Assembly: GCA_001775995.1 (NCBI GenBank) | Contig: MEZH01000007.1 | Location: 123,761-187,760 of the forward strand | DNA: 64,000 bases | Direction: 5' to 3' | Origin: Candidatus Bathyarchaeota archaeon RBG_16_48_13 | GTDB lineage: Archaea > Thermoproteota > Bathyarchaeia > RBG-16-48-13 | In this document: positions 1-64,000 of the stretch, one piece after another | Layout of the letters: the number at the start of each line of letters is the position of its first letter | Position numbering within the stretch: the first letter of the stretch is position 1 | Translations under genes and position numbers: made by a program | The notes under the pieces: model-generated | Databases searched by the model: none | Told to the model about the DNA's origin: nothing | Seen by the model: only the letters and a program-made list of their open reading frames with translations

Positions 1-116
1 CATAGTAATGGGCAGTAGAGGTCTAAGCGATATAAGGGCCTTTTTCTTGGGGAGCGTTTCTAAGAAGATAAGCCAGAACGCAGAATGCCCAGTATTAATT
101 GTCAAGTAAACTAGGG

Positions 117-629
117 TCAGACTTCCTCAAAGCTCCGATTAGTCAATCCCCTTAGTGCAGGTAATTCGGAAATGAACGTGGCTGAAGAAACCATAAGAAT
201 GGAAAATGCTAACTGACTAGTATCAATATCCAAACGCAGGAACTTGAAGAATATCCAGATCATAGAGAACCCTGTGACTCCCGCAAACAAGCCAAGGAGA
301 AGAGCCCTAAAGAGGTAGAGCACGAAAAGGAATCTTCTAGACGCACCCAGTTCTGTGAAAAGGGCAGCTTCCTTGTGAACTTCTTTCCGTGCAGAGAGTT
401 TGAATGTCACGAGTGCCAAGAACGAAACAAAAATCACAAAGACAGTAACCCATGCGTTGGAAAGGTTCAGGGAATTCTCCAATTGGGGAGAAGCTAGGCT
501 TTCCGAATCTAGAATGGAATCAACTGAGAGCAAAACTAGAATCAAGAGAGACACCACAGAGGTCAGGCCAACATATTCTACAATAAATCTCCTCTTTCGA
601 CCAAACACGATTTTTGGGGAAGTGACCAA
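117..629 (-). CDS. Small 4-TM membrane protein with FtsX-like permease motif (ELGASRRF between TM2 and TM3)
   Basis: Translation shows four hydrophobic helices and the MacB/FtsX-type 'GASRR' loop motif. It has no large extracytoplasmic domain. This is sequence-pattern recognition only. Confidence 0.4.
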   Translation of the reverse strand: MVTSPKIVFGRKRRFIVEYVGLTSVVSLLILVLLSVDSILDSESLASPQLENSLNLSNAWVTVFVIFVSFLALVTFKLSARKEVHKEAALFTELGASRRFLFVLYLFRALLLGLFAGVTGFSMIWIFFKFLRLDIDTSQLAFSILMVSSATFISELPALRGLTNRSFEEV

Positions 630-768
630 GCTCGTGATTTAGATCCCTTCACACTTTTCTCAAAGATATCTCAACAGGGATTCTTCAGCAAGAATAGGCG
701 ATATAGAAAGATTAAAGTTGAGACTAATAACATCTACCATTCCAAACAATCCAGAAAGGTTCACTCTG

Positions 769-1476
769 ATGGAGATAATGGCGATAGTCACAGATGTGGA
801 TGGGACAATAACCGATGCTAGATCACGCCTGGAACTGAATGCGGTGAAAGAGATACGGCACCTTGAATCGATGAAGTACCAAGTAATAATCTCAAGTGGA
901 CGAACTTTTTGTCAGATAGCAGCTCTCAGCATCTATCTTGGAACCTCAGGGGTATTGATCTGTGAGAATGGAGGAGTAGTCGGTTTCAAAAATGGAGATA
1001 TTAGGACCATTGGTAAGAGGGAGAACGCTGAAGCAGGTTTAAAGATTCTGAGAGAAAAGCTAGGAGACCTGATCGAGATTAAGGGATTCCGTTCAATGTA
1101 TCGAATCATCGATATACCTTTAGAGCGCAACTTCCCTGCCGAGGTCGGAAACATGATTCTACGTGAACAACAAGTTCCTGCCCACATCCTCGACAGCGGA
1201 GTAGCTTTACACCTGATAGATAGAAGAGTCAATAAGGGCAGAGGACTCAGAAAGGCCTGCCAGATGATCAAACTGAAGCCAGCCAACGTTGCAACCATTG
1301 GAGACAACCTAAACGACGTTGATATGTTCAAGATAGCTGGATATAGCATAGCGCTTGGCAACGCCCCAGAGGAGGCAAAAAGAAGCTCAAACTATGCCTG
1401 TAAAGCTGAATATGGGAAGGGATTCCGAGAAGGCATAGCGCACCTATTCAAGGAAGGTATTCTGAAAAAGATTTGA
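769..1476 (+). CDS. HAD-superfamily phosphatase, archaeal phosphoglycolate phosphatase/Cof-like
   Basis: HAD motif I 'VTDVDGTIT' and motif IV 'GDNLNDVDMF' are present. Start chosen at the internal ATG at 769 (track ORF begins at 718). It lies next to the tpiA-fbp gluconeogenic pair. Confidence 0.6.
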   Translation: MEIMAIVTDVDGTITDARSRLELNAVKEIRHLESMKYQVIISSGRTFCQIAALSIYLGTSGVLICENGGVVGFKNGDIRTIGKRENAEAGLKILREKLGDLIEIKGFRSMYRIIDIPLERNFPAEVGNMILREQQVPAHILDSGVALHLIDRRVNKGRGLRKACQMIKLKPANVATIGDNLNDVDMFKIAGYSIALGNAPEEAKRSSNYACKAEYGKGFREGIAHLFKEGILKKI

Positions 1477-1581
1477 TCGGACAATTGCCTTGCTCCCTTC
1501 ACACGACCGCGGGGATTTGCATCAGCGTTTTTGCCGAAGTCATTATGATTTGCCAGAAGGCAATGTTGCAGTGCTAGAATA

Positions 1582-2283
1582 TCAGACGCCCTTCCGAGAG
1601 GTAACAGCCCGTGTCATGTCAAGTAACACTATTCTTGGATCCTTAGCTTTTACCAAGCCACTTGCTAAAAGCACACCCTCCGAGCCGAGTCTGAGGGCGG
1701 CGGCTACATCTTCTCCTGAAGTTATCCCAGCGCCACATAGAATGTGGACGCTTTCATTAACGCTCTTGGCAGTCTTGATGGTTCCACTCACCAGTTGGGG
1801 CTGAGCCTTTGAAACCGCGATGCCCGTTCCGATGAGTTGCGGAGGTTCTATTGATATTATCTCCGGCCCGAGGGCGGCCAGCGCAGCGCTGACTGATTCA
1901 CTGTTCGCGCATGCCACGGTCGTCAAGCCAAGCTCTTTAGATATGCGGATGGCTTCTGCTATTTCCGAAATCTTGAGCTGTCTTTCTGAGTGATTTATCA
2001 GAGTGCCTGTAGCCCCAGCCTCCTTGATGGCATCTGGGAGGACGCTTCCTGTGAATCCCCCAAAGGAAATCGGATCGACGTGTTGAGCAAAAATTGGAAG
2101 GGTTACCTCTTCAGCAAGTAATCTGATATCGCAGAATTGCGGGGCTAGGGACACGCAGACGCCTGTCTCGTTATGCACTTCCTCCGCGATCTTTGCGAGT
2201 CGTAGAGCATTACTTCCAGTAGCTTCGCGATATGCTTTGAAGTTCACCAATATTAATGGATATTTGATTTTTTGGGAGTTCAT
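1582..2283 (-). CDS. tpiA: Triosephosphate isomerase (archaeal type)
   Basis: Archaeal TIM length (233 aa), 'LINHSERQ' catalytic region and 'CGAGI' loop motifs. It overlaps fbp by 4 nt, suggesting an operon. Confidence 0.85.
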   Translation of the reverse strand: MNSQKIKYPLILVNFKAYREATGSNALRLAKIAEEVHNETGVCVSLAPQFCDIRLLAEEVTLPIFAQHVDPISFGGFTGSVLPDAIKEAGATGTLINHSERQLKISEIAEAIRISKELGLTTVACANSESVSAALAALGPEIISIEPPQLIGTGIAVSKAQPQLVSGTIKTAKSVNESVHILCGAGITSGEDVAAALRLGSEGVLLASGLVKAKDPRIVLLDMTRAVTSRKGV

Positions 2284-3377
2284 GACTTGACAAAACGGCC
2301 CTTCAGTTTTTCCAATACTTGAGGCATGGTGGTATACTCCATCTCATCGGGGGGCAACCTGTGCGGCATGAAGGGACCGTGTCTCCTCATATAATCCGCG
2401 ATTTCGCTGGCTTTCCGTCTAGTCTCGTCGTAAGCGCGATCGTCAAACATATCCGCCGGTCCGATGAGCTCACCGTCACATAGCTGGAAGCCGAGGGCTA
2501 CAACTCTTGGAGGACCATCAAACCTAGTGCATTTAGCATCCTTAACAGAAACTGGCATAATCGGTCCAACATGGCTCCCTCTCATCCAGCCGGCCACCAA
2601 ATGCGGGAAAGCGAAAGGCTCCAAAGCTTCTCCAGCAGCGGGAAGACCGTGTTGTACTCGCACGATAGCGACTGGATCATCCTTTCCCACATATTTCCCA
2701 GCTATGAGCGATAGCCGTTGAGTACTTGCAACGGCGCCGAGAAGGTTGTCAATGTGCCTGTGGATAGATCTTATGACGTATTTGTGCTGTGTTCCTATCA
2801 GTGCCAAGAGGTCGTAGATCTCGGAAGGAGCATGAAGGCGGACCGTGGAACCTTCTTCCACATCCAAGACCTCAAAGTCGAAGCCTCCGTGAAGACTAGG
2901 ATCAATGATCAGACCGGCTGTGCAGAATGGATCGGCGAAAATCCGGTATAGCGGAAAATTCCAAGCACCTGGCTCTGTTTTGTCTGCTGCAAAGACTATA
3001 AGAGGTTCGCTTGGTCTTTCCTCGATTTCCATCTCAGCTACACCTGGGCCAAGTCCCTTGACATTTCCAGAGAATGAGTCGGTTAGAAGATCCTGACCAG
3101 CTGCGTACAGATGCATTTTTTTTGATAGGATAGCAACGTCTTTGAACGTGTCCCACGCAAGTTTATGTATTTCACGGTTGTCTATTCCCTTCCCATGAGT
3201 TAGTACCATATTTATGTCGTCGCCGCAATTGAAAACATAGAAGTCAGTTATCTGTCCATCTTTCTTGGCTTTGTCCAGCAATTCTTTAGTCAGATCCAAT
3301 TGCTTTGGGTGTACAACATGATGACCCGCCAATGATCCCACATCAGCTTTGATAACGCTTAACGAGGTTTTGGCCAA
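2280..3377 (-). CDS. fbp: Fructose-1,6-bisphosphate aldolase/phosphatase (class V FBPase)
   Basis: N-terminus 'MAKTSLSVIKADVGSLAGHH' is the signature of archaeal bifunctional FBP aldolase/phosphatase. Length 365 aa. Confidence 0.9.
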   Translation of the reverse strand: MAKTSLSVIKADVGSLAGHHVVHPKQLDLTKELLDKAKKDGQITDFYVFNCGDDINMVLTHGKGIDNREIHKLAWDTFKDVAILSKKMHLYAAGQDLLTDSFSGNVKGLGPGVAEMEIEERPSEPLIVFAADKTEPGAWNFPLYRIFADPFCTAGLIIDPSLHGGFDFEVLDVEEGSTVRLHAPSEIYDLLALIGTQHKYVIRSIHRHIDNLLGAVASTQRLSLIAGKYVGKDDPVAIVRVQHGLPAAGEALEPFAFPHLVAGWMRGSHVGPIMPVSVKDAKCTRFDGPPRVVALGFQLCDGELIGPADMFDDRAYDETRRKASEIADYMRRHGPFMPHRLPPDEMEYTTMPQVLEKLKGRFVKS

Positions 3378-3528
3378 ATCTTCTCCTCCATTGGTCTTTG
3401 TATATTTCGTTCAGTCTATACAAGTGTTTCGCATATTGATTCGAAAATTCAAGTCTATTCTGAAAAAGATCAGAGAGCAAAGTCCATGTTGACACATATA
3501 AACGGGTTCTGCTAATATCAATAGATGG

Positions 3529-3795
3529 GTGAAAAAAATGGCAAGTAGGGCTAAACCGAAAGCGAGTTTCCATAAACGCATGGCTGATGGAAATTATCTT
3601 GGAATTGCGGTTTGGCCCGGCAAAACTGAACCGGAAGCTGAGGTCATAGCCATCCAAGTTCGCAGCTTTTACGACGGAAAATGGGAGACATTGGAAAGGA
3701 TGGCGATCTACCGAAATCCTAAGGGGACTTACTCCGCTCTGCCCGAAAGAAGGGAACCCAAAGGGCTGGAAACTCCTGCACCTGAATCGGAATAA
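3529..3795 (+). CDS. Hypothetical small protein (88 aa)
   Basis: Isolated ORF in a 430-bp intergenic region divergent from fbp. No recognisable motif. Coding status uncertain. Confidence 0.3.
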   Translation: MKKMASRAKPKASFHKRMADGNYLGIAVWPGKTEPEAEVIAIQVRSFYDGKWETLERMAIYRNPKGTYSALPERREPKGLETPAPESE

Positions 3796-3807
3796 TGCAA
3801 TCAGTTC

Positions 3808-5616
3808 TTAGGAGCTTTCACCATCGCCCACGGACGAATAATAGTATTCGCCGATGGACTTCTGCCATGAGTCAAGCTTGCTTCCAGACTTGTTGACCCT
3901 CGGTCGGCCATTTTGAGGATCTCTTCTGAAGGTTATTCCCAAGTCTTCTAAGAAGATGTTCATGCCTTCTCTCAGATTCATAGGAGAGTTAGCGTGACCC
4001 TCAACACCAGAGTCCCCCGAGAATACCATCACTTTGTCAGAAACATAGTCTGCAACTATAACGTCATGTTCGACCAAGAAGGCTACTGCACCGCGGCTCT
4101 CCACGACCCGTCTCACAACCTTAGCCATCGAGAGCCTTTCTTCGGCATCAAGATAAGCAGATCCTTCATCTATTAGGTAGATTTGAGCCTTTTTCGATAG
4201 GCAGGCAGCTATCAGGGTTTTCTGAAGCTCGCCGCCAGAGAGCTGCGAGAGAAGATGATCGAAAAGCTTGTTCAACTTTAGAGGCTGAGCTATCTCCGTA
4301 TTGTAATGACTAGAGCTAAAGTCATCTCCAGCTGCGTCTCTCAAGAGTTGTTCGACCGTCGCACGTCTTTCTATTGCCAAATATTGCGGCTTGTGACTTA
4401 CAACTAGGTTCTCTTGAACAGGCGCTGTCCCTACGTCGGGTTTATCGAGACCTGCGAGAAGCTTAATGAAAGTTGTCTTTCCTATCCCATTCGGACCGAG
4501 AACGCCGATGATCTCCCCATCATGTACTTCTCCAGGTGAAATATCGAGTCTGAATCCTTCGAATACCTTCTCCATATGATTCCATCGTAAGAAAATATTC
4601 GAGGATTTTACCTGGGGTATAGATGGACTTGCGTGGAAAACGATGGGCTCAGAACGAAATCTTACATTGTCATCAGGCAGATAACCGTCCAGATATATAT
4701 TGATACCCACTCGAACGCCATGGGGCTTGGAAATGATTCCATATACTCCTGGTTCACCGTAGAGAACACATATTTGATCAGAAAGGTAGTCGAGTATAGC
4801 GAGGTCATGTTCGGCAACGAAGACGATCTTTCCGTAATCGGCAAGATTTCGTATCTCCTTGGCAACATTGAGACGCTCTCTTATGTCAAGATAGCTGCTG
4901 GGCTCATCAAAGAGATAAACGTCCCCTTCTCTACAGAGTGTAGCCGCAACGGCTACCAGCTGCCTCTCTCCCCCGCTCAAGACATCTATGGTTCTATCCC
5001 AGAGTTTTTCCAGACTAAACTGCCTCGATAGATATTCGAATTTCTTCCTTTCGTCGATCTTACTTAGGAGACCCTTGACCTTGCCAGAAACAACCCTATC
5101 GATTTTGTCGATGTACTGAGGTTTGTGAATTACTTTAAGGCGTTTTTTGCTCAAATTTTCGAAATATTCTTGGAGGATAGATCCGCGATAGAACCTTATT
5201 ATTTGAGACCAGTCGGGGGGGGAAAGATAATCACCTAGATTCGGCTTCAACTCTCCAGAAAGGATTTTGAAGGACGTAGTCTTACCTATTCCATTCTTCC
5301 CGAGCAGTCCCGTGACAGCACCGTGCATGGGCGTCGGTAGACGGAAGAGCTTGAAGGTATTTGGTCCGAACCTGTGGCTGCAATCAGCTTCCAATTCGTT
5401 AGGAAGATTGATTATGGATATGGCCTTAAAGGGACATTTCCTGATGCATATGCCACAACCAGAGCACAAGCTTTCCACTATTGTTGGGTTCTGCTGCCCT
5501 TTATCAAACTTAATAGCCTCTATTTTACTTCGCACCTTGGGACAGTATTTGTAGCAAACCAAGCCACAGTCTTTGGACCGGCATCTATCTTGATCGAGTA
5601 CTGCGATTCTGACCAT
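3808..5616 (-). CDS. abcE1: ABCE1 / RNase L inhibitor ribosome-recycling ATPase
   Basis: N-terminal double 4Fe-4S ferredoxin motifs (CxxCxxCxxxCP twice) are followed by two ABC ATPase cassettes with Walker A 'GKNGIGKTT' and 'GPNGIGKTT'. Length 602 aa. Confidence 0.9.
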   Translation of the reverse strand: MVRIAVLDQDRCRSKDCGLVCYKYCPKVRSKIEAIKFDKGQQNPTIVESLCSGCGICIRKCPFKAISIINLPNELEADCSHRFGPNTFKLFRLPTPMHGAVTGLLGKNGIGKTTSFKILSGELKPNLGDYLSPPDWSQIIRFYRGSILQEYFENLSKKRLKVIHKPQYIDKIDRVVSGKVKGLLSKIDERKKFEYLSRQFSLEKLWDRTIDVLSGGERQLVAVAATLCREGDVYLFDEPSSYLDIRERLNVAKEIRNLADYGKIVFVAEHDLAILDYLSDQICVLYGEPGVYGIISKPHGVRVGINIYLDGYLPDDNVRFRSEPIVFHASPSIPQVKSSNIFLRWNHMEKVFEGFRLDISPGEVHDGEIIGVLGPNGIGKTTFIKLLAGLDKPDVGTAPVQENLVVSHKPQYLAIERRATVEQLLRDAAGDDFSSSHYNTEIAQPLKLNKLFDHLLSQLSGGELQKTLIAACLSKKAQIYLIDEGSAYLDAEERLSMAKVVRRVVESRGAVAFLVEHDVIVADYVSDKVMVFSGDSGVEGHANSPMNLREGMNIFLEDLGITFRRDPQNGRPRVNKSGSKLDSWQKSIGEYYYSSVGDGESS

Positions 5617-5871
5617 TTGGTGTCTCTCAATTCAAAAGGATGGATGTACCTATAATTCGAAAGGGCTCTTCAAGAAATGCTTTTTCATAGGATTATCAAA
5701 AATAGGACGAGTTCAGTCTGGATAGGTCATTCTTCATCATCGGTGTTCTCGTCGTCGCCCCAGTCCTCGTCGTCGCCCCAGTTCTCGTCTTCCATAAGAT
5801 AATACCTCCCTCGAGCTCAAGCGAAGAGAACTTAAAGCCCCTTGCCTTTAAGTTTTATGCATACACAAAAA

Positions 5872-6504
5872 CTAGAGGGTATACACCTCAGACTTGCAGT
5901 TCCGGCCGTCTACCTTGATGATTCTATGCTCTCCAGTCTTTTTCCAGCAATATTTCGCATAAAATATCGGGACGTACACAATTCTGATATGATGAATATG
6001 AGAATTCACAATGATGGAAGCTTCATTCTTTCCCTTGTTATGTAGTCCTCTAAATGTTTCAATGGCCTTTCTCACGCTGACATCCGATTTCAGGAATTCT
6101 TCTCTATGTTCTTCGTAGAAGGTCCTGCTTAACCCTGTGAGAGAATTGAAGGGAGATGGGTCGTCCACTTCTTTGCCAGCCTTGTTAAGTATTAGAACTA
6201 CATCCATTTCATGGAAATCATCTACGCCCGAGGACACGTCCAGTAAAGGTCCATCTTTGCTATTAAGTCGAGACCTCTCGCGGATTTCCTTTGATCCATG
6301 AATCAATATATATGGTTCGTAATACATTTTGAATTCTGTACAGGTAATTTCATCAGGATCAGGCCTATGAAAAAACTTTAGCCTGCCAAAGGCGTGGGTT
6401 TTATGTCTTTCCGCCTCTTCCCATGCCTTAGTTCGATCGACCTCAGATCGGATAAGGAAGTAGCTGCGTTTCACCCTATCCTGAATCAAGTCAGCTTCAC
6501 CCAT
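5872..6504 (-). CDS. Hypothetical soluble protein (210 aa), co-directional partner of the ABC ATPase
   Basis: Starts 4 nt after the stop of the upstream ABC ATPase gene. No TM segments and no recognised motifs. Confidence 0.4.
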   Translation of the reverse strand: MGEADLIQDRVKRSYFLIRSEVDRTKAWEEAERHKTHAFGRLKFFHRPDPDEITCTEFKMYYEPYILIHGSKEIRERSRLNSKDGPLLDVSSGVDDFHEMDVVLILNKAGKEVDDPSPFNSLTGLSRTFYEEHREEFLKSDVSVRKAIETFRGLHNKGKNEASIIVNSHIHHIRIVYVPIFYAKYCWKKTGEHRIIKVDGRNCKSEVYTL

Positions 6505-6507
6505 TAT

Positions 6508-7224
6508 TCAGGATCTCTGTAGGTTTGCAAGAATCTCACGTTGTTCGTCGATCTTAGTGATCTGTCCATTTTCAATTCTAGCTATCTTATTGCTTAATCT
6601 AATCACGCGGATATCATGGCTCACGCATATCAACGTAACGTGTTGGTTCTTCAACTTCTGGAACAATCTGATTACATTAGCGCCTGTTTCAAGGTCGAGG
6701 TTACTCGTTGGCTCATCGGCCAAGAGCAAAGGAGGACTATTGACCAACGCCCTGGCAATGACCACCATTTGCTTTTCTCCTTCAGAGAGTTCTGATGGAA
6801 GATTATTCGCTTTTCCTTCCAGACCCAGTTCTCTGAGAAGCTGTACAACCTTGCCAGTGCAATCCTCTTTTGAGTAGCCATCGAACATCAAAGGTAAAAA
6901 GATGTTTTCTGCTACAGAAAGATGGCATAATAGTTTGTATTCTTGTGGAATGTATCCTAACGCCTTTCGTCGGAAAGAAGCCGATTGATCCTCATTCATT
7001 TGCGTAAAGTCTTGTCCATCGATTCTTATATAACCTGAAGAAGGTCTCAGAAATCCTCCGATTAAGTTAAGGAGGAGGGTTTTGCCGCTATGACTTGGGC
7101 CTACTATGGAAAACCATTCACCCCGCTTTACATTAAGGTTCATGATCTTTATGTCCAAAGTCTTTACTGTCCCGGAGCGCGTTCTTTCCAACCTTGCTAT
7201 TTCTACGTGGATTGTTTCTCCCAT
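6508..7224 (-). CDS. ABC transporter ATP-binding protein, MacB/LolD-like
   Basis: Walker A 'GPSHSGKT', signature 'LSEGEKQ', Walker B 'LLLADEPTSNLD' and H-loop 'VSHD' are present. There is no adjacent permease gene. Confidence 0.8.
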   Translation of the reverse strand: MGETIHVEIARLERTRSGTVKTLDIKIMNLNVKRGEWFSIVGPSHSGKTLLLNLIGGFLRPSSGYIRIDGQDFTQMNEDQSASFRRKALGYIPQEYKLLCHLSVAENIFLPLMFDGYSKEDCTGKVVQLLRELGLEGKANNLPSELSEGEKQMVVIARALVNSPPLLLADEPTSNLDLETGANVIRLFQKLKNQHVTLICVSHDIRVIRLSNKIARIENGQITKIDEQREILANLQRS

Positions 7225-7352
7225 TTATCGCACCATGTCGTTATTTATTGTGGAATTGCCATGACTTTGTTGAACCAGTTTCTTAATGTGGTGGTCGCCT
7301 CATTTCGGACATTGTTTAATAGTATATGATCCTTATTGATTTAAGGATCAGG

Positions 7353-7988
7353 ATGGCCAACGTCAAGAAGTCAATGAACGCAAATATCATATTCGCTGCA
7401 GACATTGTCAGAAATGGCGGTTTGATAGTTTATCCTACCGACACGGTCTACGGCATTGGCTGTGACCCCTTCAACGAAGGGGCTTTGAGGAGACTAATAA
7501 GAGTAAAGGGGAGGGAAGAAAAGCCGCTTCCAATAATGGCGTCAAACCTGAGAAACGCCAGGAGAGTAGCATCATTCACATCAGCAGAATTGAAACTGGC
7601 AAAGCATTTTTGGCCTGGCGCTTTAACCATAGTTTTGAAAAAAAAGGAGAATCTGCCTTCATTAGTAACTTTCGGACGAGATAAAGTGGGTGTTAGGGTT
7701 CCGGCTCATCCAGTAGCTAGGAGTCTTGCCAAGCTATGTGGTGGACTCTTAATAGGTACAAGTGCCAATTTGTCTGGCATGACGCCCTCTAAGACCGCTG
7801 CCGAGGCAAACCAACAATTAGGGAAAGAAGTGGATGTCATACTGGACGCTTGCTCAACTGCGGGAGGGGTAAGTTCCACTGTGGTCGAGATGGTAGGATC
7901 TAAACCCAAGATACTTAGAAGGGGCCCAATAAGTATGGCGGAAATTCGAGGAGTTCTGGACTCTGGTGAAGATCATGGAAGAGTTTAA
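7353..7988 (+). CDS. tsaC: L-threonylcarbamoyladenylate synthase, YrdC/TsaC type (no Sua5 C-domain)
   Basis: YrdC-fold motifs 'YPTDTVYGIGCDP', 'KGREEKPL' and 'VRVPAHP'. Start placed at the ATG at 7353 (track ORF begins at 7326 inside a palindrome). Confidence 0.75.
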   Translation: MANVKKSMNANIIFAADIVRNGGLIVYPTDTVYGIGCDPFNEGALRRLIRVKGREEKPLPIMASNLRNARRVASFTSAELKLAKHFWPGALTIVLKKKENLPSLVTFGRDKVGVRVPAHPVARSLAKLCGGLLIGTSANLSGMTPSKTAAEANQQLGKEVDVILDACSTAGGVSSTVVEMVGSKPKILRRGPISMAEIRGVLDSGEDHGRV

Positions 7989-8499
7989 CCTCTTGATCGC
8001 TACTTCAAGAGGTAATGAACGAGCCGCGGCGATGGAGACAGTCGCTCTCTTGAGAGGAGTGGGTGACTCCGCAGCTCGGGCCGATAGAATTTCCATTGTT
8101 GGCCTAGTCGTGGCTCAGACTATTCTCTGTCCCTCTGACGCTATTCAGAAATTGCGTTCATTACTGAAAACAAAACCGGAGCTTTTCAGGTATATTCTGA
8201 AGATCACACCCCTTGACTGGGTAGTGCCAACAGATATGGAATCGATAAAGTCAGTCTGTCAAGAAATGGCCACTCACCTTGGAAAGGATGAAACTTTCAG
8301 GATTACGGTCAACAAGAGACATAGCCAACTGTTATCGTCGGAGATCATTGAAGTTGTCGCAGCATCAATTGACAGAAGGGTAAAGCTTGAAAATCCAGAT
8401 AAAGTAGTTCTGATCGAGATTCTTGGGCATATAGCCGGCATCTCAGTTATTAGACCTAGAGATGTCTTATCGGTCCTCAAAGAGAGATTCTCTGATTAA
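7966..8499 (+). CDS. Stand-alone THUMP-domain RNA-binding protein
   Basis: ~175-aa THUMP-like pattern (COG1818-like). It overlaps tsaC by 23 nt, suggesting an operon. Confidence 0.55.
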   Translation: MKIMEEFNLLIATSRGNERAAAMETVALLRGVGDSAARADRISIVGLVVAQTILCPSDAIQKLRSLLKTKPELFRYILKITPLDWVVPTDMESIKSVCQEMATHLGKDETFRITVNKRHSQLLSSEIIEVVAASIDRRVKLENPDKVVLIEILGHIAGISVIRPRDVLSVLKERFSD

Positions 8500-9059
8500 T
8501 GTCTTATTCCAAGCAGAGCGACACGTTCTATGACTAGTTTCTCAAGAGCTTCAGCACCTTGGGAGGAATAGCTCATTGATTCGAGTTCAGAAGGCGTTAT
8601 TTCGTAAATTCTAGAGAGTTCATCTAATCTCTCTTTATTTGACATCTCAGGGTTATCGTCGGTTTTACCTCCTATGAGCTGAACAAGCTTGCGAAAAGTG
8701 GCGGCCAGTGATGACTTCTCTGCGCCCAGCAGAACCACTGTCACATTCTGCGTTTCAGGCTTCACGCCTACCATTGAAATAGCCTTCTTGATTTGTCTCT
8801 GGCCCGAAACAAACAAGAGGAACTCTACAGCCAGCCTCTTCGAGATATTGTTCCCGTTCTCGAAGGCTCTCAAGGCATTGACGGCTGAGAAGAGCAAATG
8901 CTCAATCCCGGCTACTGAGCGAGAATCCAAGAATTGGCAGGAGTCTATGTCTTCACGAAAGGGTATTTCATTCATTGTATGTTCAAGTTTTGCATAATCG
9001 AAGTTCCTTATCCATCCTACCAAGATGTTGATTTTAAAGTGATCAAGATACATTAGCAT
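8496..9059 (-). CDS. cgi121: KEOPS complex subunit Cgi121
   Basis: The block 'VSGQRQIKKAISMVGVKPETQNVTVVLLGAEKSSLAATFRKLVQLIGG' closely matches the Cgi121 core (compare MJ0187 'ASGQRQIHEAIKIIGAKDGNVCLICED...YELIGG'). Confidence 0.8.
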   Translation of the reverse strand: MLMYLDHFKINILVGWIRNFDYAKLEHTMNEIPFREDIDSCQFLDSRSVAGIEHLLFSAVNALRAFENGNNISKRLAVEFLLFVSGQRQIKKAISMVGVKPETQNVTVVLLGAEKSSLAATFRKLVQLIGGKTDDNPEMSNKERLDELSRIYEITPSELESMSYSSQGAEALEKLVIERVALLGIRH

Positions 9060-9061
9060 TG

Positions 9062-9328
9062 CTATCCACCATGGGCCACCGGTACGAAGACCACTTGGTC
9101 ACCGCCCTTGACTTTTGTTTCAGTGCCATTCTTTGTATTGATCTCCTTTCCGTTGACGACAATTAATGATGGAACTTCATTAGCCTTAGCAGGATCCCTG
9201 GAGAAGATGTAATTTACCTTGATCCCATAATAGGAGTCCAAGCGCGTTATTAGATCAGATACCGTAATGGGATCAACAAGACTTATCTCAAGGAATCTTT
9301 CTGGAAGGAATTTTGCCAGCACACCCAT
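9062..9328 (-). CDS. MoaD/ThiS-family ubiquitin-like small protein with C-terminal Gly-Gly (SAMP-like)
   Basis: The protein ends '...GGDQVVFVPVAHGG*', which is a beta-grasp sulfur-carrier/SAMP hallmark. Start placed at the internal Met (88 aa). The track ORF extends to 9391 and would overlap the upstream gene. Confidence 0.55.
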   Translation of the reverse strand: MGVLAKFLPERFLEISLVDPITVSDLITRLDSYYGIKVNYIFSRDPAKANEVPSLIVVNGKEINTKNGTETKVKGGDQVVFVPVAHGG

Positions 9329-9372
9329 AAATCCTACTTTCAAGGGATCTTTGTTCAAGAAGAGACCTCCTG

Positions 9373-10236
9373 TTAATCCTCCAGAACACATGTTTCTTCG
9401 TCGTATCTCTTATTCTTGAATCCGCTCCTGAGAGGGGTAAAAGTTGGTCTTCTATTTCTTAGATGATTGACTAACCATGAGTCAGCCTCTTCCACGGATA
9501 TTGAGATATCGGTGAGAAGGTCCAATGGAACTTCTATGTTGATAGGGCGGGCGGGAATTATATGGCGGGTAGCTTTGGGAGAAAAAAGTCGGCCAGACTT
9601 GGCGACGCCAATGACCTCGCTTTTTTTTATTACTGGTGTCATCAAGACCAAATCGACCCCGCCAAGTCGCAGTTTCTTCATGGACTCGAATTCTGTTTCG
9701 TATCTGACGGAGCAACCTTCAGCAACCAACGCTTCCTCTATCAAGTTGATCACATCGTAGGATTCATCTATGCGCTTGATTTCAGACCCCACCGTATACG
9801 ACTTGTTGTTGCTGGCTAGAATTGCAGTTATTTCTCTGGCCTTCAGACCATTGAAGGCATCATCTAGTCTTGAAGAAGAAGAAGAATCAATGCCTAGTTC
9901 AGTTATTGATGCGATCAAGCTCTCAATGGGCTGAGGCGTTCTAAATGTCCGGTACCACGCGGCCAAATCGATTGACGGGTCTGAGTAGTCAATGAGGCAA
10001 GCAGAGATCCTCAGGCAATGGAGATTCTTGAGCGCGGAGACTCTATGCATTCCATCTAATACAACAAGGGAGTTTCTGTCAACCGTAACTGGCTGAGAGA
10101 AATAGCCTTGTTCTCTTATACACCTGGAGAGCTCATTGAGTATGTTGAGACGGGTCTCTTCATGAGGAGCTATCGAACTCATATCGAGGATTCCCAATCC
10201 CAGATTCAAACCCTTGCATCTAAAGTTCAGGGGCAA
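9373..10236 (-). CDS. ParB/Sulfiredoxin-fold protein with DGQHR-like motif (possibly SerK-like kinase)
   Basis: The motif 'VVLDGMHRVSAL' resembles the ParB/Srx/DndB 'DGQHR' nucleotide-binding motif. Length 287 aa. Function is inferred only from the fold motif. Confidence 0.45.
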   Translation of the reverse strand: MPLNFRCKGLNLGLGILDMSSIAPHEETRLNILNELSRCIREQGYFSQPVTVDRNSLVVLDGMHRVSALKNLHCLRISACLIDYSDPSIDLAAWYRTFRTPQPIESLIASITELGIDSSSSSRLDDAFNGLKAREITAILASNNKSYTVGSEIKRIDESYDVINLIEEALVAEGCSVRYETEFESMKKLRLGGVDLVLMTPVIKKSEVIGVAKSGRLFSPKATRHIIPARPINIEVPLDLLTDISISVEEADSWLVNHLRNRRPTFTPLRSGFKNKRYDEETCVLED

Positions 10237-10241
10237 AGAGA

Positions 10242-11204
10242 TCAGCCTGTTGACAGCACTTTGATTTGCTTGTTGACGTACTTACCATCTAGCAGTTTCA
10301 AGGCACCTCTGAGCGTTGGAGCTGAGGTTGTTCCTTTAGATTGAAGCGTTACAGCTGCGACAGCATTTGCGAAACGTGCTACTTTCTTCAAGGACCATTT
10401 CTTGACTAGACCATAGATGAACCCTGCATCAAAAGCATCGCCCGCGCCAGTGGTGTCCACTACGGGAACTCTATATGATGGGACATGTATTTCCTCTCCT
10501 GCGCAAGTCTTTATCAGACATCCCATGGGTCCCAATTTAATGACCGCTGTTCCTACTCCCATATCAAGGAGTGCGGATGCTGATTCAGCAGGATCTGCCT
10601 TACCGGTTATCATTTCGGCCTCCTTTTCATTGGGTAAGAAGAAATCAACGAATTCCAGTAGATTGTTCACACTCCAAAGGCCTTTTACATCCCATGCCAC
10701 GTCAAAGGTCGTCACAAGTCCGAGTTCTTTGGCTTTCTTCAATATCTCCTCAGCGGGCTTCCCCTCAAGATCCGGGACCAAGTAGTAGGCACTCAGGTGA
10801 AAGATTTTAGCACTGGGAAATCTCTCAAGAGTTATATCTTCAACTTTGAGGCTAGAGTTGGCGCCTATGTAGTGGATAACGCCTCGTTCCCCTTGGAGGT
10901 TGGACGCAATCAACGAGACAGAAGTTGGAATCTCACAGAATGATACATTGGAGACATTAATCTTCTTTTTTCTTAAGGAATTCAGCAGGGCTCGTCCAAG
11001 TGTATCCCGTCCGACTTTGCCGATTAGGGCAGTATTTATCCCCAACTTCGTCAGACAGATGGCGAAATTCGCAGCATTTCCACCTATGATCGGTTCTATA
11101 GCAGCCCTTGTTTCAACATGTTCGCCCCATTCAGGGAACATCCTGATATTAGTGGCTATAAAGTCTGCAACGATGTTTCCTACAGCTATGACTTGACTAT
11201 GCAA
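10242..11204 (-). CDS. PfkB-family carbohydrate/nucleoside kinase
   Basis: N-terminal GG motif 'IIGGNAANFAI' and C-terminal 'VVDTTGAGDAFDAG' ribokinase-family anion-hole motif. Confidence 0.8.
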   Translation of the reverse strand: MHSQVIAVGNIVADFIATNIRMFPEWGEHVETRAAIEPIIGGNAANFAICLTKLGINTALIGKVGRDTLGRALLNSLRKKKINVSNVSFCEIPTSVSLIASNLQGERGVIHYIGANSSLKVEDITLERFPSAKIFHLSAYYLVPDLEGKPAEEILKKAKELGLVTTFDVAWDVKGLWSVNNLLEFVDFFLPNEKEAEMITGKADPAESASALLDMGVGTAVIKLGPMGCLIKTCAGEEIHVPSYRVPVVDTTGAGDAFDAGFIYGLVKKWSLKKVARFANAVAAVTLQSKGTTSAPTLRGALKLLDGKYVNKQIKVLSTG

Positions 11205-11230
11205 TTCTCTCCCTTACATAAGAAGAAGCT

Positions 11231-11449
11231 TCACGCAGACGGCGTTTCCGCACCTTCTTCCTTCATCTCAATCCTCTTGAGTCGTGATATGTAGCCAGCC
11301 ACTTTGTTTCTGATCGTTTTTGTGGAACCGATTGCCAGTTCCTCGACAAGACGTTTATTCGTATCGAAATCGGTCGTAAACTTATCATGATGTTTGTTCA
11401 TCAAATCTTTTGCCAAGTTCTTAACGGATTCTGTACGGACTTTTCCCAA
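11231..11449 (-). CDS. rps17e: 30S ribosomal protein S17e
   Basis: 'MGKVRTESVKNLAKDLMNKHHDKFTTDFDTNKRLV' matches the S17e N-terminus. Length 72 aa. Confidence 0.85.
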   Translation of the reverse strand: MGKVRTESVKNLAKDLMNKHHDKFTTDFDTNKRLVEELAIGSTKTIRNKVAGYISRLKRIEMKEEGAETPSA

Positions 11450-11553
11450 TCGAAAACCTCAGAGTCTAAGTTTTTGTAGAATCATTCCTCATTTGAATAG
11501 CCCTTTTTAATGTTTGCCTTTTTATAAGGATTGGCTTAACTTATGTACAGAAT

Positions 11554-12342
11554 TCAAAGAAAGAACTCTTGAAAGTTTTCGAATACCTGAGAAAGGACCT
11601 CTTCAGCATTTCTTTGCTTTATTCTAACTATGGTGTCAAGAACATCTGGAATGAATGAAGGAGAGGTTAATCTCCCTTTGAATGGCCCTTTGTAAGGTAC
11701 AGGACCGTCCGTCTCTGTCAATATGTGATTGAGAGGCATTGTGGCCACTAGATCTTGGAGATATCTTGCGTAGAGAATTGATGGGCCAACAGATACATAA
11801 TAGCCTCTTTCTATTATCTCATGTAGAGAATCTTGGGGGCCACTATACCAATGAAGAAGGACTTTGGGAATATTGTAAGAAGAGAGAACCTTCAAGACTT
11901 CTGTGGCGGATCCCCTGGAATGCACTATGATCGGAAGATCATGAGATTCCGCAGCCCTCAGCATCTCATTGAATACGGGGAACTGATTTTTGTTTACCTC
12001 GCCTTCATTGAGTCTTCTATCTAGCCCCACTTCTCCTATAGCGACAATCCCACTCAGGTTCTGCTCGATCAAGCTCAAGGTTTTGTCAAGTTCCTGTTCG
12101 TCGAGGGAGGATACCCTGCTTGGGTGGATACCTATTGCTGCATATGTTCGGGGTGAATACTTGCTGGCAATCTGTAATGTGTCAAGACTGGTTTGGTAAT
12201 TTTCAGCGCATATGACGATAGCTGAGACTCCCGCAGTTTCCGCATCCCTCAGAACAGCTTCAATTGTGCTCTCATAGAGTGGATCATAAAGATGAATATG
12301 AACATCGACGTACCTTTTCTGAACACCGTAATCCAAGACCAA
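11554..12342 (-). CDS. tatD: TatD-family metal-dependent hydrolase/DNase
   Basis: 'VDVHIHL' N-terminal metal motif. The His/Asp/Glu pattern ('HSRGS', 'ETDGP') is typical of TatD TIM-barrel hydrolases. Confidence 0.8.
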   Translation of the reverse strand: MVLDYGVQKRYVDVHIHLYDPLYESTIEAVLRDAETAGVSAIVICAENYQTSLDTLQIASKYSPRTYAAIGIHPSRVSSLDEQELDKTLSLIEQNLSGIVAIGEVGLDRRLNEGEVNKNQFPVFNEMLRAAESHDLPIIVHSRGSATEVLKVLSSYNIPKVLLHWYSGPQDSLHEIIERGYYVSVGPSILYARYLQDLVATMPLNHILTETDGPVPYKGPFKGRLTSPSFIPDVLDTIVRIKQRNAEEVLSQVFENFQEFFL

Positions 12343-12455
12343 AGCTCCTACGTCTTAATCTTTTATGGTCCATTAAGACGGAATAATTGAAAGGTGGCAA
12401 TATTTTAGACTTTTTCCTCAAAAGAGAGTAGTACGCGCTTATTTGTCCCATTAAC

Positions 12456-12467
12456 CTTAAATAATAT
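12456..12467 (+). promoter_or_regulatory. Putative TATA box (cttaaataatat) about 30-38 nt upstream of the histone start codon
   Basis: An AT-rich TATA-like element sits at the expected spacing for an archaeal promoter with a short leader. Confidence 0.3.
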
Positions 12468-12494
12468 CTTAACAGAGAAAAATATGGGATTTTC

Positions 12495-12716
12495 ATGGGA
12501 GAAGAAGATTTGCAGTTAGCTCCTATGCACCGGATAATAAAAAAGGCAGGAGCCAAAAGGGTTAGCGAAGATGGCGCGGAAGAGTTGAGAAAGGTCCTTG
12601 AAAGGGTTGGAATAAAGATCTCCAAGGAAGCGATAGATTTCGCAAATCATGCCAAGCGAAAGACCGTGAAGTCTGAAGACATAGAAATCGCAGCCAAGAA
12701 AGTCTTGAAAGAATAG
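12495..12716 (+). CDS. Archaeal histone (HMf-like histone fold)
   Basis: 'LAPMHRIIKKAGAKRVSEDGAEELRKVLE...ANHAKRKTVKSEDIEIAAKK' aligns with HMfB 'IAPIGRIIKDAGAERVSDDA...ARHAGRKTIKAEDIELA'. Confidence 0.8.
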   Translation: MGEEDLQLAPMHRIIKKAGAKRVSEDGAEELRKVLERVGIKISKEAIDFANHAKRKTVKSEDIEIAAKKVLKE

Positions 12717-12845
12717 AACGATTAATTCTAATATTATTTTCACTTTTTATCCCTCATGTTCGATACATTATGAATAGGTAGTTCTGATACCAACATTGCT
12801 TAACCGTAATGCTCATTAATGTGTTCAATTCTTTCCCAAATCTGT

Positions 12846-12963
12846 GCTCCGGTAGTATAGCTCGGTCAAGTATTTTGGCCTCTCGTAATATGTTGGAGAA
12901 AGCCAGAAACGCGGGTTCAAAAGCGCGGAGTGAAACCGGTTGAAAATCCCGCCCGGAGCACCA
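12846..12963 (+). tRNA. tRNA-Glu(CUC) with two BHB introns (12886..12900 at 37/38; 12922..12946 at 59/60), CCA encoded
   Basis: Acceptor GCTCCGG/CCGGAGC, discriminator A, CCA. Anticodon stem TTGGC/GCCAG with loop C-T-CTC-G[intron]A. T-stem GCGGG/CCCGC with T-loop TTCAAA[intron]T. Both introns fold into bulge-helix-bulge motifs (central helices CUCU/GGAG and UUCA/UGAA, with each cut 2 nt after the helix). The mature RNA is 78 nt including CCA. Confidence 0.6.
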
Positions 12964-13009
12964 ATTCCAATATGCTAGCATCAACCATTGCCATGATAGA
13001 GGTATTGAA

Positions 13010-13606
13010 ATGGAGATGAAGGGTAAGCCCATAATTGTCGTCACTGGAACTCCAGGTGTCGGAAAGACAGCCGTGTCGAGTTATTTGGCAGCAGGACTGA
13101 AAGCAGTTCATTTGGATCTGGCAGAGATAGCAAAAAGAAGTGAATTCTATATCGCCAAAGATCCTCAAAGGGAGACATTCATAGTTGACATTGAAAGACT
13201 GACCGAAAATGTGGAAAGCCGCCTTAAGAATGCCAGTTCGAGAATCGTAGTGTCTGGGCACTACGCTATGGACGTTATCTCACCGAGACATAATGTTAAG
13301 GTCTTTGTCTTAAGGTGCGACCCTCAAGAACTAAAAAAGCGATTGGAAAAAAAGGGGTTTGGTCCTAGGAAAGTCGCAGAAAACGTCCAGGCCGAAATCC
13401 TCGACATCTGTTTCTTCGACGCAGCAGGAGTCTACGGAGAAGACAATGTCTACCAAATTGATGTCACTAAGAAAAACATCGTGGAGGTGTGTGCCGAAAT
13501 CCAAGATTTGCTGGAAAACAGAGTAGCGCCTGAGAAAAAGGTCGATTGGTTGGGAGAATTAGAGGCGTTAGGAGTCTTGGATGACTTTTTCCGATTAAAA
13601 AGATGA
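13010..13606 (+). CDS. Adenylate kinase isoenzyme 6 / Fap7-like P-loop NTPase
   Basis: 'IIVVTGTPGVGKTAV' Walker A at the extreme N-terminus. The ~190-aa size is typical of archaeal AK6/Fap7. Confidence 0.65.
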   Translation: MEMKGKPIIVVTGTPGVGKTAVSSYLAAGLKAVHLDLAEIAKRSEFYIAKDPQRETFIVDIERLTENVESRLKNASSRIVVSGHYAMDVISPRHNVKVFVLRCDPQELKKRLEKKGFGPRKVAENVQAEILDICFFDAAGVYGEDNVYQIDVTKKNIVEVCAEIQDLLENRVAPEKKVDWLGELEALGVLDDFFRLKR

Positions 13607-13610
13607 TGTT

Positions 13611-13832
13611 ATGTACTTTATCTTACCTTGCTACGGGTGTGGAAATCTCCTAATAGTAGAGGAGGAGCAGAAGACTAAGAGGTGCCCTTACTGCAATTGC
13701 CTTCTAAATCTGAGCAAGACCAGAATTCTCAGAAGGGTGTCAACATCTAGAGAAGCATCGAGGATAGTGAGAGAGATGAAATTGGCAAAGGGATGCGTCT
13801 CTGATAAAGAGAATCTCATCGAAAAGGAGTAA
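13611..13832 (+). CDS. Small zinc-ribbon protein (CxxC...CxxC)
   Basis: Paired 'CYGC' and 'CPYC' motifs. The gene sits 5 nt downstream of the Fap7-like gene. Confidence 0.4.
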   Translation: MYFILPCYGCGNLLIVEEEQKTKRCPYCNCLLNLSKTRILRRVSTSREASRIVREMKLAKGCVSDKENLIEKE

Positions 13833-13913
13833 GAACAGAGATTATTACTGTGTTTATTAAGGTCTTCTTGACTATTGAATCTACAGCTAGCCTAGAAACA
13901 GGAGCCATACTGC

Positions 13914-14339
13914 ATGTCCGCAATGGTAGGAAGGAAGTTTTTTGATGAACTGGCCGCGCAGATTCAGAAGAGAGTCAATTTAATCACAATAAATGCTAAG
14001 AACTATTCGGGAATTCTTGTTGGTTATGACCAAGAGTCTATGAGTGTATGTCTTGCTGACGCCAAGGACGATGCGGGAAGAATATTCCAAAGACTATTCA
14101 TCAATGGAAGAATCATTGCTGAGATACAATCAATGGAAAAAGCATTTGATCTCAAAGGCTTGGCTGACAGACTTGAGAAGTACTTCCCGAAGATGGTGAA
14201 GCTTTACGAAGAGGGCAACGTCATAATGGTCATGAACAAGATAAGGGTGGGTGAGAAAGGTATAATAGAAGGAAGCGGGCCTGCGGCTGAGCGCGTCCAA
14301 AGAGTCTATGAGGAATTCCTGAAGGAACAAACCAAGTAA
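13914..14339 (+). CDS. Sm-like (LSm) domain protein with C-terminal extension (SmAP3-like)
   Basis: Sm1-like 'ITINAKNYSGILVGYDQESMSVCLADA' and Sm2-like 'RLFINGRIIAEI' segments, followed by a ~70-aa C-terminal domain. Confidence 0.5.
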   Translation: MSAMVGRKFFDELAAQIQKRVNLITINAKNYSGILVGYDQESMSVCLADAKDDAGRIFQRLFINGRIIAEIQSMEKAFDLKGLADRLEKYFPKMVKLYEEGNVIMVMNKIRVGEKGIIEGSGPAAERVQRVYEEFLKEQTK

Positions 14340-14367
14340 TCAATGACCCAAGAGATTTCTAACTTTA

Positions 14368-16041
14368 TTGGCAGATGCCTTTTTTGATCTTCTCTTTTGG
14401 GTAGTATTCAGAGGTTCGGAATTGTCTTTTGAAATAGCAGAAAGGGATTTGGCAGGAAGAATCGGCAAACTCAGAACCAAAAGCGGCGAAGTGGAAACCC
14501 CTGCCCTGCTTCCAGTGATAAATCCCTTACTTCAGCCAATCTCCCCCAAGATCCTAAAGGATAGATTCGCGTTCAAAGCGCTGATCACTAATGCGTACAT
14601 AATTTCAAAGAACTTAAAGGAAGAAGCTGTTAGTCTCGGAATCCATAGGATTCTTGATTTCGACCGCGTGATAATGACTGACTCGGGAGCATATCAGAAT
14701 CTCATTTACGGAAAAGTGGACACGACAGTGGAGGAGATAACAAGATTCCAAGAGGACATAGGGACCGACATAGCTGTGATACTAGATGTGCCAACTGGTT
14801 GGAAGACCACCAGAGAAAAAGCTGCTTGGTCAGTAGAGGAAACATTGAGACGCGCCCAAAGAACCATCAAGATAAGAAATGACAACGGAATCTTGTGGGT
14901 TGGCCCGATACAAGGTGGCCGCTATCTGGAACTCGTCACATATTCTGCGAAGAGAATGGGTGAGTTGCCCTTCGATATTTACGCTTTAGGAAGCCCCACT
15001 AAGATCATGGAGCAGTATTTTTTTGATATTCTTGTGGATATGATTTTTGTAACAAAGACAAACTTGCCATTAGATCGACCACTTCACCTTTTTGGAGCGG
15101 GTCATCCGTTGGTTTTCGCCATGGCTGTGGCGTTGGGATGCGATCTTTTTGACTCTGCTGCGTATGCACTTTATGCACGAAATGGAAGATATATGACAGA
15201 GTATGGAACAAGTAGAATCGAAAAGTTGGAATATTTGCCGTGCTCGTGTTCAATATGTTCAAAATATAGCCCTAGCGAAATAAGAGATATGTTTCCGAAG
15301 GATAGGGAAAAGGCATTAGCTGAACACAACATATACCAATGTCAAGCTGAGATACGGCGTATAAAACAATCCATAGTTGAGGGGCGCCTATGGGAACTCC
15401 TTGAGTCGAGGGCAAGAAGTCATCCGACCCTGCTGCAGGCATTTCGAAAATTCGACAAATACTCGACGTATCTTGAGAAAAACACCCCTACTTCAAAAAG
15501 AAGAGGGCTCTTCTATTTTGATTCAAGTGGAATTTCGAGACCTGAGATCGTTCGCCATAGAAGACAGATCTCGGAAAAATATGTGACGCCAGAAGAGAGG
15601 AAGTTACTGTTGTTGCTTCCTCAGACCCTGAATAAGCCGTTTCACACTACAAACGAGTATGGAAGAGTCTTCAAAACCCTTCGGAGTATTGGGAAGCAAG
15701 AGTACGAGAAGACAGAGATATGCGCTTATGCTGTCCCTTTTGGTGTAGTACCTCTCGAGATTGATGAAATCTACCCCTTGTCCCAGTTCGAGGCGACTTC
15801 TCCCTTTGATGAAGAAAGTGTCAAATATGTTTGTAGCCAAGTGAAGAGCTACATATCGAGCAGAAATTTTACGACGGTCCTATTACACTACGATAGACAG
15901 TGGGGAGCGAATTTGCTGGAGGCTTGTCGCAAGGCCTGTAAACAGACCGGAAAAGACCTTCTGATTAGCTACAGAGGAAAAAGACCTTGGAGCCGCAAAG
16001 CCTTCGAGAAATTGGAAGAGGCCTTAAAAAGCATCAAATAG
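14368..16041 (+). CDS. tgtA: Archaeosine tRNA-guanine transglycosylase (ArcTGT)
   Basis: TGT catalytic-core motifs ('IMTDSGAYQ', 'DIAVILDVPTG', 'LFGAGHP') and the zinc motif 'CSCSICSKY...' are present. The 557-aa length fits ArcTGT. The C-terminus does not look like a PUA domain. Confidence 0.75.
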   Translation: MADAFFDLLFWVVFRGSELSFEIAERDLAGRIGKLRTKSGEVETPALLPVINPLLQPISPKILKDRFAFKALITNAYIISKNLKEEAVSLGIHRILDFDRVIMTDSGAYQNLIYGKVDTTVEEITRFQEDIGTDIAVILDVPTGWKTTREKAAWSVEETLRRAQRTIKIRNDNGILWVGPIQGGRYLELVTYSAKRMGELPFDIYALGSPTKIMEQYFFDILVDMIFVTKTNLPLDRPLHLFGAGHPLVFAMAVALGCDLFDSAAYALYARNGRYMTEYGTSRIEKLEYLPCSCSICSKYSPSEIRDMFPKDREKALAEHNIYQCQAEIRRIKQSIVEGRLWELLESRARSHPTLLQAFRKFDKYSTYLEKNTPTSKRRGLFYFDSSGISRPEIVRHRRQISEKYVTPEERKLLLLLPQTLNKPFHTTNEYGRVFKTLRSIGKQEYEKTEICAYAVPFGVVPLEIDEIYPLSQFEATSPFDEESVKYVCSQVKSYISSRNFTTVLLHYDRQWGANLLEACRKACKQTGKDLLISYRGKRPWSRKAFEKLEEALKSIK

Positions 16042-16083
16042 AACAAACCTTGAATAATATCAAGTCCCGAGAAACGAGTCCAA

Positions 16084-17388
16084 ATGCGAATCATAGCGGA
16101 TCTTCATATTCACAGCAAATTCAGCAGAGCTACAAGTTCCAACATGGAAATCCCAGAAATAGCCCATTACGCCAGATTGAAGGGATTGAATCTAGTTGGA
16201 ACTGGAGATTTCACTCACCCAAACTGGATGAGGATTCTCGAAGAAGGCCTGACAAGCGATGAAACAGGTATTCATAAACCTAAGAACGATCCGCAGTCGC
16301 CTATTCACTTCATACTTGGGACAGAAGTAAGCACCATCTTCGAATTCGAAAACACTACGAGGAAAGTTCATCATGTAATACTTACGCCTTCCTTCGGTGT
16401 GGCAAAGCAGATCATTGAAAGGCTGTCTCATTACGGCGATCTTGTCACTGATGGCAGACCAACACTGAGAATGTCAGCTGCTGAACTTGTTGAGGTGGTT
16501 ACGCAGATATCCTCTGAAAATGAGGTACTACCAGCTCATGCGTGGACTCCCTGGTTCAGCATATTTGGAGCATTTAACGGATTCGACAGACTTGAGGATT
16601 GCTATCAAGACATGTCTAGCAAGATCCACGCCTTGGAGACAGGTCTCTCTTCGGATCCACCAATGAACTGGAGGATAAGCAGCCTTGATCGTCTGGTCCT
16701 AGTTTCGAACAGTGACAGCCATAGCCCTTGGCCCTGGCGCATCGGAAGAGAAGCAAACATTTTTGAATTAAATAAGATGGATTATGGGGAGATCTTAGAG
16801 GCTTTTCGAGCGAAAGATAAGAATAAGCTCATGTGTACTATAGAGACAGGCCCAGAATACGGGAAGTATCATTGGACTGGTCATAGGAACTGCAAATTCT
16901 CAGTTCCGCCTCCTGAGGCCATCGCCCTAAATAATATCTGCCCAATCTGTCATAGGAAGTTGACCAAGGGTGTAGATCAGAGAGTTGAAGAACTCGCGGA
17001 TAGACCTAAGGGTTACAGACTCAGGTCGTCCGCTGATTATGTCCACCTTCTACCCCTCCATGAAATCATAGCAGCGACCTTGAAGATGGAGGCCCTTTCA
17101 AGCCCAAAGATTTGGGACATATACAACTCAGCCATTTCGCATTTCAGCGATGAGTACAACATCCTGCTGAATGCGTCAGAGAAGGAGCTGAACGCCGTAA
17201 TCGATCCTTTGATAGTCAAGGCGATAATGCGAGTCAGAAACGGGCAAGTTAAGATTGAGCCAGGATATGATGGAGTCTACGGAAAGATTGTCCTAGAGGA
17301 AGATGAAGTACCAGAAAAGCGAACCAAGAATACGTCAGTAAGGAAAGAAGAACAGATGAAACTGGACGATTATTCTGAAGGAATATAA
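16084..17388 (+). CDS. Endonuclease Q-like (PHP-domain nuclease with Zn finger)
   Basis: N-terminal PHP motif 'DLHIHSKFSRA...GTGDFTHP' plus a C-terminal 'CPICH' zinc-binding cluster. The ~430-aa size matches EndoQ (TIGR00375-like). Confidence 0.55.
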   Translation: MRIIADLHIHSKFSRATSSNMEIPEIAHYARLKGLNLVGTGDFTHPNWMRILEEGLTSDETGIHKPKNDPQSPIHFILGTEVSTIFEFENTTRKVHHVILTPSFGVAKQIIERLSHYGDLVTDGRPTLRMSAAELVEVVTQISSENEVLPAHAWTPWFSIFGAFNGFDRLEDCYQDMSSKIHALETGLSSDPPMNWRISSLDRLVLVSNSDSHSPWPWRIGREANIFELNKMDYGEILEAFRAKDKNKLMCTIETGPEYGKYHWTGHRNCKFSVPPPEAIALNNICPICHRKLTKGVDQRVEELADRPKGYRLRSSADYVHLLPLHEIIAATLKMEALSSPKIWDIYNSAISHFSDEYNILLNASEKELNAVIDPLIVKAIMRVRNGQVKIEPGYDGVYGKIVLEEDEVPEKRTKNTSVRKEEQMKLDDYSEGI

Positions 17389-17435
17389 CGCACCAAAAAA
17401 GACTTAATGTTTGAAACACCATTTAGCCGTGAAGA

Positions 17436-18128
17436 ATGCGCGGTGAAAACATGAGGAATCTGGGGAAAAGGGTTGACTTTCACACACATACGATTTTCAG
17501 TGATGGAGAACTTGTGCCGGCCGAACTTGTCAGAAGAGCTTGCAGCATGGGTTTCAAAGCGATAGCAATCACTGACCATGTCGATATATCGAATATTGAT
17601 TTGGTGATCCCCAGAATCAAGAGCGTCTCAGAGGAACTGGGCCGCTATTGGGATATTGCAATCATACCAGGCGCTGAATTGACGCATATGCCCCCTGAGA
17701 CGATACCTAGATTGGCAACAAGAGCCCGAGAACTTGGTGCTAGATTCATCGCAGTCCATGGAGAGACATTCATCGAACCAGTTCTCCCAGGTACCAATGA
17801 AGCCGCATGTAGATGTGAAGCCGTTGATATGCTAGCTCACCCAGGTCTGTTAGATAAGCACACAGCCCAACTAGCGAAAAGAAATGACGTTTTTCTTGAA
17901 TTGACTTCAAGAAGCGGCCACTCGTTGACCAATGGACTTGTTGCACGTATCGCCGTGGAACACGAAGTGAATCTTTTGGTAAATACTGATACTCATAAAC
18001 CACTGGACTTGATCGGCCAGAAGGACGCATTTAGTGTCGCGTTGGGAGCGGGGCTCACTGAGGAAAAGGCTTTGGAGATCGTGAGGGATAACCCTGAGAA
18101 GATGCTCAAGAGAATAGCCTCAAAATAG
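17436..18128 (+). CDS. PHP-family metal-dependent phosphoesterase
   Basis: PHP motifs 'VDFHTHTIFSDGE', 'ITDH' and 'AHPG'. It is not Rpp30-like. Confidence 0.6.
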   Translation: MRGENMRNLGKRVDFHTHTIFSDGELVPAELVRRACSMGFKAIAITDHVDISNIDLVIPRIKSVSEELGRYWDIAIIPGAELTHMPPETIPRLATRARELGARFIAVHGETFIEPVLPGTNEAACRCEAVDMLAHPGLLDKHTAQLAKRNDVFLELTSRSGHSLTNGLVARIAVEHEVNLLVNTDTHKPLDLIGQKDAFSVALGAGLTEEKALEIVRDNPEKMLKRIASK

Positions 18129-18143
18129 GAAGAAGAGAACAAA

Positions 18144-19523
18144 CTAAAATGGGTTCTGTCTCAGGAATTCTCCATAGCGGATTAGGCATGACAACGCCTT
18201 GACGGCTCGTTCGGGTGTTCGGAATACAGGTATCCCAAGACGGTGCATTTTCATGCTTTCCTCCTTTTCGACATCTCCGCCACCCAAATAGACAACTATG
18301 ATGGGTTTTTCCGTAGTTTTCCGAAGGTTTTGGATCATTTCGGTGGCTCCAGGTATAGGGTCCCCGAATATTGTGATGAAAGCATCATAGCTGGGGTTTT
18401 TGATCGCTTCTTTCAGAACGGTCTCATATCTGGGAGAGTCTGCGTCTCCTGTCAAATCCAGGGGATTCTTGAGGATACAACGCGGGGGTATGGACTGAGA
18501 CAATTGTTGGAATAGATCATTGTCTAGACTCGGCAGCTTTATACCCTCAGACTCGCACGCGTCGGTAGCTAAGATAGCGGAGCCTCCAGAGGAGGTTACT
18601 ATCAAAGCCCGCCTACCTTTCGGCAGTTGCAGATAGGAAAGAGCTTTTGATGCATCATAGAATTCTTCCAGATTATCTACCCTTATGACGCCGGTCTGCC
18701 TGAAGGCAGCCGAGAAAATCTTATCATTACCCGCCAGAGACCTCGTATGAGACATTACTGCTCTGGCCCCGGCTTCAGTCCGCCCTCCTTTTATCATCAG
18801 AATTGGTTTCTTCCTAACTGATTTCCTCGCTATATCCATGAATCTTTTGCCGTCTGAGACGCCTTCTAGGTAGACTGAAATGACTCTGGAGGATGGATCT
18901 TCTACGAAGTATTCTATGAGGTCCAGTTCGTTGACATCGCCCTTATTTCCGAGGGCTACGAACTTGCTTATTCCTATACCATCATCTTTGGCCCAACACT
19001 CTATTGTAGCGCCTACAGTTCCGCTCTGCGAGATTATTGCAATCGGACCCTTCTCTCTAATCAAAGGCCAACTAGCGCACATGTTAGAATGCGGGTTATT
19101 GACGCCCTGGCAGTTTGGGCCAACTAGACGCATTCCAGATCGCTTAGCTATGTCAATCACATATCTCTGGAGCTCTTCACCTTCTTTCCCAGCTTCTGCA
19201 AAGCCTCCGGAAATTATTATGATCCCCCGGACATTCTTCTTAGCGCATTGTTCCATCACTGATGGAACGAATTTTGAAGGAACTATTATGACAGCCAAAT
19301 CGATCGGGTCCGGGACAGCATCCAAAGATGGATAAGCCTTGACTCCCAAGATTTCATCTGCTTTGGGGTTTATGGGAAACAAGGCTTTGCTGTATCCTGC
19401 GTCGATAATGTTCTTCATAACTACGTTGCCGGTCTTGCCCTCTTCTCTTGAAGCACCCACAATAGCGATGGATTTAGGGTCAAATATAGCATCTAGACTT
19501 GAACTCATGTATTCCATCTCCAA
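18144..19523 (-). CDS. Acetyl-CoA synthetase (ADP-forming) alpha subunit / CoA-binding succinyl-CoA-synthetase-like protein
   Basis: N-terminal CoA-binding Rossmann 'SIAIVGASREEGKTGN', the 'SQSGT' segment and the phosphohistidine segment 'MSHTRSLAG'. Length 459 aa. Confidence 0.75.
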   Translation of the reverse strand: MEMEYMSSSLDAIFDPKSIAIVGASREEGKTGNVVMKNIIDAGYSKALFPINPKADEILGVKAYPSLDAVPDPIDLAVIIVPSKFVPSVMEQCAKKNVRGIIIISGGFAEAGKEGEELQRYVIDIAKRSGMRLVGPNCQGVNNPHSNMCASWPLIREKGPIAIISQSGTVGATIECWAKDDGIGISKFVALGNKGDVNELDLIEYFVEDPSSRVISVYLEGVSDGKRFMDIARKSVRKKPILMIKGGRTEAGARAVMSHTRSLAGNDKIFSAAFRQTGVIRVDNLEEFYDASKALSYLQLPKGRRALIVTSSGGSAILATDACESEGIKLPSLDNDLFQQLSQSIPPRCILKNPLDLTGDADSPRYETVLKEAIKNPSYDAFITIFGDPIPGATEMIQNLRKTTEKPIIVVYLGGGDVEKEESMKMHRLGIPVFRTPERAVKALSCLIRYGEFLRQNPF

Positions 19524-19530
19524 ACCTTTC

Positions 19531-19782
19531 TTAGGGTTTAACTTGATGATAACTAATCATGGTATAAACGTTTTTTACGCCTTCTTTGTCCCTCACATAA
19601 TGAACAAGGGATCTGAGATCCTGCAAATTCTTCAATTCAGCCTTGATAATGAGATCGTATTCTCCAGTTATTTCGTATATCTCTTTTACATCCTTCCGAA
19701 TGCTCAGTTCACCATATATTTTTCGGATATTTGGAACCGGCTCGATCTCAATACAGATGAACAAGACAATATTTGTCTCCAA
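19531..19782 (-). CDS. Stand-alone Lrp/AsnC C-terminal (RAM) domain protein
   Basis: 83-aa beta-alpha-beta-beta-alpha-beta pattern similar to the downstream Lrp regulator's C-terminus ('EVAGRYDFVLEI' versus 'EITGEYDLIIKA'). Confidence 0.55.
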   Translation of the reverse strand: METNIVLFICIEIEPVPNIRKIYGELSIRKDVKEIYEITGEYDLIIKAELKNLQDLRSLVHYVRDKEGVKNVYTMISYHQVKP

Positions 19783-19802
19783 ATACTTATCACCTCATTT
19801 TT

Positions 19803-20231
19803 CTATGAGCTGGTAATGACCATGGTTTCTGTCCTTTGGACACCTACGATGCTACTCATCTTTTCTGTCAGCAGAGTACGGAGATCCGCTGTATCTTTGG
19901 ATAATATTTCCAACACAAAATCGTACCTGCCAGCAACTTCATAGATCTTCTTGACGCATTCCATTCTTCTGAAACTATCTAATGTCCCACGGAGAGTTTT
20001 TGGATCGACGGTCACTCCTATAAGGGCCCTAATACCATACCCTAGCTTTGTGTAATCGACTTGTATGATAAACTTCTCTATTATACCCAATTCTTGCAGC
20101 TTTTTTATCCTATTGCATATAGTCGCTACGCTCACCCCAAACTTTGAGGCTAACTCGCGGTAAGGGACACGACTATCCTTTTCCAGGATATCCAGGAGTT
20201 TCAAATCGATTTCGTCTAGATCTCGTTCCAT
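19803..20231 (-). CDS. lrp: Lrp/AsnC family transcriptional regulator
   Basis: HTH 'YRELASKFGVSVATICNRIKKL' plus the RAM domain 'EVAGRYDFVLEI'. Confidence 0.8.
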   Translation of the reverse strand: MERDLDEIDLKLLDILEKDSRVPYRELASKFGVSVATICNRIKKLQELGIIEKFIIQVDYTKLGYGIRALIGVTVDPKTLRGTLDSFRRMECVKKIYEVAGRYDFVLEILSKDTADLRTLLTEKMSSIVGVQRTETMVITSS

Positions 20232-20384
20232 TTTTCTTCTTCCAAGAACCCAATCATTGACAAACGGTTAGAAGTGAACCCCGCCTTTCTTAAATTTTTA
20301 GTTATGTATTGAAAAGACATTAAAATTTTTCTTGAAAACGAGCTCTTTCCGAAAAAATTTAAAAGCAGAAATATTAATGAAAAG

Positions 20385-21746
20385 ATGTCTCAAGAAGGAG
20401 AAGATATGATGGAACGTTTAACTGAACCAAAGATCGTGGTAACACCACCAGGACCAAGAGCTAAGGGCATAATAGAAAGAGATTCCAAAGCGCTATCACA
20501 ATCATTGACAAGGACATCTCCTCTCGTGGGCGTAGAGACTGAGGACGTCTGGGTCAAAGATATAGACGGCAATGTGTACTTGGACATGGGTTGTGGCATA
20601 GCAGTGACAAATGTGGGTCACCGTCACCCAGAAGTCATTGCGGCGGTTAAGAAACAATTGGATATCTGCGATCATGTAAATAGCTGCGATTACTATACAT
20701 TGCCTCAGATAGAGTACGCGGAGAAGCTATTTCCTCTCATCCCTTGGAAAGGACAAAAAAGAATATTCTATGCGAACAGCGGAACCGAAGCCGTAGAGTG
20801 TGCGATCAAGTTAGCGAAATGGCACACGAAACGATACTATTTCATAGGATTCATAGGGGGATTCCACGGGAGGACTATGGGTGCACTATCGTTCACCACA
20901 ACGAGTACGTCAGCAAGAAAGTATTTTGACCCCCTGATGCCAGGGGTGTATCATACGCCTTACGCCTATTGCTATCGATGCTCCTTCAAACAATCGTATC
21001 CTGATTGCGGATTGTGGTGCTTAGGGTTCATTGAGGACGTCATAATGAAAAAAATGGTTAGCCCACAAGAAGTTGCAGGCATATTGGTAGAATCAATACA
21101 AGGTGCAGGTGGTTATATAGTTCCACCGAATGAGTTTTTGCCAGGTCTTAAGAAAATATGCGAAAAGAATGGGATACTCTACATAGATGATGAGGTCCAA
21201 TCAGGATTTGGCCGCACCGGAAAAATGTGGGCATGCGAACACTGGGGAATAGAGCCCGATGTCATATGTATGTCGAAAGCCATAGCAAATGGTCTGCCGA
21301 TGGGCGCGTGTGTAGCAAGGGCAGAAGTCATGGATTGGGAGGGAAATGCCCATGAAAACACGCTTGGTGGAAACCCAATAGTTGTATCAGCTGCTATAGC
21401 CGTCTTAGAAATAATGAAGAAACAGGGTCTGTTGGAAAATGCAACAAGAGTGGGGAAATATCTTATGAAAACATTGAAGGAGCTGATGGCCCGCCACGAG
21501 ATAATAGGAGATGTGAGAGGAAAAGGACTGATGGTAGGGATAGAGCTAGTTAAGGATCGAAAGACAAAGGTGCCTGCAACAAAAGAGAGAGATGAGATAA
21601 TAGACGAAGCATTCAAGAGAGGACTATTGCTACTGGGCGCTGGACCTTGCAGTTTGCGTTTGGCACCGCCATTGACCCTCACTGAGGGGCACGTGGACAA
21701 GGCAATAGAAATAGTCGAAGGAGTCATTAAGAAAGTGGAGAGATAG
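20385..21746 (+). CDS. Class-III (acetylornithine/4-aminobutyrate-type) PLP-dependent aminotransferase
   Basis: 'SGTEAVECAIKLAK', 'DDEVQSGFGRTG' and the PLP-lysine region 'CMSKAIANG'. Confidence 0.85.
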   Translation: MSQEGEDMMERLTEPKIVVTPPGPRAKGIIERDSKALSQSLTRTSPLVGVETEDVWVKDIDGNVYLDMGCGIAVTNVGHRHPEVIAAVKKQLDICDHVNSCDYYTLPQIEYAEKLFPLIPWKGQKRIFYANSGTEAVECAIKLAKWHTKRYYFIGFIGGFHGRTMGALSFTTTSTSARKYFDPLMPGVYHTPYAYCYRCSFKQSYPDCGLWCLGFIEDVIMKKMVSPQEVAGILVESIQGAGGYIVPPNEFLPGLKKICEKNGILYIDDEVQSGFGRTGKMWACEHWGIEPDVICMSKAIANGLPMGACVARAEVMDWEGNAHENTLGGNPIVVSAAIAVLEIMKKQGLLENATRVGKYLMKTLKELMARHEIIGDVRGKGLMVGIELVKDRKTKVPATKERDEIIDEAFKRGLLLLGAGPCSLRLAPPLTLTEGHVDKAIEIVEGVIKKVER

Positions 21747-21764
21747 AAGTAACTCTCTTTTTTT

Positions 21765-22217
21765 CTATTTCTTTTTGGTCTGTAAACGAGTCAAGGCTTC
21801 TTTTGCCACTCTCTTGCCGAAACTCTTGCAATCATCTATCAGAAGGAAGGAGTCAACAGGAACCCTAGCCAAGCCTGGCTCTATTACATCCATCTCGAAA
21901 GCTCTCAAGGCTAGCGTCATGATTTCCACAGCTCCTCCACCCCACCCATAAGATCCAAATGTAGATCCCACTTTGCCCTTGAGATCCTCTTTTCCCAGGG
22001 TATCCAAGAAGTTGCGCATCTTGGTCGACAAAGTACCGTAGTTGGTTGGTGTGCCGAAGAGAATTATGCTATGTTTGGCCAAATCTGTCTTGGTTGTCTG
22101 ATCAACCTTTTTGAGGGTGACCCTTGATCCCGCATCTTCAGCTCCTTCGGCAATGGCCTTCGCCATTTTCTCCGTGCTGCCAAAACGGCTGTCATACACA
22201 ATAAGCATATTTTCCAA
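21765..22217 (-). CDS. Flavodoxin-like FMN-binding protein
   Basis: N-terminal 'MLIVYDSRFGSTEKMAK' phosphate-binding loop typical of flavodoxin/WrbA. Length 150 aa. Confidence 0.6.
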   Translation of the reverse strand: MENMLIVYDSRFGSTEKMAKAIAEGAEDAGSRVTLKKVDQTTKTDLAKHSIILFGTPTNYGTLSTKMRNFLDTLGKEDLKGKVGSTFGSYGWGGGAVEIMTLALRAFEMDVIEPGLARVPVDSFLLIDDCKSFGKRVAKEALTRLQTKKK

Positions 22218-22329
22218 GTCAATTACCTCAATATGTGTTATCGTACTTTTATTGCTCTATATTCTTATATTCATTCTTCTTAAACTCTTTGAAAAGACTC
22301 TGCACTTATCTTAGAGGAGATGACCAGAG

Positions 22330-22977
22330 ATGGAGATCATGAAAGAAGTACACCTTATGAAGAAAGGTGCGGAAGCGGATATCTATTTGGGGGTGTGGTT
22401 CGGTAGAGAGTCCGTGGCCAAGTGCAGGGTCAAGAAGAAATACAGAGTTCCTAAATTGGATTTGGCTCTCAGAACCTCCAGGACTGTTCAAGAAGCTCAA
22501 CTAATCCACGAGGCAAAGAAAGCGGGAGTTCCAACCCCCACCTTGTTTTTCATCGATCAGCCAGGAGCAACATTAATCATGGAATTTGTAAAAGGAGAAA
22601 AAATCAAAGATATGATCGAAAGAATGCGATATGAGACAGCACGTGAGGTCTTCCTGAAAGTGGGCAAAGACATAGCGATGCTTCATAGAGCAGGGATAAT
22701 TCATGGTGACCTAACGACCTCAAATATGATACTGACAAGAGGAGAACAGGTAGTGTTCATAGATTTTGGCTTGGGAAGCCGTTCTGAGAAGGTCGAGGAT
22801 AAGGGAGTGGACCTACATTTGCTCAAGAGAGCACTTCAAAGTACGCACCACAAAAGGGCTGACGACTGTTTCCAAAGCGTTTTGGAAGGGTACCGACATA
22901 TGGCAAGCGATACATCTTCGGAAGTTATTGAAAGAGCATATGAAATAGAAAGGAGAGGTCGTTACGCAATCCGCTAA
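22330..22977 (+). CDS. bud32: KEOPS kinase/ATPase Bud32 (Kae1-associated kinase)
   Basis: 'GAEADIY' glycine loop, catalytic 'HGDLTTSNMIL' and 'DFGL'. The ~215-aa size is that of a minimal RIO-like kinase. Confidence 0.8.
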   Translation: MEIMKEVHLMKKGAEADIYLGVWFGRESVAKCRVKKKYRVPKLDLALRTSRTVQEAQLIHEAKKAGVPTPTLFFIDQPGATLIMEFVKGEKIKDMIERMRYETAREVFLKVGKDIAMLHRAGIIHGDLTTSNMILTRGEQVVFIDFGLGSRSEKVEDKGVDLHLLKRALQSTHHKRADDCFQSVLEGYRHMASDTSSEVIERAYEIERRGRYAIR

Positions 22978-23002
22978 GACCGTATACTTCGCTACTACGA
23001 AT

Positions 23003-23533
23003 GTGAATAAGTTTCACGAGGCAAAGTCTGCCCTTTCAGAAATGAAGATTAGGGTTCTAATGTTGAAGAAGAGAAAGATCGAAATTCAAGCTGACAAGAT
23101 AGAAGAAGTGGTCAAAAGAAGCGCTCTTTGGATTACTGAAAAAGATGCTCGCCCCATCATCGTTGAGGACGCGGGGTTCTTCATACGAGCAATGGATGGT
23201 TTCCCAGGTCCCTACTCTTCCTATGTCTACAGGAAGATTGGTCTGGTTGGAATTTTGAAGTTACTTGATCATTCCACCAATCGAGTGGCGGAATTCCGTT
23301 CCGCGGTTGCCTTCTGCAACCATGGCGATCTCATCAGGATATTCACGAGCTGTATCGGTGGAACAGTAGCCTATGAGAAGAGAGGGACCGAAGGCTTCGG
23401 TTTTGATCCCATATTTATTCCACACGGTGAGAACAGGACATTTGCCGAGATGACCATTGAGGAAAAGAATCGCAGATCACACAGAGCCAAGGCCCTCGAG
23501 GAATTCGCGAAGTGGTATCTGAGAAATTACTGA
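23003..23533 (+). CDS. Non-canonical purine NTP pyrophosphatase (Ham1/RdgB/ITPase)
   Basis: 'FGFDPIF' and 'SHRAKAL' C-terminal motifs. The conserved N-terminal strand 'TVYFATTNVNK' is encoded in-frame upstream of the only available start (GTG at 23003); see findings. Confidence 0.8.
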   Translation: MNKFHEAKSALSEMKIRVLMLKKRKIEIQADKIEEVVKRSALWITEKDARPIIVEDAGFFIRAMDGFPGPYSSYVYRKIGLVGILKLLDHSTNRVAEFRSAVAFCNHGDLIRIFTSCIGGTVAYEKRGTEGFGFDPIFIPHGENRTFAEMTIEEKNRRSHRAKALEEFAKWYLRNY

Positions 23534-23720
23534 TTTGATGCATCAAATCACCTAGACTCTTCAGAAGCGTCCCAATGGATTTCTAGAGCCAAAGCTGCAG
23601 TTATTACGCCCAACGAATAGTGTGATCAGAAGGCCTCGCAGATGTTCTCTTAGATATTGATGATTGATCTCCAAGCCAGAATATGATAACATACTCTTGA
23701 TGTTTTAATTCTGCTAGGTT

Positions 23721-24092
23721 CTAGATCATAATCTTCCTGAGCTTCTCCAATTCCTTCAGAGTCTCTGCGAACTCTTTCCTCGTTTCATAAATGGTCAGAG
23801 GTTTCTTCTTGAATTTGGATTCAAGAAGACCCGCCGTTATCATAGCTGCGCCGATTACATCAGATATCTCAGTTGGCTCGGGGAAAAGTATCAGAGAGGT
23901 GCCTATTTTTATGAGTTTTGATTTCTCGTCCATCGTTTCAGGTTTTCCAGACATTTTGTTCAGAGAGGTAGTCATTTTGGAGAGGCCGTTTTGAGTCTTG
24001 CCAAATTCCTCTAGAGTTTTGGCCCTCTCGTCTAGGGAAGCCGTTATTTTTCTTATGTTTTCCTTTTTTACCTCTTGATTCAAATGAAACAC
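23721..24092 (-). CDS. Hypothetical protein (123 aa) with coiled-coil and amphipathic/hydrophobic segment
   Basis: ORF on the opposite strand between Ham1 and Kae1. No recognised motif. Confidence 0.35.
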   Translation of the reverse strand: MFHLNQEVKKENIRKITASLDERAKTLEEFGKTQNGLSKMTTSLNKMSGKPETMDEKSKLIKIGTSLILFPEPTEISDVIGAAMITAGLLESKFKKKPLTIYETRKEFAETLKELEKLRKIMI

Positions 24093-24524
24093 CGCCCGGC
24101 AGAATGATTTCGAATATAGAGGGTTGCGATCATATTAAAGACTTACTGCAAATGAGCACTCTCCAATGGAAGCTCTCGGCAGAGGAATTGAGGTTCACTC
24201 CATTTTTCTGGAACACTTGTAAAAATGCCAACATGATAGGGGGAGCTGACAAAAGACAGAAAATGGTCAGTCTATCTCGATATCATTCCCGTTGATTTTG
24301 CTGATACTATCTATAATTGGTAATGGATGGATCCTCGGTACAAACCTCTCGCTTGTGCCAACAAAGAACAACAGGGAATGGATGATCAATAAGGTCTTGA
24401 ATCGAATTCATTCTAACTCCGTATGACATTATTGACGTCACATTGTAGATTATATTTAAAGACTCATCGGACTCATTGTTCTATCTGCAGAAGGTCACTT
24501 GAACATGAATACTCTGGGATAACT

Positions 24525-25517
24525 ATGAAAGATGGTATCTCAACTTGCATTGGAATTGAGTCCACCGCTCATACGTTTGGCGTCAGCGTGGTTTCTTCAT
24601 CAGGCAAGATCTTTTGCGATGTCAAGAAAACATACAAACCCCCTCCTGGAAAAGGAATTCATCCACGAGAGGCAGCTCAGCATCATGGCTTGCATGCTGG
24701 GGAGATTTTGTCCAGCGCAATGGAGGAATACGGAGAAAAGCTTGATCTAGTCGACGCGGTCGCATTTTCAATGGGCCCTGGTCTGGGACCGTGTCTCCGC
24801 ACAGGGGCGACTGTTGCTAGAACACTTGCTCATAGATTGGAGAAACCTTTAACGCCGGTCCATCATGCCATAGCACATTTGGAGATAGGCAAGTTGGTCA
24901 CAGGAGCAGTTGATCCACTCGCTATCTTGGTCAGTGGTGGTCACACAAACATCACCGCTTTTTCCGATCATTTCTGGCGGATCTATGGCGAGACGGAGGA
25001 CATTACTCTAGGAAACCTCATAGATGGTTTCGCCAGGCAGGCAGGAATGTCTTCTCCCGGTGGCCCGATGATAGAAGAATTTGCCAAGAAAAGCAAGAAC
25101 TACATTGATCTACCATACGTCGTGAAGGGAAATGATGTTTCATACTCAGGTCTGTTGACCGCGCTCTCCGGAAAGCTCGCGGAAGGAGAAGAACTTGCGG
25201 ATCTCTGCTACAGCTTGCAGGAAGTTGCCTTCGCGATGTTGACGGAGGCGGCTGAAAGAGCCCTAGCTCATACTGAGAAGAAAGAGGTCTTACTGGCAGG
25301 CGGGGTAGCTGCCAACCTTCGCCTCCAAGAAATGGTGAAGCAGATATCAGAAGACCATGAAGCCCAGTTTTTTGCAGTACCATTGAGATTCAGCGGAGAT
25401 TGTGGAGCTCAGATAGCTTGGACGGGTTTACAGCTAAATGCGCGGGGAGTAGAGATCGAGATTGAGAAGAGCTTTGTGAAGCCCCGATGGCGCATGGATT
25501 CAGTTTATATCCCATGA
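24525..25517 (+). CDS. kae1: tRNA N6-adenosine threonylcarbamoyltransferase Kae1 (KEOPS catalytic subunit)
   Basis: N-terminal 'CIGIESTAHTFGVSVV', metal-binding 'HHAIAHLE' and the C-terminal 'LAGGVAAN' ASKHA motif. Start placed at the ATG at 24525 (331 aa); the track ORF extends to 24423. Confidence 0.85.
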   Translation: MKDGISTCIGIESTAHTFGVSVVSSSGKIFCDVKKTYKPPPGKGIHPREAAQHHGLHAGEILSSAMEEYGEKLDLVDAVAFSMGPGLGPCLRTGATVARTLAHRLEKPLTPVHHAIAHLEIGKLVTGAVDPLAILVSGGHTNITAFSDHFWRIYGETEDITLGNLIDGFARQAGMSSPGGPMIEEFAKKSKNYIDLPYVVKGNDVSYSGLLTALSGKLAEGEELADLCYSLQEVAFAMLTEAAERALAHTEKKEVLLAGGVAANLRLQEMVKQISEDHEAQFFAVPLRFSGDCGAQIAWTGLQLNARGVEIEIEKSFVKPRWRMDSVYIP

Positions 25518-25551
25518 GACACCATTCTGTCAACCTTAAAATATAGGTGAA

Positions 25552-27405
25552 TTGAATATTTTTGAAGCGATTCTCGAGCAAAAGTGGGAATCATTCGAGA
25601 GAAACCTCATGTCTTCAGAACTTAGACAGCCTATAGTCTGCGTCCTGGGGCACGTGGACAGTGGAAAGACATCTCTTCTAGATAAGATTAGAGGTACCGC
25701 TGTGGCCTCGCGAGAAGCTGGTGGGATTACACAGCATATAGGCGCAAGTTTTTTTCCTTTGGCAACTTTGGAAAAAATATCCGGAACCATTTCAGCCAAG
25801 ACGAAAATGGAGATTAAGATCCCAGGTCTGTTAGTCATAGACACGCCAGGCCATCAAAGTTTCTTGAATCTAAGGAAAAGGGGGGGCTCCGTTGCCGATA
25901 TAGCTATTGTAGTTGTGGATGCAATGAAGGGATTTGAAATTCAGACCTACGAAAGCATTGACATACTAAGAGCTAAGAAGACACCTTTCATTGTGGCAGC
26001 CAATAAGATTGACCAGATCAACGGTTGGAAATCCCTTGGAAATACGTCGATTCTCAGATCTCTCAGACAAGAGGAACCCTATGTTGTCAAAGACCTTGAT
26101 GGAAAACTATACGCTATCATGGGGACCTTGTCCAGATTAGGCTTTAAGTCGGAAAGATTTGATAGGATCACTGATTTTGCCAGAAACGTGGCTATTGTTC
26201 CTGTGAGCGCTAAGAGTGGCGAAGGCATAGCAGAGTTGGTCACCGTTCTGATAGGGTTGACTCAACAATTCCTCCAAGAAACCCTGACAATCTTGGAAGG
26301 ACCGGCAAAGGGCAGTATACTTGAGGTCAAAGAAGAACCTGGATTAGGTCTCACATTAAACGCAATAATATACGATGGGACTCTGCATGAGGGAGATCAG
26401 ATTGTTGTTGCTGGAAGAGACAAGGCAATAGTAACAAGAGTCAGGGCGATCTTTCTGCCTAAACCATTGGACGAGATTAGGGATCCTACTGATAGATTCG
26501 CGTCAATAAGGGAAATTCACGCGGCTGCTGGGGTCAAAATAGCTGCTCCCGGACTGGAAGATGTGGTGACTGGTTCTCCGATCTACGCTGTCCCCAAAAA
26601 CCGAACACCCGAAGAATTCGCAAAAATTGTTACAGATGAAATCAGCGGGCTTCGCATAAAGACCGATAAGATGGGCATCATTTTGAAAGCTGATGCTCTG
26701 GGCTCCCTAGAAGCTCTTACATGGGAACTCGAAAACAACGGTGTCACCGTGAGGCTCGCTGATGTGGGAGATATTTCAAGGAGGGATGTGATACAGGCCG
26801 CTACCGTCAAAAGAAAGGTGGCAACTCAGGGAGTTGTACTGGCGTTCAATGTGAAAATTCTTCCAGATGCTGCTGAAGAGGCGAGAAAGTCTGGGGTTCC
26901 GATTTTTAAAAATAATGTGATTTATCATCTCATAGAAGACTATTTGGATTTCGCAAAAGAAGAACAGAGGGCTAAAGTGAAGAAGGAGTTGGGAGCCCTT
27001 CTAAGGCCGGCAAAGATTAGAATTATGCCAGGTTTCATAATTCGAAGAAACAACCCTGCCATAGTAGGCATAGAAGTCGTGAGTGGGAAGATACGACAGA
27101 AAACGAAGCTGTTGGACAGCGATGGCAAGGAGATAGGTCAGATCCTTCAGATCCAAGACAAAGGTCAAGCTATCGCCGAGGCCGGGGAAAAGATGCAGGT
27201 AGCAATCTCCATCGATGATCCTACAGTCGGACGTCAGATCTTTGAGGGCGATACTCTTTACGTTGATGTCCCAGAGAGCCATGTTAAGGACTTACTCCAG
27301 ACCTATAGGACTGAGATCACAGAAAATGAGATAAAGACTCTGGAGGAGCTCATTCAGATAAAGAGGAGAGAGAGACCACTTTGGGCTTTTGGGTCTACTC
27401 TATGA
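25552..27405 (+). CDS. infB: Translation initiation factor aIF5B (IF-2 homolog)
   Basis: G-domain 'GHVDSGKTSLLD', 'DTPGH' and 'NKID', then beta-barrel domains. Length 617 aa. The true start is possibly the Met at about 25609. Confidence 0.85.
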   Translation: MNIFEAILEQKWESFERNLMSSELRQPIVCVLGHVDSGKTSLLDKIRGTAVASREAGGITQHIGASFFPLATLEKISGTISAKTKMEIKIPGLLVIDTPGHQSFLNLRKRGGSVADIAIVVVDAMKGFEIQTYESIDILRAKKTPFIVAANKIDQINGWKSLGNTSILRSLRQEEPYVVKDLDGKLYAIMGTLSRLGFKSERFDRITDFARNVAIVPVSAKSGEGIAELVTVLIGLTQQFLQETLTILEGPAKGSILEVKEEPGLGLTLNAIIYDGTLHEGDQIVVAGRDKAIVTRVRAIFLPKPLDEIRDPTDRFASIREIHAAAGVKIAAPGLEDVVTGSPIYAVPKNRTPEEFAKIVTDEISGLRIKTDKMGIILKADALGSLEALTWELENNGVTVRLADVGDISRRDVIQAATVKRKVATQGVVLAFNVKILPDAAEEARKSGVPIFKNNVIYHLIEDYLDFAKEEQRAKVKKELGALLRPAKIRIMPGFIIRRNNPAIVGIEVVSGKIRQKTKLLDSDGKEIGQILQIQDKGQAIAEAGEKMQVAISIDDPTVGRQIFEGDTLYVDVPESHVKDLLQTYRTEITENEIKTLEELIQIKRRERPLWAFGSTL

Positions 27406-28040
27406 GGTGGTCCGCAATTTGATCGAAGATAACGGCTGATACTAGAGAATATGATATGAATAGATCTCTTTGAGTAACGCCAACTTAGGTTCTCCGATCA
27501 GAAATCTGCATTGCCTTCTCAATGCGTCTTCTTTCTTCTTCTGGAGAGGAAAAAAGCGCCTTTTTCATAATCCTGAGATCTCGGCTCAGAAGCCGCCAAA
27601 AATATCGAATAAGCGCGTAAATTAGTTGAAATGCCCTGAGAGCTGGAATCTGTCGTTCAGAAGATGATGGAACGGAAAACCGGAGCGTTCTGTAGGTCAT
27701 AACCGAATTCAATCAAGATGAAGGAGAATTCCGAATGCAGAATCCGGCGCATCGGTTAGGGAAAATAACTTCTTGTAAAATGCGCAATGGGCGAGGAAAA
27801 GAGGAAGCAAACTGAATTGCCAGACATCGGGAAGAAGTGGTTCGTGTCAGCATTGCATTTTTTGTTTCAAACAAAAGATGCCGGTGCGTCGTCTTTTTTT
27901 GAATCATCGGACCTTATTTTGGCGAAAGTCGTAGGAGGCTTCCAGAAATGGCGTTGGAATTCGCATCCACATATTCTAACTTGCCGAAAGAAAAATGATT
28001 TGAAAGAATAAACTCTGATCTGAAGTCAGAATACTCTGTT

Positions 28041-28694
28041 TCATCGGGCACTTCTTACGGCTTCGACGAATTTCCGTGCATTTTCGGCTATCAGGTCGAA
28101 TTTACCCTCGGCTACGGCTTTTGAGTCCACGAGGCTGGTGCCTACCGCTACAGCATCAGCGCCGGCTCTAATGAATTCAGGAGTATTCTCCAGTGTAACT
28201 CCGCCTGTTGGTACCAGACCGACTTGGGGTAGCGGTGCTTTCACAGCTTTGATGTATTTCGGGCCACCTATGGAATCTACTGGGAAGACCTTTACCAGAT
28301 CTGCTCCTGATTCCCATGCAGTAAGGATTTCAGTGGGCGTCATAGTCCCGGGGATCACCGGAATGCTGTATCGCCTACAGATTCTTATCACATCCGGGTT
28401 CAGGCATGGCGTCACCACGAATTTAGCCCCGGCAAGCATGGAAGCTCGGGCAGTCTCAGCGTCTAGAACCGTGCCAGCACCTAGCAGGACCTCGCTAAAT
28501 TCTCGGGTGACCTTTTCAATCACACTGATGGCATTTGGGACGGTCATGGTGACCTCCAGAATCTTGACACCGCCCTTATTGATGGCCTCGGCAACTTTCA
28601 AAGCGTCATCTGCGGACTTTGTTCTAATGATTGGCACAATGCCTATTTCAAGGATTCTTTGAAGAACCCCTAAATTCTCTCTCATATATCTCAT
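28041..28694 (-). CDS. eda: 2-dehydro-3-deoxy-phosphogluconate (KDPG/KHG) aldolase
   Basis: 'GGVKILEVT', 'LLGAGTVL' and 'KFVVTP' Eda-family motifs. Length 217 aa. Confidence 0.8.
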   Translation of the reverse strand: MRYMRENLGVLQRILEIGIVPIIRTKSADDALKVAEAINKGGVKILEVTMTVPNAISVIEKVTREFSEVLLGAGTVLDAETARASMLAGAKFVVTPCLNPDVIRICRRYSIPVIPGTMTPTEILTAWESGADLVKVFPVDSIGGPKYIKAVKAPLPQVGLVPTGGVTLENTPEFIRAGADAVAVGTSLVDSKAVAEGKFDLIAENARKFVEAVRSAR

Positions 28695-28700
28695 ACCGCC

Positions 28701-29681
28701 CTAACGTTGAATTTTGAAGTCAGTAGCTCTTATTTGCTTCGTGACTTCCTCTTCTGTGAACCAACTAAAGTCGCCAGGTACGCTGTGACATAAGGCTGCC
28801 AAGGCGTCACCATAGTCTATTGCTTTCCTTATGTCGCCCGTCAGATATCCGTAAATAAAACCTGCAGTGTATGCGTCTCCGGTGCCGACCCGATCAATGA
28901 TTTCTAATGGATAGGTTTTTCCTCTGAGAAACGTTTTCCCATCGAGAACCATGCTACTCCATGTCCCAGTAAGAACTGTGGGGACCTCCCGAAGAGTCAA
29001 TGCCACCGTAGAAAAGCCAAAGCTGTCCCTCAGTTTTTGCGCTACCTCTTCATAGGCGCCCTTCATTCCATATACATCTTCCGTATCAAACTGTGTAGTT
29101 ATCAATATGTCAACTTTGTCGAAAATCTTTGCAAAGCATTCTCTAGCTTTCTCTGGCGACCAGAGTTTCTTACGGTAATTTAGATCGAAGCTAATCTTGC
29201 AACCCATTTCCTTTGCCATCTTGACGGCCTCTACAGTAGCTTCCGCACAACTTTCACTCAAGGCTGGAGTTATGCCGCTTGTATGGAAAAGCCTTGTTCC
29301 GTCCAATATTTTGTCCCATTTTACATTTCCGGGCTTTAATCGGCTAATCGCGGAATCCTTGCGGTCGTAAATGACTTGACTCGCTCGTGGAGTTGCCCCG
29401 AATTCTAGAAAGTATACGCCAACTCTTCCCTCATCAACCCAGAATATGTTCGAAACATCTACCCCATGTTCCCGTCCTTTGTTTGCGACCATTCTTCCCA
29501 AGGGGCTTCTGGGTAGACTCGAAACCCAAGCCGTCTTCAGTCCCAACCTGCTGACACCTACGGCTGAGTTCAATTCACTTCCGCCTATAGTGACATCAAA
29601 ACTGTTGGTCTGTTCCAAGCGCAAGAAATCAGGTGGAGCCAACCTTAGCATGGCTTCTCCGAAGGTCACCACATCATACAT
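28701..29681 (-). CDS. kdgK: 2-dehydro-3-deoxygluconokinase (PfkB family)
   Basis: 'MYDVVTFGEAMLRL' KDG-kinase-type N-terminus, 'GGSELNSAV' and 'GTGDAYTAG'. It lies directly upstream of eda. Confidence 0.75.
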   Translation of the reverse strand: MYDVVTFGEAMLRLAPPDFLRLEQTNSFDVTIGGSELNSAVGVSRLGLKTAWVSSLPRSPLGRMVANKGREHGVDVSNIFWVDEGRVGVYFLEFGATPRASQVIYDRKDSAISRLKPGNVKWDKILDGTRLFHTSGITPALSESCAEATVEAVKMAKEMGCKISFDLNYRKKLWSPEKARECFAKIFDKVDILITTQFDTEDVYGMKGAYEEVAQKLRDSFGFSTVALTLREVPTVLTGTWSSMVLDGKTFLRGKTYPLEIIDRVGTGDAYTAGFIYGYLTGDIRKAIDYGDALAALCHSVPGDFSWFTEEEVTKQIRATDFKIQR

Positions 29682-29838
29682 CGTATTGCCTCCGAAAAGA
29701 CAAGTTCTATAGCTGACGCAAAACTATTAAAAGTTTCCAGCATTCTATGATGGAGGTTCATCCTCGGAAATTTGACAATCTTGGTGAGAAGATTTATCTG
29801 CGAAATTACCAAGTCACTAGTTAGAAGGAGAAGAGATT

Positions 29839-30225
29839 GTGTTTAAAGGGATAGAGCATTTTGCGATAGCAGCAAAGAACACTGATCTGCTGGCGCAATG
29901 GTATTGTGAAAATCTTGGGTTCAGAATTGCCCACAAGAACGAGAAAAAACCTCCAACATACTTCATAAGAGGCGAAGAGGGGAGCATGCTCGAGATCATT
30001 CCTGCCAACGAAAAACTCAAACAACTACAAGATCTGGCAGACGCTGGACCAAGGCACGTTGCGATCTCTGTGAATGACTTCGATAAGGCGTATAACCACC
30101 TGAGATCGAGGGGGACGAATTTCCTTGGCGAACCCAGAGATGCTAGTGGCGGTGTTAGAGTAGTCTTCTTCATGGACGCTGAGCAGAACATAATTCATCT
30201 GATCTCTAGACCTAACCCAATATGA
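29839..30225 (+). CDS. VOC-family (glyoxalase I / methylmalonyl-CoA epimerase-like) protein
   Basis: 'IEHFAIAAKN' and 'HVAISVNDFDKAY' paired beta-alpha-beta-beta-beta motifs. GTG start. Confidence 0.65.
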   Translation: MFKGIEHFAIAAKNTDLLAQWYCENLGFRIAHKNEKKPPTYFIRGEEGSMLEIIPANEKLKQLQDLADAGPRHVAISVNDFDKAYNHLRSRGTNFLGEPRDASGGVRVVFFMDAEQNIIHLISRPNPI

Positions 30226-30371
30226 GCAGAAGGATCTACAATATCATAGAAAGGGAGTTGCGTTTCCAATTCAGTTCTCATGTTCGCTGTCATTCGTGAA
30301 GAGACGTTACAAAAAATGTTAATAGGAACCATCTATTCGCTAATAAGGTACATCCAAACCGAGGGAAGCAA

Positions 30372-30749
30372 GTGCCTAAGTTCAAAATTATAGTTTCAGA
30401 TCCTAAAACAGGGAAATCGCAAGTCATTGAATTAGAAGGATCAAACGCTCAGCCTCTAGTAGGAAAGAAGATTAGAGAGGAGATTGACGGGTCAATAGTG
30501 GCCATACCCAATGCCAGACTGCTGATTACAGGCGGAAGTGACAAAGACGGCATACCAATGCGACCAGACATCCAAGGAGGCGTAAAAATCAGGACGATAC
30601 TGAGCAGTGGCCAAGGTTATCACCCCAAGGAAAAGGGGCAAAGAAGAAGAAAACTGATTCGAGGAAATGTGATAACGGATGAAACTTACCAGATAAACTT
30701 GAAGATCTTAGACAAAGCACCATCTCCCAAGAAAGAAAAAGCAAAATGA
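30372..30749 (+). CDS. rps6e: 30S ribosomal protein S6e
   Basis: 'KFKIIVSDPKTGKSQVIELEG' S6e N-terminus. Length 125 aa. Confidence 0.85.
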   Translation: MPKFKIIVSDPKTGKSQVIELEGSNAQPLVGKKIREEIDGSIVAIPNARLLITGGSDKDGIPMRPDIQGGVKIRTILSSGQGYHPKEKGQRRRKLIRGNVITDETYQINLKILDKAPSPKKEKAK

Positions 30750-30762
30750 ATGGAGAATCCGT

Positions 30763-32004
30763 TTGAGGAATTTCAAGCTCCCTAGACAGCCCGAGATCAA
30801 CATCGGAACCGCGGGTCATGTGGACCACGGCAAGACCACGTTGATTCAATCCCTTACCGGAATTTGGGCGTCAAGCCACAGTGAGGAGCTTAGAAGGGGA
30901 ATTACGATAAAGGTGGGCTACGCTGACGCGGGTATATTCAAATGTAAAGGGTGTCCCCCACCTAGGTGCTACACAACTGATCCGAGATGCCCTGAGTGTG
31001 CCACGGAAGCTGAGTTTCTCAGAGCGGTGAGCTTCGTGGATTGCCCAGGTCATGAGATTCTAATGACCACGATGCTCTCAGGAGCGGCCGTTATGGATGG
31101 TGCAATTCTCGTAATATCTGCTAACGAGACTTGCCCTATGCCACAGACCCGGGAGCACCTTGCGGCTTTGGAAATCACGGGCATAAAGAGAATGATTATC
31201 GCCCAGAATAAAATTGACATAGTCGGCAGAGAAAGAGCCCTGAAGAGTTACCAAGAAATAACGAAGTTCGTCAAGGGAACAATCGCCGAAAATGCCCCAA
31301 TTATCCCGATTTCCTCCCAGAACAAAGTTAACATTGATTTATTAATTGAGAACATAGAGAGGGTTGTCCCTACTCCAAAGCGAGATCCCAACAAGCCACC
31401 TTACATGTATATAGTAAGGTCATTCGACGTGAATAAGCCAGGAACTCTTATAGAGAATATAAGCGGTGGTATAATCGGAGGTTCCATAGCGCAGGGTGCC
31501 TTTGAAGTGGGAGACAGCATAGAGTTGTCCCCAGGGAACAAAATTGAGAAGGCCGGCAAGACAATTTACGAGGCCCTCGAGACAAAGGTAACAAGTCTAT
31601 ATGCTGGTGGAGAGTCGGTCTCCAAAGCAACTTGTGGGGGACTCGTCGGAATAGGAACGACACTCGATCCGGCCCTGACAAAGGCGGATGGTTTAGTCGG
31701 GAACATTGCTGGAACTCCAGGTAGTCTGCCACCAGTCTTTGAACAAATAGCTCTAGAAACGCATCTATTTGAGGAAGCAATAGGTACATCTGGACTTACC
31801 AAAGTAGACAAGATAAGGGTCGGTGAAACTTTGGTATTGAATGTTGGAACTGCGGTGACTGTGGCAATTGTGAACGAATCAAGAGGAGATCATGTAAGAG
31901 TCACCTTGAAGAGACCAATATGCACCCAAACCGGTTCAAGAGTTGCTCTGAGCAGAAAAATCGCTGACAGATGGCGACTCATAGGGTACGGTTTGCTACA
32001 TTAG
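30763..32004 (+). CDS. eif2g: Translation initiation factor aIF2 gamma subunit
   Basis: 'NIGTAGHVDHGKTTL', zinc ribbon 'CKGCPPPRCYTTDPRCPEC', 'DCPGH' and 'NKID'. Confidence 0.9.
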   Translation: MRNFKLPRQPEINIGTAGHVDHGKTTLIQSLTGIWASSHSEELRRGITIKVGYADAGIFKCKGCPPPRCYTTDPRCPECATEAEFLRAVSFVDCPGHEILMTTMLSGAAVMDGAILVISANETCPMPQTREHLAALEITGIKRMIIAQNKIDIVGRERALKSYQEITKFVKGTIAENAPIIPISSQNKVNIDLLIENIERVVPTPKRDPNKPPYMYIVRSFDVNKPGTLIENISGGIIGGSIAQGAFEVGDSIELSPGNKIEKAGKTIYEALETKVTSLYAGGESVSKATCGGLVGIGTTLDPALTKADGLVGNIAGTPGSLPPVFEQIALETHLFEEAIGTSGLTKVDKIRVGETLVLNVGTAVTVAIVNESRGDHVRVTLKRPICTQTGSRVALSRKIADRWRLIGYGLLH

Positions 32005-32017
32005 AAAAGGTCTTGTT

Positions 32018-32416
32018 GTGATAAAGCTAATTTTTGACACCAACTTTCTATTTCTTCCAGCGAGATTTCATATTGACGTTCTTGCCGAATGCGCGGCTCT
32101 CCTAGGCGAGAGAGTGGATCCCTTATTGATCTCACAAGTTCGTTTGGAATTGGATAGGATGGCCTCAGGCAGATCTGTAAAAAGAGGCATGGAGGCATCG
32201 TTAGCCTCAGAATACGCGAAACGCCTTAGGTTCGTTACTGTTGAATCAGGCCCCAAAGAGGGAACCGACGATGTGATATCAAGACTGGCCGCGGAGTGGC
32301 GATGCGTTGTTGCTACTAATGACAGTGAATTGAAAAAAAGGCTAAGGGATATAAGTGTCCCGGTTATTTATCTGAGAGAAAGGTCTAGATTGGAGCTTAT
32401 TGGAGGAAGGAAATAG
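32018..32416 (+). CDS. PIN-domain protein conserved downstream of aIF2-gamma (Fcf1/Utp24-like)
   Basis: 'LIFDTNFLF' and 'VATND' acidic PIN residues, in the conserved archaeal eif2g-PIN-rpoE neighbourhood. Confidence 0.65.
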   Translation: MIKLIFDTNFLFLPARFHIDVLAECAALLGERVDPLLISQVRLELDRMASGRSVKRGMEASLASEYAKRLRFVTVESGPKEGTDDVISRLAAEWRCVVATNDSELKKRLRDISVPVIYLRERSRLELIGGRK

Positions 32417-32445
32417 CTCCGATAGAAGAACTTGGAGTTGATGAT

Positions 32446-33051
32446 TTGTTTAAATTGATTAGCTTGGAGGATACGGTTAGGATACCACCTGACAGATTTG
32501 GTCAACAAATAGATCAAGTGGCCTTCGATCAGCTCAAATCGAAGTACGAAGGCGTCTCAAATGAAGAAATAGGGCATTTCATAACAGTGACTGATATTCA
32601 GATAAATCCTGTGGGCAAGATAATACCGGGTGACGGAGCAACTTACCACAAAGCTCTCTTCACTTTGCTAACATTTTATCCACAGATACAGGAGATTATT
32701 GAAGGAGAAGTAGTTGAGATAGAGGATTTTGGAGCTTTCATCAGAATAGGTCCCGTAGATGCGCTTCTTCACGTATCACAGATAATAAATGATTTTGTTC
32801 ACTATGACGAAAAACAGGCCGTGCTCATCGGAAAAGAGACTCAAAGAGCCTTGAAGCAAGGCGACAAAGTGCGAGTTAGAGTTACAGCAGCATCATTCAG
32901 CAAAGGAGGGGCAAGCGGAAAGATTGGCGTAACCATGAGACAGCCCTTCCTTGGAAAACTTGAGTGGATTGATGAAGACGTCAAGAATTTGAAGAAAGCC
33001 AAGGCTTCTCGCGAGAAGGAAAGGATCAAGAGGGAGAGAGATGAGAGTTGA
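32446..33051 (+). CDS. rpoE: DNA-directed RNA polymerase subunit E' (Rpo7)
   Basis: N-terminal Rpb7-like fold 'MFKLISLEDTVRIPP' plus an S1 domain. Confidence 0.85.
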   Translation: MFKLISLEDTVRIPPDRFGQQIDQVAFDQLKSKYEGVSNEEIGHFITVTDIQINPVGKIIPGDGATYHKALFTLLTFYPQIQEIIEGEVVEIEDFGAFIRIGPVDALLHVSQIINDFVHYDEKQAVLIGKETQRALKQGDKVRVRVTAASFSKGGASGKIGVTMRQPFLGKLEWIDEDVKNLKKAKASREKERIKRERDES

Positions 33052-33233
33052 CTGACAAAGCGTGCAGAGCTTGTCATACTATCTCCGCAGGGCCCGTATG
33101 CCCCAATTGCAAAGCCACAAATCTCAGTAGTGATTGGACTGGAATGGTCTACATCATAGATGCTGAAGGATCTGTCATCGCAGAGAAGATGGGAGTAATT
33201 AAGAAGGGAAAGTACGCGTTGCGGGTCAGGTAA
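33048..33233 (+). CDS. spt4: Transcription elongation factor Spt4 / RNAP subunit E''
   Basis: Zinc ribbon 'CRAC...CPNC'. Length 61 aa. It overlaps the rpoE stop. Confidence 0.75.
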   Translation: MTDKACRACHTISAGPVCPNCKATNLSSDWTGMVYIIDAEGSVIAEKMGVIKKGKYALRVR

Positions 33234-33775
33234 TGGAAGACCGGGTTCTCACAGATACTCTAAGGAGAAGACTGCAAAAACCCCTCGGCACATTAATCAA
33301 GGAATCTCCAGCTCACAGCATGCGATACCTCGGACGCCTTTTTCAAGAAAAGAAACCTAAGAGAATAGTTGCTGTGGGAGATTTTGTATCGGAGAAAATA
33401 TACGGGGCGGGCTTAAGGGTGAATCTGTATATAGTGGACAACAAAATCAGACGCAGAGCAATAGAACCACTCAGAATAGCAGCCGATGTAGTCCTTGAAA
33501 CCAATAATCCTCCAGGTACAATCTCCCGACAATCTCATGAAGTAGTGAAGAAAGCATTGAAAATCGACGGCACGTCAAAGATCGTTGTGACCGGTGAAGA
33601 GGATCTTCTGACCCTTTTGGCGATACTTTATTCACCGAATGGTTCTTTGATAATCTATGGACAACCAAAAGTGGGCTTAGTAGTAGTTGAGGCTGATCAA
33701 AATCGAAAAACTGAAGCGAAGAAAATAATTGAGAGCATGATAAAGGCACAACCGAAGGCGGAAGAGGTTAGTTAG
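33233..33775 (+). CDS. DUF359-family GTP-dependent dephospho-CoA kinase (archaeal DPCK)
   Basis: About 180 aa, positioned after spt4 as in the conserved archaeal neighbourhood. 'VAVGDFVS' nucleotide-binding segment. Confidence 0.55.
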
Positions 33776-34104
33776 TCTTTTCTATCGCTCTTTACATAGT
33801 CTGTAAAGCCGCATGATCCACAGGACCATCTTGGAACAGGCACTTTGTGAAGTGCCATAATGTTCCCGCATCTAGAGCACTTCTTATTCTTTAGAGTTGC
33901 CTTGTTCTTGGAATAGTCGACTTCGTACAGGCTGCCTATCTTTTTCTCCTTCTTCTTCTTTTTTTCAACTTTTCCTACGGGTTTCTTCTGCACCTTCTCA
34001 GGTGCCTTCGCTCCCTCGACTTTCTCTGTTTTTTCGATTTTTGCAGCAGCCTCAGGCTTCTTGGAAGGCTTTTCAGGGGGTTTTTCAGTCTTTTCCGCCG
34101 GCAT
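33772..34104 (-). CDS. rps27ae: 30S ribosomal protein S27ae with Lys/Glu/Pro-rich N-terminal extension
   Basis: C-terminal C4 zinc finger '[11 protein letters not shown]...WSCGSCGF' typical of S27a. A ~55-aa charged N-terminal tail is present. Confidence 0.75.
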
Positions 34105-34132
34105 TTATATCAGTTCCTTATCTCGACGTTAA

Positions 34133-34507
34133 CTAGATTTTCGGTTTTTCTACCTTATCTTTGGGTTTCACTTTGTCCTTTGAGGCTTCCTTCCCTTTTG
34201 TCGAAGTCTCCTTTTTCTTCTTTTTCTCGGAGGGATTGCCTCGCGCCTTAATATGATTTGGAACTATTAGCATTACCCTCTTCTGGTCTTTATAGATCTG
34301 TACGTCACATTGCGTTGAATTTTGCCCAGTTAGGGATCCAATCTTTGTCACGAGAATGAACTCGGTCCCAACGCCCAACTGAGCCGCAAGCTTGGCCTGC
34401 AAGTCTGCTCTCTTTGGAGTCCCTTCGCCTTCATGGGTTACCAGGACTTTCAGATCTCTCCTATCGAGGAGTCTGTTTGGTGTGTCTTCGACTATTTTGA
34501 TATCCAA
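34133..34507 (-). CDS. rps24e: 30S ribosomal protein S24e with lysine-rich C-terminal tail
   Basis: 'IVEDTPNRLLDRRDLKVLVTHEGEGTP' S24e core. Confidence 0.8.
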   Translation of the reverse strand: MDIKIVEDTPNRLLDRRDLKVLVTHEGEGTPKRADLQAKLAAQLGVGTEFILVTKIGSLTGQNSTQCDVQIYKDQKRVMLIVPNHIKARGNPSEKKKKKETSTKGKEASKDKVKPKDKVEKPKI

Positions 34508-34574
34508 AGAAGGTCACTTCTTGATTGAAGATGATACACAGCTTGCTTTCAATAATTTAATCTTTTCCCGATGA

Positions 34575-35030
34575 TTATGATAAAAGATATTTCTTTTCAG
34601 TAGGCTTTTCATAACTGATCAGCTCTTGAGACAAGAAGAAAATCCGAGTCTCCCTATTTGCACTCTCTTGACTGTCTGAAGCATGGATTACGTTGTCTTT
34701 CGCTATTTGAGCGTAGTCAGCTCTTATGGTTCCTGGCTCAGCTTTTCCAGGGTCGGTGGCGCCGATCATCTTACGTATCTGGTTCACGACATCCACGCCT
34801 TCCACAACCATGAGAACCACTGGACCAGATGTAACGTGATCTACAATGGAGTCGAAGAATGCTTTGCCCTTGTGCATCATATACAATTCTTCAGCTTCTT
34901 TCTTTTCCATCTTGTGCAATTTGGCTGCACTTATTAAGAATCCTTTCTTCTCTATCCTGGAGACAATCTCGCCAATTAATCCTCTCATTACTGTTTCTGG
35001 TTTCAAAAATATGAAAGTCCGTTCCAACAA
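34575..35030 (-). CDS. ndk: Nucleoside diphosphate kinase
   Basis: 'ERTFIFLKPETVMRGLIGEI' and the active-site 'NVIHASDS' region. Confidence 0.85.
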   Translation of the reverse strand: MLERTFIFLKPETVMRGLIGEIVSRIEKKGFLISAAKLHKMEKKEAEELYMMHKGKAFFDSIVDHVTSGPVVLMVVEGVDVVNQIRKMIGATDPGKAEPGTIRADYAQIAKDNVIHASDSQESANRETRIFFLSQELISYEKPTEKKYLLS

Positions 35031-35036
35031 GGGAAT

Positions 35037-35228
35037 CTAGACCTTCTCTTCCTTTCTGTAGTATGAGGTCCACTTCAGTTTCCTTGGATCTCTCTTAAGT
35101 TTCAGCAAACACTTGTTACATTTGCTGGAACAAAACCAGAAAATAGCACCGTCATTCTTGACGTACATTGATCCAGTGCCGCTAGGAAATTCATTTCCAC
35201 AAAAAGAGCAGCGATGAGCCTTAGGCAT
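35037..35228 (-). CDS. rpl24e: 50S ribosomal protein L24e
   Basis: 'RCSFCGNEF..G.G.MYV..DG.IFWFCSSKC' L24e zinc-ribbon signature. Confidence 0.8.
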   Translation of the reverse strand: MPKAHRCSFCGNEFPSGTGSMYVKNDGAIFWFCSSKCNKCLLKLKRDPRKLKWTSYYRKEEKV

Positions 35229-35248
35229 TTCGCGTGATCCCCCATTAT

Positions 35249-35470
35249 TTAGCGGATCTTCTTAGCTTCTCTCTCTGTTTCTCTGAGCATCAGTATGTCG
35301 TTTGTTCGAACGGGCCCCTTGACATTCCTTGTTATAATCCGTCCTTTGTCTCGACCTTCCATGATGCGCACCCTGACTTGACTGACTTCGCCGGTAACGC
35401 CTGTCCTACCTATGACTTGGATCACTTCCGCAGGAGTCGCAGCTGAGATCTCTTTCTCCGAGGAACTCAT
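35249..35470 (-). CDS. rps28e: 30S ribosomal protein S28e
   Basis: '[42 protein letters not shown]' is a near-invariant S28e core. Confidence 0.9.
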
Positions 35471-35486
35471 AGATTACTCTCACCTG

Positions 35487-35858
35487 CTATTTCTTCAAAG
35501 CCTCTAGGCGAGTCGCAATCTCTTCTATCAAAGCTGCTGAGTTGCCAGGTTCTACAATGCACGCCGAAGCTGCAGGAACGTCTATACCTATTGAGGAACC
35601 AAGCTGATTCTTGTCTGGAACGTATATGTAGCCTATTTTCCTCTCCTCACATAATAGTGGGAGATGCGCCACGACTTCCGGTGGTTCAGCATTCTCGGCT
35701 ATCACGACGAGTTTCGCAATTCCTCGTTCCACGGCCTTGGTTGTTTCATTGGTTCCTTTCCTTATCTTTCCTGTGTCTCGAGCTATCTGAAGAGCTTCAT
35801 AGGCCGCTTCTGCCAATTCCTTTGGCACATTAATCTTTACGTAGAACGGTTTAGACAT
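35487..35858 (-). CDS. rpl7ae: 50S ribosomal protein L7Ae (K-turn binding)
   Basis: '[31 protein letters not shown]' L7Ae/L30e signature. Confidence 0.9.
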
Positions 35859-35988
35859 GGGCCTCTCCTCCCTTTTAATGCTGGAAGATGGAATGAACTA
35901 CTTCTACTTATGAATGTTTCGCCTTTCTTACTTCAAGAATGAGGTTGAACAGGAACTTCCGACCAAGCTAGGAATCGGGTTGGGATTC

Positions 35989-37623
35989 TCAGTTGTGGGA
36001 AAAGAAGGCATCAATTTCATGGTCTTTCTTGTCTATTCTGACGAAACCGAATCTAATGAATTGAATTACCGTTCCTACATCTAGCTTGGTGCACTGTAAT
36101 TCGGCCAAACCTTCTTTCGTGGTGCCGTCAGGCATTAATACACGAGCAGGAAATGTATCTTCTAATTGTAACCATTGAAGTAGCGGTGCGCTCAGACCCT
36201 TGGCATCTCGGTGATCAGTACTGTGGTAAACACATTGAACACCTCTTTCACCAGACTTCATTACTCTCAGATTACAGAGGTCGATTAGCCTAACGTATTT
36301 TGATTCTTCCAGAAGCTTCAGATCTTCCCTAGAAACCAGCAGAGTAACGCTCTTGTCAGGTTCCGGGGTTATGCTGAATCTCTTGAACCCGCGAGCTGAA
36401 AAGTCTGGATGTCTGGGAATTTCATTTTCGATTTTCCCGGGCATATTGATGATGGTCAGATTCACAGGGTCGCTTACGAAGATATACCTATCTGATAACG
36501 GATCGACTAGTTTCTTGTTTAAAGCATATAAATTGTCCAAAGGAACAGTTACCTCGGATAGACTCAAGCCGAATTCCAGAACGAATTCCCTCAATGCTTC
36601 AGGTCTTATACCTCTTCTCCTGAGTGATTGCATACTCCAAGTCTGTGGATCATCCCATCCAGAGTAGATTTTGTTCTCGATCATCCGTCTAGCCTTGGTC
36701 TTGCTAAGTTTGGCCCCAGATATCTGAAGAAGACCATGGTGAATTATCTCAGGCTTACTCCATCCGAAAAGGTTCCACAAGAAAATTTCCATCATGTCCT
36801 CGATGACTAGATCCTTACCTCTCAGGATATGGGTTATTCCCAAGAGATGATCATCTATGGCCCAAGAGAATTCTAACATTGGCCATACTATATACCGGTC
36901 ACCGACTCGTGGATGGACGCGTCGAGATACTCTCAGAAGTACTCTGTCCCTGAATGCAGGATTAGGATGTTTCATGTCTGTCTTTAACCTGACCACTGCT
37001 TCTCCTTCATCGTAAAATCCGCCGAGCATCTTGTCCCATCCGTCAAGATTAGTCTCCCTGCTCGAATTTCGACAAGAGCATTCATCCCCTAGTCCTCGAT
37101 TTCGGCGAAGCGTCTCAGCTTCACACAGGCAAACATATGCAAGATTTCTTTCGAGAAGTATTCTGGCCCATTCATAGAAGAAGGAGATGCGGTCAGATTT
37201 GTACACTATCTTGTCTACATTGACACCCAACCAGTCCAAGCCATCTTTTATCAGATCATAAGCTTCTGGAACAATATTCTTCTCAACAGAGCCTATAGTG
37301 TCATCATAAGCCAGTATGAGTTCTCCTCTGTAGCGCTTCACATATTCGTCGTTCAAGATCGCCATCCGCGCATTTCCTATGTGAAGCGGACCGGATGGAT
37401 ATGGAGCGAGCCTCATAACAATCTTGGAATACATATCAGCATTTGGCAACGCAGGGAGTGTCTTGACCTCCTTCTCTTTCTTCTTTTGTTCCAAGAGCTT
37501 GGGCGCGAGTCTTGATAATTCTTTCAATCGATCTTCTTGTGACATGTTATTTACGGTGACAACCGTTTCCTCAGCGATCTTCTTCATTTCTTCCGCCGGG
37601 ATGGCGCCTCCAGTTTCAGCCAT
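35989..37623 (-). CDS. gltX: Glutamyl-tRNA synthetase (archaeal type)
   Basis: Class I 'HIGN' ('PLHIGNARMAIL') and 'KLSKTK' (KMSKS variant) motifs. Length 544 aa. Confidence 0.85.
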   Translation of the reverse strand: MAETGGAIPAEEMKKIAEETVVTVNNMSQEDRLKELSRLAPKLLEQKKKEKEVKTLPALPNADMYSKIVMRLAPYPSGPLHIGNARMAILNDEYVKRYRGELILAYDDTIGSVEKNIVPEAYDLIKDGLDWLGVNVDKIVYKSDRISFFYEWARILLERNLAYVCLCEAETLRRNRGLGDECSCRNSSRETNLDGWDKMLGGFYDEGEAVVRLKTDMKHPNPAFRDRVLLRVSRRVHPRVGDRYIVWPMLEFSWAIDDHLLGITHILRGKDLVIEDMMEIFLWNLFGWSKPEIIHHGLLQISGAKLSKTKARRMIENKIYSGWDDPQTWSMQSLRRRGIRPEALREFVLEFGLSLSEVTVPLDNLYALNKKLVDPLSDRYIFVSDPVNLTIINMPGKIENEIPRHPDFSARGFKRFSITPEPDKSVTLLVSREDLKLLEESKYVRLIDLCNLRVMKSGERGVQCVYHSTDHRDAKGLSAPLLQWLQLEDTFPARVLMPDGTTKEGLAELQCTKLDVGTVIQFIRFGFVRIDKKDHEIDAFFSHN

Positions 37624-37762
37624 TAAACGTCCATGGACAGCTTCAGCTCTGGCTTTGCCCCCAAACTTTGCAGCGTTGGCTAAGGCGTATATGTAAGCAT
37701 TTTTTCGTATTGTATCTAGGTCACTGATGCTCGTTCGACGTCACCTTTTGAAGTGCCAGCAA

Positions 37763-38755
37763 CTATTTTCCACGATCTAGGAAGAAATCCACTAGTGCTT
37801 CGAGCAATTCTCTTTCATCGTGGTTCTCGAATATGGAGAGACTCTCTTTTGCTATGAATCCGTATCCAACAGCTACATGTCGGGCATAGTCAATCGAACC
37901 AATGGATCTGAAGAGATCGATAGCTGTACGGATCTCGTCCTGAGTTGAGTTTCTGTTCTTTAGTAAGCACATGATCGCTTTTCTTTGGTTCTCGTCGCTG
38001 TTGGCCAAGGCATGTGTTACTATCAGGGTCTTCTTTCCTTCCCTTAGGTCACTTCCGACTGGCTTCCCTAATGACTTGCCTTCAGCTGTTATGCCCAAGA
38101 TGTCGTCTATGATTTGAAAAGCTATCCCTGCATTGAAGCCATATGATCCCAGGTGTTCCACCTCTGCGTCAGTGCCTTTCCCAGCTATTGCACCTGCCTG
38201 AGCTGCCGCTTTGAAGAGAGCTGCGGTTTTCCCTCCTACCATTTCTATGTATTCTTTCTCGGTCACCCCAATCTTGTCTTCGTACATCATATCCAGAGTC
38301 TGTCCTTCGCACACCATGACGGCGGCCTCGGTTAGTTTCTTCAAGATCTCGATTAGATCTGCTTTTTCAATTCCACTCGCTAGAGCAACCTCAAAGACCT
38401 TAGCGAACAAAAGATCTCCCGCTGTTATCGCAACGGGTTCTCCAAAACTGACGTGGACTGTTGGGATACCTCTTCGTCGATCATCCTTGTCCATGATGTC
38501 GTCGTGGATCAGCGTGAAATTATGAAACAATTCCACGGCTGCGGCTATTCTGAGCGCGTTGTCCTCTTGTCCCCCCACAACCCTGCAAGATTCAAAAACA
38601 AGGAGAGGCCGAAGCCGCTTTCCTCCAGCTCTTAGGAGGTGACTGGCTGCATCATATAGTGTTCTCGGTTCTCTTTCAGTTCCAAGAGTGGCAAGAATCA
38701 CTGGGTCGATTTTCCTTGAGAGACGCTCAATTTCTGAAACGACATTCTTGCTCAA
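37763..38755 (-). CDS. idsA: Geranylgeranyl diphosphate synthase (short-chain trans-prenyltransferase)
   Basis: FARM 'LIHDDIMDKDDRRRG' and SARM 'FQIIDDILG' aspartate-rich motifs. Confidence 0.8.
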   Translation of the reverse strand: MSKNVVSEIERLSRKIDPVILATLGTEREPRTLYDAASHLLRAGGKRLRPLLVFESCRVVGGQEDNALRIAAAVELFHNFTLIHDDIMDKDDRRRGIPTVHVSFGEPVAITAGDLLFAKVFEVALASGIEKADLIEILKKLTEAAVMVCEGQTLDMMYEDKIGVTEKEYIEMVGGKTAALFKAAAQAGAIAGKGTDAEVEHLGSYGFNAGIAFQIIDDILGITAEGKSLGKPVGSDLREGKKTLIVTHALANSDENQRKAIMCLLKNRNSTQDEIRTAIDLFRSIGSIDYARHVAVGYGFIAKESLSIFENHDERELLEALVDFFLDRGK

Positions 38756-38758
38756 ATC

Positions 38759-39859
38759 TCAAGCCCTCGATCTATAAGATTCGATTCCGATACCGCGCGA
38801 TTTCATGTATTCCGCGGTTTTACCAGTGATAACTAAGGGCGCCATTCTCAGGTCCTCCAGATTCCTTGCTCCAACCAAAAACATTGTAGTTTGCAGTTCT
38901 TGAATCATGTAAGATAGTTCTCCCATTAGTGCCTCTTTGCCTTTCAAAGCGTATCTCAGAAGCGGAAGAGCCATACCAACGGCATCTGCTCCCAAAGCTA
39001 TGGCCTTGGCGATTTCTTGTCCGTTTCGAATTCCCCCTGAAGCAACAGCCGTGATACCGGTGGCTGACTTGACCTCGATTAAACTTATTGCCGTTGGTAT
39101 GCCCCAGTCCCAAAATGACAAGCCGAGTCTCTTATGTATGTCATCGTTAGCCTCTTCAGCACGGTAGTATTCAACAGCTGCCCAACTTGTTCCGCCTCCT
39201 CCTGCCACGTCAATCCCTCTCACTCCAGCTTTTTCAAGAATCCGTGCGACCTCCTTTGATATTCCCGAACCGACCTCTTTGGCTATGACCGGAACATGCA
39301 ATCTAGAAGTTAATCTACGGATTGCTGAGATACAACCTCGAAATTCTGGTTCTCCCTCTATCTGAACTGCTTCTTGCAGAGGATTCAGGTGAATGGCCAA
39401 GGCATTGGCGGATATCATCTCGATGGCCTTCTCAGCCTCCTCAATCTTGTATCCTTTCGCAATCTGAGAGGCTCCCAAGTTTGCGATTAGAAGAGTATTT
39501 GGAGCCTTCTCTCTAGCAATTCGGTAAGTATATTCTAGTGAAGGATTCTCTAAAGCGGCTCTTTGGCTTCCCAATCCTAGGCCTATTCTCAGCTCTTCGG
39601 CAGTTTCTGCCAAGATTGAATTCAACTTGGCAGCCTCCGAAGCTCCTCCGCTAATTGCCTCTATCATGATAGGCGCTTTCAGTTTTACTCCAAAGAGAGT
39701 CGTGTCCAACTGGACATCGCTCAAGTCAATTTCGGGCAACGCATTATGGACTAGGTGAATATCCCCAAAGCAATTAGTGATATTTCTTGCTTGAACGTCT
39801 TTTCTTGAACAAATTTCGATATGGCTGATCTTTCTCTTTTCGATTTTTCTTTCGACCAA
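38759..39859 (-). CDS. fni: Isopentenyl-diphosphate delta-isomerase type 2 (FMN-dependent)
   Basis: Type-2 IDI N-terminus 'RKISHIEICS...', FMN barrel motifs 'MIEAISGG', 'VIAKEVGSG' and 'IDVAGGGGTSWA'. Confidence 0.85.
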   Translation of the reverse strand: MVERKIEKRKISHIEICSRKDVQARNITNCFGDIHLVHNALPEIDLSDVQLDTTLFGVKLKAPIMIEAISGGASEAAKLNSILAETAEELRIGLGLGSQRAALENPSLEYTYRIAREKAPNTLLIANLGASQIAKGYKIEEAEKAIEMISANALAIHLNPLQEAVQIEGEPEFRGCISAIRRLTSRLHVPVIAKEVGSGISKEVARILEKAGVRGIDVAGGGGTSWAAVEYYRAEEANDDIHKRLGLSFWDWGIPTAISLIEVKSATGITAVASGGIRNGQEIAKAIALGADAVGMALPLLRYALKGKEALMGELSYMIQELQTTMFLVGARNLEDLRMAPLVITGKTAEYMKSRGIGIESYRSRA

Positions 39860-39871
39860 TATACCGATCTC

Positions 39872-40672
39872 CTAGAGTAGTACGGTACCGATGACGGCCT
39901 CGCCTCTAAGAGCCTTAAGTATCCTCTTAGGTTTCAAGGCGTTTACAAGGATAGCTTCGGCGCCATTTCTCAGTGCCGGAATAAGCTCTTGAAGTTTTCC
40001 TCCCATCCCACCTGTGACGTCTATTATGTCGGAACGCACATCTAGATTCTTGATACAGCTTCTCTGTTTGGATAGATTCACTCGGTGGAGTAGATTTGAG
40101 TTAGGATCGGTCCTAGGGTTTGACGCATATAGGCCGTCCACGTCAATGCCCATTACTATTCTAGTGGCTCCGAGCTTAATGGATAGGTACGATACTATTT
40201 GATCTCCCGAGAGAACGGTGAATCCAATTTCCCGATCAAACGAGATGTCTCCATAGAGAACTGGAACCAATTCTAGTTGCTGGATATCAAGAACTGCGTC
40301 CATGTTCAGCCAGTCTATTCGACCGCCTTTCGTAACAAAGCAAGAAGAAGGCTGAACTGGAAATGCTGGAACGCCCGCCTCTATCAAAGAGGTCATGACA
40401 ATGTGATTCAATCTGAGCATAGAGAGATGTGTTTTTGCGAGGCCGTAGAGTTGACTGGAGTCTCTGTAACCCTGTTTTATTGAGTACTCTTTGGCGATAG
40501 GATGCCCAAAGGAACCGCCGCCATGAACTATTATCAAAGGTTTGATGTTAGACTTTGCTATTTCTCTGGCCAACCTCCGAATAGTCTTTAAGGCATAAGT
40601 GAACGGTTTATCCTTCTTGGTTATTACTGAGCCGCCAAGTTTTAGTATTGTGAGATTCATGGAATTAGGCAA
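39872..40672 (-). CDS. ipk: Isopentenyl phosphate kinase (amino-acid-kinase fold)
   Basis: 'ILKLGGSVITKK' and 'IIVHGGGSFGH' AAK-family glycine motifs. It lies in the MVA pathway cluster. Confidence 0.75.
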   Translation of the reverse strand: MPNSMNLTILKLGGSVITKKDKPFTYALKTIRRLAREIAKSNIKPLIIVHGGGSFGHPIAKEYSIKQGYRDSSQLYGLAKTHLSMLRLNHIVMTSLIEAGVPAFPVQPSSCFVTKGGRIDWLNMDAVLDIQQLELVPVLYGDISFDREIGFTVLSGDQIVSYLSIKLGATRIVMGIDVDGLYASNPRTDPNSNLLHRVNLSKQRSCIKNLDVRSDIIDVTGGMGGKLQELIPALRNGAEAILVNALKPKRILKALRGEAVIGTVLL

Positions 40673-40832
40673 GTCTTCATCCCTCCGTCAAATAATTCAG
40701 CTATTATTTATGATTCATTCCTCTCGCACTATATTGGTGTGAATTCGAAAAATGCATCTGAGATCGTGACTGACAAATAGTGCCCTCTTGCATAAGCAAG
40801 CATATTGTAAGAACTCATCTCCATGACGTAGG

Positions 40833-41222
40833 TCAGTGCTGGAAAATATTGACGACTCCATCTGTTATTCGGATTAGATCGCCAGTCTTTATCTTTGAGA
40901 TGTCTATCTTATCGACGCATGGTATTTCTGATATGATAGCACCAACGGCGATCACGGTCTCGCATTCTTTGTTTATGATTCCAGCTGGAGCCATGCGGTT
41001 CTTTTTCATGCGATAAAGAGTATAAGATCCTACGGTTGAGCCTTTTCCAGTTGGGAAGACGATAATTTTGCTTTTTATGCTTTTGCCATGCAGTTCATGC
41101 CCTTTCTCAATTATTTCGCTGGTATTCGGATCTACTCCGCCATAGAATGAAATTGGCTGGGAAGTCACCAAAGCCTCTCCTTCACCAGTCCCTTTGAAAA
41201 TGATTCTTCCCCTCAGTTCCAT
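40833..41222 (-). CDS. Phosphomevalonate dehydratase small subunit (AcnX swivel domain, DUF126)
   Basis: 'FPTGKGSTVGSYTLYRM' DUF126 motif. The ATG at 41222 overlaps the large-subunit stop (ATGGAACTGA). The longer track ORF (to 41375) would overlap the upstream gene by 160 nt. Confidence 0.65.
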   Translation of the reverse strand: MELRGRIIFKGTGEGEALVTSQPISFYGGVDPNTSEIIEKGHELHGKSIKSKIIVFPTGKGSTVGSYTLYRMKKNRMAPAGIINKECETVIAVGAIISEIPCVDKIDISKIKTGDLIRITDGVVNIFQH

Positions 41223-42418
41223 TTTCCGCTCACCGCAGCCTCTATGCATTGTCTTAAACTGCCCATTCTTGTGGCCATCTTGTTTTGTCTTGAGTAGAAG
41301 CAGCCTTTGGCAGAGGTTGTTGCAACTGATTTGAATCGGCCCTTTAGTGGGGCTACAGCCATGCAAGTATCGCAAGCGAATTTTCCTCCGGCCTTCTCGA
41401 TGATTTCGGTGTATCCTCTCTTGTCAGCGACTTGTTTCACCAGTCGCGAAGTAGCCACCCAGAACTCCGTACTGAGAGAGATTCTCCTATCTTTCAGTAA
41501 CTCGGCAATCTCAGCAATTTCTTTTATCGAGCAATGGGGACAACCTATGCAGACCAGCTCGATATCCGTGACTGGGTCATTGATTTCTTCATATGCTTCC
41601 TTAAGGTCATTTTCTTCTATCGTGACCTTTTCTTTCGGAGGCGATTGAGTTTCGGACCCCGGCGTTATGTCCTTAATATAAAAGAGCGGTTGCGCTCCAT
41701 AGGTCACTACCGAGGCGCAGAAAGATTTCAGCTCGTCCACTTCTGCATCTTTTATGCCCGTGATGTAGGGTATTCTGTTTTCGGCTTTCTTGCCGATACT
41801 GTAGCCGAGAGCACCCCAATCTGACTGCGTTTTCAAAATGACATTCACTTGCACATAAATATTTGGCGCTCGGTTCTCGTCCAAGTGTAAACCGTATGCG
41901 GGCGTCATGCCAACGAAAGCTGCGGCGAGAGCTGATGGCCCGCCTTCTCGGTTGGTCCTAGCCCCAATGACAGAGTTGGCGAAAGTGACAGCAGACGACT
42001 CAGACCAGGCGATATGTTCTCCATATCTTGGAAGATTGCCTATGAAATATGGCGTGCAAGTGCAAGATGTTATTATCCCCATTTTCCTGAAAGCGTCTAT
42101 TACTAGATTCTGTTTTACGGCGAACTCATCACTAATCCCGAGGGTCCTCCAATTCTCCAGATCCATTCCAGCAGGGTTTAAAGTCGTGAGCACTTTGACC
42201 TTGCCGTCTTTTGCCAATTCATTCAGAAATTCTAAACCTGCATCTCCAAGGTTATGATAGGACACGCCTGCCACTTGGACTGACCCTACTCTAATGAGCT
42301 TATCTGCTCCATAGATGTCTCCAAGGGCGACCAGAATCTCCATGGATTTTCTTACTGCATAACCTTCTTCGCCACTGAGCATTCTCTGTTCTCTTTCTGT
42401 TAGGTACATGAAAATCAC
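41213..42418 (-). CDS. Phosphomevalonate dehydratase large subunit (aconitase X catalytic domain, DUF521)
   Basis: 401-aa AcnX-type (DUF521) pattern with Cys-rich segments 'TSCTCTPY' and 'CIGCPHCS'. Its position between mvk/ubiD-like and ipk supports this call. Confidence 0.65.
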   Translation of the reverse strand: MIFMYLTEREQRMLSGEEGYAVRKSMEILVALGDIYGADKLIRVGSVQVAGVSYHNLGDAGLEFLNELAKDGKVKVLTTLNPAGMDLENWRTLGISDEFAVKQNLVIDAFRKMGIITSCTCTPYFIGNLPRYGEHIAWSESSAVTFANSVIGARTNREGGPSALAAAFVGMTPAYGLHLDENRAPNIYVQVNVILKTQSDWGALGYSIGKKAENRIPYITGIKDAEVDELKSFCASVVTYGAQPLFYIKDITPGSETQSPPKEKVTIEENDLKEAYEEINDPVTDIELVCIGCPHCSIKEIAEIAELLKDRRISLSTEFWVATSRLVKQVADKRGYTEIIEKAGGKFACDTCMAVAPLKGRFKSVATTSAKGCFYSRQNKMATRMGSLRQCIEAAVSGKWN

Positions 42419-43722
42419 GTGAATCTTTCAATCTCAACTTCTCGGTATTTTTCCTTCGTGAAACCTTTGTCCGTTTTCCCGAAAGGAATTGTAGCGTCTA
42501 TCCCCATCTTGCAGGTAGTTGCCTTTCTTCCTTCAGCCAAATCTCCGGAAGGATCAAGCGATGACCCGGGCTGTTTCGGAAATATGAAGGCGTTCTTGTC
42601 TGCCTGAAATCGCGTGGCGACAGCCCATTCAACGTCATGTGGATCGTATATATCTATGTCCCCATCCACAATGACGCAGTGTTTCAATGATTTGTGGCCT
42701 TCGAAGGCTGCAACAATTGCCCTTCGTCCATCTTCGGCGTTTTGCTTCTTTATCTGGATGACAGCATGGAGCCAGCTACACCCTCCAGGGGTGATATAGA
42801 CGTCCTTGCATCGGCAAACCTTGTCAACCTCATTAAAGATGGTAGGCTCTTTGGGCATGCCCATCAGGAATTTATGTTCGTTCCTTCCCGCAAGTATTGT
42901 CTGGTAGAACGGTCTTTCCCGGTGAGTCACACATTTTATTTCTATTACTGGTTGCTGTCGGACCTTGTCCAAGGTTCCAGTTAGGTCTAAGAATGGCCCC
43001 TCAGAGGCTTTTTCTTTCGTTATTCTGCCTTCCAGAACGATCTCACATTCTTTTGGCACCTCAAGGTCCAAGGTCTTACATTTCACCAACGGGGTATCTT
43101 CTAGCGCATTAGCCATTCCCAACTCATCGATACCCTTCGGCAACGATGTTGCAGCCGCCAGGAGAACCGCCGTTGAGTTGCCTATGCATATCGCAATATC
43201 TAGCTCACCCTCGGCCCTGTTGAGAGCTGTGTCTGTACCTCGATCTTCAACGATGCGGGCCAGTAATTTATCGGGACCAAAAAGCATGAGTCTATGGAAA
43301 CTCATGTTCCTGCCCAATTCTGCGTCTTTCACTATTGATACAGCTGAGGCGATATATTTCCCGCCGTCTTTTTCGGTGTATCTCATTATTGGCAATCTTG
43401 TAAGATCAACAGTTCTTTCCACTACTTCCTGGCACTCACCTTTGTCCACAATTCGCGGGGGCGAGGGATTTCTCAGAGCGCTAGATAATTTGTGCAGTAG
43501 TTGTTCTTTTCTGATTGACAATGATCGAGAGATGAGTTCCTTGGAGGAGACGAGACCAGCTACTACAGGTACGCGTGATTCTTTCACATTCTCGAAAAGT
43601 ACTGGTTTTTCGCCAAGGGCGTTTATGATTCCTGCCAGTTCGTATTCCGTTGAAACCTGTCGGGTTATTCTTCTTAGCTCTCCAGCTTTGTCGAGTTGCT
43701 CTAGGAAACTTCTGAAACCCAA
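42415..43722 (-). CDS. UbiD-family decarboxylase, probable trans-anhydromevalonate-5-phosphate decarboxylase (AMPD)
   Basis: 435-aa UbiD-fold pattern ('ILAGRNEH', 'GGCSWLH'). It overlaps the PMDh large-subunit start by 4 nt. Confidence 0.65.
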   Translation of the reverse strand: MGFRSFLEQLDKAGELRRITRQVSTEYELAGIINALGEKPVLFENVKESRVPVVAGLVSSKELISRSLSIRKEQLLHKLSSALRNPSPPRIVDKGECQEVVERTVDLTRLPIMRYTEKDGGKYIASAVSIVKDAELGRNMSFHRLMLFGPDKLLARIVEDRGTDTALNRAEGELDIAICIGNSTAVLLAAATSLPKGIDELGMANALEDTPLVKCKTLDLEVPKECEIVLEGRITKEKASEGPFLDLTGTLDKVRQQPVIEIKCVTHRERPFYQTILAGRNEHKFLMGMPKEPTIFNEVDKVCRCKDVYITPGGCSWLHAVIQIKKQNAEDGRRAIVAAFEGHKSLKHCVIVDGDIDIYDPHDVEWAVATRFQADKNAFIFPKQPGSSLDPSGDLAEGRKATTCKMGIDATIPFGKTDKGFTKEKYREVEIERFT

Positions 43723-43761
43723 ATAAGGTTCATCCTTGTTTGTTATTGGTTCACGTTTTCC

Positions 43762-44706
43762 TTAAATCTTTTCGACACCAATCTTTGTGCGTAATACTTC
43801 AAATCCAGCATCCTCAATTGCCTTTGCAACTTTGTCCTGGAGCTTTTTTGTCGGCGTCAGAGCTGTCATGCAGCCTCCACCACCGCCACCTGTTACCTTT
43901 GCTCCAAAGGAGCCTTCTTTCCTAGCTAAATTGACCAGAAAATCCAGTTCCTTGCAGGATACACCAATCTCTTGGAGCAGGCGGTGATTCTCGTTCATTA
44001 GAGTCCCTACTTGCATCATATCAAACTCCTCGAGGGCTTTTCTTCCCGAAAATGCTAAGTCTTCAGCATTTTTGAATAGGGGATCATATTTTCTCGGATT
44101 GCTTTTTTTTCTCGTTGCCACACCAGCAACCATTTCTTTGGTGTTAGCGACGATTCCCGTGTTGCCTATGATGATTTCAACCGGTCTTCTAATGCTTATT
44201 CTTTCGATGGTGTTCGGACCCTCCTCCATATTCTTCCTAAACCATAGTAGGCCGCCATAGGTTGCGGCCGTATTGTCAATTCCTGAAGGAGTTCCTGCGT
44301 AGGCTTTTTCAGCCTCATACGCAATCTCGTTGATCCTTTCATCGGATAGATCTTTTCCAAATTCTCCTGCAATGGCGCGGGCAATCGCAACACTACTTGC
44401 TGCAGAGGCCCCAAGCCCGCTGAAACCTGGAAGATTTCCCCCTAAAGAGATATTCAATGAAACCGTTTTTGGGTCAATCTCCATCGCCTCCAGTATTCTT
44501 TCTATAGACTCGAGCTGTTGAAGCTTTTTTTCTTCGGCGTAACACTTTGCGCCTTTGCGCCTATCCTTTATAGTAATCCCTTTTCCAGTCCTACGCACTT
44601 CCGCGTCAGCAGTTGAATCAATCGCAGAGACAATTCCCGGAACGCCGTGAACTACAAAATGTTCTCCAAATAGAATGACCTTGCCAAAGCCTGACCCTCT
44701 TCTCAT
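43762..44706 (-). CDS. mvk: Mevalonate kinase (GHMP kinase)
   Basis: 'GKVILFGEHFVVHG' N-terminus and the GHMP motif 'PGFSGLGASAASSVA'. Confidence 0.8.
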   Translation of the reverse strand: MRRGSGFGKVILFGEHFVVHGVPGIVSAIDSTADAEVRRTGKGITIKDRRKGAKCYAEEKKLQQLESIERILEAMEIDPKTVSLNISLGGNLPGFSGLGASAASSVAIARAIAGEFGKDLSDERINEIAYEAEKAYAGTPSGIDNTAATYGGLLWFRKNMEEGPNTIERISIRRPVEIIIGNTGIVANTKEMVAGVATRKKSNPRKYDPLFKNAEDLAFSGRKALEEFDMMQVGTLMNENHRLLQEIGVSCKELDFLVNLARKEGSFGAKVTGGGGGGCMTALTPTKKLQDKVAKAIEDAGFEVLRTKIGVEKI

Positions 44707-45046
44707 TCAAGCCACCCTGAAATGGTGACTATTGCTGAAATTGAATAAAAGTATTCGTTGCTAGGGAATGTAGCAATTTCAGTGCTTTTACCGTAGAAAA
44801 CGGCATCTACTCAAAACAAATAAGTATGCATTATCTTGAAAATACTGCCGAAAGGCAAAGGCCCAAAGGTCGTGCGAAGGTGCCAGAGCTACTGACCCAA
44901 GCAAGGGCAATCGTTCAAGCTGATTGATAACATGACGTTGCAGGGTTCTTTCATTCGCTAGATGGTAGATCCATCTCGATTGCCAATTTTCGGGTATCAG
45001 AGGGACTTCGATAGATGAATCCGTAAGAGCTGGATAGGGACCGATT

Positions 45047-45745
45047 TCACTCCATATCCGGTTCGGCCGTTACACCTACGTCAGCCAATTTCGTCTCAAA
45101 ATCGTCTATCGTGGCAGTAATGTTGGCGTCCTGTTGGAGTTCGCCCCTTTCACGAAGTATTTGGCGGGCCAAAAGCCAATATACAGTCGCCAAGGCTCTT
45201 CTGCCTTTGTTGTTGGCAGGTATTACGTAATCTACCCCAGAAAAATCGTTCTCCGTATCACAGATTGCAACTATAGGTTTGCCCACGAGTATGCCTTCTT
45301 TCACTGCCTGTCTGTCGGCCTTCGGGTCGGTCACGATTATTACTTGAGGCTCTACATATGTAGGATAAGCTGGATTTGAAAAGACACCGGGCATGAAACG
45401 ACCAATTATCGAACGGGTACCTACAGTTTCGCAGAATTTCTTCACCGGAGTCTTCCCATATAGTCTAGCTGATATAACTACAACTTCGGAAGGGTTGAAT
45501 TGGGCAATAAACTTGGCTGCAATCTTGATCCTTTCATCAGTCTTCTTAACGTCCAACACGTATAGTCCGTCCGGACGAATCCTATAAATGAAGGGTTCCA
45601 TATCAGAGGTTTTTATCCGAGTTCCTATATGGATGCCCGCTGACAGAAGTACATCTATCGGAAGAAGAAGGGATACTCCTTCAGCCAATGCCTCTTCTTC
45701 GGTTTTCTCAACATTCGGAACGGTTTTTTCTTCGCCATTCGACAT
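45047..45745 (-). CDS. rps2: 30S ribosomal protein S2 (uS2)
   Basis: 'LLSAGIHIGTRIKT' and 'VVVISARLYG' uS2 motifs. Confidence 0.85.
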   Translation of the reverse strand: MSNGEEKTVPNVEKTEEEALAEGVSLLLPIDVLLSAGIHIGTRIKTSDMEPFIYRIRPDGLYVLDVKKTDERIKIAAKFIAQFNPSEVVVISARLYGKTPVKKFCETVGTRSIIGRFMPGVFSNPAYPTYVEPQVIIVTDPKADRQAVKEGILVGKPIVAICDTENDFSGVDYVIPANNKGRRALATVYWLLARQILRERGELQQDANITATIDDFETKLADVGVTAEPDME

Positions 45746-45757
45746 TATCTAGACCCT

Positions 45758-47020
45758 CTACATGTATTCTCTGAAATCGCAAATTCTCGCTCGCTTACCC
45801 AACAGCTTCTCGATCCTAACCAGCTCATTCACTTTTGTGGCTCGCTCCCCGCCTACAACGCCGAGTTTGATCAGTGGGGTTCCAAAAGCTACGGCAATAT
45901 GTGTCAAGTGACTGTCATTAGTTTCTCCTGATCGGTGGGATGCAACAGGAATGAATCCATGGCGTTTTGCCATTTTGGTTGTCTTAAAGGCATCTGTTAG
46001 TGTACCAATCTGATTTGGTTTTATGATTATGGCATTTCCTGAACCCTTTTCGATCCCTCGAAGAAGTCGGCTAACGTTAGACGTATAGAGATCATCTCCG
46101 CAGATTAGACAATCCTTGGTTTTCCGCGTGAGCTCAGCAAAACCGCCAAAGTCTTCTTCGTGAAGTGGATCTTCGGCGTACACCAGTTTGTATTCTCTTA
46201 TCAGATTCTGGATGAAATCTATCTGTTCCTCTTCGGTAAATTTTTTGCCATCTCTTGGGTACAAGTATTTTCTTTGATGAGGGTCCCAAAGGGAAGAAGC
46301 CGCCACATCCACGCCCATTCCAATCTTCATTCCAGATTCTTCCGATACAGAGGCGCAAGCATCAGAGACTATGCTTAATGCTTCTTCGTTGTCAATGTTT
46401 GGGGCCCATCCTCCTTCGTCGCCCTTCCCGCCAGTGAAGTTGGAGTCTCTTTTTCCTAGAATCACTCCCACCTTCCTATGGACATCTATATTGGCCATAG
46501 CCGCATCTAGAAATGAAGGCGCGTTTAGAGTTACAACCAGGATCTCTTGTATGTCTGGAGCCTTCTTGCCAGCATGTTTCCCACCGCCTAATACGTTGCC
46601 TAAGGGTTGTGGCAGATCCGTAACCAGAGATCCAGAAAGGTGATAAAAAAGGGGCATTTCGATGGAATTTGCGGCAGCAGATGCTGCCGCAACTGATATG
46701 GCATAGGCTGTATTCCCACCTATCCTACTGAAGTCAGTTGTGCCATCGACATCGTGTAGGGTTTGGTCGATGAGTTCTTGTTCATCAGCATCCTTTCCAA
46801 GTAAGGCAGGGGCCACGATCTTTTCGACTTGGTCTATCGCTCCTTGGACACTGTTATTAGGATAAGATTTGACCTCGAACTTCCCTTTGCTAGCTCCCGA
46901 AGGCGCTGAAGCTATTCCCAATCCCCCCTCAGTGGATATGGTTGCTTCAAGTGTAGGCTCGCCTCGACCATTGAATATCATCTGAGCTCTCACATCGAAG
47001 ATCTTGGTAAGAGAATTCAT
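45758..47020 (-). CDS. eno: Enolase
   Basis: '[19 protein letters not shown]' enolase signature near the C-terminus, and 'IIKPNQIGT'. Confidence 0.9.
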
Positions 47021-47247
47021 TGAAGTTCCCTTTCGATCTTCTTCGCTCTTGCTGCTTCAGGGAATTTCAATAGCTCATCCACTAACTCGACATGAGCGAG
47101 AAGCATCCTTCTGCAACAATAGCGTTTCAGGCCAATATCTTCGAAGACTTTCTGAGGATCTTCGCCCGAGTCCACTCGACTCTTGAACTCGTCCCATTTG
47201 TCAGCAACGAGGTTTCCGCAGGTAAAACATCTAATGGGTATGATCAC
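47017..47247 (-). CDS. rpoN: DNA-directed RNA polymerase subunit N (Rpo10)
   Basis: '[11 protein letters not shown]...RYCCRRM' zinc motif. GTG start at 47247 chosen, giving the canonical 'M-IIPIRCF' N-terminus. The track ORF from 47301 would overlap rps9. Confidence 0.7.
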
Positions 47248-47257
47248 CGCAATACCT

Positions 47258-47671
47258 CTATCTATAGGATTTCTGTTTTCTTCGTCTGGCTCCGGGTCCA
47301 CCGAATTTCTTGGGTTCGATTCTTCGAGGGTCTCCTGCCAACATTGTCCTATCGTAGCTCAGGAAGCTTTCTTTCACCGCTGAACTCTTAGTCCACTCTA
47401 CGATTCCTCTAGCGATGGCCATTCTTGCCGCCTCTGCTTGCCCCATAAACCCTCCGCCTTCGACATTTACGTCTATGTTGAGATTCTTCCAAGCTTCGCC
47501 CGACAGCATTAATGGCTCCACAATCTTGGATTTAGCCAAGGCAGGCTGATATATCTCCGCAGGTATTCCGTTTATTCTTATTCTTCCGGTTCCAATCTTT
47601 AGCGTAGCCCTCGCAATAGCAGCTTTTCTCTTTCCGCTCGTTAGGATCACTCGTTTTTTCTGAGTAGGCAT
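47258..47671 (-). CDS. rps9: 30S ribosomal protein S9 (uS9)
   Basis: C-terminal '[14 protein letters not shown]' uS9 tail. Confidence 0.85.
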
Positions 47672-47680
47672 AGAATCACC

Positions 47681-48124
47681 TTATTCTCTCCAGCTCAATT
47701 CCCGGGAAAGATTACCCACGGTCATATGAGGCTTGTTGATGTCGGTCAGTTTCGCTTCAGGTATTGTCATGCAAGTTTGTTCTTCGAATTCCTTCGGTCT
47801 GCCCACATAGACACGTAGCCTTCTGTAGGCTTCCCTTCCTCGGGATTTCTTCCAAGGGAGCATTCCTCTTATTGCTCTTCTTATTATCCTATCTGGAGTT
47901 CTGTAGTGGAACGGCCCTCGCCAAGGTGTAGCATGAGTTATGATCTTCATGCTTTCCTTCTTGGAATTGATTATGTATCTTTTGCCACCCGAAATGACAA
48001 CCTTCTCAGCGTTTATCATGACTACAGTCTCGCCTGAAAGAAGGAGCTTAGCTATGTATGTAGCAGCTCTACCCAGGATTAAACCGTCCCCATCGATTCC
48101 GGTAATCTTGATGTTGTCCGTCAT
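47681..48124 (-). CDS. rpl13: 50S ribosomal protein L13 (uL13)
   Basis: 'ILGRAATYIAKLLLSGETVVMINAEKVVISG' uL13 core. Confidence 0.85.
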   Translation of the reverse strand: MTDNIKITGIDGDGLILGRAATYIAKLLLSGETVVMINAEKVVISGGKRYIINSKKESMKIITHATPWRGPFHYRTPDRIIRRAIRGMLPWKKSRGREAYRRLRVYVGRPKEFEEQTCMTIPEAKLTDINKPHMTVGNLSRELSWRE

Positions 48125-48131
48125 GTAAAGT

Positions 48132-48494
48132 TCAACCTATGATTTTTATGTCTGAGTCACTTTGCTTCAGCGCGAAAAGCTCCGGGAGGGTGTAACATCT
48201 GCCTCCGGATTCCAGAATCTTTCTGGTGGCTTCTGTAGAAAAGGAGAGAGCCCCGATTGTAACTGGATGATTTAGAGCACCTGCCCCTAGCACCTTACCT
48301 GGCACCACGACAGTCTCGCCATCTTTTGAAAATCTATTGATCCTGTTCAGATTGATTGCGCGACGGCTTCGTTTAGATTTGTTGATCTGGTCTGCGATCA
48401 CAAGCCATAGATTGGAGTCTGTCTCCTTGGCTGCTTTTTTCAAGAACCGAATTAGTTCTCTCAGTTCCTGACTCTCAAACTCACTTCGGGTCAT
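48132..48494 (-). CDS. rpl18e: 50S ribosomal protein L18e
   Basis: 120-aa basic protein in the canonical position between rpoD and rpl13. 'NLNRINRF...VVVPGKVLGAG' pattern. Confidence 0.8.
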   Translation of the reverse strand: MTRSEFESQELRELIRFLKKAAKETDSNLWLVIADQINKSKRSRRAINLNRINRFSKDGETVVVPGKVLGAGALNHPVTIGALSFSTEATRKILESGGRCYTLPELFALKQSDSDIKIIG

Positions 48495-49312
48495 TCTGGG
48501 TCCTCCTTGAGGGAAAGCAAATCCACAAAATCCTCGGATTTCTTCGCTAGAATCCTTGAGGCTTCGGTTAGGAGTCGCTCCATCGAAAGACTACCGTTTG
48601 ACTCTATCTGGAATATAAAGACATTCTGTTCCGGTTCTACCTCAATTCCTGCCACTTCTTTCGGGCATGACTTTACACAATCGCCGCAAAGGTCGCAAAC
48701 AACAACGTTTTCAATCAAAAGTTTCTTGCCCTTGACCTGCAAAACTCTCTTTGAGCAAGCTTCCACGCACTCACCACAGGCATCACACGTTTTGGTGTTG
48801 ACCGATATCTTAGGATAGTAACGGTATGTGCAAGCTGAAACTGGTTGCCATTTTGCATAATCCTTTCCTATGCCAAGTTGCGCATATGCCTCCAATTTGA
48901 CCTTCTGGTCAGAGGCAAGTTTCAGTATTGGAATCTCCCCCGAAACCGGAATTATGCCAGGATTATCAGATTTCAATTCGTTTGAGTATACGGTTCTTAC
49001 ACCTTCTGTGGCCTCAACATCGAAAGTCATGGTGACCCTACACTTGGAGCAACCAAGCTCACTCTTACAGGTACAGTCTTTCGGTAGAACGTAAGAATCC
49101 AGATCAGTCTTGAGAGGGATCAACCCTAGTCGATGAGCTAGCATTTCATCATACATGGATGAGGTGTTCTCTATGATGATTACATGGTCAATTGCCATCA
49201 CCGGGACTTCCGAGATCATTATTCTTCTAAGGGCATTTACGAAGGCCGTAGGAACACCACGAAGAACTAGCAGTACGGATGTCTCCGTTTTTTGTAGGAT
49301 TTCTATTTCCAA
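48491..49312 (-). CDS. rpoD: DNA-directed RNA polymerase subunit D (Rpo3) with 4Fe-4S cluster domain
   Basis: Rpb3-like dimerisation domain plus ferredoxin-like 'CDACGECVEAC...CDLCGDCVKSCP'. Confidence 0.85.
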   Translation of the reverse strand: MEIEILQKTETSVLLVLRGVPTAFVNALRRIMISEVPVMAIDHVIIIENTSSMYDEMLAHRLGLIPLKTDLDSYVLPKDCTCKSELGCSKCRVTMTFDVEATEGVRTVYSNELKSDNPGIIPVSGEIPILKLASDQKVKLEAYAQLGIGKDYAKWQPVSACTYRYYPKISVNTKTCDACGECVEACSKRVLQVKGKKLLIENVVVCDLCGDCVKSCPKEVAGIEVEPEQNVFIFQIESNGSLSMERLLTEASRILAKKSEDFVDLLSLKEDPE

Positions 49313-49339
49313 GAATCTTATACCATCCCAAGTGGTTCG

Positions 49340-49738
49340 CTAGACCCTTCTTCCTCTTCTTCCGCCGGGTCTTCTTGTGCCATCGTGAGGAATTGGAGTT
49401 ACTTCTTCTATTCTACCTATTCTCAACCCGGCTCGAGCAAGAGCCCTGATAGCTGCTTGGGCGCCTGGCCCAGGTGTTTTCGGTCCAACTCCTCCAGGAG
49501 CTCTGACCTTGATATGGATGGCAGTAATTCCTTTGTCTTTGGCTATTTGGGAGGCGTGAGACGCTGCTTGCATTGCTGCATATGGGGATGATTCGAAACG
49601 ATCGGCTTTGACGAACATGCCGCCTGAGCATCTGGCGATAGTCTCAGCCCCAGTAATATCAGTCATGTGTATTATGGTGTTATTGTAGGAACTGAAAACG
49701 TGGGCCACGGCCCACTTCTCTTGTTTTTTCTCAGCCAA
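49340..49738 (-). CDS. rps11: 30S ribosomal protein S11 (uS11)
   Basis: '[21 protein letters not shown]' and '[25 protein letters not shown]'. Confidence 0.9.
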
Positions 49739-49744
49739 CTCGAA

Positions 49745-50317
49745 TTACCTCCTGCGAAAACGTTCTCTCTCCATTCTGGGCGGGGCAGGTGCAGGCCGGA
49801 CCCTTGGGGCCACGTGAATAGGATGTTCAGGTGCCCTCAACCGACTTAAGGAGCTGTAAGCCACGGCCTTCTCATCTTCCTTTGAAACAAGATAACTCGG
49901 AGAGGTTACTACTTTGCGCCCTATGCTTATATGCCCGTGATTTATCAGCTGCCGAGACTGATTCAATGATATGGCCAACCCAAGTTTGAAGACTTGGGTT
50001 TGGAGCCTCCTTTCCAGAATGTTTTCCAAGGTGAGATCAAGGACGTTGTCGAGTGTTGCGTTTTCTGGAACAATCGCCAGATTGCCAAGCCTACCTAGAA
50101 GCTCTCCCTCGGAGTTCTTCCGATCCTCGGGAGATTTTGATAGAAGGGATCGGGCTTTTTCTCTGAATTGTGAGAGAGCTGTTCGATGGCGCCATATCTC
50201 TCTTTTGTTTCTCAGACCGAATTCTCCGAGGGTTCTGAGATCGGTGTCCAGAAGGTCTTTGCGCCATCTATATCTTGGAGTTACGAATTTCTTTCTTTGT
50301 TTCTTAGGGTCGCCCAA
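49745..50317 (-). CDS. rps4: 30S ribosomal protein S4 (uS4)
   Basis: 'LENILERRLQTQVFKLGLA' S4 RNA-binding domain and basic N-terminus. Confidence 0.85.
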   Translation of the reverse strand: MGDPKKQRKKFVTPRYRWRKDLLDTDLRTLGEFGLRNKREIWRHRTALSQFREKARSLLSKSPEDRKNSEGELLGRLGNLAIVPENATLDNVLDLTLENILERRLQTQVFKLGLAISLNQSRQLINHGHISIGRKVVTSPSYLVSKEDEKAVAYSSLSRLRAPEHPIHVAPRVRPAPAPPRMERERFRRR

Positions 50318-50320
50318 ATC

Positions 50321-50962
50321 CTACTCTCCCTTCTTTGCTTCTTTTCCGCCCTCTCTTGCCAGAGCGGCCGTCTTGAGCATTTGCTTCTTGACGCCTACGA
50401 CCCTTCCAGATCTTCCAGTGGTCTTGGTTCTCTGACCCCTGACCTTGAGCCCGAGAGAATGGCGAATGCCCTTCCAACTTTTCATGTTTTTCATAAAGTC
50501 TATGTCAGATTTAAGCCGCAGAGTAAGGTCCGGGCCTATCAGATGAATATTATGGCCAGTCTCAAGATCCTTACGACGATTCACCAGAAAAGCAGGAATC
50601 CCTTTATCAGTAGGATTTCGCAAGAATTCCTCAATTTTCTCAATATTATCTTCTGTCAGGTACCCCAATCGCATGTTAGGGTCCAGACCCATCGATTTCA
50701 GTGATGCTTGGGCCAGATTAACATTTACTCCTTTAACTCTACTCAGACCGTAGAGGAGTTTTCTGGAACCATCCAAGTCAGTTCCAAAGATGCGTACTAT
50801 ATGACGATAAGATTCAGACACTGAGAACCTGCTCCTTCTCCTATATGCCATCCCTGTTTTATATATTGCCTGTCTTTCGCGTGCAGAGATAACGAGTTTC
50901 ATCAGCCTCATATTAAAGTTATCGCCAAAGTGACCATTCGGAAAGCGCTTTTGACTGGGCAT
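50321..50962 (-). CDS. rps13: 30S ribosomal protein S13 (uS13)
   Basis: 'YRHIVRIFGTDLDGSRKL...GIRHSLGLKVRGQRTKTTGR'. The true start may be an internal Met at about 50851. Confidence 0.85.
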   Translation of the reverse strand: MPSQKRFPNGHFGDNFNMRLMKLVISARERQAIYKTGMAYRRRSRFSVSESYRHIVRIFGTDLDGSRKLLYGLSRVKGVNVNLAQASLKSMGLDPNMRLGYLTEDNIEKIEEFLRNPTDKGIPAFLVNRRKDLETGHNIHLIGPDLTLRLKSDIDFMKNMKSWKGIRHSLGLKVRGQRTKTTGRSGRVVGVKKQMLKTAALAREGGKEAKKGE

Positions 50963-51022
50963 TCAGAACATACGAATATTATGATATGTCAGGTCGAGCT
51001 CACATATGGCACTCGAATGGTT

Positions 51023-51130
51023 TGGCGCCGGGAGTGGGATTTGAACCCACGTGCCCCGGAGGGGGCACAGGCTTTCCAGGCTTGAGCTGTTAACTTTTAT
51101 CTGCTCCCTACCAGACTAGGAGACCCCGGC
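51023..51130 (-). tRNA. tRNA-Ser(GGA), class II, with 19-nt BHB intron at 29/30 (51082..51100), CCA encoded
   Basis: Acceptor GCCGGGG/TCCCGGC (G7-U wobble), discriminator G. D-stem is 3 bp with an 11-nt D-loop TAGTCTGGTAG. The spliced anticodon stem is CAGGC/GCCTG with loop CTGGAAA. A 17-nt variable-arm hairpin is present, and the T-arm is GTGGGTTCAAATCCCAC. The intron BHB has central helix GAGC/GCUC with each cut 2 nt downstream. Confidence 0.6.
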
Positions 51131-51257
51131 ATGTATTAGTTACTAGTTCTCAACTTTCCTCTCAGGACCAAGTATTTCTGGGTTTCCGAAGATCTTCGTC
51201 GGCGGTTTTGCTTGAGTACTGACTTTACAATGGAGCGGTACAAACATAACATCTTCA

Positions 51258-52293
51258 TCAGCCTTTGTCGTTTTCAGTTTTGCGCGTCTGCCACATCCTG
51301 GGATAGGTTCCAGGTGACATCAGCACCCTCTCTGATTTGGCCGCTATTCCATGATCAAAGTTTAGGATATCATCAGTCGCCATGGCGGCTTTCGCGAGCG
51401 CAACAACTTCGCCCTTCTGAGTAAAGAGCGCAACTTCATCGTTAGCCTTTATATCGCTTTCCAAACTCACCACGCCTGGGACAGCGAGACTTGCCCCATG
51501 GCAGATGGCATCCACTGCAGAATCTCTCAGATAGATCTTGGGTATGAATTTCAAGCAATCTTCCATTGGCCGAACTATGTGTCTCACCTCTTCCTCGTTT
51601 CCTTCCTTCAACCACTTCGAGCAGGCATCTGAAAGGGTCTGCAGTGTAGTGAGAGAACGGTCTTCCACGAAGGGGCCAGTTCTTGTCCTTCGGAGTTCTC
51701 TCATATGAGCGCCGCATCCTAGAACTTCCCCGATATCGTAGCATATCTTCCGAATATACGTGCCTCCTTGACAACTCGTATGAAACAAGACGTGGTTCTG
51801 CGATATCTCCAGAACCTCCAAGCTGTAAATAGTCCTTATTCTGACTTCTCTTTTGACAGAAGAGCGAACGGGAGGCTTCTGATATATTGGTCCGACAAAC
51901 TCTTTGAAGATTCTCCTTATAGCTTCCTCAGATGCCAAGCCATGGAGCCTCATTACACAAACATATTCTTTTCCCGTAAGAAGAAGAGACTGAAGACTTT
52001 TCGTAGCCTCCTCTAAGGCTATCGGTAAGACGCCAGATACGTTGGGGTTTCCTCGACCTTCCCTAGATCTCTAAGGTCCCACCGTGTCCGGCGCGTTCGA
52101 TATTCATAATCCGTTTAACCCAAGCAACAACCTCATGGCTTGTAGGCCCCGGAGGTTTATCCAAATTTATTACACCATACCTGAGGTGGTTTCGAAAAGA
52201 TCTATTCTCAGGCGTACAACCATACTTTGGATCGGTCTCCTCAGATGCCTTAGCCAGGAGGCTGCGCGTGATCTCCCAAGGGGGAGTTGCCAA
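51258..52293 (-). CDS. cbf5: H/ACA snoRNP pseudouridine synthase Cbf5 (TruB family + PUA), interrupted by a 22-nt BHB mRNA intron; join(complement(52071..52293),complement(51258..52048))
   Basis: Exon 1 ends '...INLDKPPGPTSHEVVAWVKRIMNIERAGHGGTL'. Exon 2 continues '(D)PNVSGVLPIALEEATK...KEYVCVMRLHG...YQKPP...' in a different frame. Removing 52049..52070 restores the catalytic 'GHGGTLDPNVSG' motif and a 337-aa protein. Confidence 0.75.
52049..52070 (-). other. Predicted bulge-helix-bulge mRNA intron within cbf5 (AGAUCUAGGGAAGGUCGAGGAA)
   Basis: Fold: exon GGG / CCUU / AG|A / GAUC-loop-GGUC / GAGG / AA|A / CCC exon. This gives two 3-nt bulges separated by a 4-bp helix, with each cut after the second bulge nucleotide. 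Confidence 0.65.
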
Positions 52294-52330
52294 AAACTAT
52301 CCTCCAAATCTCTTATTTTCAGTTTTCAAG

Positions 52331-52651
52331 TCAAGCCTTTGCGGGTCTTATGGGTCTCGCCATCTCTTCAGTCAGGTTGATGGCCTTAAGGGCTACCATG
52401 ACTTTCTGGTCCGACGCACCCTTTTCTAGCTCGATCTTTAGAGTTGTGGGTTCCAGATGCTTCACATTGACCCTTCTCCTCCTCATTTTATTGACCTCCT
52501 TTGGACCTGTGACGAGGACGAAATTCTTGTCGATGACGTCTAAGATAACGCATTTGAGACCCGTTTCTCGGCCGCTTAGTTTGACGCAAACTCTCCCAAT
52601 TTCAATTGTAGGTAATTTCCTCACATCCTGCGGTTCTTTGTGTTGAGACAC
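52331..52651 (-). CDS. rpl14e: 50S ribosomal protein L14e (KOW domain)
   Basis: 'IEIGRVCVKLSGRETGLKCVILDVIDKNFVLVTG' L14e KOW pattern. Confidence 0.8.
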   Translation of the reverse strand: MSQHKEPQDVRKLPTIEIGRVCVKLSGRETGLKCVILDVIDKNFVLVTGPKEVNKMRRRRVNVKHLEPTTLKIELEKGASDQKVMVALKAINLTEEMARPIRPAKA

Positions 52652-53172
52652 TCTTTGATAAGTGTTTTTAGAACTTTGAGATTGGAGTCTACGGAGAGCA
52701 GGGACGTATTGATAACAAGGTCATAGATAGAGTAATCATCCAGATCAAAGTTGTAATATTTCTTGAACCGAGATTTTTCGCTCTCTTCTCTGAGCAGAGT
52801 CACTCGTCGAGCTTCTGAGAATGGGAGGTTATCTCTCTTCGAGATTCTCTGCATACGTATCTTCTCTGGCGCGGTTAAGAAGATTTTGACCGTATCCATG
52901 TTGAGTGTCATCCATGCTGTCAAGAGACCATCGATCACCACAGACCCCTTCTTAGCCTCGGCCTTTGTGACGGCATCGATCAATCTATCTAACTCAGGAT
53001 CGCGCTCAGCCTCTTTCGAAAGGGTTTCCAATGAAAGGTTTCTTTCTTTGGCAACGGAACGGAAGATTGTTCCAGAAGAAACATGCCGAAGGTTGAAATA
53101 ATCAGCCAGAGTCGCTGCGTAGGTTGATTTCCCTGTACCATGCAGACCGCTTATGGTTATTGGTATTCTCAG
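52621..53172 (-). CDS. cmk: Cytidylate kinase (archaeal type)
   Basis: P-loop 'ITISGLHGTGKST' is encoded at 53121..53159. The reading frame opens immediately after the TGA stop of the upstream DUF106 gene, with no ATG/GTG/TTG before the P-loop. Candidate starts are CTG at 53172 or ATA at 53166 or 53160. The track ORF (TTG at 53031) would lack the P-loop. Confidence 0.65.
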   Translation of the reverse strand: MRIPITISGLHGTGKSTYAATLADYFNLRHVSSGTIFRSVAKERNLSLETLSKEAERDPELDRLIDAVTKAEAKKGSVVIDGLLTAWMTLNMDTVKIFLTAPEKIRMQRISKRDNLPFSEARRVTLLREESEKSRFKKYYNFDLDDYSIYDLVINTSLLSVDSNLKVLKTLIKECLNTKNRRM

Positions 53173-53211
53173 ACTCCGTCGTCTCCTGTTGGGGAATTTT
53201 GTATTAGGTTC

Positions 53212-53718
53212 TCAATCGAGCGTAGCGCCAACTAGTTTCTGCAATGGAATAGACGTTGAGAATGAACAGATGACGTACCACCAGTAATAGCTTAGTTGTT
53301 GCCCAATTATAGGCAGCTCAAAAGGCATAACGGCCACAATTGTGGTCGAGTATATGCTACTCAGGATTGCAAAGATTAGGAGAAATGGAATAAAGGTTAC
53401 TGCTGTAATCTTCAGCCTTTGTTTGGAGATAGTAGCTTGAGCTTTGTCAATTTCAGATTTGGTTCGATTCAGCTTTGCCATGAGTTTTCGGTCATTGTTC
53501 TTCTTGGCTTCGTTGAACTCTTTGAACCAAGCCTTGACTTCTTCATTGTAGGACTTCGCAAGTTTCACGTCTACTAGGAAACGGTTAGCCAGAGCCGTGA
53601 CCGCACTGAGAGTTAGCGATAGTAGCAATATGAATATGGTTCCTCCTGGGGGGGTCACTGGTATGTAGAGCCTAAGGAAATCTATTAGAGGATTCAGGAA
53701 ATCGAAAAGCCCAGCCAT
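53212..53718 (-). CDS. DUF106 / EMC3-Oxa1-YidC-like membrane insertase homolog
   Basis: Three-TM topology with a coiled-coil cytosolic loop ('KSYNEEVKAWFKEFNEAKKNNDRKLMAKL'). It is in the conserved secY-adk-DUF106-cmk position. Confidence 0.6.
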   Translation of the reverse strand: MAGLFDFLNPLIDFLRLYIPVTPPGGTIFILLLSLTLSAVTALANRFLVDVKLAKSYNEEVKAWFKEFNEAKKNNDRKLMAKLNRTKSEIDKAQATISKQRLKITAVTFIPFLLIFAILSSIYSTTIVAVMPFELPIIGQQLSYYWWYVICSFSTSIPLQKLVGATLD

Positions 53719-53721
53719 TTC

Positions 53722-54312
53722 TTAGACATCCTCCAGTAGTCTCAGGAATTGAGCGGCGGCAGCATCTTGCTTCCCGTTTAGATTCTTAATGAACTTAGCT
53801 GGAGCGCCAGTGATGACAGAACATGCCGCTGTAGCTGACCTTGAAAAAGCTATCTCAGCTGACAATTGCTCCATAGATGTCTGATCCCGATTCCTTTCCA
53901 TATCCCCGGTTCTTCTGGACAGGATTATTTCTGGTTCTGCTTCAATGACCACTAGCAAAGAGGGTCTTAGGATTGAAAGGATATCGTGTGGTAATGCAGG
54001 CAAATAGCCTTTGTCGGTGCTTATTATCATGTGGGTATCAACAATTACGAAGTCCCAACGATGGGTCATCTTGAATATCTCTTTGGCGGCGTACTCTTGG
54101 AGCTCTTTTTGTTTCTTCACAGAACTGCGCCTTAACTCATCCCGATCTCCGGTCATCCCCAATTTCTTGGCTTTTTCTGTCATAATGCTGCCATATGATA
54201 CTATTGTGACCTTCCTCTTCGCTTTGCTAACTAGATCTCCCAACCTTTTAAGAACGGTTGATTTTCCCACACCTGCTAACCCAACCGCAATTATGATCTT
54301 CCCGTTAACCAT
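53722..54312 (-). CDS. adkA: Adenylate kinase (archaeal AdkA type)
   Basis: 'IIIAVGLAGVGKSTV' P-loop. The ~195-aa size and position after secY fit archaeal AdkA. Confidence 0.8.
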   Translation of the reverse strand: MVNGKIIIAVGLAGVGKSTVLKRLGDLVSKAKRKVTIVSYGSIMTEKAKKLGMTGDRDELRRSSVKKQKELQEYAAKEIFKMTHRWDFVIVDTHMIISTDKGYLPALPHDILSILRPSLLVVIEAEPEIILSRRTGDMERNRDQTSMEQLSAEIAFSRSATAACSVITGAPAKFIKNLNGKQDAAAAQFLRLLEDV

Positions 54313-54368
54313 ATTCAGTTTCTTCCCGTTCTGGACATTATCCAGAGGTTTCTGATCATAACTCTCTT

Positions 54369-55787
54369 CTATTCACCCAAGAATTGCCTTATGGCTGGAT
54401 GCATTTCGGCCATTCTCTCCTTGGCGAGAGACTGGTAGTACTGATATAAGATGCCGACAAGGAGGAGTATCCCCGTGCCACTTCCATAGACATTTGTAAG
54501 ATCACCCAATGCTGCTATGGCTCCTACGGCTCCTCCACCTAAGACCGTGACTGCCGGAATATAGCGGTCCAGAATGGTCTTGATTTGTTGCTCAGATCTT
54601 CTGAATCCAGGTATTTGCATCCCTGCGTCCATCAACTGTTTTGCCACTGTACGCGAGTCGAGACCCCCGACTTGGAGCCAAGTAAGCGCAAACAAAACGC
54701 TGAGTCCAATTAGGATCATTACAAAGATTATTGCTCTCAATGGATCAGTGACCAAAATGGCTATGTCACGTGGAGGCGTCGTATAGTAGGCGAGACCGCC
54801 CAAGGGTTGGGGCGTTGAAGCCGTCGCGTTGAATGTTCCGATAAGATTCAACCAGAAGTTGTCGTTATTTCTATTGAAGTTGTACCATATGAGTTCGGAA
54901 AAGAAGTAAATATTGGCGAAGAGAGCAGATGCCAGGATCACGGGTATGTTAGATACGTAAAGGAACTTAACGGGAAATCGGCTGCGGTATCCCCTATATT
55001 TGGCATACGCTAAGGGGAGTTCTACTCTCACTCCTTCCAGGTAGATGACCACAAGAAAGATTGCTATTGTCGTCATGAAACCTATCATGTCTGGCAGTCC
55101 GCCGGATCTGTGAATGATTGACCATAATCCTTCACCCTTCAATATGGATTCGCCTAGGGCTATGAAGCTTCCATAGAGCTTCCCGTCACTCATTGGACCT
55201 ATGGGGGCCAGGCTCTCCCACCATATGCTCTGAGCCACTCCCGCAGCTATGAAGAGGCTTATACCGCTCCCTATGCCCCATTTTTTCTGGACGAGCTCAT
55301 CCATGAGCATAACGAGGATTCCCACAATAATAAGTTGGACAAATATTAGAACTGCTATCTCTACCGTTACTGTCCCGTATGCGCCACCCAGAATGTACGC
55401 GGATGCATTGAAGATCGTCATAACTATTGAGAAAAACTTGCTCGCACTGGTGAATAGCCCTCTCTCTTCAGGATTCGAGAAGTCCACAGAGATTATCTTA
55501 GCGCCTGCCAACAACTGCAGTATGAGTCCGGCAGTGACTATTGGTCCTATCCCGAGCTCCATAAGGGAGCCTCGGCTTGAAGCGAATATTATTCGCATGA
55601 ATTGGAACGGGTCAGTCTGGCCACTTGTTGTGATTCCGTAGAGTGGAATTTGTCCCATGACCAAATAGACGACTAGGACCAACCCGGTCCAGATGAGTTT
55701 CTCGTTAAAGCTTACTTTCCGACCCGGAGCTTTTACCTCAGGCATTATCCTGGCTATTGGTTTGAGTAAATTCAGAAATCGGCCCAT
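54369..55787 (-). CDS. secY: Preprotein translocase subunit SecY
   Basis: 10-TM protein, 472 aa. Contains 'GIGPIVTAGLILQLLAG' TM2 and plug regions. Confidence 0.9.
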   Translation of the reverse strand: MGRFLNLLKPIARIMPEVKAPGRKVSFNEKLIWTGLVLVVYLVMGQIPLYGITTSGQTDPFQFMRIIFASSRGSLMELGIGPIVTAGLILQLLAGAKIISVDFSNPEERGLFTSASKFFSIVMTIFNASAYILGGAYGTVTVEIAVLIFVQLIIVGILVMLMDELVQKKWGIGSGISLFIAAGVAQSIWWESLAPIGPMSDGKLYGSFIALGESILKGEGLWSIIHRSGGLPDMIGFMTTIAIFLVVIYLEGVRVELPLAYAKYRGYRSRFPVKFLYVSNIPVILASALFANIYFFSELIWYNFNRNNDNFWLNLIGTFNATASTPQPLGGLAYYTTPPRDIAILVTDPLRAIIFVMILIGLSVLFALTWLQVGGLDSRTVAKQLMDAGMQIPGFRRSEQQIKTILDRYIPAVTVLGGGAVGAIAALGDLTNVYGSGTGILLLVGILYQYYQSLAKERMAEMHPAIRQFLGE

Positions 55788-55808
55788 ACTCCGGGATTCC
55801 TTCCTAGT

Positions 55809-56249
55809 CTATTCCTTGACGATTATGGCTCCGCCTGCTCCCTCAATCTTCCTCTTGGCGACATCGGAGTACGCAGCTACCTGAACCATGATGGGTCTGG
55901 ATATATTTCCTGCGCCCAGTAGTTTATGATAACCGATCTTTTCCAAGTCGACGTGAGTCTTTCCTTCCTTCTCTTCCGCTAGGCCTTTTTTGATCAGCAT
56001 ACTCATTGCATCGGCCAGGGCTCCAACATTCACGACGTTAATTTCTCGTGTTACAGTTCGACGATTCCTGAAAGTATGTTTTCCGAACCGGTTCGGATCG
56101 TATTTTATTGTATAAGTCCAATCAGTCCCCATACCCCCAGCCTTTCCCATACCTCCTTTTTGACCATGCTTTCTGTGCTGTCCTACCTGACCGTATCCTA
56201 CGGTCCTAGTTCCTCTCAATCTTCTGATTTTTCTGCGTTTATGAGCCAT
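55809..56249 (-). CDS. rpl15: 50S ribosomal protein L15 (uL15)
   Basis: 'KIRRLRGTRTVGYGQVGQHRKHGQKGG' glycine/basic-rich N-terminus. Confidence 0.85.
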   Translation of the reverse strand: MAHKRRKIRRLRGTRTVGYGQVGQHRKHGQKGGMGKAGGMGTDWTYTIKYDPNRFGKHTFRNRRTVTREINVVNVGALADAMSMLIKKGLAEEKEGKTHVDLEKIGYHKLLGAGNISRPIMVQVAAYSDVAKRKIEGAGGAIIVKE

Positions 56250-56295
56250 GTAATCCCTCTCGTGAGCATAATACTCTCCCGGGAAGCAAGCGCCA

Positions 56296-56775
56296 TCATA
56301 TCATGATTTGGGCGAGGTTGTTGATCTCTTCGCCTCTGTAACCCAGCTCACCCTTTTCGCCGACGGATCGCTTCGTTCCTCCCTTAAAGCCTCCTTTCGG
56401 TGGGTGAAGACGAAATACAGGTTTCATCTTGTGAAGCTTTGAAAGTTCGAGTTTCACATTGAATATGTCTTCTGCCAGATCCTCGATGGAGTTGTAGCCC
56501 AATTCCTTGATGATTTCATTGTTGAACCTTCTCCCAGCCGACAGTCGGCCTCTCTTCTTGATAAGCTCCATAATTGTCTCTTTGGATATCTCACCCCATG
56601 TCACGACATCCTTCACCTTGTTGAGCATGCCCAAGTACTCGGGTCTATTGTTTATGATGACCGCATGGTTCACCCTAGTGAGATGCAACATCCCAAGAGT
56701 ATCCTCGACTTCCCTCTTTAGATTAACTTCTCCTCTCAGTCTTATGACAAAGAGACATTGATAGTTATGTTCCAT
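56296..56775 (-). CDS. rpl30: 50S ribosomal protein L30 (uL30)
   Basis: 'LFVIRLRGEVNLKREVEDTLGMLHLTRVNHAVII' uL30 ferredoxin-like domain. Confidence 0.85.
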   Translation of the reverse strand: MEHNYQCLFVIRLRGEVNLKREVEDTLGMLHLTRVNHAVIINNRPEYLGMLNKVKDVVTWGEISKETIMELIKKRGRLSAGRRFNNEIIKELGYNSIEDLAEDIFNVKLELSKLHKMKPVFRLHPPKGGFKGGTKRSVGEKGELGYRGEEINNLAQIMI

Positions 56776-56781
56776 GGGTTC

Positions 56782-57438
56782 TCACCTAACCCAATCTGAG
56801 GGTGTAACGATCCTATGGGTTCCTTTGAGAGCCTCAAATGTGCTATAGGTTGATGACGAAACGGTCCTAGTCGACCCAAAACTTCTAGTCCAACAATCTT
56901 TGATACCGGCCAATTTCAGAATAATCTTTGAGTATTCCCCCGCCACCAATCCCAACCCACGTGGACCAGGGATTATCTCAACTGCTACACTGCCGCATTT
57001 CCCTTTTACTCTAAAGGGCAAAGAATGTGGCTGCCCACATCCGCACTCCCAACTCCCGCAACCTCTACGCACCGGAAAAATGTTAAGTTTCGCATTAATA
57101 GTGGCTTTTTCTATAGCGTTTCTTACTTGTTTGGCTTTGCCACCACCCAAACCAATGTAACCATCCACATTTCCGAGGGCGACAATCGCCTTGAATCTAG
57201 ACCTCTCGCCTGCGTCAGTTTGCTTCTGAACTAGGTTAATGTTCAATACCTCTGTAGTCAGGTTGGGCAGGAGCACATCAACGATCTCGGATTCTTGGAT
57301 CTTTATGCCTTCAGAGAATATATCTGAAATCGAAGTAATCTTCCCCTCTTGGACAAGCTTTCCAAGATGGGTTCTTGGAACCCACATGCTCAACGCTTGA
57401 TCTCTCTCTGCCATTCTATATTGGGACATTAGTCTCAC
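56782..57438 (-). CDS. rps5: 30S ribosomal protein S5 (uS5)
   Basis: 'FKAIVALGNVDGYIGLGGGKAKQVRNAIEKA' and 'GSVAVEIIPGPRGLGLVAG'. Confidence 0.9.
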   Translation of the reverse strand: MRLMSQYRMAERDQALSMWVPRTHLGKLVQEGKITSISDIFSEGIKIQESEIVDVLLPNLTTEVLNINLVQKQTDAGERSRFKAIVALGNVDGYIGLGGGKAKQVRNAIEKATINAKLNIFPVRRGCGSWECGCGQPHSLPFRVKGKCGSVAVEIIPGPRGLGLVAGEYSKIILKLAGIKDCWTRSFGSTRTVSSSTYSTFEALKGTHRIVTPSDWVR

Positions 57439-58027
57439 CAGCTAAGTTTCTTTGAATCTCCTTTTTCACTTTCTCAAATCCATTAGGAATTTGCTCTGGG
57501 GGCCACCGGTTTGCCAAGTTTCTTGAAAAAGAGCGGCTATACAGGTCAGGGGTATTTTGGCTCAGAGAAGCCCCATAATTAGCTATATGTTTCCCACTTA
57601 TGCGGTCGGCGTCGGGCAGGGCTTTCTCATCATGAGCAATTTCGAGACCTGCATCCAACGCCCCCTTCAACGATGCGAGTATTCTGGTGCCTTTGGAGGG
57701 AGTCAACAGGCCCACATCCAAAATAGCTTGTTTGAGCCCAGAGGATTTTGCTCTTGAACCGATCAGGAAACCTACAAGGTAGGCTGAAGGTATGTTTCCG
57801 CCGCTACCAAGCCATCCGAACTTTCTGAGTTCCTTCGAGTTGGCTGACGCTAAAACATAGTCGCCTATCGGTTTTGATTCTACTATTTGAACAGACATAT
57901 TCCTTAGCGAACCTCTAGGAACAAAACGGGGGACGCGGGAGAGGATCAGTTTCCTTCTCCTATGAAAGTTAGTTCTTCCTTCTCTTCGCCGTCTAAACAT
58001 AACTCTGTAGGTAGGTCCAGTAGCCAA
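57416..58027 (-). CDS. rpl18: 50S ribosomal protein L18 (uL18)
   Basis: 'YRVMFRRRREGRTNFHRRRKLI' uL18 N-terminus. Confidence 0.85.
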   Translation of the reverse strand: MATGPTYRVMFRRRREGRTNFHRRRKLILSRVPRFVPRGSLRNMSVQIVESKPIGDYVLASANSKELRKFGWLGSGGNIPSAYLVGFLIGSRAKSSGLKQAILDVGLLTPSKGTRILASLKGALDAGLEIAHDEKALPDADRISGKHIANYGASLSQNTPDLYSRSFSRNLANRWPPEQIPNGFEKVKKEIQRNLAGETNVPI

Positions 58028-58032
58028 TTAGT

Positions 58033-58485
58033 CTACCTCCTCCGAATGAGATTGCTCGCTTTCAAGTACTGTTCGAGATGGGATGCGTTTTTGAATGTTC
58101 CACCTTTGGATTTTCTATAAAGCTGGCGGTATGCCTTTTTTGTCAGAAGATGGCCATCCCTTAAAGTCTTCAGGCGTCTCCTCAAGACGCGAATATTGAT
58201 GATCCAAACATCTTTTCTTGGCTGTCTTGCGCCTGACGAACCTTCTCGGCTTCCTCTACCGCTTCTTCTTCCGATTTTTCTTCTCTCATGAAGGAATTTA
58301 GCTCTAGAACGACTTACGCCTTTTTCAGCGAGTGATTTGATCGATTTTTCATGAATTAGGCGGCGGATATCCCCGCGCGTCAGGGCTACATCTATCTCTT
58401 CGATTCGTTCGGGATCCAGCCAGACTCTATTCTGACCTATTTTTAGTATCTCAGCGGCTAATCTTCTTTGAGTCTTTAGGCTCAA
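58033..58485 (-). CDS. rpl19e: 50S ribosomal protein L19e
   Basis: 'MSLKTQRRLAAEILKIGQNRVWLDP' L19e N-terminus. Confidence 0.85.
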   Translation of the reverse strand: MSLKTQRRLAAEILKIGQNRVWLDPERIEEIDVALTRGDIRRLIHEKSIKSLAEKGVSRSRAKFLHERRKIGRRSGRGSREGSSGARQPRKDVWIINIRVLRRRLKTLRDGHLLTKKAYRQLYRKSKGGTFKNASHLEQYLKASNLIRRR

Positions 58486-58927
58486 GCTCCTTCACTTCCT
58501 TAGGATTGAGAATTCGTATTCCAAGCTCCTTTGCCTTTTCAATTATGCCCAGTCTCTTTCTCTTTGAAACGGCATGAGCTATTCGCGCTGCCTGTTTTGC
58601 AGCATCAATTTTCTCTAGATCTTTGACATTCCAGACTGCTGTATCTTCTAAACCTGATGAGTGAAGGCCTCGAATTTTTCGTGGCGAACCGTAACCCGTG
58701 CTAGGCTGTTTTGGCACAGCCTTCTCTTTGTACCTCATCCTGCTATCGATTCCTCGAGGTGCCCTCCATCGATTCTTGACCCGCTTATAGCGCCAGCTCG
58801 ATTGCCTGGCGAATTCTGGTTTAGCTTCTTTTGATTCTGAACGTAGTCTGAGCAGTCTGGCAGTCTCGGGATTGCGCTTATCGCCTTTGAGGTCGATCTT
58901 TTTTTCCTTGTCTTTTGTCTCGGACAT
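58451..58927 (-). CDS. rpl32e: 50S ribosomal protein L32e
   Basis: 'PEFARQSSWRYKRVKNRWRAPRGIDSRMR' L32e core. Confidence 0.8.
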   Translation of the reverse strand: MSETKDKEKKIDLKGDKRNPETARLLRLRSESKEAKPEFARQSSWRYKRVKNRWRAPRGIDSRMRYKEKAVPKQPSTGYGSPRKIRGLHSSGLEDTAVWNVKDLEKIDAAKQAARIAHAVSKRKRLGIIEKAKELGIRILNPKEVKELEPKDSKKISR

Positions 58928-58929
58928 TT

Positions 58930-59499
58930 CTAGATCTGCCCCTCGCCCTTTTCGGAGATGTAGATGCCATCCAAGAACACCCTAGGATCTTTGTCTTTTG
59001 ACTTTGTTGCAAGTTCCATATTGGCAGCAGTTTGACTAACTTTCTCTAAATCAACTCCCTCAACCAAGATTTCGTCGCCCTTGACTGTGACCTTGGAGTC
59101 TCCAACTATCTTGGAAGTTCTCGGGTGTCTCTCTCCGGTGAAGTTCTGGATTACGACCGTCTTTCCTTGGACCTTGACTGTAATCGGAAAATGGGCATAT
59201 ACCACTTTGAGTCTGTAAGTATAGCCCTTTTGGACGCCTTTCAACATATTCTCTATATGAACGCCTAAAGTTCCTATCAGAGCGATTTCTCGCTTTCTGG
59301 GATTAGCGGTGGTAATTGTCAAAGTCCGTTCAGACAAGGAGAAACCTACTGGGACTGGCGAGAAATCCCTGGTAATTTCTCCTTTGTGGCCCCTGACGGA
59401 TATCTTCTGGCCTTCAACCAGTAGATCTACTCCTTCAGGTATTGGTATAACGATGGATTTGATGCCTTCATTGTTCATAGATTTCGCCTCAATAGACAT
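58930..59499 (-). CDS. rpl6: 50S ribosomal protein L6 (uL6)
   Basis: Two uL6 repeat domains ('[19 protein letters not shown]', '[27 protein letters not shown]'). Confidence 0.85.
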
Positions 59500-59881
59500 A
59501 AGCTAAGAGCCTACCGCCCATTCTGTTTTCTTTAGCCTCCTTGTGAGCTAAGACACCTTTCGAAGAAGATATTATCAGGAGTCCCATGTCGTGAGATGGA
59601 AGATATCTCTTCTCCCATTCCTCATATCCTTCGAACTTCACGGGATGTCTCCCCTTGTCGATCCCGCATTTATTGACTCTCCCCAGAAGTTGAACTTTGA
59701 ATTTTCCAGCTTGGCCATCATCTATGAACTCAAACTCACCAACATAGCCGTTCTTCTGGAGTACTCTGAGGACATGACCTACTAGTTTGGAGGCTGGGCT
59801 AATGATGCATTCCCTTTTCTTTCTCATTTCGTTATTGTTTATGGTAGTCATTGCATTTGCCAAAGGATTTGTTGTGACCAT
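59489..59881 (-). CDS. rps8: 30S ribosomal protein S8 (uS8)
   Basis: '[21 protein letters not shown]' and C-terminal 'GGRLLAYVY'. Confidence 0.85.
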
Positions 59882-59892
59882 TCATCATCGCC

Positions 59893-60057
59893 TCAACTGA
59901 ACTTCCTGAATCCGAGTTTCTCGGCTACTTCTCTGAAGCATTGACGGCAGAGGTTCAATCCATAACGTCGTATTATGGGACCGTAGGAGCCGCACCTTAC
60001 GCAGGGCCTGCTGCCCTTCCCAAACTTCCTTTCCTTTTTTGCTTGTTTCTTACCCAT
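59893..60057 (-). CDS. rps14: 30S ribosomal protein S14 (uS14, zinc-binding type)
   Basis: Not in the ORF track (54 aa). Manual translation gives '[54 protein letters not shown]' with CxxC...CxxC, located between rpl5 and rps8. Confidence 0.8.
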
Positions 60058-60061
60058 TTGC

Positions 60062-60616
60062 TCAGGCCTCCTCAGATTTGGTAGTAACCCCGAATTGCTC
60101 TCTCATTATTTCTATCGTTTCTTTAGGAGTTGGGCGGTAACCCTCCTTTATGCGTCTATTCATGATTCGTCTTCTCGTGACGCGAATCCCGGGTTTTATG
60201 AAAGAAACCGAAATATCCATGCCGATGATGCCGAGTTCAGGAACGTATTTTGTCCCAGGTATCTCTATGTGCTCCTTGATCCCGAAGGAGAAATTTCCGA
60301 ATCTGTCAAAGCTCGATTCGGGCAATTTGTTTTCGACGACATCCAACACGCGTTTCAGAAAATCAATCGCCTTAGTTCCCCTCAGCGTAACCATGCACGA
60401 TATCGGTTCTCCCTTTCTTATGCCAAATTCCCTGATAGACTTCTTGGCATTTCTCTGACAGGGAGTCTGATTTGTAAGTTCTTTGAGAACCTTTATCGCC
60501 TTTTCCAGTGGGGCGCCGGATTCGCCGACACACACGTCCACAGTCACCTTCTCGATCTTCGGTCTAAGTGTCGGATTCAGCTTCCGTGATTCAGCTGTCG
60601 CCTCATTCTGACTCAT
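60062..60616 (-). CDS. rpl5: 50S ribosomal protein L5 (uL5)
   Basis: '[21 protein letters not shown]' and 'GMDISVS' uL5 motifs. Confidence 0.9.
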
Positions 60617-61371
60617 GTTTCTACCTCAGACACCGAGATCCATGGAGCTTCCCTTCCGATAGCGAAAACATATCCTAAAGTGGTCTGAAGACGCTTTCCA
60701 CCAGCACTTTCCAGAGTGATGAATGTCGGATAAGGTCCTTTCTTCTTCTCTATTGCTATGACTTTGCCATAGCTACCAACGTTCTTTCCGCCCGTCACCA
60801 AAGCGAAAACGCCCTCTTCAAATCTCAAATGACCCAGCATTTCCTGTTTGGGAATGCTGATTTTTAGCACGTCGGATGTTTTGTAGACGTCTTCATCGGG
60901 CTTCTTGACATCCTTAACGGTTATCACCAAGTTTCGTCCATCGTGGAGGTTGAGCTGAACATGTCCTTTCCTTACTGCAGATTTGTTATCTATCTTGCAG
61001 AGTTTGAACATAGCCTCATCGGTTGTGATTTGATGAAGAATCAAACCCTTCTTTGGATGAGAAAGAATCCGAAAGGCTACGCTCAGATCAGGTACTTCTA
61101 TGACGTCCATTAGACCTATTGAGGACTTCTCATCGGCGACGATTTTTCCGTCTACTTTCACTTTCTTCTCGGAAAGAATTATCTTCGCTTCTTTCTTTGT
61201 ATTGGCGTATTTCAATGCTTCCCGCAAGGCTAGGAGAATCGGCATGCTCTCTGCTATTGTATGTGATCCCGGAATTGGTTTTGCAACAAACTTGTTCTCT
61301 TTTCTATGGATGGGCCAATAAGATGGCGAAGCCATCCTTTTCAAGTGTCTGGAACCGCCTTTTCCTCCCAA
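60613..61371 (-). CDS. rps4e: 30S ribosomal protein S4e
   Basis: 'GSRHLKRMASPSYWPIHRKENKFVAKP' S4e N-terminus. Confidence 0.9.
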   Translation of the reverse strand: MGGKGGSRHLKRMASPSYWPIHRKENKFVAKPIPGSHTIAESMPILLALREALKYANTKKEAKIILSEKKVKVDGKIVADEKSSIGLMDVIEVPDLSVAFRILSHPKKGLILHQITTDEAMFKLCKIDNKSAVRKGHVQLNLHDGRNLVITVKDVKKPDEDVYKTSDVLKISIPKQEMLGHLRFEEGVFALVTGGKNVGSYGKVIAIEKKKGPYPTFITLESAGGKRLQTTLGYVFAIGREAPWISVSEVET

Positions 61372-61373
61372 GT

Positions 61374-61814
61374 CTAGGATTCGGCCTCCTCTTTCTTCCT
61401 CGGTTTATGCTTCTTACTACCGGCTTTCTTTCTCTTTGCGGGTGTTTCCAAAGTTTTTTCGGCAACTTTGGTTTCTTCCAGCTTCACACCACGCCGTTTC
61501 AGCATATTTCTTCTCCATTTATCATCAAGACTGATTTTTGTTATCTTGACCTTTGATGGATGTACGGGGACAAAAATGGAAGAACCATCAGCTTTTTCCC
61601 TCGTTATGCCATCGATGTAGAGCTTTGCCCTCTCGATATCTACCTTATTCACTTTTCCTTCGACCCCCAAGAAATCGCCACGGACCACGGATATTGTGTC
61701 TCCTTTTCGCACTCCAAAGGTCTTGAGTTTGTATTTTTCCCGGAGTTCATGTGATAGGGGCGCAGCCATGAAACTAGCCACTTTTCCTAAATCTCCTTTT
61801 GAACGAGCTTTCAT
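61374..61814 (-). CDS. rpl24: 50S ribosomal protein L24 (uL24, KOW) with lysine-rich C-terminal tail
   Basis: 'VRKGDTISVVRGDFLGVEGKVNKVD' KOW motif. Confidence 0.85.
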   Translation of the reverse strand: MKARSKGDLGKVASFMAAPLSHELREKYKLKTFGVRKGDTISVVRGDFLGVEGKVNKVDIERAKLYIDGITREKADGSSIFVPVHPSKVKITKISLDDKWRRNMLKRRGVKLEETKVAEKTLETPAKRKKAGSKKHKPRKKEEAES

Positions 61815-61827
61815 GATGTGGATTCCT

Positions 61828-62265
61828 CTACACTATTATGCCAGCAACGTTTGCGATCCGAGGCCATCTTTCTGCAGCTTCTTTAGCTACCGGACCCTTA
61901 ATCTCTGATCCCTTCAACTCCCCTTCAGGCGTCATTATTACCACTGCGTTATCTTCAAAGCCGACCCAAGTTCCATCGGGCCTCCTGAATCGCTTCCTCT
62001 GCCTTACAACAACAGCCGGGAGCATTTGTCTTCTGAGATCTGGAGCGCCCTTCCTAACCGAAACAATTATCATGTCACCCACACAGGCGGAGGCCAAACG
62101 TCTGAGTCTTCCCTTGTAGCCTTTCACCTGAATTATCCTCACAGCCCGGGCACCTGTATTGTCGGCGCAGTGGACAACAGCTCCAGTTGGCAGACCACGG
62201 GTTATATGTGGTCTGAACTCGATTACACCCTTGGCTGAAACGGCTCTTGTCTTTGGACCTGGCAT
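61828..62265 (-). CDS. rpl14: 50S ribosomal protein L14 (uL14)
   Basis: '[44 protein letters not shown]'. Start at the ATG at 62265, 2 nt after the rps17 stop. The track ORF extends to 62328 into rps17. Confidence 0.9.
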
Positions 62266-62267
62266 CT

Positions 62268-62594
62268 TCAAACGCCTTCGAGTCTTTCGATTACTACAAA
62301 ACTTACGGTTTTGCTGAGCGGGCGACACTCTGCTATCTTGACTTTGTCCCCAGACTTAGCGCCTATACAGGGAGGGCTGTGTGCTGAGATATTGCTTCGT
62401 CTCCTTTCATATCTCAGATATTTCTTGATGTATTGGAGATAATCCCTTTGGACTACCACAGTGTCTTTGGATTTATCACTTACCACAGTTCCTTCAAGTA
62501 CTCTGCCTCTTACTCCTAGAGTTCCATGGAAAGGGCATCTCAGATCCTCGCAGGTCCGTTTTGGTAATTTCACGTCTAATCCGATGTTTCGCAT
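62268..62594 (-). CDS. rps17: 30S ribosomal protein S17 (uS17)
   Basis: '[33 protein letters not shown]' uS17 OB-fold core. Confidence 0.85.
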
Positions 62595-62597
62595 CGC

Positions 62598-62879
62598 TTA
62601 CCATCTCCGAGTTCTTTTCCTCAGTCTATCTTCAGATCTACCGATAACCTCTGTTCCGTCAATCTCAACCAGACTCCCATCCGGAAAACTCAACTGTAAC
62701 GTTACAACTCCTTTTGGTACGACCTTTTTCTCGTGACCCACAAGCAGAACAAGAGTGTTCTGTGTTTCGTCTATGATTCGTCCTTTGATTCCAGTAATGG
62801 AGGGGTTTTGACTTCTGATCACCCTTGTTTCTAGACCTATTAGCTCATGTCTTAAGACGGTTCTTTGGGTTATTGGCAT
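62598..62879 (-). CDS. rnp1: RNase P protein component 1 (Rpp29/Pop4 homolog)
   Basis: 'LIGLETRVIRSQNPSITGIKGRIIDETQNTLVL' Rpp29 Sm-like barrel, in the canonical position between rpl29 and rps17. Confidence 0.7.
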   Translation of the reverse strand: MPITQRTVLRHELIGLETRVIRSQNPSITGIKGRIIDETQNTLVLLVGHEKKVVPKGVVTLQLSFPDGSLVEIDGTEVIGRSEDRLRKRTRRW

Positions 62880-63093
62880 TTGAGATACCTTCCTTTGCAG
62901 CTTTCTCGTTGTCGACGGTCTTGATCCTGGCTATTGTCCTACGAATTTCCCGAATCCTTGCTGGGTTCTCAACGGAGCCTCCAGCTTTTACCATGGCTTT
63001 GAGCTTCAAAAGTTCAATATTCAGCTCCGACAGTCTCTTATCTCGCTGGTCAGGAGGGAAACCCCGAATCTCCTTCATTCTAAGGGTTGGCAA
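62845..63093 (-). CDS. rpl29: 50S ribosomal protein L29 (uL29)
   Basis: 'RMKEIRGFPPDQRDKRLSELNIELLKLKAMVKAGG' uL29 helical hairpin. Confidence 0.8.
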   Translation of the reverse strand: MPTLRMKEIRGFPPDQRDKRLSELNIELLKLKAMVKAGGSVENPARIREIRRTIARIKTVDNEKAAKEGISNANNPKNRLKT

Positions 63094-63784
63094 GATTACC
63101 CTCCTGTGGCGTAACTACTTCTTGAGGGGCACCTTCTGGAACTACTTCTTGAGGTGAAGCAATAGTTGAAGAGGGCGAAGGTTGAATTTCTTCGGGTTTG
63201 ACTTCGACCGTTTGTGAAGCCACTTCCGTTCTAGGCATTATATTGACTTTGATTCCAAGGGTTCCTGGTTTCAGTCTGACATGAACAACGGCGGTCCGCA
63301 TATTTCTTTGGGCGAAATCCCCCGTCTTCGGGATGTATCCAGCTCGGAATTTCTCATATCTTGCCCGTTCGCTTCGCAGCTTGCCACGGATTATTATCTC
63401 TGCACCCAAGGGCTTAGCTTCCATGATTCTATTGAGAACCCAGAACCCTACGCGCCTGAAGTGGATGCCCTTCTGAAGGGCTGCGGCGACTCTAGAGGCC
63501 ATGATGTTGGGGTTAAGTTCAGGCACTTCAACTTCGGCTACGGCTATCTGGGGATTTGACAACTTGAATCTTTCTTCAAAGAGTTGAGTCAATTCCTTTA
63601 TGTTTTGACCCCTTCTGCCAATTACCAAGCCTGGTTTCATGCTGTATATTGTCACTCGTGTACCCAGAGGTGTCTTGGATATATCAACTCCGCCGTAACC
63701 AGTTCGCTCAAGTTCTTTGGTTAAGAACTCGTCTATTACAAGTTTCTTCTTTGATTCGTTTATGAAGTGCCTGATTACAGACAT
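63080..63784 (-). CDS. rps3: 30S ribosomal protein S3 (uS3) with low-complexity C-terminal extension
   Basis: KH domain 'ELERTGYGGVDISKTPLGTRVTIYSMKPGLVIGRRGQNIKEL' and C-terminal domain. Confidence 0.9.
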   Translation of the reverse strand: MSVIRHFINESKKKLVIDEFLTKELERTGYGGVDISKTPLGTRVTIYSMKPGLVIGRRGQNIKELTQLFEERFKLSNPQIAVAEVEVPELNPNIMASRVAAALQKGIHFRRVGFWVLNRIMEAKPLGAEIIIRGKLRSERARYEKFRAGYIPKTGDFAQRNMRTAVVHVRLKPGTLGIKVNIMPRTEVASQTVEVKPEEIQPSPSSTIASPQEVVPEGAPQEVVTPQEGNLANP

Positions 63785-63786
63785 CG

Positions 63787-64000
63787 TTATACCTCTTCCA
63801 CAACAACCTCAAGGTGGGTCAGTTTGTTGAAATACGGTGTCGCTCTACCATGGGCTCGGGGGATGTATTTTCTTAACACCCTAGCCCTCTGGGAGGCGAT
63901 GTGTATGATTCTAAGCCTCTCAAGGTCTAATCCTTTGTAGGTGGCATTAGATTCCAAACTTTCCAGAATTTTTAGAAGGTTCTTGGCAACTTTTATTGGA
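63787..64000 (-). CDS. rpl22: 50S ribosomal protein L22 (uL22), 5'-truncated by window end
   Basis: Manual translation of the minus strand gives '...ASQRARVLRKYIPRAHGRATPYFNKLTHLEVVVEEV*', a uL22 C-terminus. The stop is at 63787..63789. Confidence 0.8.
   Translation of the reverse strand, partial: PIKVAKNLLKILESLESNATYKGLDLERLRIIHIASQRARVLRKYIPRAHGRATPYFNKLTHLEVVVEEV

Follow-up and report, generated by a model that had tools for sequence, protein, structure and literature searches.

Does the stretch at 12846..12963 on the plus strand encode a working tRNA, or can it merely be made to resemble one by cutting pieces out of it? The first-pass annotation had described a tRNA-Glu(CUC) gene of 118 nt, with a perfect acceptor stem and an encoded CCA, from which one canonical intron (37/38) and one T-loop intron (59/60) would have to be removed to leave a 75-nt cloverleaf with the anticodon CUC. 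We assessed this proposal within the window, by which we mean the whole 64-kb stretch of DNA that was analysed, and against related loci in other genomes. The stretch is confirmed as a genuine archaeal tRNA-Glu gene with two short introns, and the coordinates are right to the single base. We estimate the probability at roughly 0.9 that it is the gene for a working pre-tRNA-Glu(CUC) in a Bathyarchaeia-like member of the Thermoproteota, with both introns spliced via BHB motifs, a reading in which we infer transcription, cleavage, ligation and the type of enzyme.

Three exons and their detection

The gene is complete, comprising three exons, two introns and the encoded CCA, and it was delimited by ARAGORN on the spliced form, a blind BHB scan and a covariance model (R1). 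Its five parts, all on the plus strand, read in order GCTCCGGTAGTATAGCTCGGTCAAGTATTTTGGCCTCTCG, taatatgttggagaa, AGCCAGAAACGCGGGTTCAAA, agcgcggagtgaaaccggttgaaaa and TCCCGCCCGGAGCACCA. Exon 1 (12846..12885) corresponds to tRNA positions 1-37 according to the cloverleaf and its pair list; it provides the 5' strand of the acceptor stem, the D-arm, the 5' strand of the anticodon stem and the anticodon loop as far as G37, and it contains the anticodon CUC at 12882-12884. Intron 1 (UAAUAUGUUGGAGAA, 12886..12900) is 15 nt long and occupies the canonical 37/38 position. Exon 2 (12901..12921, positions 38-59) supplies A38, the 3' strand of the anticodon stem, a 4-nt variable region, the 5' strand of the T-stem and the T-loop nucleotides UUCAAA, after which the 25 nt of intron 2 (AGCGCGGAGUGAAACCGGUUGAAAA, 12922..12946) interrupt the T-loop between positions 59 and 60. 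Exon 3 (12947..12963, positions 60-76) completes the molecule with U60, the 3' strands of the T-stem and acceptor stem, the discriminator A73 and the CCA at 12961-12963. The acceptor stem (12846-12852 with 12953-12959) consists of seven Watson-Crick pairs out of seven, followed directly by A73 and CCA, which bears out the perfect stem and encoded CCA of the original description.

Deletion of both segments in silico leaves 78 nt (75 plus CCA) that ARAGORN identifies as tRNA-Glu(ctc) with a normal cloverleaf, in agreement with the product and anticodon first proposed; together with the R1 match described below, this supports the tRNA-Glu(CUC) identity. The stems of the spliced 78-mer measure 7 bp (acceptor), 4 bp (D), 5 bp (anticodon) and 5 bp (T) in the ARAGORN model, and the anticodon loop has 7 nt. 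Two G.U pairs in the D stem are kept in relatives, and the nucleotides engaged in tertiary contacts are present, namely U8, A14, the GG of the D-loop (G18G19) and, after splicing, a T-loop of UUCAAAU. When just one of the segments is deleted the ARAGORN call is absent or wrong; with the T-loop intron alone removed, for example, ARAGORN -i misplaces the canonical intron and calls Ser(aga). The three exons are colinear and contiguous inside the 118 nt, and a split or permuted tRNA gene was rejected on that ground. Group I and group II introns were also rejected, 15 and 25 nt being far too short, as was a C/D-box guide RNA within an intron, again for its length.

Standard tools do not recognise the gene in its genomic form. 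ARAGORN with default settings reported zero tRNAs for the entire 64-kb window, and on the unspliced tRNA-Glu region the options -i, -i0,60 and -ps90 gave either no call or spurious calls. Rfam at its gathering threshold produced no match in the whole window, RF00005 included, and a search of 12780..13030 at E<=10 returned noise only (CRISPR-DR9, P31 and SAM-SAH, all far below threshold). The missing RF00005 match in genomic DNA is explained by the 40 nt of introns that interrupt the model; neither ARAGORN nor Rfam models non-canonical introns. The first-pass annotation had named silence from tRNA search tools as evidence against a tRNA at this site; ARAGORN (default and -i) and Rfam are indeed silent, whereas a BHB-aware scan and R1 are not.

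That scan, similar in design to SPLITS, collected strict BHB candidates on both strands (4/4 central pairs with at most one G.U, at least three exon-helix pairs, introns of 11-60 nt), removed one or two neighbouring candidates at a time and passed the resulting constructs to ARAGORN. Applied to the real window, it generated about 4,100 BHB candidates and about 11,900 constructs, from which two genes emerged, the tRNA-Glu and a tRNA-Ser(GGA). The tRNA-Glu boundaries fell at 12885/12886, 12900/12901, 12921/12922 and 12946/12947, exactly as proposed. R1, built from 12 two-intron relatives with the window left out, aligned to 12846..12963 over its full length (model positions 1-114, 105.7 bits, E 6.8e-21), and its other match in the window was the tRNA-Ser gene alone (21 bits). 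Free deletion of segments might make even a random sequence look like a tRNA, and this reading can point to the approximately 12,000 constructs made per window and to the 15 dinucleotide-preserving shuffles, which yielded 2 positives in total (0.13 per window), neither of them a tRNA-Glu. It is effectively refuted by the E-value obtained with R1 in combination with the 111 comparable stretches found elsewhere, the synteny and the covariation reported below, and we regard so fortuitous a resemblance as extremely improbable.

Splice motifs and proposed processing

The two introns differ in the form of their splice motifs. The central helix of intron 1 (BHB score 4/6/2) joins CUCU at 12880-12883 to GGAG at 12895-12898 through all four possible pairs (C-G, U-A, C-G and U.G), with bulges at 12884-12886 and 12899-12901. 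Its outer helix, on the intron side, is limited to 2 bp around a UAUG loop (A87-U94 and A88-U93, by the last two digits of the coordinates), so that the motif is relaxed and BHL-like and a broad-specificity enzyme is needed; this relaxed BHB is a refinement of the first-pass reading. Intron 2 (BHB score 4/5/2) has a central helix of four Watson-Crick pairs between UUCA at 12916-12919 and UGAA at 12941-12944, with bulges at 12920-12922 and 12945-12947. In a constrained fold it also possesses a 5-bp helix of its own (G23-U40, C24-G39, C26-G38, G27-C37 and G28-C36, numbered in the same way) with G25 bulged and a loop of AGUGAAA, making it a proper hBHBh' motif. The exon-side helices are the anticodon stem for intron 1 and the T stem for intron 2, of 5-6 bp, and the cut in both introns falls symmetrically after the second nucleotide of each 3-nt bulge. 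The geometry originally described, with 4-bp helices of CUCU/GGAG and UUCA/UGAA and splice sites 2 nt beyond them, holds for both introns, and their placement at 37/38 and 59/60 is bounded by BHBs that the blind scan located independently of the proposal. Because of runs of A, four placements of intron 2 (56/57 to 59/60) would give an identical product, of which 59/60 alone conforms to the BHB rule.

Minimum-free-energy (MFE) folding of the isolated precursor (-40.5 kcal/mol) leaves out the central helix of the T-arm BHB, and a fold constrained to contain both BHBs (-34.1 kcal/mol) is less stable by 6.4 kcal/mol. We consider this weak negative evidence, or uninformative, since the energy model penalises 4-bp helices flanked by bulges. 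The same fold, the weakness of the UUCA/UGAA helix with its three A-U pairs and the ability of the insert to form its own hairpin could nevertheless be taken to mean that only the 37/38 intron is spliced, and that the mature RNA keeps the 25-nt insert at 59/60 in the form of an expansion hairpin. A working tRNA needs tertiary contacts between its D-loop and T-loop, and these would be blocked if U54, U55 and C56 were paired with the insert. Retention also sits poorly with the comparative data: in dozens of species the 3' end of the insert stays complementary to UUCR with a 2-nt spacer as the remainder varies, and this conserved complementarity is a substrate requirement of EndA for which a passive hairpin has no need. 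In related archaea, moreover, T-arm introns are regarded as spliced (PMC3082918, PMC4090602). On balance we judge a retained T-loop insert to be very improbable and favour the removal of both introns.

Processing of the precursor would follow the standard mechanism, with EndA acting at two independent BHBs and ligation afterwards. A transcript of about 118 nt would fold so that each intron forms a BHB with the exon nucleotides preceding it, in the anticodon arm for the 37/38 intron and in the T-arm for the 59/60 intron. EndA, the archaeal RNA-splicing endonuclease, which is expected here to be of the broad-specificity (alpha-beta)2 type, would cut past the second bulge nucleotide and free introns of 15 nt and 25 nt, and an RtcB-type ligase would then join the three exons into a 78-nt tRNA carrying its encoded CCA end. 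As the BHBs are located in separate arms they can form simultaneously, and no order of splicing is obligatory.

The (alpha-beta)2 EndA of A. pernix cleaves introns at non-standard positions as well as BHL motifs in vitro (PMC3241643), and an (alpha-beta)2 EndA removes both the canonical and the D-loop intron of the Methanopyrus kandleri pre-tRNA-Glu(UUC) when assayed in vitro (PMC5829648). The M. kandleri precursor resembles ours in pairing a canonical with a non-canonical intron in a tRNA-Glu, but its second intron is in the D-loop (20b/21) with an HBh' motif, its anticodon is UUC and its host is euryarchaeal. Position 59/60 is listed among the non-canonical tRNA intron positions (PMC4090602), and both T-arm introns and multi-intron tRNAs occur in Ca. 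Caldiarchaeum (PMC3082918). As many as three introns can occur in a single archaeal tRNA gene, chiefly among Crenarchaeota and Thaumarchaeota (PMC8450103), in agreement with the earlier statement that multiple or non-canonical tRNA introns are a mark of Thermoproteota and related TACK lineages. Such genes are picked up by SPLITS and by tRNAscan-SE 2.0, which uses an iterative search allowing up to three introns, with separate BHB models for Crenarchaeota/Euryarchaeota and for Thaumarchaeota (PMC8450103). Known multi-intron archaeal tRNA genes share with the present one a canonical 37/38 intron accompanied by a non-canonical intron, BHB junctions and a TACK/Thermoproteota host; they differ in having been described in Thermoproteales, Sulfolobales and Thaumarchaeota, whereas the gene reported here belongs to an uncultured Bathyarchaeia-like lineage. 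Multi-intron archaeal tRNA genes and non-canonical BHB introns were reportedly treated by Marck and Grosjean in 2003 and by Sugahara et al. in 2007 and 2008. In the literature collection that was searched, no paper on tRNA introns of Bathyarchaeia turned up.

Relatives, synteny and the T-loop intron

Species-representative genomes were scanned for a tRNA-Glu acceptor stem combined with an insert of 8-38 nt after GGTTCRAA. The 111 stretches found represent 107 distinct genes with a T-loop insert, every one of which is called tRNA-Glu (CUC or UUC) by ARAGORN after in-silico splicing. Their hosts are mainly Bathyarchaeia and Nitrososphaeria, with a few Aenigmatarchaeota, Hadarchaeota, Woesearchaeota, Methanosarcinales and Atabeyarchaeia. 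The combination of 37/38 and 59/60 introns is shared by about 16 of the scanned genes, and in other Bathyarchaeia the D-arm or D-loop, not 37/38, houses the second intron. Relative to the window gene, exons are 83-94% identical and introns 42-55% identical, leaving aside the 3' ends that are constrained by the BHB. The T-intron helix averages 3.1 bp across the 107 genes as compared with 0.6 bp in shuffled introns, and the 82 genes with at least three of the four central pairs contain 42 distinct arm sequences. We also aligned 12 two-intron relatives, with the window excluded, and evaluated this alignment (A1) against the cloverleaf with two BHBs; 99.3% of structure cells pair, a figure that falls to 35-50% once the pairing partners are shifted by 1-3 columns. 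Compensatory changes affect all four pairs of the T-intron helix, with both sides changed among the 12 relatives, and pairs of the anticodon, D and T stems covary too.

The closest relatives are two-intron tRNA-Glu(CUC) genes like that of the window in three Bathyarchaeia MAGs (L011, JAWCOP010000031.1; L026, JAPWUR010000004.1; L101, CALIRQ010000013.1). Their exons are 94% identical to those of the window gene, their first intron is likewise 15 nt long at 37/38 with a different sequence, their 59/60 intron ends in CUGAAAA or UUGAAAA, and their flanks match (histone upstream; AAA_18 kinase, Lsm and arcTGT downstream). They differ in intron sequence (42-60% identity), in the length of the T-loop intron (18-19 nt, compared with 25 nt in the window gene) and in their neighbouring proteins, which are merely 40-57% identical to those of the window and thus make the window organism a distant relative of the three. 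In Nitrososphaeria the tRNA-Glu insert occupies the same T-loop and affects the CUC and UUC isoacceptors alike, but it is mostly the sole intron of the gene. Twenty-five genes of Nitrososphaera type (e.g. L004, L008, L012 and L024) have inserts of 30-36 nt that fail the 59/60 BHB rule, with one of four central pairs, and fit 58/59 with the same product (4/4 pairs, GUUC/GGAC, and an exon helix of 2 bp); this motif is relaxed and distinct from the Bathyarchaeia type.

Two contigs with bacterial labels (L033, DASPWZ010000044.1, Candidatus Dormiibacterota bacterium; L059, JAJPJY010000147.1, bacterium) also contain an archaeal two-intron tRNA-Glu gene with Lsm, arcTGT and AAA_18 neighbours, and these labels are probably due to bin contamination or mislabelling.

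By Pfam labels, the tRNA-Glu gene of the window is preceded by PfkB, TatD, S17e and histone genes and followed by an AAA_18 kinase, DUF1922, Lsm and arcTGT. The order from S17e to arcTGT (11231..16041) recurs in over 30 loci of Bathyarchaeia whose proteins are 30-57% identical to those of the window (tblastn). The loci are therefore orthologous, and the organism of the window can be placed as a distant, Bathyarchaeia-like member of the Thermoproteota, the phylum in which GTDB places the Bathyarchaeia. The suggestion in the first-pass annotation that the introns give a clue to lineage proved sound, in that the relatives sharing both architecture and neighbourhood with the window gene are Bathyarchaeia. 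An identical locus occurs in NCBI MAG GCA_035256105.1; this MAG and one ENA assembly both contain the downstream protein in exactly the same form, and public gene calls treat the tRNA interval as intergenic. Two minus-strand ORFs that overlap the gene (12754..13044 and 12917..13261) were judged not to be real genes, the interval being intergenic in those calls. A putative TATA-like A/T box (tcattaatgt, 12813..12822, plus strand), read from the sequence, has its centre some 28-30 nt before the start of the gene, and orthologues have an A/T-rich box at the same distance. Downstream, the ATG of the AAA_18 kinase begins 46 nt past the 3' end of the tRNA, and no oligo-T terminator was seen in the gap (12964..13009).

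The lack of an evident downstream terminator, like the failure of standard tools to recognise the gene, is what might be expected if two insertions had accumulated in a decaying, no longer functional tRNA pseudogene. Such decay is very improbable given a spliced product with perfect stems, a canonical T-loop and D-loop and a CCA end, two insertions that are each precisely bounded by a BHB, and compensatory changes in the intron helix. Gene and introns are moreover conserved at the syntenic position in many species, with exons 83-94% identical.

An insert was a search condition of the genome scan, whose results therefore do not reveal how widely the intron is present; we accordingly took a further sample anchored on the Lsm gene. 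It consists of 80 metagenome loci fetched by this neighbour alone, 55 of them with at least 1.5 kb of upstream DNA. A syntenic tRNA-Glu gene was found in 23 of the 55, and 22 of these 23 have a T-loop insert. The syntenic tRNA-Glu(CUC) gene of locus L152 (3024-3160, 137 nt in total) has an intact T-loop (GGGTTCAAATCCC) and large insertions in the D region, demonstrating that not every member of the clade has the 59/60 intron. In the remaining 32 of 55 loci, motifs and R1 revealed no tRNA-Glu upstream of Lsm; either synteny is broken in these loci or the gene is too disrupted for both methods. The syntenic tRNA-Glu(CUC) genes of L121, L123, L124, L132, L153, L156, L159, L167, L171, L192, L193, L119 and L122 measure 125-135 nt, the first eleven lying about 1 kb upstream of Lsm. 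With boundaries placed by eye, these genes appear to carry three introns, in the D-arm, at 37/38 and at 59/60.

Further introns in the window and what they imply

The second gene recovered by the blind scan, a tRNA-Ser(GGA) of 108 nt including CCA (51023..51130, minus strand; R1 21 bits), is interrupted by a strict BHB intron of 19 nt (51082..51100, minus strand) that falls near position 29/30, within the 5' half of the anticodon stem. It was missed by default ARAGORN and by Rfam. About 130 nt upstream of it on the same strand is a homologue of cbf5 (pseudouridine synthase; ~51258..52296, minus strand) that is split in two frames by an intron at 52049..52070. The unspliced frame meets a stop at codon 77, and removal of 22 nt (AGATCTAGGGAAGGTCGAGGAA; 52070..52049, minus strand) restores a 338-codon Cbf5 ORF that continues through the AGHGGTLDPNVSG motif. 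The junction is BHB-like, with central pairing of CCUU/GAGG, an intron helix of GAUC/GGUC and an exon helix of GGG/CCC beyond an A.C mismatch, and a direct test of the 22-nt candidate was positive. We take this intron to correspond to the known crenarchaeal cbf5 pre-mRNA intron, and its recovery accords with the earlier remark that the tRNA-Glu introns fit an intron in cbf5. The window accordingly holds four BHB introns in total (a pair in tRNA-Glu and single ones in tRNA-Ser and the cbf5 mRNA), and those in tRNA-Ser and cbf5 argue for an active splicing system of broad specificity.

Both multi-intron tRNAs and the 59/60 position have been catalogued before, and this gene is a further example of a widespread feature that leaves the known picture of tRNA splicing unchanged. 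Its main value is practical, in exposing an annotation blind spot in a lineage that has received little study. Unless a BHB-aware tool is used for annotation, genomes of this lineage will seem to lack tRNA-Glu(CUC) and tRNA-Ser(GGA), and the invisibility of the gene to ARAGORN and the Rfam tRNA model distorts estimates of the tRNA complement and completeness of MAGs. The four BHB introns also mark the organism as a Thermoproteota/TACK archaeon, presumably with an active broad-specificity splicing endonuclease.

Within Bathyarchaeia, the T-loop intron of tRNA-Glu persists while the second intron shifts between 37/38, the D-arm and the D-loop, and this pairing of a fixed and a mobile intron provides useful data on the gain, loss and transposition of tRNA introns. 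The presence of the insert in 22 of the 23 syntenic genes from the Lsm-anchored sample, which is unbiased for the intron, in both CUC and UUC isoacceptors and in several phyla, could be read as a sign that the 59/60 intron is ancient and inherited, older than the split between Bathyarchaeia and Nitrososphaeria, maybe common to Atabeyarchaeia (Asgard) and some DPANN, and kept by selection as the second intron moved. We advance this as a tentative and rather unlikely history. Repeated independent gain is equally compatible with the data, as the site readily forms a BHB, UUCA needing only a UGAA partner. If the T-loop intron is nonetheless ancient, its persistence would imply a function, possibly in gating T-loop modification or folding until splicing has occurred, or in shielding the T-arm from integrases that target tRNA genes.

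Follow-up and report, generated by a model that had tools for sequence, protein, structure and literature searches.

A class II tRNA-Ser(GGA) gene with a 19-nt intron at position 29/30 in an uncultured Bathyarchaeia lineage

Introduction

The bond between tRNA positions 29 and 30 is listed among the non-canonical intron sites of archaeal tRNAs in a review (PMC4090602), which refers to Marck & Grosjean 2003 and Sugahara et al. 2008 for introns at this site in Thermoproteales and other Crenarchaeota, and the split tRNA-Ala genes of Caldivirga maquilingensis are divided at the same point (PMC4090602). Cleavage of a BHB motif takes place between the second and third bulge nucleotides (PMC2738675), and according to a footnote in PMC7714728 the strict form, hBHBh', is defined by two flanking helices of at least two Watson-Crick pairs each. 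Relaxed motifs are cut by endonucleases of the (alpha-beta)2 and epsilon2 types (PMC4033280), and the (alpha-beta)2 type with its L1 loop is conserved in TACK and Asgard archaea (PMC5829648). In Aeropyrum pernix, introns at non-standard positions of pre-tRNA-Thr are cleaved by an (alpha-beta)2 endonuclease (PMC3241643). A BHB intron is also known from the crenarchaeal cbf5 pre-mRNA; the 2009 survey reported it only in Desulfurococcales and Sulfolobales, but not in Thermoproteales, Cenarchaeum, Nitrosopumilus or Korarchaeum, and proposed its origin in the common ancestor of Desulfurococcales and Sulfolobales (PMC2738675).

Here we describe a tRNA-Ser(GGA) gene from the uncultured Bathyarchaeia lineage RBG_16_48_13, located in a stretch of 64,000 nucleotides that was analysed as a whole and is referred to as the window. 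Its intron shares with the known 29/30 introns and the Caldivirga splits the insertion site in the 5' strand of the anticodon stem, and with the former also the logic by which pairing between intron and exon builds a relaxed BHB with cuts after the second bulge nucleotide. The known 29/30 introns belong to hyperthermophilic crenarchaeal hosts, whereas the site is found here in tRNA-Ser(GGA) of an uncultured Bathyarchaeia lineage and, rather than being sporadic, is common to at least 53 related genes with covariation. An earlier note on this DNA had considered 29/30 introns to be restricted to a few crenarchaeal genera, which does not hold: they are common in tRNA-Ser(GGA) genes of the Bathyarchaeia type and occur in one Jordarchaeia MAG, and as the host is itself a Bathyarchaeia MAG, it is not one of the crenarchaeal genera named there (Pyrobaculum, Thermofilum).

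The canonical strict hBHBh' intron at 37/38 has the same presumed enzyme and chemistry, the 3-4-3 geometry and a 4-bp helix in common with the intron in the window, which differs in being placed 8 nt upstream, inside a stem, and in having no intron-side helix. Its central helix is built from D-stem nucleotides and nucleotides 26-27, that of the canonical intron from anticodon-loop nucleotides. Most relatives of the gene in the window, among the matches listed, carry a 37/38 intron as well. The Aeropyrum pernix introns, which concern a different tRNA, site and organism, provide an experimental precedent for the removal of non-standard introns by a heterotetrameric EndA as it is proposed here. 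The crenarchaeal cbf5 intron is likewise a relaxed BHB handled by the same endonuclease, but resides in a protein-coding transcript and not in a tRNA.

As 29/30 is already on the list of known sites, the finding adds a further case to a known phenomenon. New are the Bathyarchaeia host, the tRNA species and the sharing of the 29/30 site, with covariation, by many uncultured relatives; our literature search returned no paper describing tRNA introns in Bathyarchaeota.

Results

Gene structure and splice junction

The minus strand from 51130 to 51023 consists of GCCGGGGTCTCCTAGTCTGGTAGGGAGCAG (exon 1), ATAAAAGTTAACAGCTCAA (intron) and GCCTGGAAAGCCTGTGCCCCCTCCGGGGCACGTGGGTTCAAATCCCACTCCCGGCGCCA (exon 2), giving a pre-tRNA body of 108 nt and a spliced length of 89 nt, with the following elements:

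51023..51130, minus strand: intron-containing tRNA-Ser(GGA) gene (ARAGORN after in-silico splicing and unique cloverleaf solution)
51101..51130, minus strand: exon 1, tRNA positions 1-29 (ARAGORN, strict enumeration)
51082..51100, minus strand: 19-nt intron ATAAAAGTTAACAGCTCAA between tRNA positions 29 and 30 (sole cloverleaf-restoring deletion; variable in close relatives; empty-site alleles)
51023..51081, minus strand: exon 2, tRNA positions 30-76 (ARAGORN, strict enumeration)
51075..51077, minus strand: anticodon GGA, positions 34-36 (ARAGORN; invariant across family members)
51026, minus strand: G73 discriminator (sequence)
51025..51023, minus strand: encoded CCA (sequence)

Exon 1 holds the 5' strand of the acceptor stem, the D arm, G26 and then C27 A28 G29 of the anticodon stem, and exon 2 comprises the remaining anticodon arm, a 17-nt variable arm, the T arm, the 3' strand of the acceptor stem, G73 and CCA. 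Upon deletion of 51082..51100, ARAGORN returned an 89-nt tRNA-Ser(GGA) with a full cloverleaf, featuring an acceptor stem of 7 bp (one G-U), a D stem of 4 bp, the T arm GUGGG/CCCAC and exactly the anticodon arm that had been predicted for the 19-nt removal, with stem CAGGC/GCCUG and loop CUGGAAA. The long variable arm UGCCCCCUCCGGGGCAC, G73 and the serine anticodon GGA agree with the class II tRNA-Ser identity given in the earlier note. Two details of that description had to be adjusted: the variable arm is long as claimed, but the 7-bp hairpin stem drawn for it borrows G43 of the anticodon stem, the actual stem having 5-6 bp, and the 11-nt D loop is obtained only with a 3-bp D stem, the 4 bp of ARAGORN leaving a loop of 9 nt.

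In the raw 64-kb window, no tRNA was called by ARAGORN, with or without the intron option, and none by Rfam at the gathering threshold; at E ≤ 10, Rfam matched only T-arm and 3'-half fragments at the tRNA locus. Weak Rfam matches with E = 0.5-7 (plastid UTR elements, Tymo tRNA-like, mascRNA, SNORD49-like) were dismissed as T-arm/3'-half fragments or noise. Intron-less members of the family reach 50-64 bits on Rfam RF00005, whereas those with introns escape detection; standard tRNA finders thus overlook the gene because its intron sits at an unusual site. In seven loci (L001, L002, L006, L027, L070, L071 and L080), ARAGORN with the intron option gives the orthologue a false intron and a wrong label, namely tRNA-Gly(ACC), Ser(GCU), Thr(GGU), Lys(CUU), Arg(CCG) or Asp(AUC). 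A search of the 64-kb window for T-arm plus acceptor pairing yielded no disrupted tRNA besides tRNA-Ser(GGA).

ARAGORN proved permissive at the locus, returning a tRNA of one kind or another for 261 of 3,474 single deletions, in many cases Leu(CAA). The locus nevertheless stands far from chance: 30 random segments of the window, taken through 100,746 deletion variants as a control, produced no call at all. Because the ARAGORN deletion scan was too permissive, we relied on a strict cloverleaf enumeration together with comparative evidence. The enumeration covered every single deletion of 0-44 nt, starting anywhere from tRNA position 8 to pre-tRNA base 70, which lies beyond the anticodon arm, and demanded an anticodon stem of 5 bp, U33 within a loop of 7 nt, a D loop of 7-12 nt and no fewer than 3 bp in the D stem. 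A single deletion passed, namely the 19 nt from 51100 to 51082, and a canonical 37/38 intron is thereby excluded. A better canonical 37/38 solution, which the earlier note had itself named as the outcome that would overturn its reading, was found neither by ARAGORN nor by the strict enumeration. In the window lineage 29/30 is the sole intron of tRNA-Ser(GGA), the gene in the window having no intron at 37/38. With comparative support from the relatives described below, these results confirmed that the minus strand from 51130 to 51023 is a class II tRNA-Ser(GGA) gene with a 19-nt intron at 29/30, placed as originally proposed.

Splicing motif

The elements assigned to the splicing motif are:

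51103..51106, minus strand: central BHB helix, exon strand GAGC, tRNA positions 24-27 (MFE and centroid folds; covariation in 49-53 homologues)
51084..51087, minus strand: central BHB helix, intron strand GCUC (folds, covariation, register control)
51100..51102, minus strand: 5' splice bulge A28 G29 ↓ A(i1), cut 51101/51100 (folding)
51081..51083, minus strand: 3' splice bulge A A ↓ G30, cut 51082/51081 (folding, family comparison)
51107..51110, minus strand: exon-side helix h, 5' strand U20 A21 G22 G23 (pairing)
51077..51080, minus strand: exon-side helix h, 3' strand C31 C32 U33 G34 (pairing)

The perfect 4-bp helix GAGC/GCUC, claimed from the outset together with cuts 2 nt downstream of the respective helix strand (AG↓A and AA↓G), was predicted for the pre-tRNA by MFE and centroid folding alike and has counterparts in at least 53 homologues. 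Positions 24-25 of its GAGC strand belong to the D stem of the mature tRNA, and the MFE fold of the pre-tRNA contains no more than the central helix and a D stem in a shifted position. On the exon side, the pairs G23-C31, G22-C32, A21-U33 and U20-G34 of helix h close the 3' bulge, with all four consecutive pairs present in the window, L081 and L083. Helix h competes with the mature D stem, and the structure constrained to contain it has -6.0 kcal/mol compared with -6.7 for the local MFE. The intron-side helix h' is absent from the same three genes, which show 0-1 pair: the 5' cut lies within a loop of 15 nt, for whose closure no more than a single U-A pair (i2-i13) is available, and forcing this pair costs energy (-1.5 versus -6.0 kcal/mol). 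For the 3' bulge, AAG is the commonest form, occurring in 30 of 53 family genes among the matches listed.

The designation as a BHB is hence to be read in a restricted sense. Its central helix of 4 bp, the cuts after the second bulge nucleotide and the restoration of a canonical tRNA by excision are those of a BHB intron, but the strict hBHBh' form does not apply, helix h being present and h' missing. Because the intron-side helix is missing and the 5' cut falls in a loop, we assign the motif to the relaxed type (hBH / bulge-helix-loop). Given this departure from strict hBHBh', excision would depend on a broad-specificity enzyme, and since both the central helix and helix h use D-stem nucleotides, the pre-tRNA would have to refold before cleavage.

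Relatives and empty sites

Exact protein matches placed the window in Candidatus Bathyarchaeota archaeon RBG_16_48_13, on a contig of 323 kb. The best S13 matches in the genome collection were Bathyarchaeia MAGs with 50-63% identity. Closer relatives are L081 and L083, whose S13 proteins are 95% and 78% identical to that of the window, respectively, and a second MAG (GCA_035256105.1), which has the same proteins as the window, agrees with it completely in the tRNA region (L205). The exons of L081 and L083 each show 2 differences from the window in 89 nt. Their 29/30 introns, ACAAAATGTGAACAGCTTAA with 20 nt in L081, where the gene occupies the same place as in the window, and ATCAGAAACAGCTCAA with 16 nt in L083, differ by several substitutions and indels, and the pairing to GAGC is kept (GCUU and GCUC, respectively). 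The region upstream of S13 contained no tRNA in L083 and L084, and the L083 gene was found further upstream. Exon 1 (30 nt) is identical in the window, L081 and L160, the last of which is intron-less at 29/30. In-silico splicing of the genes from L071, L002, L081 and L083 gave a tRNA-Ser(GGA) call in each case.

Eight Bathyarchaeia MAGs (L070, L071, L080, L001, L002, L006, L027 and L036) carry a tRNA-Ser(GGA) gene with introns at both 29/30 and 37/38, one Jordarchaeia MAG (L059) combines the 29/30 intron with two more, and three Desulfurococcales MAGs (L043, L054 and L067) have an intron-less tRNA-Ser(GGA) upstream of rps13. A metagenome scan with a pattern permitting 0-30 nt at each of 29/30 and 37/38 recovered at least 120 loci; among the matches listed, 89 have a recognisable tRNA-Ser(GGA), corresponding to 86 distinct genes. 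Among these 86 listed genes, an intron at 37/38 only was found in 37, introns at 29/30 and 37/38 in 20, both of these plus an extra intron in the 5' exon in 19, 29/30 with the extra 5' intron in 3 and 37/38 with the extra 5' intron in 1; the remaining 6 are intron-less. As the only intron, 29/30 occurs in the window, L205, L081 and L083 alone, among the matches listed. Across the family (L085-L204, L001-L080), zero to three introns are present per gene, located in the D loop/5' exon, at 29/30 and at 37/38, and near-identical exons occur with and without an intron.

Altogether, at least 53 distinct tRNA-Ser(GGA) genes from Bathyarchaeia MAGs, metagenomes and the one Jordarchaeia MAG contain a 29/30 intron, the insert varying from 12 to 34 nt. 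At least 19 genes with the same exon-1 end, GGUAGGGAGCAG, join GCAG directly to GCCUGGA, and these empty sites fix the junction between G29 and G30 independently of folding.

Covariation of the central helix

Within the 53 distinct 29/30-intron genes listed, the central helix has 4 bp in 46 and 3 bp in 7, with helix types including GAGC/GCUC, GAGC/GCUU, GGGC/GCCC, GGGC/GCCU, GCGC/GCGU and GCGC/GCGC. In a register control on the same 53 genes, the mean pairing was 3.87 bp at the predicted offset and at most 1.6 bp at eight shifted registers, and none of 2000 permutations reached the observed central-helix pairing. A second set of data was obtained from an ungapped alignment of 29/30-intron homologues with 32 columns (A2). 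Here the central helix is 96% paired, and the pair between position 25 and intron position -4 is realised as A-U in 22 cases, G-C in 20, C-G in 2 and G-U in 1, with 4 unpaired. The covariation score in A2 was 0.266, compared with 0.143 after shuffling (0/500), and 88% of all cells were paired overall as opposed to at most 54% with the partners slid. Where an intron-side helix is present in the family, it covaries too (U-A, C-G, G-C). The pairing statistics of these homologues show that selection acts on the BHB of the tRNA-Ser(GGA) family. As the 29/30 site is common to at least 53 genes with covariation, we concluded that it is a long-lived, lineage-wide feature and not a sporadic one.

Genomic context and candidate promoters

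The tRNA gene is surrounded by an archaeal ribosomal-protein cluster, in which the order on the minus strand is secY, adk, cmk, L14e, cbf5, tRNA-Ser, S13, S4, S11, rpoD, L18e, L13, S9, rpoN and enolase. Its position between cbf5 and rps13 is shared by the window, L081 and the Bathyarchaeia MAGs L070, L071 and L080. In L205 (positions 1021..2501; GCA_035256105.1, DATEYS010000139.1), no gene is called between the L14e-like gene and S13, the gene calls omitting both the intron-split cbf5 and the tRNA.

Upstream of the tRNA, one candidate element was noted:

51166..51173, minus strand: candidate TATA-like box AAATACTT, located 36-43 nt before the mature 5' end (conserved block; weak)

It lies in an A+T-rich block, GGAAAC.CA.AAATA.TT, which is located 36-58 nt upstream and conserved in the window, L081 and L083, and A+T-rich boxes are found at comparable upstream distances in L070, L071 and L080. 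The upstream block weakly suggests that the tRNA-Ser(GGA) gene may have its own promoter. A separate motif, TTGGCGATAACTTTAATAT (50910..50928, minus strand), precedes the S13 start (50851) by about 60-77 nt and is conserved in the window, L081, L082, L083 and L084, even with a differing upstream neighbour. It falls inside the 213-aa extended S13 ORF of the ORF listing and probably represents the BRE/TATA promoter for the S13 operon. At 51256..51327 (minus strand), Rfam gave a weak match to SNORD49, a C/D-box family (13.8 bits, E = 1.2), which covers the end of cbf5 and the first part of the spacer towards the tRNA; inspection of this segment by eye revealed no convincing arrangement of C, D', C' and D boxes.

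The neighbouring cbf5 intron

The cbf5 gene next to the tRNA is interrupted as well:

52071..52293 and 51258..52048, minus strand: cbf5 exons, read 52293..52071 and 52048..51258 (in-silico splicing)
52049..52070, minus strand: cbf5 BHB intron AGATCTAGGGAAGGTCGAGGAA, 22 nt (in-silico splicing, fold)

The intron splits the catalytic Asp codon between its first and second letters (G↓AC) in GGTLDPNVSG, and the spliced frame encodes a protein of 337 aa in which the domains DKCLD, TruB_N (covering profile positions 1-149 of 149), TruB_C_2 and PUA are all complete. In the MFE fold, CCUU/GAGG makes up the central helix and AG↓A and AA↓A the bulges, and the helix on the intron side has 5 bp. The published cbf5 pre-mRNA intron of Crenarchaeota (Watanabe 2002; Yokobori 2009, PMC2738675) occupies this same site.

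Of 65 related loci with cbf5 coverage, 53 have the Asp codon interrupted at this point by an intron of 14-38 nt and 12 are uninterrupted, the sample being biased by the way in which the loci were collected. The loci with the intron include the Bathyarchaeia MAGs L003, L008, L012, L014, L070, L071 and L080, the Jordarchaeia/Freyarchaeota MAGs L032, L040 and L059, L081 and about 40 metagenome loci. A 4-bp central helix was found in 49 of the 53, in variants such as CCCU/GGGG or AGGG, CUCU/AGAG or GGAG, CACU/AGUG and CCUU/GAGG or AAGG. Our literature search found no report of a cbf5 intron in Bathyarchaeia or Asgard. The gene calls of L081 break cbf5 into two ORFs, one of 76 and one of 234 aa.

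When the whole window was scanned for BHB motifs joining ORFs, a first pass with 1,575 matches was uninformative and a stricter pass left 27. Beyond cbf5, these yielded no credible protein-gene intron; the other candidates that we inspected span normal gene boundaries, the supposed intron containing both a stop and a start codon.

Discussion

In the proposed mechanism, the 3' part of the intron, GCUC, pairs with GAGC of the exon (positions 24-27), giving the 4-bp central helix of the BHB, whereupon EndA, the archaeal tRNA splicing endonuclease, would cut after the second nucleotide of each bulge and an RtcB-type ligase would join the exons at the predicted junction ...GGGAGCAG-GCCUGGAAA... (G29-G30). 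The enzyme may be of the broad-specificity (alpha-beta)2 type described in the literature for TACK and Asgard archaea, and the relaxed BHB intron in the neighbouring cbf5 points indirectly to a host endonuclease that is active on relaxed motifs. Only after ligation would folding into the mature D stem (10-13/22-25) and the anticodon stem (27-31/39-43) become possible.

We consider it highly probable (about 0.9) that the locus is a functional class II tRNA-Ser(GGA) gene of a Bathyarchaeia genome, interrupted by a 19-nt 29/30 intron that is predicted to be spliced. The main competing explanation is a pseudogene, that is, a formerly intact tRNA-Ser(GGA) that lost its function through an insertion of 19 nt and was replaced in decoding by another copy or by tRNA-Ser(UGA/CGA). 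Such a reading would account for a locus unrecognised by standard tools and a splicing motif without its intron-side helix, but is very unlikely in view of exons that are strongly constrained next to an insert that evolves freely save for the 4 exon-pairing nucleotides. Both the insertion site and the pairing are moreover kept, with compensatory changes, in at least 53 genes, the locus is identical in two independent MAGs, and its position between cbf5 and rps13 is conserved.

Even less credit is due to a tRNA with other splice boundaries or another identity, for example the 'tRNA-Leu(CAA)' that results from deletions of 8-15 nt in the D-arm region. The numerous permissive ARAGORN calls at the locus would speak for it, but the strict cloverleaf criteria are passed by 51100..51082 only, the empty-site alleles fix the G29-G30 junction and the BHB register puts the cuts at exactly these bonds. 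Furthermore, the alternative 'anticodon' lies inside the intron and varies between relatives (CAA in the window and L083, UAA in L081, CAC in L071), in contrast to the invariant GGA. Equally improbable is the retention of the 19 nt as an extra arm of the mature RNA, or a different tRNA-like structured RNA at this locus. The insert varies between 12 and 34 nt across the family and, in the window lineage, lacks conserved internal structure; as long as it is not excised, no anticodon stem can form, and Rfam offers no other family beyond T-arm-like fragments. A role of the intron as a C/D-box guide was dropped, its 19 nt being too short and free of box motifs.

The tRNA-Ser(GGA) intron at 29/30 is spread across Bathyarchaeia and one Jordarchaeia (Asgard) MAG, and the cbf5 intron is additionally known from Desulfurococcales and Sulfolobales. 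It is conceivable, though in our estimate rather unlikely, that both are ancient orthologous introns inherited vertically. If so, the two introns and a broad-specificity endonuclease would predate the TACK/Asgard divergence, and the cbf5 intron would be much older than the origin proposed in 2009. A 5' AUUC/AUCC recurs among the introns. Alternatively, both may have arisen by repeated gain at hot spots, or by transfer.

For annotation, the only tRNA gene in the 64-kb window is one that is invisible to ARAGORN and Rfam. As such genes are missed or mislabelled, only BHB-aware tools will give correct tRNA complements and completeness estimates for Bathyarchaeia MAGs. Our view of tRNA splicing is unchanged by these findings, which extend a well-known crenarchaeal phenomenon to Bathyarchaeia and provide a covariation set of at least 53 genes for a relaxed 29/30 BHB. 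With one to three introns per gene and alleles in which introns are present or absent, this set may be used to study intron gain and loss as well as endonuclease specificity.
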